Positions 1 through 32,123 of a stretch of 32,123 nt of DNA are shown one piece after another; the stretch's first letter is position 1; every line of letters begins with the position of its first letter. Made by a program: the position numbers and the translations under genes. This stretch comes from Elainellaceae cyanobacterium (GTDB lineage: Bacteria; Cyanobacteriota; Cyanobacteriia; CAZCXK01). The stretch covers positions 1 to 32,123 of the forward strand of contig JBNPEG010000131.1 of the NCBI GenBank assembly GCA_051117555.1. The letters are read 5' to 3'. The notes under the pieces are model-generated. The model had not been told where the DNA came from. It saw nothing but the letters and a program-made list of their open reading frames with translations, and ran no database searches.

Positions 1-140
1 TGTGAGTTTCTTGGGACTGGTCTCACTCAAAAGGGTTGCCTCATCGTTGTCCTTATAGCTATCAAACCTACCGCTAACTTACCTCGGTTACGCAAATCCT
101 TACTATCTTTTAAGCTGAGTAGTTACGTTCATAGCGCAAA

Positions 141-1010
141 TTACGATTCAGTATACAGGCAGCACACCATCCCTTCCCGTGCAAGTTGAACGTTGGGATA
201 GTTTGACTGGGCTTCAGCTTCTACTTGATCCAGAAAATCATCTTCATGACTGGGGTCATGGTGAAACATGATGATGCGTTTCGCCTTGGCCGCTAATGCA
301 GCTTCGATATTGGCATGCCACATTTCTGGATGCCTTTTCATCTCTGCAACTTTTGGGTCGTAGTAGGCGTGGTCTCCATAGGTTGCATCAAAAATCAGTA
401 AATCTGCCTGATGTGCAAGATAGAGCAAACTTTGATCTGGACATTCGGCAGAATGCTCGGTGTCGGTTGCATATACGACCGAGTATCCATTCCAGGTGAT
501 TCGATAGCCCAGTGCACTATTGGGGCGATTGAGAGAAACCGTCTCAACGATAATGTCGTCAATCGGGATAATGGAACCTGGCGCAATATCGTGAAATTGA
601 AGATGCGATCGCATTACCTGAAGCGGCACTGGGAAATTTGGGCGAAGCATTTGATCGGTCAAGCGCTGTTTAATGGATGCCCCGTTGAGCCCGGTTGCTC
701 CGTAAATATCGAATCTGTTGCCTTCAATAAACGCTGGCACAAAGAAAGGAAAGCCCTGAATCCTATCCCAATGGGTATGGGTAAAAAAGAGATGCGCTTG
801 CACAGGCATCTCTTTGAGTAAGCTCTTTCCCAGGAGGCGCAACCCTGTTCCCCCATCTAAAATGAGCCTTTGTCCAGCAACTAAAATCTCGATGCAGGCC
901 GTATTTCCTCCATATCGAACCATGTCCATTCCAGGAGTGGGAATACTACCCCGAACACCCCAGAATTTCACTATAAATTCGTGAGAGAAACCTGCTTGCG
1001 ACTGGCTCAT
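141..1010 (-). CDS. MBL-fold metallo-hydrolase (RNase Z/phosphodiesterase-like), degenerate metal site
   Basis: FWGVRGSIPTPG, YGGNTAC, THTHWDRIQG, YATDTEH and FHHDP motifs. Start ATG 1010 (MSQSQ) preferred; the ORF is open to 1055. Confidence 0.88.
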   Translation of the reverse strand: MSQSQAGFSHEFIVKFWGVRGSIPTPGMDMVRYGGNTACIEILVAGQRLILDGGTGLRLLGKSLLKEMPVQAHLFFTHTHWDRIQGFPFFVPAFIEGNRFDIYGATGLNGASIKQRLTDQMLRPNFPVPLQVMRSHLQFHDIAPGSIIPIDDIIVETVSLNRPNSALGYRITWNGYSVVYATDTEHSAECPDQSLLYLAHQADLLIFDATYGDHAYYDPKVAEMKRHPEMWHANIEAALAAKAKRIIMFHHDPSHEDDFLDQVEAEAQSNYPNVQLAREGMVCCLYTES

Positions 1011-1354
1011 GCTTTCAGTTAACGGAAGACCAATTGTTATATCAAAACCCGGCATTATCAGTTAAATCGATCACACGGGAATCAATGTGCCGTAATTCAG
1101 CGTTAATCAAACCCATTGTCCTCGTCTAGACCTATACAAGTCTTTTTCCTTTAGAGAAGCTCCAGATTTTGAACTAGACGCGGTCTGAACTAACGTGTTG
1201 GATTTTCAGGTTGGCTTTTGTCTTATTTGATCGCGCTATTCAGTATTTATTCGTATTGCTAGCGAATTTTAAGGTCATACAACAGTTTTAGCAACAATTA
1301 GTAATTTTGCTCTTGTCATATGTGAATGGAAACAGCATCTGCCGAATTGAGAAA

Positions 1355-1441
1355 TATAGCGGTATGCGCTTGGGTTAAGTCCGGTGGTGGCGCGCGCGCC
1401 CCACACCACCGTTGTACTTGACGCAATTGCACATTGCTATA
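1355..1441. mobile_element. 87-bp palindromic MITE-like element, family A (full copy)
   Basis: TATAGC...GCTATA termini. The whole element is an imperfect inverted repeat with a GC-rich central hairpin. A second, inverted copy lies at 3774-3839. Confidence 0.7.
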
Positions 1442-1797
1442 ACTCGTCAGCCATGCGATCTCAAAGGGGAGCTAGCCTTGATTAACCCTGATTATTTCCA
1501 GATAAAATCCGCATGATAATAAGCACCTAGAACCTAATCGCGATGTCACCGATTTAAGCTCATTAACCTCGTGCATCTAAACCACTTCTAGCTTGGTGCC
1601 AAATTGACCCTGGAGGATGAAGGGTCATACCCTATGAGGAGGCATAAATTCTGCTACCGAACTGGTTTGAACTCTGGTTAAAATGCACCTGGTTTCTAGA
1701 TAAATAGGATTTTACTGGAGTAGACCCTAAACCCGTTATTATATTACAAAATTAATACATGTGTAAGTTGGGAATCGTTCGTTAATAGTGAGTCATG

Positions 1798-1834
1798 AAC
1801 TAGCTGCCCTCCTTACTTAAAAGGGCAGCTAGTT
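1798..1834 (-). terminator. Stem-loop downstream of ppa (probable terminator or mRNA stabiliser)
   Basis: 13-bp perfect stem AACTAGCTGCCCT/AGGGCAGCTAGTT about 60 bp after the ppa stop; U-tract weak. Confidence 0.6.
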
Positions 1835-1896
1835 TGACAGGATTTTGGCGTAGGAGTTGCCGGGCTTATCCTGTCAGGGTTGGTTTTAGAACTCGC

Positions 1897-2412
1897 TTAT
1901 GACTTCTTTCCGGCGTTTACACATTCCTCGACTAAGGCTGCCACTTTATCCACGTCTTTCCAGCCTAGAATCTCGGTAATTTTCTTCTCCAAGTTCTTGT
2001 AGGTTCTAAAAAATTCAGCGATTTCGTCTAACCGATGAGGCGCAATGTCTTTGAGAGACTTAACGTAGTCATAGCGCGGATCGCTGTCTGGAACACACAA
2101 AATTTTTTCGTCGCGATCGCCCTTGTCAATCATTTCTAATAATCCTATGGGGCGGGAGGCGATGACACAACCTGGAAAGGTGGGCTGGTCCATCAACACC
2201 ATGCCATCGAGCGGATCACCATCGTCCGCCAGGGTGTTAGGAATAAATCCATAATCATAGGGATATTGCACAGACGAATACAGCACGCGATCGACTGCAA
2301 ATGCCTGCATGTCTTTGTCAAATTCGTATTTGTTCTTACTGCCTGCCGGAATTTCGATTAAGACGTTAACAATTCCAGGTTTGGGCTGCGCAGGAATACG
2401 TGATAAATCCAC
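1897..2412 (-). CDS. ppa: Soluble inorganic pyrophosphatase (family I)
   Basis: (M)[12 protein letters not shown] start typical of cyanobacteria; [18 protein letters not shown] and DGDPLD motifs; GTG start at 2412. Confidence 0.97.
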
Positions 2413-2583
2413 AGTTACTCTCCAAGTTGACAGAATCAAGGACTATGCCTCGATAGCATTTTAGGCGAAGACGCCTCTTCTAGAGTAAAGAGCGATCGCC
2501 ACAGCAAGCAGTTCCACACATAGGCGGAACGATTATAAATTTTCGCTAAAGTTATTTGCTGATACGGTGCAACGAACCAACTC

Positions 2584-2650
2584 AAGCTGGAGGATTTATC
2601 TAAACCTCATTCCATATCCAGCTTCGGAGTCCTGACTGATAGAAGACTCC
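2584..2650. terminator. Two adjacent hairpins between the small membrane protein gene and ppa
   Basis: AAGCTGGA...TCCAGCTT followed by GGAGTC...GACTCC. Confidence 0.3.
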
Positions 2651-2705
2651 AGATCCCTAACTAAACTCGGGATAAAACCATCTTGAATGAGGGCAGTAGT
2701 GGATT

Positions 2706-2900
2706 CTAATCTCGCTGCTTTAAGAACTGATAGGTTGGTGGCTGCCAAATCTCAGCGCTAGACGAAAAATATGCAATTAACACGATCGGAATGATCAATG
2801 TTATCAGGGCAACAAAGGTGCCGATAATATTTGAAAGAGTCGTATGACTTCGTTCGTGAGGTTTGTCGGTCTGACTACTACTACTACTACCAGATTCCAT
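2706..2900 (-). CDS. Small single-pass membrane protein, hypothetical
   Basis: 64-aa ORF with ATG start and one hydrophobic helix (IIGTFVALITLIIPIVLIAYF); co-oriented between the HTH gene and ppa. Confidence 0.7.
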   Translation of the reverse strand: MESGSSSSSQTDKPHERSHTTLSNIIGTFVALITLIIPIVLIAYFSSSAEIWQPPTYQFLKQRD

Positions 2901-3301
2901 GCCTAATGAATAATTTGAGGAAATGATCTAACCCAGCGTGATACACGTATGCACCACATATAAACAGACATCACTGTATCAGATGCTTATTTACACCCAT
3001 ACGGCCCTTCACCAAACTAACTTCAACCCACGATGAATCTATTCCGGTTTCAACACTAATGCTTGAATACTTGCTAAATCTTAGCGTTTTGTGCTGGGAT
3101 GAATTGTTCGGTTAATACCATAATTTGGCTAATCCCTATATTAGAAGTTGCCCCTTTGCCTGCCATCAATCAAAGGAGTTATTTAATCAGGCTCAGTCTT
3201 TAGCCAATTGGCGATCGCCTTTGCCTCTAACTGAATTCATTTGAATCATTGAAGCTATCTCCACTCACAACCCATTTGGGATTGCTATAGAATTTGTGCG
3301 T

Positions 3302-3649
3302 TTAAGAGGAAGACTCCAGGCGATGTCGAATCTGTTTCAATTCAGACAAGATTTCCTTGAGAAGTTCGTGGGTTGTTGTCTGAGGAGGGGCTTGAACCTC
3401 GATTGTGACCTGCTTAATGCCCAAAACATCTCGTGCAAATCGAGCCACTTCATTGGGATGGAATAAAAGCGGATCATCTTGATGGATACGGAGTTCCGGA
3501 TTCAAGCGTTTGGGATTATAGGGAGGATTCAGGTCATCAATCTCGGTGTTGGCATATCGATACACCGATGCCCTAGAGCGATTTAGGGCATGTTGAACTG
3601 CATCAACGGTCATCAAGCCTGACTGATTAGGTTGAGACGTCTCATCCAT
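3302..3649 (-). CDS. Conserved cyanobacterial small HTH DNA-binding protein (often auto-annotated 'resolvase')
   Basis: MTVDAVQHALNRSRASVYRY excisionase/MerR-like HTH, LLFHPNEVARFA wing and C-terminal coiled coil ILSELKQIR; no serine-recombinase catalytic domain. Confidence 0.88.
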   Translation of the reverse strand: MDETSQPNQSGLMTVDAVQHALNRSRASVYRYANTEIDDLNPPYNPKRLNPELRIHQDDPLLFHPNEVARFARDVLGIKQVTIEVQAPPQTTTHELLKEILSELKQIRHRLESSS

Positions 3650-3773
3650 AGCTTTGTATCAATTCTAGACTTACCGTATTATTTTAAGTCCAAAATTGGA
3701 CAGTCTATTCTTATTTTGAGATAAGTCTAGCTCTCCGCCAATTTTTATAACCCTACGGGCTCAGACGTGTGTA

Positions 3774-3839
3774 TATAGAAATGTGCAATTGCGTCAAGTG
3801 CAGAAACGGTGTGTGGAGCGCGCCACACCACCGGACTTA
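3774..3839. mobile_element. MITE-like element family A, inverted and truncated copy
   Basis: TATAGAAATGTGCAATTGCGTCAAGT...CACCACCGGACTTA matches the reverse complement of about 1376-1441. Confidence 0.7.
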
Positions 3840-4410
3840 GCTGCTGGATAGGTGCGGATCTACGCCTCTTTGAAAAGCTGATGGTAATAGATGATGCGGC
3901 ATTTGGGCGATGATCACCCCGAAACGGTGGACTGGGACAGTCGAGGAAACCTAGACCCGTCGGCAATGAGAATTGTGTGATTTCAAGCATATTCTGTCTG
4001 GGATGGACAAGATATGGTTTGACTCACACGTTTTGATTAGTTGCGGTAACAACAACTAATCAAATATTAAAAACCCCTTCCAATATTTGATTTCAGAGAT
4101 ACCACTTTAATATCTGGACTAATTTTGGACTAATTTCAACTAAGGGTTTATACGCCTAGTCATGCCACTATTTAATGAGTCGCTCCAAATTTAGCATCGA
4201 TGCTGCAAGCCATGACTGGTCAACCGAATACCCATTACAGGGACGGTTTGCACTTCGCGATCGCCATACCTTGCATAGCATAGGTGAGATCAAGAGATGC
4301 GAATTGATTAATATTAATTTTCCCTGAATAGAGATAACCCATGCCCTCCAGAATTGGTAATAGTTCGAGCTAGTAACTCTCCTTAAATCTACACAAAGGC
4401 TCGCTCATAT

Positions 4411-4641
4411 CAAGACTCACCCGCTTATCATAAGACCCAAAATGAGTCTATGAGTCTTAGTATGAGATAATCGTGTTGCGAGATAGGGCACGAGAATTTT
4501 CAAAGACCATTAAAAGAACATTCAAGATTTTCTCATGCGCCCTATCTCATTTGAGACTCATTAAATTTATTTGAGACCCAATTTAAGACTCATAAATTCA
4601 AATTAAGACTCAACTTAATAATTAAATTCTCAGATTAAGAC
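4411..4641. repeat. Array of (T)RAGACYCA boxes, iteron/operator-like
   Basis: Direct boxes at 4411, 4431, 4552, 4572, 4584 and 4604; partial boxes at 4624 and 4636; inverted boxes at 4443 and 4451; AT-rich spacers. Confidence 0.75.
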
Positions 4642-4666
4642 AAGCCCGTAGTCGAGAGAAAATGTT

Positions 4667-6068
4667 TTAACGATTGAGATTTTGAAGATCTTCTGTGCGA
4701 TCGCTCGTCAGTCGTGCCAAACAACTGCTCAAGTAGGTGCTGTATCCCGTACCCCCTTCCGCATCACTCACTTCAAATGTGCAGTGGGCATCCCGGAAGT
4801 CAATCCAAGCAAGCTGAGCGTCAGTTAGCTTTTCGATCGCCGTCGAATTCAAATCAGCCCGCAGCTCCTGATATACCTGATTGAGCGTGTCATCCGTCTT
4901 CTCATATGCCAGCCCAGCACAGGTATTCATCTCGACCGTAGTTTGAGGATTCTCGCAATCCATCACATACCCGTTAACCGTGACGCTGCCTAAATTTTCC
5001 CAATTCGTCTCAGGAACATGAAGCAAACGATCCATGCCTTGCAGGTTTAATTGCTCTAATTGCTCTGTGCGATCGCGCGTTAGAGTCGCAAGACAGGTGT
5101 TGAGAAATGCTGAACCTCCCTCATCATCCGCAATATAGTGGGCGTCATAGCGACAGCTTGCATCCCGAAACCTAAGCCAAGCCTGCTGAGCATCCACCAA
5201 TTTTTCTGTGGCAGCCAAATCGAGAGCGGCGATCGCGCGCTGATACACCTGATTGAGTTGAGCGTCAGCCTTCTCATAGTCCTGCTGAGCATGTGGGGCA
5301 GTTGATTGCTGGCGTTGCGACTCCTCGTATAGAGTCTCTGACACCTCTCCCAAAGGTTGGCTATCCTGCTCCAACCGATAGCCATCGACCATAACCGCCC
5401 GGATTGCCGCATCAGATCGATAGTCCGTCGTCTCATAGAAAGATCCCTCCACCGAATCACCATAGACTCCAGCGAGTGTATAACGAGGTGAAATATCCCC
5501 CCGTATGGAAGCCATTCGTTCGGAATACGACGTTAGAGGCTGAAAAATCAGCAAATTTCACCGACTCGCGCATCTCATTCTGAGAATTGTAAGACAGCGT
5601 TGGTTGCCCGTAGACCGAAACGGCTTGATTAATTGAGAGCCCAGGCCCTACGCCTTCTGGAGTGCGGAATGCAGGATTCGTCGTCAACAAAAGCTGAATC
5701 GGATCGTCATCCTGCATCGGCTCATGCTCAGATTGAATGATGTAAAACAGGGTGTCCCCATTTTGGCGAACGGCGATCGCATCAAAATCCACCATGAAAG
5801 ACTGCTCTACAACAAATTCAGCGCGATCGCCAAGCTGCTGTTTAAGTTCTCCTAGTGTCATACCGAGCCGAGCAGGACCAATCTGGTTGTGGGTGATCAC
5901 TCGGTCATAGGTGAGTGCAGAAAGAGGCTCTACTGACGAGATAGAATCTGCTTGACGTGACCTTCTATCACGCTCTCCGCCTGCTGATGAATCCGCATGA
6001 GGAAACGCTAAGGTAGAGCAGCCTACCACCATTACTAACAATCCGGAAAAATACCACTTGAGGTTCAT
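4667..6068 (-). pseudogene. Lipoprotein with tandem LprI/DUF1311 (lysozyme-inhibitor-like) domains, frameshifted
   Basis: The 5' ORF (6068-5457) has a lipobox signal VVGC. The 3' ORF (to 4667) has two 'D..LNQVY...L.DAQ.AW..FRDA.C' domains. Removing one G from the G6 tract (cccccc 5497-5502) fuses them into 466 aa. Confidence 0.8.
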
Positions 6069-6673
6069 TGCCTTACACCCGCATCCAATCCATCTTTACG
6101 GTAAATGCCTATATGGAGCATTGGGTGGGCAATTTGTGGCAGTTTATTTGGTGTAATAGCATAAGCCGACTCAGGCAAAATTTTGCCCAAGCCACGACCG
6201 TATATACCCAAGTCCTATCCAGGAGAATATTTCAGTTAGTTCAAGACTTAGAAGACCCAGTCCCATCGGAGCTAGTTTTGATAATTATCCACTTTCCAGT
6301 CTTTGGATCACGATACGTGAGAAACGGGTTAGCCCGAAGTAATTTCTGGCGCGATTGCGGCATGATACACCCTCACAAGTAAAAGCAAATCTTTTCACTG
6401 TTTTACTGATTTCCAGACTCATGCAACACAGTCTTCTTACTGATTTTGGGATGAAAAGTCAGACGGACTGCTTAATATTGCGGATGCATTCAAATTTTTT
6501 CGCAAATCCGATTTGAAGAAAATTGCGCAATCTGTAGTTTTTCGCATTTAGAAATGACTTAACCTCTCGATGAAATTTGTAAAACAATGCTGCGGAATAT
6601 TGAAGTTTTAATTACACTCTCACCTTGCACAAGTTCAATGCGTTACAGAGAATCTAAAAATTAGTAAGCCCTT

Positions 6674-6711
6674 ACTCACACACAATTCATAAGCGATTTA
6701 GGATCGCTATA
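6674..6711. mobile_element. MITE-like element family B, right-end fragment
   Basis: ACTCACACACAATTCATAAGCGATTTAGGATCGCTATA, nearly identical to 7822-7859. Confidence 0.7.
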
Positions 6712-6766
6712 TACTAACAATATCTATAATTTAAGTAGTGCTCGCAAGTGCTCACATGCACTATGT

Positions 6767-6781
6767 TGAGAATAATTCTTG
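6767..6781. promoter_or_regulatory. Candidate Fur/PerR-family box upstream of dpsA
   Basis: TGAGAAT-A-ATTCTTG 7-1-7 dyad about 100 bp before the start codon of an iron-storage gene. Confidence 0.55.
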
Positions 6782-6877
6782 TTAGCAATCTTGAGGAAGA
6801 TTGACTCTTTAGCAAATGCTCGATACATTGAAAATCCAAGTAATAAAAAACCTCACGTCCAACATGGGAAGTTAGTT

Positions 6878-7435
6878 ATGCCAGTCGCAAGCACACCCGT
6901 TCAATCATTTGGGCAAATTAAAGAAAATCCGATCTTGCTGGAACAAGATGTAACAGCCGCCGTTTGTGACGGATTGAATATTGCTCTCGCAAGTTTTCAA
7001 GCCCTATATTTGCAGTATCAAAAGCATCATTTCGTCGTCGAAGGAGCAGAATTTTATTCGCTGCACCAGTTTTTTGCTGAAGGATATGACGAAGTTGAAG
7101 GTCACATTCATGATATCGGCGAACGTTTGAATGGTTTGGGAGGAGTTCCCGTTGCCAGCTTCACGAAACTCGCTGAGTTGTGTTGCTTCACCCCTGAACC
7201 CGATGGCATTTTTGTGTGTCGCCAGATGGTAGAGCATGACCTAGAAGCTGAACAGAACATTATTCAGCTCATTCGTCGTCAGGCAGGTCAGGCAGAAAGT
7301 ATGGGCGATCGCGCGACTCGATATCTGTTTGAAAAGATTCTTCTAGAGACAGAAGATCGAGCCTTTCACCTCAGCCACTTCCTGACGCACGATAGCTTAA
7401 CTCCGGCATTCACTCTAGCCAATGGCAAAAATTAG
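6878..7435 (+). CDS. dpsA: Dps family DNA-binding ferritin-like protein (DpsA type)
   Basis: [37 protein letters not shown] and EDRAFHL motifs; ATG start at 6878. Confidence 0.93.
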
Positions 7436-7474
7436 GCTGGGCACTCCGACGGGGTTAGGCTCAAGATTTCAAAT

Positions 7475-7523
7475 TCGCTCCTAGATGTCTCACAGTAGCA
7501 CTGCTGAGAGGCGCTAGGAGCGA
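7475..7523 (+). terminator. Stem-loop downstream of dpsA
   Basis: TCGCTCCTAG...CTAGGAGCGA outer stem with an inner paired region, 40 bp after the stop codon. Confidence 0.55.
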
Positions 7524-7545
7524 TGCACTTTAAAGGATGAGTAAA

Positions 7546-7621
7546 TACAGCAATCCTAAGATCGTGTGTGAGCGGCGCCCGCCCACCACACACAATTCAC
7601 AAGCGATTTAGGATCGCGATA
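7546..7621. mobile_element. MITE-like element family B, degenerate copy
   Basis: TACAGCAATCCTAAG...TTAGGATCGCGATA ends and a shared core GCGGCGC(C/T)CGCCCACCAC. Confidence 0.7.
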
Positions 7622-7772
7622 TAGATATTCAAACCCAATAGATACCCAAACCCGGAGGTGGGGACATCGCCGAGACTTGGGTTTTCTTCACGGGTTATTA
7701 GACAATAAATGGGGAACTATACTAGCTTTAGCTATTAAATAATCATAAAGATTTAGATTGTATACGATTTAA

Positions 7773-7859
7773 TATAGCAATCCCAGATGGGTTGTGAGTG
7801 GTGGGGCGGCGCTCGCCCACCACTCACACACAATTCACAAGCGATTTAGGATCGCTATA
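7773..7859. mobile_element. 87-bp palindromic MITE-like element, family B (full copy)
   Basis: TATAGCAATCC...GGATCGCTATA terminal inverted repeats and internal hairpin TGTGAGTGGTGGG...CCCACCACTCACA. Confidence 0.75.
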
Positions 7860-8083
7860 GTTCATCAACTACTCTTGACTGACAGGAATACATATAAGAG
7901 TACTCACCTAGATTCTTACACCAGTATCATTCACCATTCACGATTAGACCGTGTTCCTCACCGCTAGGGAGTTTGTTTGAGCGATTCAATGAGAATTGAA
8001 AACGCCTTACACAGATTAAATTTCATGCGACTCAATCAGCACGTTATAAGCCATCAATATCGAACCAAATTAGAGGCGGAGTT

Positions 8084-10366
8084 ATGACTTCTCAAACGAA
8101 GGATGAGCTTAGATGGAGTCGATGGAAGCTCTGGCGACCTCATGTAGCGACGCTTGTGATGCTAGCGGTTGTTTGTATTTCAGCAGCCGTCGTCGGAGCT
8201 TGGTTCTTCGGTCAAGGAACAATTAGCGAGATTTTCTCTAAATTTGATATGTCTCAGGCTAATCCTCCGATTTGGCTTGAGGTACCCAGAGTTACGACAG
8301 AATATCTACTCGTTCCGACGGTGATTCTGCTCGTAGTGGTATTTGGAGTGATGAAAGTTTCGCCCCATCCCCAGCAGTGGTCTCGCTTCGTCGTCATTGG
8401 AATTTTGTCGGTCTTGGTCATTCGCTATTTGATATGGCGATCGCTCTCGACCCTAAACTTAAGCACCCCATTAGATGGCGTGTTTAGTCTAGGACTATTC
8501 TTTTTAGAGTTACTGATTCTAGGAAACGGCTGCATTCAGCTTTTGCTCATGCTGAATGTCAGAGATCGACACCATGAAGCTGATGTGTTAGCGCAGGATA
8601 TCATCGACGGTCATTATAGACCCTCAGTTGATATTCTAATTCCGACCTATGACGAGCCAAACTTCATCTTGCAGCGCACTATCATTGGCTGCCAAGCGCT
8701 CGATTATGACAACAAAACCATCTACCTGCTAGACGACACACAGCGTGACGAAGTTAAAATACTCGCCGACCAACTCGGATGCAAATACATTCGCCGATCA
8801 GACAACCGTCATGCCAAAGCAGGCAACTTAAATCATGCGATCGCCAAGACAACTGGCGAATTGATTGTCGTCTTTGATGCTGATTTCGTTCCCACCAAAA
8901 ACTTCCTAATTCGTACGATTGGCTTCTTTCAAGACCCAAAAGTAGGACTGATTCAAACACCGCAAAGTTTTTACAATCCTGACCCAATCGCCCGTAACCT
9001 GGGTCTAGAAGATGTCTTAACCTCAGAAGAAGAGGTTTTTTATCGACAGATTCAGCCCATGCGCGACGGAGCAGGTGGGGTCGTCTGCTCAGGTACGTCC
9101 TTCGTGGTGCGCCGCAGCGCCCTCCAGGCCACAGGCGGATTTGTCACCGAGTCTCTCAGCGAAGATTATTTTACAGGCATTCGCTTGGCTGCCCAAGGCT
9201 ATCGACTCGTTTACCTAGACGAAAAACTGAGTGCAGGCTTAGCAGCCGAAAATATCTCATCTCAAGCAATGCAAAGGATTCGTTGGGCACGAGGCACCCT
9301 GCAAGCCTTCTTCATTAAATCTAATCCGCTCACTATTTCAGGATTGCGTCCAATTCAGCGATTGGCATATCTAGAAGGATTGTTGCACTGGTTTACCAGC
9401 GTGTCGCGAGTTGGCTTCTTGCTCATGCCCTTGGCCTATTCGTTTCTCGGCGTGATTCCGCTGAGAGCCACCCCCGCCGAACTTTTATATTTCTTTCTAC
9501 CCTACTATCTCCTTCAACTGTCTGTATTTGCCTGGCTCAACTATCGCTCCCGTTCGGCTCTACTTTCAGATATTTACTCACTTGTGTTGTGTTTCCCACT
9601 TGCACTCACCGCAATTCAGTCGATGCTAATTCCCTTTGGTAAAGGGTTTAGAGTAACTCCAAAAGGAACCGCAAGCGATCGCTATTCGTTTAACTGGGCA
9701 CTTGCCTGGCCTCTAATCATCATGTTTGTTGCGACTGCCGTCAGTCTTTGGATCAACCTCGGATTGTCCATTGTCCATGAGGCAGAAATGGCAAACCTGG
9801 CTCCCGAAGTAGCAGAACAGATGAAACATCAAATGCGAGGATTTGACCTTGGCTGGATTTGGAGCGCTTACAACTTAATCATGCTTGGCATTGCGCTGCT
9901 GATTTTACTCGATGTCCCTCGTCCTACCTTTTATGACTGGTTTGATCTGCGCCGTACCGTCCGAATCAAGCTGGACAATCGCACCTTTTGGGGAATTACG
10001 CGCATGGTTTCCGAAATTGGCGTTGACGTTGAATTAACCCAAGCCGGTTTTCCAGCCTTAGCGCATGGCGAATCTATTCCAGTCAAACTCAATCTCTTAG
10101 AAGATGATCTGAGGTTCATGGGGCAAGCTATTCAAACTGGACAGCACAACGAATTTCCGACCGTTCGCATTCGGTTTGAAAACCTCACCCTTGAGCAGCG
10201 ACGTGCGCTGGTTGAAATGCTGTTTTGCCGACCTGGGCAGTGGAAAAGCCGATGCACCCCGGGAGAACTCCAGTCTCTGCTGATTTTATTGAAGATTCTG
10301 CTGAAGCCTCGCGTCATCTTTGACCGCAACGTAGACGTTCGCCCGGTCGCCGTGTCGAAAGTGTAG
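8084..10366 (+). CDS. GT2 cellulose synthase-like catalytic subunit (BcsA/CcsA-like) with C-terminal PilZ-like domain
   Basis: LLDD, HAKAGNLN, FDAD, QTPQ, SEDY and QRIRW motifs; multiple transmembrane helices; FRVTPKG gating-loop motif. Confidence 0.92.
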   Translation: MTSQTKDELRWSRWKLWRPHVATLVMLAVVCISAAVVGAWFFGQGTISEIFSKFDMSQANPPIWLEVPRVTTEYLLVPTVILLVVVFGVMKVSPHPQQWSRFVVIGILSVLVIRYLIWRSLSTLNLSTPLDGVFSLGLFFLELLILGNGCIQLLLMLNVRDRHHEADVLAQDIIDGHYRPSVDILIPTYDEPNFILQRTIIGCQALDYDNKTIYLLDDTQRDEVKILADQLGCKYIRRSDNRHAKAGNLNHAIAKTTGELIVVFDADFVPTKNFLIRTIGFFQDPKVGLIQTPQSFYNPDPIARNLGLEDVLTSEEEVFYRQIQPMRDGAGGVVCSGTSFVVRRSALQATGGFVTESLSEDYFTGIRLAAQGYRLVYLDEKLSAGLAAENISSQAMQRIRWARGTLQAFFIKSNPLTISGLRPIQRLAYLEGLLHWFTSVSRVGFLLMPLAYSFLGVIPLRATPAELLYFFLPYYLLQLSVFAWLNYRSRSALLSDIYSLVLCFPLALTAIQSMLIPFGKGFRVTPKGTASDRYSFNWALAWPLIIMFVATAVSLWINLGLSIVHEAEMANLAPEVAEQMKHQMRGFDLGWIWSAYNLIMLGIALLILLDVPRPTFYDWFDLRRTVRIKLDNRTFWGITRMVSEIGVDVELTQAGFPALAHGESIPVKLNLLEDDLRFMGQAIQTGQHNEFPTVRIRFENLTLEQRRALVEMLFCRPGQWKSRCTPGELQSLLILLKILLKPRVIFDRNVDVRPVAVSKV

Positions 10367-10369
10367 CCG

Positions 10370-11281
10370 CTACAGCACAAATCCCAGTCCGAGCAGTAGC
10401 CCACTCCAAAAATGTAGCGTCACCGCAATAAATTTGCAGCGCTTCACAGTCTCTGGATGATTATGATGTTGAGCCACAAATTGTGACAATCTCACGGCAG
10501 GTGGCAGGCTTGCAAAGATGAGCAGCGTCCAGACAGGAAAAATACCCAACAGGATAAATAACGTCGTTAGCCCAAAAATACTACCGCTAATCCAGGGGAG
10601 AAGTTGTGACCCGCAATTGGTTCCTAAGCGTACGATGGGCGATCGCTTCCCAGCCGCCCAGTCGTCATCTACTTGATGAAAATGAGAGCAAAACAGAATC
10701 AGGCTAGTACTGATTCCAATAATCACAGATGCCGCAAAACTAACCCACGACCAAGACTGAGCTTGGCTGTAGTAGGCTGCCTCAATCGCCAACGGACCAA
10801 ACGTCACAAAGCAAATCGGCTCTCCTAGACCGTGATAGCCCAACCGAAACGGAGGCCCTTGGTAGCTATATCCCAGCGCACAACACAGAATCACAATTCC
10901 CAAGATTGTCCAGTCTTGCTGCCACCAGGCGATCGCGACAATTCCTAAACCACCCAGTACCAATAACCCATTCGAAATCCAAAAAATCAGCGTTCGGTTT
11001 CCGGTTAAATTTACAAGCGAGTGGGGCTTGTTGCGATCGATCCCCGTATCTGAGTCAAATACATCATTACTGGCATTAAGCCACGCGACAATGAAAATCG
11101 CAGACATTAAAAACGTTGCGAATATCTGTCCATTCCACATTTGAGTCTCAGCATAGGCGATCGCGCTCCCCACCCAAATGGGAATAACTGCAACGCTATA
11201 CATCGGAGGCTTAATGGCAGCAAGCCACAGCGTTCGGTCAGAAAAATCTAAACGTCTTCTATGGTCTAGTTTTGTGGTCAT
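10370..11281 (-). CDS. menA: 2-carboxy-1,4-naphthoquinone phytyltransferase (UbiA family)
   Basis: LWLAAIKPPMYSVA, NDVFDSDTGID, YQGPPFRLGY and HFHQVDDD..AGKRSPIVRLG motifs. Confidence 0.95.
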   Translation of the reverse strand: MTTKLDHRRRLDFSDRTLWLAAIKPPMYSVAVIPIWVGSAIAYAETQMWNGQIFATFLMSAIFIVAWLNASNDVFDSDTGIDRNKPHSLVNLTGNRTLIFWISNGLLVLGGLGIVAIAWWQQDWTILGIVILCCALGYSYQGPPFRLGYHGLGEPICFVTFGPLAIEAAYYSQAQSWSWVSFAASVIIGISTSLILFCSHFHQVDDDWAAGKRSPIVRLGTNCGSQLLPWISGSIFGLTTLFILLGIFPVWTLLIFASLPPAVRLSQFVAQHHNHPETVKRCKFIAVTLHFWSGLLLGLGFVL

Positions 11282-11369
11282 TGCATCGAATCAAGGCAGT
11301 TGCGAAAAGCCTCACTATTTTACGCTCTTTTGGAGAGTCAACATAGCGCTGCCAATCTGAACCAGGGGC

Positions 11370-11401
11370 TTGACTTTCTAGTGGAATGGAGACTTTAGTA
11401 T
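11370..11401 (+). promoter_or_regulatory. MerR/CueR-type long-spacer promoter of the Cu-ATPase
   Basis: -35 TTGACT (11370-75), 20-bp spacer with imperfect dyad ACTTTCTAGT-GG-AATGGAGACT, -10 TAGTAT (11396-401). Confidence 0.7.
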
Positions 11402-11430
11402 AAAGCCAAGCGAATGATTGGGGAATCTCA

Positions 11431-13767
11431 ATGGATACTGCAACCCTTAACCTACAAGGCATGAGCTGTGCCGCATGTGCATCGACGATTGAACGGGCGA
11501 TCGCCAACGTGCCAGGTGTTGACACGTGTAATGTTAATTTTGGTATGGAGCAAGCCACGGTTCAATACGATGCACAACACGCCAGTCTAAAGCAAATTCA
11601 AGCAGCAGTGTCAGAGGCTGGCTATTCTGCATCTCTAGCCTCCGATCACCCCATCGAAGATCATGACGATCACCGCGCCGCTCGATCAGCAGAACTTCGC
11701 AAGCTCAGGCGCAAAGTAATTGTAGGTAGCATTCTGAGTGCCATCCTGGTGATTGGGTCCATCCCCTCGATGACTGGCTTACATGTGCCCTTTATTCCAG
11801 CATGGCTGCACAATTCATGGGTTCAGCTTGTTCTCACTGCACCTGTCCAGTTTTGGTGTGGACAGGCTTTCTATCAGGGCGCTTGGAAATCTCTGAAGCA
11901 TCGCACTGCAAACATGGATACGCTAGTCACGCTAGGCACCAGTGCAGCCTTTTTTTACTCCGTAGTTGTCACGCTCATTCCCGATTTTTTTCGGGCGCAA
12001 GGGTTTTCCACTGGCGTATACTACGAAGCCGCCGCCGTCGTGATTACACTCATTCTGCTGGGTAGATTGCTAGAGCATCGAGCCCGCAGCAAAACATCCG
12101 ATGCAATCCGCAAACTCATTGGCTTACAAGCAAAAACTGCTCGCGTTGTTCGAGAAGGACAATTCATCGACTTGCCGGTTGATCAGGTGGTAGCAGGTGA
12201 TGTAGTTCAGGTACGCCCGGGAGAAAAAATTCCAGTTGATGGCGAAATCATCTCAGGCTCATCCACCATTGACGAATCGATGGTTACTGGAGAAAGTCTC
12301 CCAGTCCAAAAGCAAGTAGGAGACGAAGTAATTGGAGCCACAATCAATAAAACTGGAAGCTTCCGGTTTCGGGCAACGCGCGTCGGCAAAGAGTCAACGC
12401 TGGCGCAAATTGTCCAGCTTGTAAAGCAGGCTCAAGCCTCTAAAGCACCCATTCAGCGAATCGCTGACCAAGTTACCAGTTGGTTTGTGCCAGCCGTGCT
12501 CGCAGTGGCGATCGCCACGTTTATCATCTGGTTTGCAACCACGCGTAATATCACAATGGCGTTAATCACCACCGTCAGTGTGTTGATTATTGCGTGTCCA
12601 TGCGCTTTAGGCTTGGCAACGCCCACCTCCATCATGGTAGGGACTGGCAAAGCAGCCGAGCAGGGCATTTTAATCAAAGATGCAGAAAGCTTAGAACTCG
12701 CCCACAAAATCCAGACCATTGTTCTTGACAAGACGGGAACCTTGACCCAAGGAAAACCATCCGTCACAGAGTATGTAACAAAGCAGGGAACGGCTCATCA
12801 CCATGAGCTAAAGCTATTACGACTTGTTGCCACCGTCGAGCAAAATTCTGAACACCCTCTAGCCGAAGCGATTGTAGACTATGCCAAGCGGCAAGGAATT
12901 GAGGATTTGGAGTTAGATGCCCACGAATTTGAGGCGATCGCCGGGAGTGGCGTTCGGGCACGCGTCTCAGATCGGGACATTCAAATTGGCACACGACGCT
13001 GGATGAATGAACACGCCATTCCGACCGATGACTTTCAAGACCGAGCAGATACCTGGGAAACTCAAGGCAAAACGGTCGTCTGGATTGCAGTTGATGATGA
13101 AATTGAAGGCATCATGGGGATCGCAGATTCTCTTAAGCCGTCCTCCGCAGACGCCGTGCGAATCCTCCGGTCAATGGGGCTTGATGTAGTCATGCTCACC
13201 GGGGATAATCCCAAAACTGCCGATGCGATCGCCCGTGAAGTGGGCATTACCAAAGTCTTAGCCGACGTACGCCCTGACCAAAAAGCAGAGGCAATTCAGA
13301 CACTTCAGCAAAATAGAGGCATCCAGAAACATCGAGGGAGTCGGACCCTCGCAAAATCGAACAGCACCGCTAAACCTCGAACCTCACAGCGAATTGTAGC
13401 GATGGTGGGAGACGGCATCAACGACGCTCCCGCCCTCGCCCAAGCAGATGTCGGAATCGCCATTGGCACTGGAACGGACGTCGCGATCGCCACCAGTGAT
13501 ATCACGCTAATCTCGGGCGACCTGCAAGCAATTGTCACAGCCATTCAGCTCAGCCGAGCAACCATGCAAAATATCCGCCAAAACCTATTTTTTGCCTTTA
13601 TCTATAACGTCGCAGGCATTCCAATCGCGGCTGGTGTCCTGTACCCACTTCTGGGATGGTTGCTCAATCCCATCATTGCGGGCGCAGCGATGGCATTTAG
13701 CTCCGTATCGGTGGTCACCAATGCCCTTAGACTAAAATCGGTCAAGCTTGAGCAAGTTCGACAATAA
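11431..13767 (+). CDS. pacS: Cu(I)-translocating P1B-type ATPase (PacS/CopA type)
   Basis: GMSCAAC HMA domain, [31 protein letters not shown] and MAFSS Cu(I) signature motifs. Confidence 0.93.
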
Positions 13768-14542
13768 CGGGAGCATGATCGCTCGGTTTTTCAAGCGCGC
13801 GAGGAGATTTGTCAATCGTGCAACTCACCGCCTTATCCGATAGATCAACAGACAAATAGTGGTGGTCAATCCGCCATCCCATGTTGCGCCGGAAGGAGGC
13901 CGCTCGATAATCCCACCAACTGTAATGTCCTCCATCGGGCGTGAATTTGCGAAACGCATCCGTTAGCCCAATTTCGAGCACTCCCTTGAGAGCAAGTCGC
14001 TCGTGGTCAGACGCCATGATGTGCGTTTCCCGACCCTCTGGGTTATGAATGTCTTTATCTTCTGGAGCAATATTAAAATCACCGCAAACGAGCAGATTGG
14101 GAGAATCCTGTAACAGGATCTTCAAATAGTCTCGTAGCACCTGTAGCCAGCGCAGCTTATAGTCATACTTTTCGCTTCCCACAGATGACCCATTCGGCAC
14201 ATACAAATTTACAATCCGAATACCATTCAAAATTCCCGTAATAACCCGCTTCTGGTCATCAAAGTCAGCCGCGATCGCTTCCCCAACAACAGGTGCAAAG
14301 CCAGCACTGATATCGTCAAGAGGCATTCTGCTCAATAGCGCCACCCCATTGTATGATTTCTGCCCCGACACATAGATGTGATAGCCCAGTTCGGCAAAGG
14401 GCGATCGCGGAAAATCTGCATCGACCACTTTGGTTTCTTGTAAGCAAAGCACATCAACCGGATTATCCGTCAACCAGTTAACAACATGCTCGATGCGGGT
14501 ACGAATCGAATTGACATTCCAAGTGGCAACTTTCATAGACAT
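13742..14542 (-). CDS. xth: Exodeoxyribonuclease III / AP endonuclease
   Basis: [35 protein letters not shown] and SDHAP motifs; start at 14542 or 14536. Confidence 0.96.
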
Positions 14543-14604
14543 TTCATATCAGATTCAACGATAAAAAGAACGTGGCTCTTTATAACTCCACAGGCTCAGA
14601 TTTG

Positions 14605-14640
14605 CGTGTAGAACCCTCGGCCGCGCGGATTCTACACACG
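14605..14640. repeat. GTAG-type REP-like palindrome
   Basis: GTGTAGAA-CCCTCGGCCGCGCGGA-TTCTACAC in the intergenic region. Confidence 0.4.
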
Positions 14641-14727
14641 TTCAGCGTTCTAGTGCAAGAGCGTAGAGCTATTCTATTAGAATCATAAAAAATTGACGCC
14701 CCTAATCACGATAGACTCAAACGCCAA

Positions 14728-14752
14728 ACGGGCTCAGCATTGCCAAGCCCGT
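14728..14752 (-). terminator. Probable intrinsic terminator downstream of the STAS gene
   Basis: ACGGGCT...AGCCCGT stem followed by T-containing sequence on the minus strand. Confidence 0.45.
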
Positions 14753-15005
14753 GTATCGAAACTATATGCGTAATATGCGTATTAGCAGAACATCCTGCTA
14801 TTAGCAGCACACCTCAAATACTAGATCAATAAACTCAACCCATAGCCGTGCAGATTGCGAGCTGAACAGACAATCAATGGCGAATCTGTCGTGAGGGTTC
14901 CAAAAAATTAAAATACAAACCCCACGAATTTAAATTAGATATTGGGTTGAGCTGAAAGACCAGGAGCGGATGCAGAGCGAGAACTAGGAAAGCAGATACA
15001 GGATA

Positions 15006-15344
15006 TCAGCGCTCCGATGGCACTGAGGGCTGAAGAATAGAATTCTCAAAATCGTCCTGATTCTTGTAGATGGTAAAAACGTTTTCTAAGCCAGCAATTT
15101 CGACTACCATCCGAACTTGCTGATTGAATGAACACATTGCCAAGTCATAACCAGCCTTACGAGCAAATTTGTGGGCTGACACCAAAACTCCAAGCCCGGT
15201 ACTATCCATAAATGCGACATTTTGCAGGTCGATAAGCAAATACTTTGCTCCAGACGAAACACTATCCTCAATCCAACGGATGAACTCAGGGGCATTCGTC
15301 TTTGTAAGGAGTTGGGTCGGTTGAAGTACTCTTAGTGTAGACAT
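15006..15344 (-). CDS. STAS-domain anti-sigma-factor antagonist
   Basis: LLIDLQNVAFMDSTGLGVLV motif with the phosphorylatable Ser; ATG start at 15344. Confidence 0.9.
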   Translation of the reverse strand: MSTLRVLQPTQLLTKTNAPEFIRWIEDSVSSGAKYLLIDLQNVAFMDSTGLGVLVSAHKFARKAGYDLAMCSFNQQVRMVVEIAGLENVFTIYKNQDDFENSILQPSVPSER

Positions 15345-15574
15345 GGGCAATTCCAAAAAAAATAGAGAGTAGTTCGAAAAAAACCAAGATTAACTCGTGA
15401 CCTTAGAATTCTAGCCTCGATTATTGGAATGACGAACAGACTGAGAATAAAGATTCCAACAAGTTGAATGTGGGAATGGAAAAATCTCGAATGAGAATTT
15501 TTACCTGTAGTACAAATTGATAGCACACAAGTTCTTAGGGTGTCTAACACCTTTGGGAGGTTTCCTTGAATAAA

Positions 15575-16375
15575 TCATCCGCCTGATGATTTTGATCGCG
15601 GGTTAAACTGACCCGCGATCGCCCTAATGAGCGTAGGACGAGGTAACAATCGCGGCAGATTCACAATCACCCGATTCATCACTCCACCTGTCACTAGATT
15701 GGGAGCATTACCATCCAATGCCCGCAGCGCATCTTTGACGACAACGTCCACTGGAGCCACGCGCTGAGGGACAGTCTGAGTAAATGACTTCGGAAATTTT
15801 GCCCTATCAAAGAACTGGGTCTGAGTCGGTCCGGGGCAAAGCGCGAGAACTCGAATTCCATAAGGCTTATTTTCTGCCCAGAGCGCCTCACTAAAGCTGA
15901 GAACGAAAGCTTTACTCGCTCCGTATACAGAGAGGTAAGGCATGGGCTGAAATGCGGCAATTGAAGACACGTTAATGATGCGTCCCTCCTCTCGTTGACG
16001 CATCCCTGGCAGAAATAGATGAGTTAAATCGACCGTCGACAATATATTAACTTTCACCATGTCGAGCTGACGCTGGCGATCGCGATCGCTGAACGCTCCA
16101 TAATCTCCGAAGCCCGCATTATTAATCAGCAGGTCAATAGTCAACCCCTGCTGCTGCGTCGCATCAAAAATCTCACTGGCCGCATTAGGCTGAGACAAGT
16201 CTTTTGATAACACATCGACTCGAATATTAAATCGATCCCGCAAATCAGTGGCGATCGTCTCAAGGCGGTCACTGGAGCGGGCAACCAACACCAAGTCGAC
16301 GCCACGACTCGCTAACTCGTTCGCGAATGCCGCACCAATACCCGACGAGGCCCCGGTGATAAGAGCTGTTTTCAT
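15575..16375 (-). CDS. Short-chain dehydrogenase/reductase (classical SDR)
   Basis: TGASSGIG, NNAG, SS, YGASK (YxxxK) and CPGPT motifs. Confidence 0.95.
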   Translation of the reverse strand: MKTALITGASSGIGAAFANELASRGVDLVLVARSSDRLETIATDLRDRFNIRVDVLSKDLSQPNAASEIFDATQQQGLTIDLLINNAGFGDYGAFSDRDRQRQLDMVKVNILSTVDLTHLFLPGMRQREEGRIINVSSIAAFQPMPYLSVYGASKAFVLSFSEALWAENKPYGIRVLALCPGPTQTQFFDRAKFPKSFTQTVPQRVAPVDVVVKDALRALDGNAPNLVTGGVMNRVIVNLPRLLPRPTLIRAIAGQFNPRSKSSGG

Positions 16376-16468
16376 TAGACTGTTGCAATGACGACCAAGC
16401 TACTCTGCAAATCTTAAGGCAGAACGAGTCGTTCAGCATCTAATCAGAGCAAACACCTAAGCGTATCC

Positions 16469-17269
16469 CTAGTCAGATAACCGCTCAGATTCAAAATTGG
16501 TAACACTCTCAGGTGCATTCTGCTTCCGGCGCCAGTTCATTTTTTTGTGCGTTTTATGAGGAAACGAAAGTCCTTGTGTCGAATGAAAATCGTCTTGAAC
16601 TTTACTAGTCAAACGCTTAGATACTTGTCTCACAATTTGATTGAGTAGGCGATCGCCCGTCTTCTGAATCAGCGACTTAGGCAACGCGTGGATAAAGCGA
16701 GGAAACGTAATATGAACTGTCAGATGCAGTTCCCACTCAACTTTAGTCAAACATCCAGATTGCGGTACTGAGACTAGAGCCTTCTGATCTGATTTAGAGA
16801 GGGACGCAACATCAATTTCTAGCAGTTCGAGCGCCGCCTGAAAATTGACATCATATCCTGGAGGCTCATAACCCGGTATCGGAATGGTTTGAATTCGATA
16901 TACACCCTCATCCTGAGGGAGAAGATTTAAACCGATCTTAGGCTCAACCTCATATCCAAATGACCCAAACCGCCCAATAATCAGGGCATATCCGTTTTCC
17001 CCGATGGGCTCTGCTTTCATCGGCAAAGCACAACGATTAAACCAATCTCGATGCGAATCTAAATAGCCTGCCACCTCTGCCGCACTCGCGTACATTTCCA
17101 TGCAGCTCGAAAAGTAACCCTGAAAATGCATCGGGTCATTAGTAGAATGAGCCGCTTCTTCTGAAGAATCGAGGATTAGCGAAGAATCGCTTTGCATAAA
17201 GTCTGATGCGATCCCCAGAAGAGGTTTCGAGTTTCCATGAGGCTGATGGTCAGCTGAATTCGCCTGCAT
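16469..17269 (-). CDS. DUF1997 family protein
   Basis: H..WF.RCA.PM, GRFGSFGYEVEPKIGL and TGDRLL.QIVRQVS.RLT.KVQ.DFH motifs typical of the cyanobacterial family. Confidence 0.82.
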   Translation of the reverse strand: MQANSADHQPHGNSKPLLGIASDFMQSDSSLILDSSEEAAHSTNDPMHFQGYFSSCMEMYASAAEVAGYLDSHRDWFNRCALPMKAEPIGENGYALIIGRFGSFGYEVEPKIGLNLLPQDEGVYRIQTIPIPGYEPPGYDVNFQAALELLEIDVASLSKSDQKALVSVPQSGCLTKVEWELHLTVHITFPRFIHALPKSLIQKTGDRLLNQIVRQVSKRLTSKVQDDFHSTQGLSFPHKTHKKMNWRRKQNAPESVTNFESERLSD

Positions 17270-17731
17270 AAATACACACGTTCCTGAAATAGTTGCGGTT
17301 TTAGAAACGGTTACAGCGATGCGATCGTAGACATCGCTATTTCATTAACATTAGACGATAAAACATAACATATTGTTCTGATTTTATCGGTTAACCGGTT
17401 GACTGCTCATAGACGACACACGCAGTTGAATACAGTTCGAATACGGATAACTGATTTAGCATACTCCGCCATCCCAGAATGCAACCATGCTCGATCTACG
17501 CAAAGATAGAGATTAAAAGTTCAAAGTCGATGCTGATTTCTCGATTGATTTACGGAGATACCTTGTGCTGGAGTACTAAGTAGGTACACCTATTATGGCC
17601 AATTTTCCGGATTTCATCGTGAGAAATGCTGAGAAGATTTCTTGGAGTTTCGATAAAGCCCGGTAGGAAGCTTACCTGACACAGAACACCATCACCATCA
17701 GGCTGTTTAACATGAGGTCTAAAAAATTACT

Positions 17732-18391
17732 ATGAAAGCATTTGTCGCAGGAGCTACGGGAGAAACTGGACGTCGGATTGTTCAAGAATTAGTCAAGCGC
17801 GATATTCCAGTTCGTGCATTAGTACGAGACTTAGAGAAAGGGCGAGAGATTTTGCCTGCCAATATCGATTTGGTAGTTGGAGATGTGCTCAAACCTGACA
17901 GTTTACGCGAGGCAATTGGAGACAGCACCGTCTTACTGTGTGCTACAGGAGCCCCGCCCAGTTTTGACATCACAGGTCCTTACAAAGTGGACTATGAGGG
18001 CACTAAGAATTTAGTGAACGTATCGAAGGAAGCAGGGATTGAACATTTTGTAATGGTTTCGTCGCTCTGCGTCTCTAAATTGTTTCATCCCTTAAATTTG
18101 TTTTGGCTAATCCTTGTCTGGAAAAAACAGGCAGAGGAATATATTCAGAAAAGTGGACTGACCTATACGATTGTTCGACCCGGTGGCTTGAAGAACGAAG
18201 ATAACGCTGATCCGATTGTCATGTCAGATGCAGATACGCTGTTCGACGGCAGCATTCCGCGTATGAAGGTTGCCCAGGTATGTGTAGAAGCTCTATTTAA
18301 TCCTGATGCCAAGAACAAGGTAGTGGAAATTATTGCAAAAGCCGAAGCTGACTCTCAACCGCTTGATCGGATGTTTGCAGAGGTTAGCTAG
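17732..18391 (+). CDS. NAD(P)H-binding atypical SDR (NmrA/Tic62-like)
   Basis: VAGATGETG, VDYEGTKNLV, HPLNLFWLIL.WK and IVRPGGL motifs. Confidence 0.92.
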   Translation: MKAFVAGATGETGRRIVQELVKRDIPVRALVRDLEKGREILPANIDLVVGDVLKPDSLREAIGDSTVLLCATGAPPSFDITGPYKVDYEGTKNLVNVSKEAGIEHFVMVSSLCVSKLFHPLNLFWLILVWKKQAEEYIQKSGLTYTIVRPGGLKNEDNADPIVMSDADTLFDGSIPRMKVAQVCVEALFNPDAKNKVVEIIAKAEADSQPLDRMFAEVS

Positions 18392-18495
18392 CCATTTGGA
18401 GTCGAGCCCTTTGAAATTTGTAATATTCCGAAAGAAAGGCACTATATTGAGTCATGATTTGAATATTCTCCTGTACAAATCGTCAGAGTTGTCCC

Positions 18496-19218
18496 TTGAC
18501 ATTGATCGAATCTAATCCATCTAAGTTGCGTCACCGTCGGAGTCGACGAAAAAACCCTCTAATGACGGTGTTTCCGCTGGGCAGTGCTGCTGCGCTCAGT
18601 CTAATTTTGTTTGCTGGGCTAGGGTTTGGATATCGAAATTGGCGATCGCTTGTAATACCCCATTGGACGGCTGATTCTCCTCCCCTAGCTTTAGAGGGAG
18701 GCGATCCCCATATTCGGGCGCTCATGCGCACAATTTCGGCTAGCGAGGCAAACTATTCCAAACCCTACTCGGTCATCTACGGTGGAAGACGATTCCAGGA
18801 TTTAAGCAATCATCCCGACCAGTGTGTTCCAATTCAAGCCGGGCCCAATATAGGCGACTGCACGACAGCAGCGGGGCGGTATCAGTTCATCACCACAACC
18901 TGGCTCGAAAAAGCTCAAATATATCACCCAGTTCCATCCAAATGGTTGTTCTGGGAAACATACAGCTTCGAACCTCAATATCAAGATGCCGTCATATACC
19001 GATGGCTGAGCGATCCCCAAGCATGGAATGCTGATTTGTCAGGATTGCTCAAAGAGGGCGAAATTGAATATGTTTTATGGCTACTGTCTGATACGTGGAC
19101 AAGCCTAGGCTATGGAATTGAAACCAATTTCATCACAGACTCGCTGCCAGAGATCTACGAAACCGTCCTGCAGGAAGAACTTGACGATGCGTCAGACGCT
19201 GACCTCCATAGTCCTTAA
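18496..19218 (+). CDS. Membrane-anchored lambda-R-like muramidase / lytic transglycosylase (GH24/GH104-like)
   Basis: ISASEA (catalytic Glu), TAAGRYQF and WTSL motifs; N-terminal basic stretch plus TM helix; start uncertain (TTG 18496 or ATG 18562). Confidence 0.85.
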   Translation: MTLIESNPSKLRHRRSRRKNPLMTVFPLGSAAALSLILFAGLGFGYRNWRSLVIPHWTADSPPLALEGGDPHIRALMRTISASEANYSKPYSVIYGGRRFQDLSNHPDQCVPIQAGPNIGDCTTAAGRYQFITTTWLEKAQIYHPVPSKWLFWETYSFEPQYQDAVIYRWLSDPQAWNADLSGLLKEGEIEYVLWLLSDTWTSLGYGIETNFITDSLPEIYETVLQEELDDASDADLHSP

Positions 19219-19228
19219 ATTCACAATC

Positions 19229-19588
19229 TTAAGGAAGAAATCGATCTAACGCAGATTTCAGGGCTTCGATTTCATCATTGATGTTGCCTTCTTTAGCAGC
19301 ACGCCCCACACATTCAGACAAATGCTCATCTAGGATAATGCGAGCAACTCGGTCGAGCGCCCCCCGAACTGCGGCAATTTGAACCAATACATCAGGACAA
19401 GGACGGCTCTCCTGAACCATCGTCTTAATGCCGCGAATATGTCCCTCAACCCGTGAGAGGCGATTGATGATTCGTCTGAGTGATTCTTCGCTGTGAACAT
19501 GAGGATGGGTCGACAAGTCATCGTCATGAGCCTGATCAGCATGGGGAGGATGGATAGCGTGGGAATGAGATAGGTCTGAAGCTGCCAT
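19229..19588 (-). CDS. CsoR/RcnR-family metal-sensing repressor (InrS-like)
   Basis: His-rich N-terminus HPHVH, NRLSRVEGH, PCPDVLVQIAAVRGA and EHLSEC motifs; ATG start at 19588. Confidence 0.92.
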   Translation of the reverse strand: MAASDLSHSHAIHPPHADQAHDDDLSTHPHVHSEESLRRIINRLSRVEGHIRGIKTMVQESRPCPDVLVQIAAVRGALDRVARIILDEHLSECVGRAAKEGNINDEIEALKSALDRFLP

Positions 19589-19733
19589 GAGTATTGATAT
19601 CTGGGTGAGGCTGGACAGCGGAAATGCGCTTGACGAAAGAGAGTAGACTTGCAAACGGTGCGATCGCATGCAGCGCCTTAACTTAAACGATGACGATCAT
19701 CAATTAATTGAGTAAAACCAATGCGATCGCCCC

Positions 19734-19754
19734 AATTACCGTCTATAGGTAATT
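19734..19754. promoter_or_regulatory. Candidate CsoR/InrS-type operator palindrome
   Basis: AATTACC-GTCTATA-GGTAATT in the divergent repressor/hhoA intergenic region. Confidence 0.35.
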
Positions 19755-20008
19755 TTAGATGGTTTACGAGCAGTGATTTCCTCATGATCTTAGCCTAGAC
19801 TCATACGATATCGAACCGACTATGATTGTCACAACTCTCATTATCGACCTAATTCAGCACCACTCAGTTTGAGCGAGTCAAAGTTGGTGAACCTCGGGAT
19901 CATATCGCATGATGAATATAAGTCGAGTCCATCGTCAGAACAGCAAATCTTTCATAGAAAAGCTCTGAGGGGTTTGAGATGGACTGATTGGGTTCCCATA
20001 TCACGTTA

Positions 20009-21265
20009 ATGAATGAACTACGACAGATGATAATGCGTTTGATTGCGATCGCCCTTAGCGTAATTCTGATACTCAGCCCGATGCGCGGACTGAAAAACTC
20101 TGCGGATGCCATGCCCCTCAATCGTGAGAATAATCACGTCTTGCTCTCGCTGAACGAAGAAGGAAACGCCCACTCAGTCCTAAATAGGTCTGAGGTATCA
20201 GCTAGCACCTTAGTAGCCCAGGTTCCTAGCCAGTCTAGAAGCTTTGTTGCCTTAGCCGTTGAGCGGGTCGGATCGTCCGTTGTCCGTATCGATACTGAGC
20301 GAACGATCACGCGCCAACTCCCAGGCCCCCTCAATGATCCGTTCTTTCGGCAATTTTTTGGCGGAAATGAAATGGAGCCATCGCCATCGTTCGAGCAACG
20401 CCTCCAGGGGCAAGGTTCAGGCTTCATTATTGATAGCGAGGGCATTATTCTAACCAATGCTCATGTGGTCGATCGGGCGGATCGGGTGACGATACTCTTA
20501 AAAGATGGACGGACGTTTGACGGAGAGGTTCGGGGCGTTGATGAGGTTACAGATTTAGCCGTCGTCCAAATTGATACCAATCAAGGTGATTTGCCCGTTG
20601 CGCCATTGGGTGATTCCGATGATATTCAAGTAGGAGACTGGGCGATCGCGGTCGGTAATCCGTTGGGCTTAGACAATACGGTCACTCTCGGCATTGTGAG
20701 CACGCTCAATCGCTCCAGCGCCATTGTAGGAATTCCAGACAAACGGATTGATTTCATTCAAACCGATGCCGCCATTAATCCCGGCAACTCTGGAGGGCCT
20801 CTCCTTAACGAGCGTGGCGAGGTCATCGGTATCAATACTGCCATTCGCGCCAATGCAAACGGGATTGGGTTTGCCATTCCTATCAATAAGGCCAAAGACA
20901 TTTCTGCTCAACTGGTTCGAGGTGAGCGCGTCTCTCATCCGTATTTAGGAGTGCAGATTACGACCCTGACCCCTGACCTCGCCAACGAAAATAATCGTAA
21001 TCCTAACGCCAGCATCATACTTCCCGAAATCGATGGGGTGTTGATTACAGGAATTGTTCCAGATTCGCCAGCGGCTGCATCGGGATTGCGACGAGGCGAT
21101 GTGATTACTCAAATCAATGGACAATCGCTGACAAGTGCTCAAGCGCTCCAAAATTTTGTTGAAAATTCCGAAGTGGGGCAAAGTCTGAGAGTCACTGTGC
21201 GGCGCGGCGATCGCACTCAACAGCTCTCAGTTCAGACAGCTCAGCTCCCCAGCAGCGATCGCTAA
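20009..21265 (+). CDS. hhoA: HtrA/DegP-family serine protease with one PDZ domain (HhoA-like)
   Basis: [19 protein letters not shown] and [15 protein letters not shown] motifs, PDZ domain and signal peptide; start uncertain (20009, 20027 or 20033). Confidence 0.88.
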
Positions 21266-21400
21266 ATACCCGCTCCATCCCCGAACATGCAGATATTTGC
21301 ATAAGCTTTATCTGGGAACTCCATAGATTCACCGACTCTTTACCGAATTTTCCCAGAGTCGTTCCAAAATGGTGAATAGCGTTGCACAGCTTGTCTCTCG

Positions 21401-21433
21401 AAGCCTCGGTATTATACCGGGCTTTTTACTTTT
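21401..21433 (+). terminator. Intrinsic terminator after hhoA
   Basis: AAGCCTCGGT-ATTAT-ACCGGGCTT stem-loop followed by TTTACTTTT. Confidence 0.7.
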
Positions 21434-21615
21434 GGGGGCATATATTGAGAATCTATGCACACGGGTATGAACACCGTAAGGCTATAGATTTCTACAGAAG
21501 ATTTTTACAGAACGTTACGCAGTAAATGAGTTTTGGGGGTGCGAACGCTTTAGACTTGATAAGAACCGCATGATGATGTGAACGGTTGTTTTATCAAGTT
21601 TGTCGTTAGCACGCT

Positions 21616-22599
21616 ATGTTTCCAACTCATCGTCCTCGCCGCCTCCGCAGCCATCCTCAACTTCGCCGAATGGTGCAGGAGACTGTCATTACAACCAGCG
21701 ACCTCATTTATCCGCTCTTTGCTGTCTCGGGTGAAGGCATCGCCCAAGAAGTCAAGTCTATGCCAGGGGTCTATCAGCTTTCAGTCGACAAAATTGTCGA
21801 GGAAGCTAAGCAAATCTACGATCTAGGCATTCCTGCCACTATCCTGTTTGGAATTCCTAACGAAAAAGACGAGGATGCAACCGGAGCATGGCATGATCAT
21901 GGCATCGTGCAGGTTGCATCGAGAGCCATCAAGGAAGCTGTACCCGACCTGATTGTCATCGTCGATACCTGCCTATGTGAATATACGTCGCATGGGCACT
22001 GTGGCTATTTAGAAGTTGGCGACTTAGCAGGACGAGTTCTCAATGATCCAACGCTAGAACTACTGAAAAAAACCGCCGTTTCTCAAGCGCAGGCAGGAGC
22101 AGATATTATTGCCCCCTCCGGCATGATGGATGGGTTTGTGCAAGCCATTCGCCAAGGGTTGGATGACGCAGGCTTCACCCATATCCCAATTTTGTCTTAC
22201 GCAGCGAAATATTCATCGTCATACTACGGTCCGTTTCGGGATGCGGCAGATTCTGCGCCGCAGTTTGGCGATCGCCGCACCTATCAGATGGACCCTGCCA
22301 ACTCTCGCGAAGCGCTTAAAGAAATTGAGCTCGATATCGCAGAAGGTGCAGATATGCTGATGGTCAAGCCTGCCCTTGCATATATGGACATCATCTGGCA
22401 AGTCAAGCAAGCAAGCCATCTGCCCGTCGCTGCCTATAATGTGTCTGGCGAATATTCAATGATTAAGGCAGCCGCTCTCAACGGCTGGGTTGACGAGCAA
22501 AAAGTCGTCATGGAAACGATGACCAGTTTTAAGAGAGCAGGGGCAGATTTAATCCTGACATATCACGCGAAAGACATTGCTCGCTGGCTAACACAATAA
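21616..22599 (+). CDS. hemB: Porphobilinogen synthase (ALA dehydratase)
   Basis: [20 protein letters not shown]n site, SGMMDG, YGPFRDA and MVKPA motifs. Confidence 0.98.
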
Positions 22600-22723
22600 T
22601 TTTGTCATTTGGGGCAGTACAGATTGTAGATGTCCCAACTCTGGATGCCAGAATAGTAGAGGGATGACTCAGTCACATTCTGACATTCATCATTGCCCTA
22701 TTAGACCTTAACTTTAAACTCTC

Positions 22724-23317
22724 ATGGCATATCTCTGGTTTAAGGCATTTCATCTCATCGGCGTAGTCGTCTGGTTTGCGGGTTTGTTTTATCTGGTTCG
22801 CCTCTTCATCTATCACGTTGAAGCCAATGAGCAACCAGAACCTGCCCAGGGCATTCTCAAAACTCAGTACGAATTGATGGAGAAACGGCTCTACAGAATT
22901 ATCACCACCCCGGGCATGGTGGTGACCGTTGCAATGGCAATCGGGATCCTGTGGCAAGAACCTGCGGTTCTGAGAGATGGATGGCTTCATGCCAAGCTCG
23001 CGTTAGTTTTGGTGTTAGTCGGCTATCATCACTATTGCGGTCGACTCATGAAAAAACTAGCGGCTGATGAATGCCGATGGACAAGTAAACAGCTTCGGGC
23101 ACTCAATGAATTTCCGACATTGCTACTCGTGGCGATCGTCATGCTAGCGGTATTTAAGAACAACTTCCCTACCAATGCATCATCCTATTTAATCGCAGGT
23201 CTTGTGGTGCTTATGGCTGCGACGATTCAGCTATATGCCAGGAAGCGTCGTTTAGACAAAGAACGGAAGGAACAAGACCAAGCAACCGTGGGTGGCGATC
23301 AGGTTCTACAAAATTAG
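22724..23317 (+). CDS. hemJ: Protoporphyrinogen oxidase HemJ
   Basis: WFKAFHLIGVVVWFAGLFYLVRLFIYH, MEKRLY and LNEFPT motifs. Confidence 0.96.
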   Translation: MAYLWFKAFHLIGVVVWFAGLFYLVRLFIYHVEANEQPEPAQGILKTQYELMEKRLYRIITTPGMVVTVAMAIGILWQEPAVLRDGWLHAKLALVLVLVGYHHYCGRLMKKLAADECRWTSKQLRALNEFPTLLLVAIVMLAVFKNNFPTNASSYLIAGLVVLMAATIQLYARKRRLDKERKEQDQATVGGDQVLQN

Positions 23318-23343
23318 CCCATTCAAGCTAATATGCAGCAATC

Positions 23344-23562
23344 ATGAGCACTCTCGATGAAAAGCTAGAAATACTGATTGACCAGGTGGGGCGTCTGACA
23401 GAAGGCTTAACCGATATCAAGCTAACGACTCAGCAACAAGCAGAAGTCGCACGGCAGAATGCAGAGATCGCATGGCAGAATGCAGAAACCTCTCGCCAAC
23501 AAATCGAAGCAGTCAATCGACTCACTCGAATCGTAGAAGCTCTAATTGACGCGAGAGTATAG
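23344..23562 (+). CDS. Small coiled-coil hypothetical protein
   Basis: 72-aa ATG ORF; DQVGRLTEGLT followed by Q/A/E heptads encoded by 21-bp tandem repeats. Confidence 0.7.
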   Translation: MSTLDEKLEILIDQVGRLTEGLTDIKLTTQQQAEVARQNAEIAWQNAETSRQQIEAVNRLTRIVEALIDARV

Positions 23563-23640
23563 CGAGTTACGGCGATTCAAAAACCAGTAGCGATTGCCAC
23601 TGACTTCGAGCAAACTATTTCTCAAGACACTAGATCGTCA

Positions 23641-24501
23641 TCAGATCAGTTGATTGATCATGCGATTGGCTTGAGACTCATATCCGCCCCCAAACTGATT
23701 GAAGTGATTGATGATGTGATACAGGTTATACAGGGTCTTTCGTTGCTCATATCCAGGTTCGAGCGGATAGGCATGGTTGTAAGCCTGATAGAACTCGGCG
23801 GGGAAACTGCCAAATAGCTCACTCATGGCCAAATCAACTTCGCGATCGCCAAAATAAGTCGCCGGATCAAGAATCACGGGTTCGCCGAGCTTCGTCACGG
23901 CTGCATTGCCTGACCACAAATCTCCATGCACCAGCGAGGGTTCAGGATAATAATCGGCCAAAATATCGGGAATGGTCTGCATCAGCTTGTGCTCATTTGG
24001 AAAATGTCCGCCCCGTTTTCGCGCAAGCTGAAGCTGATAGCCAATGCGGTGATCTCTAAAAAACTCAGTCCAGGTTTCAGTCCACGGATTTATCTGGGGC
24101 ATAAAGCCGATGGTGTTGCTTTGATCCCATCCAAATCCTTTGCTGCTTATAACGCGATGCATGGCCGCTAGGTTGTGCCCCATTTCCTCCCAGGCCTGAT
24201 GGGTGCCATATCCAAAATCCAGCCATTCCAACACGATATAGGCAGAATCTGATTCGACTCCCCAACAAATAGGACGCGGAACTCGAATCGTCTTTGTCTC
24301 AGCAATCTGCTGTAGCCCCAGCGCTTCAAGCTCGAACATCGATATCCGACTCGCCTGATTGATCTTGATAAAATAAGCGCGATCGCCATCAGATAAGGCA
24401 TAAGCCTGATTGACGCTACCCCCGCCGACCGGACGACGATGACTCGCCTTGAAATTTTCTCCGGTGGCTTGACTAATCGCTGTAGCAATTTGATCCCACA
24501 T
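23641..24501 (-). CDS. Fructosamine/ketosamine-3-kinase family protein
   Basis: GGGSVN, F.K.N, E..GL, HGDLWSGN, DPA.Y.GDREVDLAM and LYH..NH motifs. Confidence 0.94.
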   Translation of the reverse strand: MWDQIATAISQATGENFKASHRRPVGGGSVNQAYALSDGDRAYFIKINQASRISMFELEALGLQQIAETKTIRVPRPICWGVESDSAYIVLEWLDFGYGTHQAWEEMGHNLAAMHRVISSKGFGWDQSNTIGFMPQINPWTETWTEFFRDHRIGYQLQLARKRGGHFPNEHKLMQTIPDILADYYPEPSLVHGDLWSGNAAVTKLGEPVILDPATYFGDREVDLAMSELFGSFPAEFYQAYNHAYPLEPGYEQRKTLYNLYHIINHFNQFGGGYESQANRMINQLI

Positions 24502-24687
24502 AACAGTGCATGAGGTTGGGCTTCATTCTGCATCTTACACCGAGGATGGTCGTGAAGGATGAGTCATGGGTTGATCGGTGAGATATGATGAATGGCAAGC
24601 ACGATAGGGATTATCATGCCCTATTAGAGATACTTTCAATGATTTCTCTACTGCTTTGTCTTTTAGTTTTTAACCGTTGGCTAAGTC

Positions 24688-25353
24688 ATGCGCTTACCTT
24701 TGCCTCAATTCACCAGCCAAAATCGGCATCCCCACCACATTGCAGAAGTAATCGAAACATCTACTACTGAATTCTTGGCTCAGTGTTTAGAACCTGACGA
24801 TCTTAGCTATGCTGTGATGCCACCCTTTGGTAGTTGGGTCAAAGCGCATGACGAAGAATCGGGCAATCAAATTTATGCAGTGGTTTATCATGCGACAACT
24901 AGCCCCATCGATTCTGTGCATCGGGCGCGGGCATTGGGGCTTTCGCTACAAGACTTGCGAGAGCAACAGCCCCAGATTTTTGCCATGCTAAAAACCGAGT
25001 TTCGGGCAGCGATCGCCGGGTTTAAGCCTTCCGAGAAATCGCGTAATGGGTCAACGCATAGCGATCGCATTTATCAGCATCTACCTCCTCGTCCACCCCA
25101 GGTTCATCAAGCGGTGTATCGCTGCGATTCGACTGAGGTGATCGCGTTTAGCGATACTCTTGATTTCCTGCGGACGCTGCTTCAGATTACAGGAGCCCCA
25201 GTCGACAGCCTCACCGCGGCTGCGATCCGAGAAATTTATCAGCTCAGAAAAGGCGATCGCACCTGGCTCGTACAAGCTGGACGAACATTAAGCCTACTCT
25301 TAAAAGATGATTATGATCGCCTGCGAATCATTTTGGATCAAATTTATTTGTAA
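24688..25353 (+). CDS. HAS-barrel domain protein
   Basis: MRLPLPQF, AEVIET.TTEFLAQC, PPFGSWVK, EQPQIF and LPPRPPQVH motifs of the cyanobacterial family. Confidence 0.85.
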   Translation: MRLPLPQFTSQNRHPHHIAEVIETSTTEFLAQCLEPDDLSYAVMPPFGSWVKAHDEESGNQIYAVVYHATTSPIDSVHRARALGLSLQDLREQQPQIFAMLKTEFRAAIAGFKPSEKSRNGSTHSDRIYQHLPPRPPQVHQAVYRCDSTEVIAFSDTLDFLRTLLQITGAPVDSLTAAAIREIYQLRKGDRTWLVQAGRTLSLLLKDDYDRLRIILDQIYL

Positions 25354-25527
25354 ACCCAATATTTAAGACTTACGCCTTCTTTACAGAGTTTTTCAAATAA
25401 CAGTAACAATTGATGAATAAATAGCACGCTGTGTAACAACTCTATTAAAAGAAGTCAATGATGTCACCCGGATTTCAGCACACCCTTCACAATAGAATCC
25501 AATAACGGCGCTTGTGATCTGTGGCAA

Positions 25528-26454
25528 ATGTTTAATCAAACTCTGACGTATTCGGTTAGCGATCGCCCCAAAGCCAATTCTGTTTCTGACCAGATTCAGG
25601 TCGCATTAGCAATCGCAGATGAGACCATTCTCAAGTCGCTGCTCGTCGATTCCGTCCCTTCGATTTCTGCACCTCACCGAATTGGGACTGTGCATTCGTC
25701 TGTGGGTGTGCCTATCGAAACGCACGAAGTCGCAGATGGCGTCCTTCAATTTGAGTCGATTAGCTGTCTGTTAGCTAGTTCTCAAAGTGAGGTAGAACAA
25801 GCGATCGCAGCAAATTCATACGTAACTGGAGCATGCACTCGACGGAATGAATATGCAAAATTAACTCAGTGTGAATCTGAGACGCAAGTGCTAGGGCAGA
25901 ATATCTCATTAGCTCAGGCGCTTGGGATACTCTCTCATGCCGGGTTTATGCCCCATCAAGTCCAAGAAATTCTTTACTTACCCAATGAAGCTTGGCATAA
26001 AACCTGGTGGTATGCCCTCGACGAATTTGGTGATTTTACGGTGCCATTTCGGCGACTAATTCGAACTCGTCGATTTGCCGATGGCACATTTACTATCCGA
26101 TACAAAGACTATTTTGCTCAAGACAAGCCACCGTGTTTCAAAAGCAACACGCAAAATGTATTGATTGACGTTGCATTAGGAGATCTGAGTTTTAGTTACC
26201 GACTCAGGAAAATTAATTATCTTCGACAACATCTCAATGTTGACAAAGCCATTCTCATTTGCGATCGCCTGTCAGACTTAGAAGCTCAAGGATTTATCAG
26301 TCAAGGGGTCAGCATCTATTCAGTTGAAGATGTGATGCTGCCGACTCAATCGGACTGTGGGCTATGTGTCAATCGAGATTGCCCAATGAACGGGCGCAGG
26401 GACTCTCCTGTGCTTACGTGTCGCCGATTTTGCCTCGAAGATTGGCACGATTGA
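25528..26454 (+). CDS. Conserved hypothetical protein with C-terminal Cys cluster
   Basis: 308-aa ORF with AWHKTWWY and CGLCVNRDC...CRRFC motifs. Confidence 0.8.
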   Translation: MFNQTLTYSVSDRPKANSVSDQIQVALAIADETILKSLLVDSVPSISAPHRIGTVHSSVGVPIETHEVADGVLQFESISCLLASSQSEVEQAIAANSYVTGACTRRNEYAKLTQCESETQVLGQNISLAQALGILSHAGFMPHQVQEILYLPNEAWHKTWWYALDEFGDFTVPFRRLIRTRRFADGTFTIRYKDYFAQDKPPCFKSNTQNVLIDVALGDLSFSYRLRKINYLRQHLNVDKAILICDRLSDLEAQGFISQGVSIYSVEDVMLPTQSDCGLCVNRDCPMNGRRDSPVLTCRRFCLEDWHD

Positions 26455-26564
26455 CTGTCTACAATTGACACCGTTTATCTAAGCCAATTTATAAAGTTGC
26501 CCAACAGCAGGACTCTGTAGATTTAGAATGCGCCATACTACCTGTAGTAGATTTACGATGTCCT

Positions 26565-27386
26565 GTGAATAAACCTGCTGTTATTACTGTCGCAATTATG
26601 GGTGGCACCCTCATTGGAGTTTTGGCGGGTGTCTATCACGCACGCAATCAACCGTTTGTCCCTCTTTCTCAAGTTACGCAAGAAAGGACAGCATTGGCAG
26701 AGCCAGTTGATGCATCAATCTCGTCGTCTCAGTCTACATCTCAATCCGTTCAACCGTCGGACGATCGCGGTCAAACGCAGTCAAGCGGTGCTGATCCCCA
26801 GTCATCACAATCTGCTGCCCCGTCTTCCTCTCCACGGGCTCCCCAACTCCAGCCACAGGAGCAGCCCGAACCCACAGAGGGGATTCGTCTCCAGGTCGAG
26901 GTTAGCGAAGCAGACATTAATCAATTGGTGAAAGATGCGATCGCCAGTCACTCAGATCGCAGCTCGTTGCTTGCCGGTGCTGACGACTTTAGCCTCACTA
27001 TCCGCAATGGCACCGTCGAAGGAGGAACGCGCGTTAGCCTTGCTGATATTCCAACAGACCAACTGGGGGAGCGAGAGCGCACTGCCTTAGAAAGTGCAAC
27101 CAGCTTGATCCCTGGTTTAGGGAATCGAGACATTTACGTGGGCGTGGTCGGACGACCCAGAGTCGAAAATGGCGAGATCAAGCTTGGAGATGATTTAACG
27201 CTAAAGCTCGGTCGACTAAATCTGCCCTTTTCCCAAATTTCTAGCCGATTGGGAGTGCCAGTCGACTCAATTGAGCAAGAAATTAACCGTCAACTGCAAT
27301 CGCGCGGCATTCAGATTCAAACGATTGAGTTCGTGGGCGATCGCGTCATCTTGCAAGGGGATGTCGACGTATCTCAATCAAACTGA
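26565..27386 (+). CDS. Hypothetical membrane-anchored protein (TM, S/Q/P linker, beta-rich domain)
   Basis: 273-aa ORF with GTG start, N-terminal hydrophobic helix and low-complexity linker. Confidence 0.75.
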   Translation: MNKPAVITVAIMGGTLIGVLAGVYHARNQPFVPLSQVTQERTALAEPVDASISSSQSTSQSVQPSDDRGQTQSSGADPQSSQSAAPSSSPRAPQLQPQEQPEPTEGIRLQVEVSEADINQLVKDAIASHSDRSSLLAGADDFSLTIRNGTVEGGTRVSLADIPTDQLGERERTALESATSLIPGLGNRDIYVGVVGRPRVENGEIKLGDDLTLKLGRLNLPFSQISSRLGVPVDSIEQEINRQLQSRGIQIQTIEFVGDRVILQGDVDVSQSN

Positions 27387-27387
27387 G

Positions 27388-28194
27388 CTATTGTTCTTTC
27401 GGCAGGCTCACCTGCAAGTTACCGTTCTGGTCTGTCGAGACAGTAGCGCCCAGATTTCGCATTTGAGTGATCGCAAGCTGCTGAGTAGCCTCATCGAATG
27501 CGTTATTAAACACCATCGTCCAAACTGAAATTTGAGCCGACCGGCTATCCGGGTTGCTCTTTAGAAATTGAACGGTCTGAGCCGATGATTGCGCTATTTG
27601 CTGACTCTCCTTGTCCGAGTAGACACTAGCCCACTCAGTGACCTTGTTAAAAGATTCGCGAGCCGCTGCCGTATCACCGAGAAATAACAGCTCATCGATG
27701 CCCTTATATCGCCACACATAATACGCCTTGTCAGGTAGGGTAGGCGAAAGATTAGGCAACTCTCGTTCGATAATGTCGACCGTGCGTTGAGGCATCCCTG
27801 CATACAGCGACGTACTAGCCGACAGAAAAAAATAACCCAATCGGAAATAGGGATCGCGAGCCAAAATCACGTCAAAGTATTCAGGGCTGAGGCGATACCC
27901 TGTATGCTCACGGGCAGGTGTGTCACCAAAATACTGGACAAAGTTTAGAAACACCCAATCAGCCAGCAAATTATCAAAGCCGAAATCTGGGGCATAGTCT
28001 AGAAAGCGCAACTGGATTTCTTTGGCTTGTTCTGCCCGCTCAGCAGCGTCCTGCGTCATGGTTTGACTCGCGTTTTGAAGCCGGGCAAGCCGAGGACGTT
28101 GTAACGCTCCAATACCGACCATGCAGGCAATGGCGATCGCCCCGATAACGACAGATTCAAGGAATTGCTTGCGAGACTGCATCAGCATAAACAC
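27388..28194 (-). CDS. Membrane-anchored helical/TPR-like protein of the type found in cyanobacterial pilin loci
   Basis: FGFDNLLADWVFLNFVQYFGD, GY.LSPEYF and YKGIDELLFLGD motifs; family link recalled, not searched; start could be 28194, 28188 or 28182. Confidence 0.75.
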   Translation of the reverse strand: MFMLMQSRKQFLESVVIGAIAIACMVGIGALQRPRLARLQNASQTMTQDAAERAEQAKEIQLRFLDYAPDFGFDNLLADWVFLNFVQYFGDTPAREHTGYRLSPEYFDVILARDPYFRLGYFFLSASTSLYAGMPQRTVDIIERELPNLSPTLPDKAYYVWRYKGIDELLFLGDTAAARESFNKVTEWASVYSDKESQQIAQSSAQTVQFLKSNPDSRSAQISVWTMVFNNAFDEATQQLAITQMRNLGATVSTDQNGNLQVSLPKEQ

Positions 28195-28404
28195 ACCGCC
28201 AAATTCAACTCCTTCAGCTCAACTATTGGAGTAGATTTCATTATCCACTAGACAGGCATCCTGATCTTAGCGTTCATAATAATAAGGAAACGGATTTTTC
28301 ATGGGGCCCCATCGAGCACCCGAATAATCAATATGCCCAGGAAGAGTGAGTCCCGTTCACACTGCAAATGAATCGACGTTGAAAGACGTGGGGAGAGCAA
28401 GACG

Positions 28405-29004
28405 ATGCTCCAAGTCACAACAAAACGCTTCACGGTCGATGACTACCATCGTCTGACCGAGTTGGGATTTCTCTCGCCAACCGATCGGATTGAGTTAATT
28501 CGAGGAGAACTGGTGCAGATGGCGGCTAAAGGAACGCCTCATTCAGTGTGTAACACAACACTCACGCGAGAACTCGACCGACTAGTGGGCGATCGCACCG
28601 TGGTTCGGGGTCAAGAACCGATCAGTCTCTCTTCAGACAGTGAACCTGAACCCGATGTGATTATTGCTAATGGGCAACCCGATGATTATCTCGATCATCA
28701 TCCCTATCCATCAGACATTGTATTAGTCATCGTGGTTTCAGACTCGACCCTAGACTACGACCAGACGACCAAGCTAGCGTTGTACGCTGAATGCCAGATT
28801 CAAGATTACTGGATTGTTAATTTAGTGAGCTATCGGTTGGAGCACTACAGCCATCCTTATGCTGATCAGCAGGGCAATTTTGGCTATCGAACCATGCAGA
28901 TTTTGCTCCCCCCCGAAACGGTGATGCTTCCTCATCGTTCAGATCTGTGGCTGGAATTAGACCGCGTATTTCCGCGACAGTCACCGAATCAATCAGGTCA
29001 CTGA
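28405..29004 (+). CDS. Uma2 family PD-(D/E)XK endonuclease-like protein
   Basis: RFTVDDYHR, RIELIRG, SEPEPD, LVIVVSDST, K..LYA and YWIVNL motifs. Confidence 0.92.
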   Translation: MLQVTTKRFTVDDYHRLTELGFLSPTDRIELIRGELVQMAAKGTPHSVCNTTLTRELDRLVGDRTVVRGQEPISLSSDSEPEPDVIIANGQPDDYLDHHPYPSDIVLVIVVSDSTLDYDQTTKLALYAECQIQDYWIVNLVSYRLEHYSHPYADQQGNFGYRTMQILLPPETVMLPHRSDLWLELDRVFPRQSPNQSGH

Positions 29005-29186
29005 ATCTGGATATGGGAGTTAGACGGAATTTATAGGTCTGATCAAACTGTAGAGCGTATTTATACTAAACCCGACTTTTGTGAAGATCTGGTAAATTCC
29101 GTAAAATTTCGGGGAATTATAGATTTAGCTTTACTGATCGCTTTTCTGGATAGAGAATGAGCCATTGAAACACATCGACACAAACC

Positions 29187-30764
29187 ATGGAATCTGATAA
29201 TTCATATTCCCAGAACTATCAAAACTATATCCAAACCATTCTGAATCAGGCTGCATCTGGCGTTAACGAATCGATTCAAGATGTTTTAGAGGCAACCAAC
29301 TGGGATGAACCTCAGTCATGGCTAGATTGCAACAATTTGGCAGTCATTGCTCTTGTCATGGCGGAGCAGTCTGATGAATCTCAGATGCGAACGCTATATC
29401 TCGAAATGGCGCTAGAAGCATTGAATGAGGGGGCAGCGGCTCATCCACTTTGTGCGGCTCATTTAGCGCTCGTTCATTGCATGATAGGACAGTCTCAGGA
29501 AGCAATGCGGCTTGCGTTTTCAAAATTTGTCGAGACTAGTCAGGTTGCCTTTACGGCTAAGTCAGACACAATCGGGTTGGTGTATCTGCCGATGGACAAA
29601 CACAACAGAGCGATCGCCCGTCGAGAATTGCTTCAAATCATGTTGCAGGCCGACACGGGATATACCCAAGCAATTCTACTGTTGGGGGATGTTCTTAGGC
29701 GATCGCAGCTCGTCTTTTACAATGCAGGCGGATTGAGATTCCTGCAACTAACAAATCATCTGATACCTAACTCGGCATGGCTAAACTTAAGCCTGGGTCT
29801 AGCCAGTCTCTTTAGCAACCAATGGGAAGGACTCGCCTATCTTTATAGAGCCCATGCGATCGCACCTAACTATGCACCAGCAGTACAAGCCCTGTATTTA
29901 ACCTATCGAGCTTTGAATCAGCAGAACTTAGCTGACGGCTGGCTGAAAGCAGCCCAAGCTTATTATCGAGAGCAGCCAGAATCCCTGGAATGGCAGTGGG
30001 CAAACCTGCTATCTGACCAGCTATTTACATATGTACCGTTTGATCACAATGTGCTACTTGCAGTAGAAGCAAACTTCCGTAGCATCGTGACAAGCGTCAT
30101 GCTAGTAGAGGGAGATTGGTTTGAGGCAGAAATGGAATTTTGGCGCGAGCAGCTTCAGCCAGGGATGACGGTAATCGATGTGGGAGCTAACGTCGGCGTC
30201 TATACATTTAGTGCTGCTCAGCAAGTGGGCAAGACAGGGCGGGTCTTAGCGGTAGAGCCATTTTCAGGATGTGTGCAATGCATGGAAGAAACTCGTCGTG
30301 TAAATGATTTGTCTCAGGTGACAATTTGCGCGGGAGCTGCAAGCGATTGTGATAGCACAATCCGTATTTCTCTTCATAGAGCCAGCGAATTAAATGAGGT
30401 TATTACCGATGACTCAGCACCAGCGTCAGGCAATGTAGAGGAAGTCCCTTGCTACACACTAGATACCCTGGTCGAGCAAGAAAAGCTTGATCAGGTTGAT
30501 TGGCTCAAAATTGATGCGGAAGGGCATGAGATGCAAGTGCTGAAGGGAAGCGATCGCCTATTGAATCATCATAAACCCGGCATTCTGTATGAGAATATTG
30601 CGGCTGCTAAAGGTAGTAATACAGAGGTCGCAGCATACCTTCAATCAAAAGGATATCAACTATTTTGCTATCAGCCATTTGTTCGACAACTGATGCCAAT
30701 TTCAACTGACAAAGAGTTGACAGGCAATCTTAATATCATTGCATTACCTGCTGAGAAAGTTTGA
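29187..30764 (+). CDS. FkbM family methyltransferase with N-terminal TPR-like domain
   Basis: VIDVGANVGVY, VLAVEP and LKIDAEGHE motifs; helical N-terminal half. Confidence 0.92.
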   Translation: MESDNSYSQNYQNYIQTILNQAASGVNESIQDVLEATNWDEPQSWLDCNNLAVIALVMAEQSDESQMRTLYLEMALEALNEGAAAHPLCAAHLALVHCMIGQSQEAMRLAFSKFVETSQVAFTAKSDTIGLVYLPMDKHNRAIARRELLQIMLQADTGYTQAILLLGDVLRRSQLVFYNAGGLRFLQLTNHLIPNSAWLNLSLGLASLFSNQWEGLAYLYRAHAIAPNYAPAVQALYLTYRALNQQNLADGWLKAAQAYYREQPESLEWQWANLLSDQLFTYVPFDHNVLLAVEANFRSIVTSVMLVEGDWFEAEMEFWREQLQPGMTVIDVGANVGVYTFSAAQQVGKTGRVLAVEPFSGCVQCMEETRRVNDLSQVTICAGAASDCDSTIRISLHRASELNEVITDDSAPASGNVEEVPCYTLDTLVEQEKLDQVDWLKIDAEGHEMQVLKGSDRLLNHHKPGILYENIAAAKGSNTEVAAYLQSKGYQLFCYQPFVRQLMPISTDKELTGNLNIIALPAEKV

Positions 30765-30819
30765 TGTTGAAATCGTTCACATATAGAAATCATAAATTTG
30801 AAAGTTCGAGGCAACGCAT

Positions 30820-31824
30820 ATGGCCTTCTTCCTCAACAAGTTGAAAGAAAACGGACATCTTGAACAAGTTCACATGACAATCTTTAGCGTGGGTTCTCGA
30901 AAGTTGAGCTCAAGCGATGACTTTGGTAACGGCAATTGGAATATCTTCGCACCCCATCTGACAATCTATGGATTTGATGCAGATGCGGATGCTTGCGATG
31001 CTGCCAACGAAGATTTGGAAACCAGGCAAATCGCTTGGACCGAAAAACATATCCCCATCGCCCTTGCCGACGACATTGGAGAATCTACGTTATATGTCAC
31101 TAATAACCCAATGTGTAGTTCTCTGTACCCCCCGAATGAACCATTTCTAAACCGATTTGTGGGTCTACCAGAACTTGTTACCTTGGATTTTACGATCGAC
31201 CTAGAAACGACAACTTTAGATATATTTTCTCAAGAAGAAGGCATTGAGATAATTGATTTTCTAAAGGTTGATGTTCAAGGTGCCGAACTTCTTGTTTTCA
31301 AAGGAGGTGAGAGAAGTTTGAAAAATGTTCTTGCCATCCAAACTGAAGTTTCATTTTCTCCTTTATATCTAGATCAGCCATTGTTCTCAGACGTAGACAC
31401 CTACTTGCGAGCAAAAGGGTTTGCGCTTTTCGGTTTTTTGTTTCCAAATTCTATGAACATCCGCAGGCGATCGCCTGTTCGCCCAAGTAACCGCCCCGGA
31501 CAATTGCTCTGGGCTGACGCAATTTACTTGAAGGACTTGCTAGCAGATGAGGTTGAACCATCATTAAGACCCCCTCAAGCTTTGTTAAAGCTAGCCTGTA
31601 TCGCAGATACTTTGGGATTTCCAGACTATGCTCTAGAAATCTTAGAATATTTGACTCTTAATTATGGTGAAGACTCACGCTTTAACGTCTCAGATAGTCT
31701 AATTGAAAGTCTGACAGCGTTGCCAGAACTCAGACAGACTGGACTTTCCTCGCTGCCAATTGTGCAAAGTATTAAAGACTTTATCAGCAAAGAATGTATC
31801 AAAAACCATAATTTAACCGTCTGA
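30820..31824 (+). CDS. FkbM family methyltransferase
   Basis: VGSR, GFDAD, FLKVDVQGAEL, EVSF.PLY.DQPLF and GQLLWADA motifs. Confidence 0.92.
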   Translation: MAFFLNKLKENGHLEQVHMTIFSVGSRKLSSSDDFGNGNWNIFAPHLTIYGFDADADACDAANEDLETRQIAWTEKHIPIALADDIGESTLYVTNNPMCSSLYPPNEPFLNRFVGLPELVTLDFTIDLETTTLDIFSQEEGIEIIDFLKVDVQGAELLVFKGGERSLKNVLAIQTEVSFSPLYLDQPLFSDVDTYLRAKGFALFGFLFPNSMNIRRRSPVRPSNRPGQLLWADAIYLKDLLADEVEPSLRPPQALLKLACIADTLGFPDYALEILEYLTLNYGEDSRFNVSDSLIESLTALPELRQTGLSSLPIVQSIKDFISKECIKNHNLTV

Positions 31825-32123
31825 AAATCTGTTCCACATGCCCCAGTAAGCACGCTCCATCTCTTGAGTAAACTGCTTAGCATTCCACAGAGGAGACGTT
31901 TGCCGAGACATCCAAAGTTTTTGTCGAATTTGCTGCCGGAGAGGTGCGTCTTTACCTAACCGAATGCCCCACTCGACATATTCGTCTCCCGTCCAGGCAA
32001 TGCCCTCTGTAATGCCAGCATTCATCATCATCGTATAACTATTACGAGCAGCAAATTGCTGCCCTACGCGAGTCACTAGCGGAATACCAAGCCAGAGAGT
32101 TTCTAATGTCGTAGTTGCGCCAT
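31813..32123 (-). CDS. O-linked GlcNAc transferase, SPINDLY/GT41 family (3' end only)
   Basis: The frame is open from the window edge: GATTTLETLWLGIPLVTRVGQQFAARNS...SPLWNAKQF..EME.AY. Confidence 0.92.
   Translation of the reverse strand, partial: GATTTLETLWLGIPLVTRVGQQFAARNSYTMMMNAGITEGIAWTGDEYVEWGIRLGKDAPLRQQIRQKLWMSRQTSPLWNAKQFTQEMERAYWGMWNRFSDG

Follow-up and report, generated by a model that had tools for sequence, protein, structure and literature searches.

The short boxes strung along the DNA upstream of a small DNA-binding protein gene in this cyanobacterium are, judging from sequence, probably operator sites at which the product of that gene (3302..3649, minus strand) would bind cooperatively and in phase with the helix, regulating its own expression. 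The adjoining protein is the most likely binder because the same motif and the same strict spacing recur upstream of its gene across cyanobacteria. The motif, its uniqueness in the genome, its family-wide link to the gene and the rules of spacing and orientation are established here, from the window (the whole stretch of 32,123 nucleotides analysed) and from orthologous loci of other species.

The boxes farthest from the gene fall into two clusters, whose site centres and bit scores come from a cross-validated weight matrix trained on other species. The left distal cluster (4405..4465, no strand assigned) contains CAAGACTCA at 4411, TAAGACCCA at 4431, TGAGTCT at 4443 and TGAGTCTTA at 4451. Its centres at 4415 and 4435 read AGACT on the plus strand and score 15.7 and 13.6 bits, while those at 4447 and 4455 read AGTCT and score 9.4 and 15.0 bits. 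The right distal array (4546..4646, no strand assigned) starts about 20 bp after the LprI-like gene upstream (4667-5554, minus strand) has reached its stop codon, and contains TGAGACTCA at 4552, TGAGACCCA at 4572 and TAAGACTCA at both 4584 and 4604, followed by a CTCA remnant near 4629 and TAAGAC at 4636. Its boxes all share one orientation, and its centres (4556, 4576, 4588, 4608, a degenerate 4620, and 4640) alternate by 20 and 12 bp, with a weak remnant at 4628. The sequence-only reading had listed these distal boxes and a +20/+12 rhythm; its coordinates are all correct and the rhythm is real, the matrix giving spacings of 20, 12 and 8 bp on the left and 20, 12, 20, 12 and 20 bp on the right. 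The top site of the right array, TCAAATTAAGACTCAA, scores 19.0 bits with the cross-validated matrix and 18.7 of a possible 19.1 with the first matrix. The right array also carries a 32-nt duplication at 75% identity. The distal boxes of the window are mostly direct repeats, unlike the dyads that dominate at other loci. Overall, the window has 12 occurrences of RAGACYCA, whereas 100 shuffles average 4.03 ± 2.09 and none of them reached 12; seven of the 12 matches lie within 4412-4612.

Two further groups of sites, both absent from the list of the sequence-only reading, lie closer to the gene. A candidate proximal operator cluster (3659..3731, minus strand) covers the predicted promoter, with centres at 3669, 3689, 3709, 3721 and 3726 that score 11.3-14.7 bits with the cross-validated matrix. 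Among these boxes stand a −35-like TAGACT (3707-3702) and a −10-like AATAAT (3683-3678), each a consensus match only, as is the promoter that they define; the predicted 18 bp spacer between them holds the 14-bp palindrome GTCCAATTTTGGAC. The middle pair of variant boxes (4108..4139, no strand assigned), TCTGGACTAAT and TTTGGACTAAT, has centres at 4118 and 4129 with 11.2 and 12.7 bits and is adjoined by a small hairpin. Together the box arrays span 10-990 bp upstream of gene 3302-3649, the placement of a partition centromere relative to the gene of its (here presumed) binder, and no site of at least 11 bits was found in 2900-3300. The spacer that accommodates them is about 1 kb, unusually long against a median intergenic estimate of 196 bp over the loci compared.

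The link that the sequence-only reading had drawn between the boxes and the small helix-turn-helix gene holds, for the motif is enriched upstream of orthologues and comparable clusters are rare in the genome. When words in the −300..−1 region were compared with the flanks at 99 loci with orthologues of 3302-3649, the box itself supplied the most enriched words. AGACT occurs 140 times upstream and 222 times in the flanks (4.3x) and TGAGAC 53 and 47 times (7.6x), counts that overstate independence because the 99 loci belong to related species; the related and longer words TAAGAC, TGAGACT and AGACTCA are enriched 7.0x, 14.7x and 13.3x in the same loci. Box density is highest at −200..0 of the orthologues. 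Certain 8-mers such as GAGACGCG were rejected as boxes, since in picocyanobacteria they fall at the beginning of a conserved divergent gene. De novo expectation-maximisation with a fixed site fraction recovered the motif TYAa.tTRAGACT.A at 11 bits, with a site posterior above 0.5 in 63 of 96 loci; a free fraction gave a generic AT-rich pattern. Enrichment of this matrix in the proximal region is circular because the matrix was trained there, and the independent evidence consists of the distal and cross-validated results. In the −1500..−300 region, outside the training sequence, sites occur at 0.93 per kb, compared with 0.12 downstream and 0.06-0.40 for eight column-permuted matrices. At least three distal sites are present at 15/99 loci and at 0/99 downstream. 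A proximal site of at least 11 bits is absent from 46/99 loci.

The arrangement of the sites follows a strict grammar. Each site is in essence a quasi-palindrome of 9-11 bp, TRAG-W-CTYA, and pairs of site centres accumulate at 12 bp (57 pairs in 30 loci), 20-21 bp (88), 32-33 bp (42), 40-42 bp (31) and 52-54 bp (36). The spacing period is about 10.4 bp, with maximum Fourier power at 10.25-10.5 bp. Among the 65 pairs in the distal regions of loci that are not close relatives, 60 keep the phase, whereas the control sequence downstream yields no pairs at all. Orientation is equally constrained: pairs at 12 bp comprise 39 AGTCT..AGACT, 13 direct and a single AGACT..AGTCT, and those at 20-21 bp comprise 29 AGACT..AGTCT, 29 direct and no AGTCT..AGACT. 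The family grammar is one of 12-bp pairs, mostly AGTCT..AGACT dyads, that repeat every 32-33 bp, or about three helical turns, so that bound proteins would all lie on the same side of the DNA. This helical phasing, kept across the family, fits assembly of the protein along the array.

A scan of the 6.06 Mb source genome underlines how local the arrays are. RAGACYCA has 644 matches (0.106 per kb). Elsewhere, three or more boxes separated by no more than 80 bp occur only as exact 21-nt tandem repeats, on contigs C71, C168 and C202. Similar clusters in other intergenic regions would have spoken against the link to the gene; they are not common, and none occurs outside exact tandem repeats. The cross-validation matrix, built from 87 loci whose proteins are all less than 72% identical to the 3302-3649 product, recovered the same motif, and its top non-tandem clusters in the genome are 4414-4639 (eight centres) and 3668-3725 (five centres). 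Single sites are not in excess genome-wide, at 925 against 469-1443 for 12 permuted matrices, and the sites are therefore concentrated at gene 3302-3649.

Tandem repeats of 21 nt are a feature of this genome in their own right. Three such arrays elsewhere also score as clusters, and the other loose RAGACY clusters proved to be unrelated 21-nt tandem repeats. Arrays of this kind lie at C86:58124-58418, C168:31197-31441 and C71:1-127. Among 104 merged period-21 arrays the box occurs at chance level (6/104, compared with a naive 4%). A regulon search with RAGWCTY-N13/14-RAGWCTY in 41 genomes was abandoned as too unspecific, being in most genomes not above the reversed control; its matches are dominated by 21-nt tandem repeats.

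Conservation within the spacer is confined to the boxes and their immediate surroundings. Three upstream non-coding blocks can be aligned with the sister species G002, and each of them contains boxes. The block at 3620-3745 is 86% identical to G002 and 87% to G001, the block at 4041-4145, with the middle pair inside it, is 73% identical to G002, and the block at 4544-4632 is 76% identical to G002, with 4544-4586 matching G003 at 86% in inverted orientation. Of the distal boxes, those of the right half alone can be aligned with G002, the left cluster having no alignment there. No Rfam family matched at gathering scores, chance-level rows alone appearing at E up to 10, and neither tRNA nor tmRNA was found. 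Downstream of the gene on the same strand, a conserved neighbour encodes a 64-aa predicted membrane protein (2706..2900, minus strand) and is followed by the pyrophosphatase gene ppa (1897-2439; PF00719). The small ORF is present in 32/99 loci and ppa in 37/99.

Between the two distal clusters lies the imperfect inverted repeat of the sequence-only reading, present at the coordinates it had given (4480..4548, no strand assigned; arms 4480-4496 and 4530-4548 around a loop of roughly 33 nt). Its predicted stem has 17-18 bp and a z of about −3 on either strand, a fold equalled by 1 of 200 shuffles. It lacks a trailing U-tract on the minus strand, and the repeats listed for the source genome include no second copy. 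As a shared feature it fails, for it has no alignment even in the sister species G002, and it may be no part of the box system.

The product of 3302..3649, an open reading frame predicted to encode a DNA-binding protein of 115 aa, is a phylum-wide, single-copy and uncharacterised cyanobacterial protein. A match was found in 30 of 41 related genomes, and a relative is encoded in 589 of 599 candidate stretches from a collection with one genome per species. An alignment of 75 sequences has 25 invariant columns, among them the recognition region RSRASxYRY, whose invariance fits a core motif common across the phylum. With this alignment the AF2 model reaches a mean pLDDT of 80.7 (68 with 17 sequences) and places a MerR/Xis-like winged helix-turn-helix at about residues 10-80, followed by a C-terminal heptad helix (92-114) with conserved hydrophobic residues L97, I100, L101, L104, I107 and L111. 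The protein ends with this predicted coiled-coil helix, the model containing no further domain. No Pfam or NCBIfam family matches at its cut-off. HTH_17 (PF12728) scores 14.9 bits (E 0.033) against a cut-off of 27, short of what would mark an excisionase; no MerR Pfam model appears at E up to 0.1, where HTH_22 (15.1 bits) and HTH_17 are the only rows, both below their cut-offs. A profile search of the PDB found no relative, and a literature search over main texts found no paper on the family.

Fold comparison gives matches of modest strength (Z at most 5.5, Foldseek E at least 0.13). The best rows are Xis (Z 5.5), CvkR/MerR (5.1), BldC (5.0), RdfS (4.8), the pSK1 Par DNA-binding domain (4.8) and RacA (4.5). 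VIA-align matched CvkR, TipAL, BmrR, SoxR, CueR and others to residues of about 10-80 with Z 3.6-5.1, below the level of a safe match, and the best Foldseek row is BmrR (E 0.13).

These features suggest a model in which the 3302-3649 product is the binder of the boxes and represses its own gene. Dimers joined through the C-terminal helix would bind cooperatively and in phase. At the promoter, the sites would cover the −35, the spacer, the −10 and the start region, where bound protein would repress its own gene. Extra sites in the middle pair and in the distal array (4405-4646) would raise local occupancy, either because a loop brings them to the promoter or because a protein-DNA filament nucleates on them, and they may serve to sharpen or buffer autoregulation.

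Another factor could bind the boxes, or they could be promoter elements of unannotated spacer transcripts, for instance a long leader or a small RNA, with the helix-turn-helix gene as the target. The TAGACT box does resemble a −35 hexamer, promoter-like matches overlap boxes at three places (4413-4386 and 3707-3678 on the minus strand, 4571-4598 on the plus strand), and the upstream region of 1 kb is unusually long. Such matches, however, are at the level of shuffles (4 versus 3.5 ± 2.1), and no Rfam family emerges even with E relaxed to 10. The sister-species alignment is restricted to the box blocks and thus gives no sign of a conserved RNA or small gene, and a general factor should have sites elsewhere, yet single sites show no genome-wide excess. 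This explanation is doubtful. The distal array might also be a neutral by-product of operator units that were duplicated by slippage and are now decaying without function. Such an origin would suit the 32-nt duplication in the right array, the 104 merged period-21 arrays of the genome and an array content that differs strongly between sister species, the left half being unaligned. It is made quite unlikely by the boxes themselves, which keep the 12/20 bp rule while their spacers drift, by equally phased distal clusters at loci of other genera, and by the block at 4544-4632, which can be aligned with G002 where the surrounding spacer cannot.

The sequence-only reading had considered roles in plasmid replication and chromosome segregation, and these fare differently. 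Replication-origin iterons, or arm-type sites of an integrated element served by an Xis-like directionality factor, are highly improbable. The short repeats do lie in AT-rich DNA, the top single fold match is the phage excisionase, and HTH_17 matches weakly, but the plasmid-iteron interpretation found no support: 72,556 plasmid and 50,697 phage records contain no homologue, and the 28 window ORFs scanned include no Rep, ParA, ParM, integrase or recombinase family. Housekeeping genes surround the site, among them ppa, hemB and one for a P-type ATPase, and the order with ppa is kept in the 37 loci noted above. DnaA-box-like words are not in excess (13 versus 15.7 ± 4.0, with none in 3650-4666), and GC skew does not turn at the site. 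A centromere-like or architectural site, where the protein would coat the array for chromosome positioning, segregation or copy-number sensing with autoregulation as a side effect, is unlikely. The array is phased with the helical repeat and is the sole non-tandem cluster of its kind in the genome, so that there is one array per chromosome copy. Further positive support is confined to the modelled fold, whose list of matches includes the pSK1 Par domain in complex with centromere DNA, as well as RacA. Against it, the protein stops at the coiled-coil helix without a membrane-targeting or partner-binding tail, the scanned ORFs include no ParA- or ParM-like gene, at least three distal sites are found in a minority of loci, and plasmid and phage homologues were not found. 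Nor is the place relative to the origin fixed, as dnaN lies anywhere between 0.02 and 0.49 of the genome away in the eight genomes compared. It seems improbable, too, that a phylum-wide MerR/Xis-fold protein forms a phased filament on this single array and so marks the chromosome of polyploid cyanobacteria without any other protein. Such a mark could tether or segregate the chromosome in the manner of pSK1 Par and RacA, or it could titrate the protein so that its autoregulated level reports copy number.

The presumed binder is a DNA-binding protein that is kept in most cyanobacteria examined and has no family assignment. The analysis supplies a candidate recognition sequence, a site grammar of 12-bp pairs every 32-33 bp and a putative natural high-affinity target, and the function is therefore open to direct test. 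Confirmed binding would add a cyanobacterial branch to the few MerR/Xis-like proteins that assemble on repeat arrays, and would account for the unusually long non-coding DNA upstream of the gene. It may also matter for how the syntenic pyrophosphatase locus is controlled, or for the way in which polyploid cyanobacteria handle their chromosomes.

A comparison with known systems places the locus among several of them. ParR-parC of plasmid R1 has two iteron blocks that flank the promoter, and ParR binding represses transcription and builds a higher-order complex. Two phased short-repeat blocks upstream of the presumed binder's gene recall this layout. ParR, however, has a ribbon-helix-helix fold, is encoded on a plasmid and works with ParM, and no such feature was found for the 115-aa protein. 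RacA/ram, Noc, SlmA and MatP use many dispersed sites in one region, in contrast to the one non-tandem cluster per genome seen here. In the MerR family, a palindromic operator lies inside the promoter spacer, and GTCCAATTTTGGAC occupies the same position between the predicted −35 and −10, although the MerR spacer is 19-20 bp and the predicted one 18 bp. The sensorless MerR regulators TnrA, GlnR, HiNmlR and MtaN, which appear among the fold matches, consist of a winged helix and a dimerising helix within about 110-135 residues, an architecture resembled by the modelled winged helix and putative dimerising helix of the 115-aa protein. The 115-aa protein differs from the family in having no MerR Pfam match, a conserved long insert (residues 35-62) in place of the usual wing, and long phased arrays up to 1 kb upstream instead of a single operator.

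The single-protein partition protein pSK1 Par of Staphylococcus and RacA of Bacillus have an N-terminal winged helix, a coiled coil and repeated centromere-like DNA, which the modelled protein and its presumed sites resemble. The centromere repeats of pSK1 reportedly lie upstream of par itself. One account describes both proteins as having a winged helix of the MerR type with a coiled coil after it (PMC11500499). Both carry an extra C-terminal domain that the 115-aa protein lacks. Furthermore, pSK1 Par is plasmid-borne and RacA uses many sites around the origin, whereas here there is no plasmid homologue, one cluster per genome and no fixed distance to dnaN. Plasmid partition centromeres sit on low-copy plasmids and work with a partner NTPase or with a domain for tethering. 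For the 115-aa protein no plasmid homologue was found, the window ORFs scanned include no ParA or ParM family, and the model has no domain beyond the C-terminal helix.

The comparison with BldC of Streptomyces combines clear differences with a predicted likeness in architecture. The PDB profile search reveals no sequence relationship, and the BldC family consists of winged-helix-only proteins of about 70 residues; BldC itself has 68 and no coiled coil, compared with 115 residues and a predicted C-terminal heptad helix here. BldC recognizes AATT-type direct repeats arranged head to tail and controls a large regulon; the sites of the present family share the core TRAG-W-CTYA and, when paired at 12 bp, mostly form dyads (39/53), and they are not in excess across the source genome. 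A homology search with the 115-aa protein found 2848 clusters, and its family carries annotations as resolvases or integrases, a label also given to some BldC-like proteins according to the BldC study (PMC5859096). Several of the fold matches assemble on repeated sites, and the same study describes BldC targets as short repeats, varying in number, along a single face of the DNA (PMC5859096). Both proteins are small, and the 115-aa protein is modelled around a MerR/Xis-like winged helix as in BldC, the model superimposing on BldC with Z 5.0 and an rmsd of 2.4 Å over 52/52 aligned residues.

The 1 kb non-coding spacer at 3650-4666 lies between two minus-strand genes, one for a 115-aa helix-turn-helix (HTH) protein (3302-3649) and one whose product has two LprI domains (4667-5554). 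Each RAGACYCA-type box that the sequence-only reading listed here is present where it was placed, as is the inverted repeat at 4480-4496 / 4530-4548. The 32 kb window has 12 RAGACYCA matches versus 4.03 ± 2.09 expected (100 shuffles, none of which reaches 12), and 7 of them fall within 4412-4612. The whole assembly (6.06 Mb in 256 contigs, 48.8% G+C, the window being contig C167) contains 644 matches. Elsewhere in it, groups of at least three boxes with gaps of 80 bp or less consist solely of exact 21-nt tandem repeats, located at contig ends, and the further clusters retrieved by a looser pattern are all 21-nt tandem repeats with unrelated sequence. RAGACY is present in 6 of 104 merged period-21 arrays in this genome, which is chance level, so the box locus is not simply another tandem repeat. 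Tandem repeats aside, the genome holds no similar cluster.

The boxes were also expected near orthologues of the HTH gene, and they are enriched there. The 99 orthologue loci comprise 19 of 20 from related genomes (L012 was excluded; the same place is covered by L029) and 80 from a one-genome-per-species collection. Relative to the flanks, the words most enriched within 300 bp upstream are, at every length, the box: AGACT is enriched 4.3-fold, TGAGAC 7.6-fold, TAAGAC 7.0-fold, GAGACT 6.8-fold, TGAGACT 14.7-fold and AGACTCA 13.3-fold, while ordinary AT-rich words reach about 2.3-fold at most. Some enriched 8-mers, such as GAGACGCG, were rejected as boxes; they appear to belong to the first part of a divergent gene conserved in picocyanobacteria. 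Box density peaks between −200 and 0 and is still raised to about −1000. Expectation-maximisation with a fixed site fraction yields the motif TYAa.tTRAGACT.A (matrix of 11 bits), with sites at posterior >0.5 in 63 of 96 loci and a quasi-palindromic core, TRAG-W-CTYA.

This matrix was trained on proximal DNA, hence three independent checks were made. In the stretch from −1500 to −300, outside the training region, site density is 0.93 per kb. The corresponding figures are 0.12 for downstream DNA and 0.06-0.40 when eight column-permuted matrices are used. At 15 of the 99 loci there are at least three distal sites, and in the downstream control no locus has as many. A cross-validation matrix from 87 loci, whose proteins are all <72% identical to the 115-aa protein, returns the same motif, and its genome scan places 4414-4639 (8 centres) and the promoter-proximal 3668-3725 (5 centres) as the top non-tandem clusters. 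The real matrix finds 11 sites per 300 bp at the HTH locus, versus at most 2-4 for twelve permuted matrices, with one permuted-matrix exception of 16 sites within a tandem repeat. This family-wide, cross-validated evidence supports an association of the boxes with the neighbouring HTH gene.

The arrangement of the sites is strikingly regular. A weight-matrix scan centres them at 3669, 3689, 3709, 3721 and 3726 in the proximal cluster, at 4118 and 4129 in the middle cluster, at 4415, 4435, 4447 and 4455 in the left distal array, and at 4556, 4576, 4588, 4608, 4620 and 4640 in the right distal array, where the +20/+12 rhythm noticed earlier alternates at exactly 20 and 12 bp. Family-wide, centre-to-centre distances favour 12 bp (57 pairs at 30 loci), 20-21 bp (88 pairs), 32-33 bp (42), 40-42 bp (31), 52-54 bp (36) and about 64 bp (7, at exactly 64), with almost no pairs in between and a Fourier power maximum at 10.25-10.5 bp. 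At loci that are not close relatives, 60 of the 65 distal pairs have one of these preferred distances, which span 29% of the range, and the downstream control gives zero site pairs. Pairs at 12 bp are oriented AGTCT..AGACT (39), direct (13) or AGACT..AGTCT (1), and those at 20-21 bp AGACT..AGTCT (29), direct (29) or AGTCT..AGACT (0). These counts define the usual unit as a dyad whose half-sites are 12 bp apart, repeating every 32-33 bp, or three helical turns. Unlike this dyad, the boxes of the window's right array are direct, which may be of little consequence because the boxes are nearly symmetric themselves.

Upstream of the gene, non-coding DNA still aligns with the sister species G002, whose HTH protein is 92% identical, in just three blocks: 3620-3745 (86%; proximal boxes and gene start), 4041-4145 (73%; a GGACT box pair and a hairpin) and 4544-4632 (76%; the right array). 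No alignment with G002 is obtained for the left array or the central inverted repeat. The small hairpin, at 4034-4064 (TTGATTAGTTG ... CAACTAATCAA), adjoins the GGACT box pair within the alignable block. In G003, of another genus, boxes occupy −774 to −32 upstream of the HTH orthologue and the upstream gene differs, so the arrays follow the HTH gene and not the LprI-like gene. In one relative (locus L025, G028:C178), a CRISPR-like array of about 37-nt repeats (GTCGGACTCTATCGATTCCCCGTGAGGGGACGGAAAC) with unique spacers occupies about −975 to −640, just upstream of its HTH orthologue.

On the minus strand, a consensus scan predicts TAGACT as a −35-like and AATAAT as a −10-like element at 3707-3678, a single match without statistical weight alone (4 promoter-like matches versus 3.5 expected). 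Proximal boxes cover the predicted −35, occupy the spacer (palindrome GTCCAATTTTGGAC) and recur shortly after the predicted −10. Many other loci contain a hexamer resembling TAAGAT, TAGGAT or TAATAT. GAGTCT follows it within some 7-10 bp, or else AGACT and AGTCT, spaced 20-21 bp, lie on either side of it. This layout would suit a putative autorepressor. The likeliest mechanism, which we consider reasonably probable, is that the encoded protein binds cooperatively and in helical phase to candidate operators in the proximal (3659-3731), middle (4108-4139) and distal (4405-4465 and 4546-4646) clusters and thereby regulates its own gene. The boldest reading, a centromere-like or copy-number-sensing role, is improbable. 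The iteron or origin reading of the array proposed from sequence is not borne out: there is no GC-skew turn at the locus, no excess of DnaA-box words and, among the 28 window ORFs scanned, no Rep family. The distance from the HTH gene to dnaN, taken with rounded genome size in eight genomes with both genes on one contig, is 0.02, 0.12, 0.12 (the two 0.12 values from one genus), 0.31, 0.37, 0.42, 0.43 and 0.49 of the genome, a spread that indicates no fixed position relative to dnaN.

Period-21 tandem repeats are abundant in this genome (162 raw TRF arrays, 104 merged), whereas period 20 accounts for 13 arrays and period 22 for 12. Examples include C150:21585-21999, C86:12-374, C191:11734-12100 and, in the window, 23440-23488. 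Their units are very diverse, several lie at contig ends, and they look non-coding because stop-free frames reach only about 50-70 aa past them. One family, with a unit of about TTTCCTTTAGTTTGAGACTCA, fits the operator motif, its period equals the preferred 20-21 bp spacing, and its arrays (C86:58124-58418, C168:31197-31441, C71:1-127, C202:1-83 and C111:39787-40023) score as high as the box locus. These may be a second class of binding array. The match may also be chance, since related arrays differ precisely in the GAGACT part; about 2 matching families are estimated by chance. Another 21-nt tandem repeat, in which units of about GAGTCTCTGAGAGTGTCGAGA alternate with a CTCTTTAAAGAG variant, is present at several places in this genome (C47:2205-2452, C135:28568-28807, C22:30045-30276) and also in G002, G003, G013 and G039, covering at least two families.

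The HTH gene itself is widespread. It has one match per genome in 30 of 41 related genomes (29 of 38 of high quality) and 2848 homologous clusters; at least 589 stretches among 599 candidates listed from the one-genome-per-species collection encode a relative. Titles of the 80 loci kept range from Leptolyngbya- and Elainella-like genera to Cyanobium and Synechococcus. A search of 72,556 plasmid and 50,697 phage records finds no homologue. Where named, the protein is called "resolvase" or hypothetical, and no Pfam or NCBIfam model reaches its cut-off (HTH_17, 14.9 bits versus 27). Upstream neighbours differ among the 99 loci; downstream, a 63-aa membrane protein without a Pfam family (32/99) and an inorganic pyrophosphatase (37/99) follow, an order kept in about a third of loci and seen in the window at 1897-2900. 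Elsewhere in the window, 8084-10366 encodes an ordinary cellulose-synthase-like family 2 glycosyltransferase with a C-terminal PilZ domain.

An alignment of 75 sequences has 25 invariant columns, including RSRASxYRY and FHPxEVxRF, and conserved heptad hydrophobic residues in the C-terminal helix. The derived AF2 model (pLDDT 80.7) predicts helices at 15-22, 26-32, 65-74 and 92-114. A structure search of all representatives with this model lists MerR/Xis-type winged helices first: Pukovnik Xis (Z 5.5, 54/54 residues aligned), CvkR (5.1), BldC (5.0), the TipAL N-domain (5.0), RdfS (4.8), the pSK1 Par DNA-binding domain on centromere DNA (4.8) and RacA (4.5), with GlnR, TnrA and TorI below. Foldseek places BmrR and other MerR proteins first (E ≥0.13), and a PDB profile search returns no relative. 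These Z and E values are below the level where any single match is safe; the fold signal of the model is the uniformity of the list.

The 115-aa protein matches no MerR or HTH_17 model above cut-off and, unlike BldC, is not a winged helix only. In contrast to Xis, iteron and partition systems, its gene has no integrase, Rep or Par partner among the 28 window ORFs scanned; in contrast to plasmid systems, it is not on a plasmid; and its boxes lack the dispersed sites of other systems. Passages of PMC5859096 describe BldC as forming head-to-tail multimers on direct repeats of variable number, with relatives annotated as resolvases, and passages of PMC11500499 describe RacA and pSK1 Par as joining a MerR-type winged helix to a coiled coil and binding centromere-like repeats. 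In outline, the 115-aa protein would appear to work in a manner resembling BldC, RacA and pSK1 Par.
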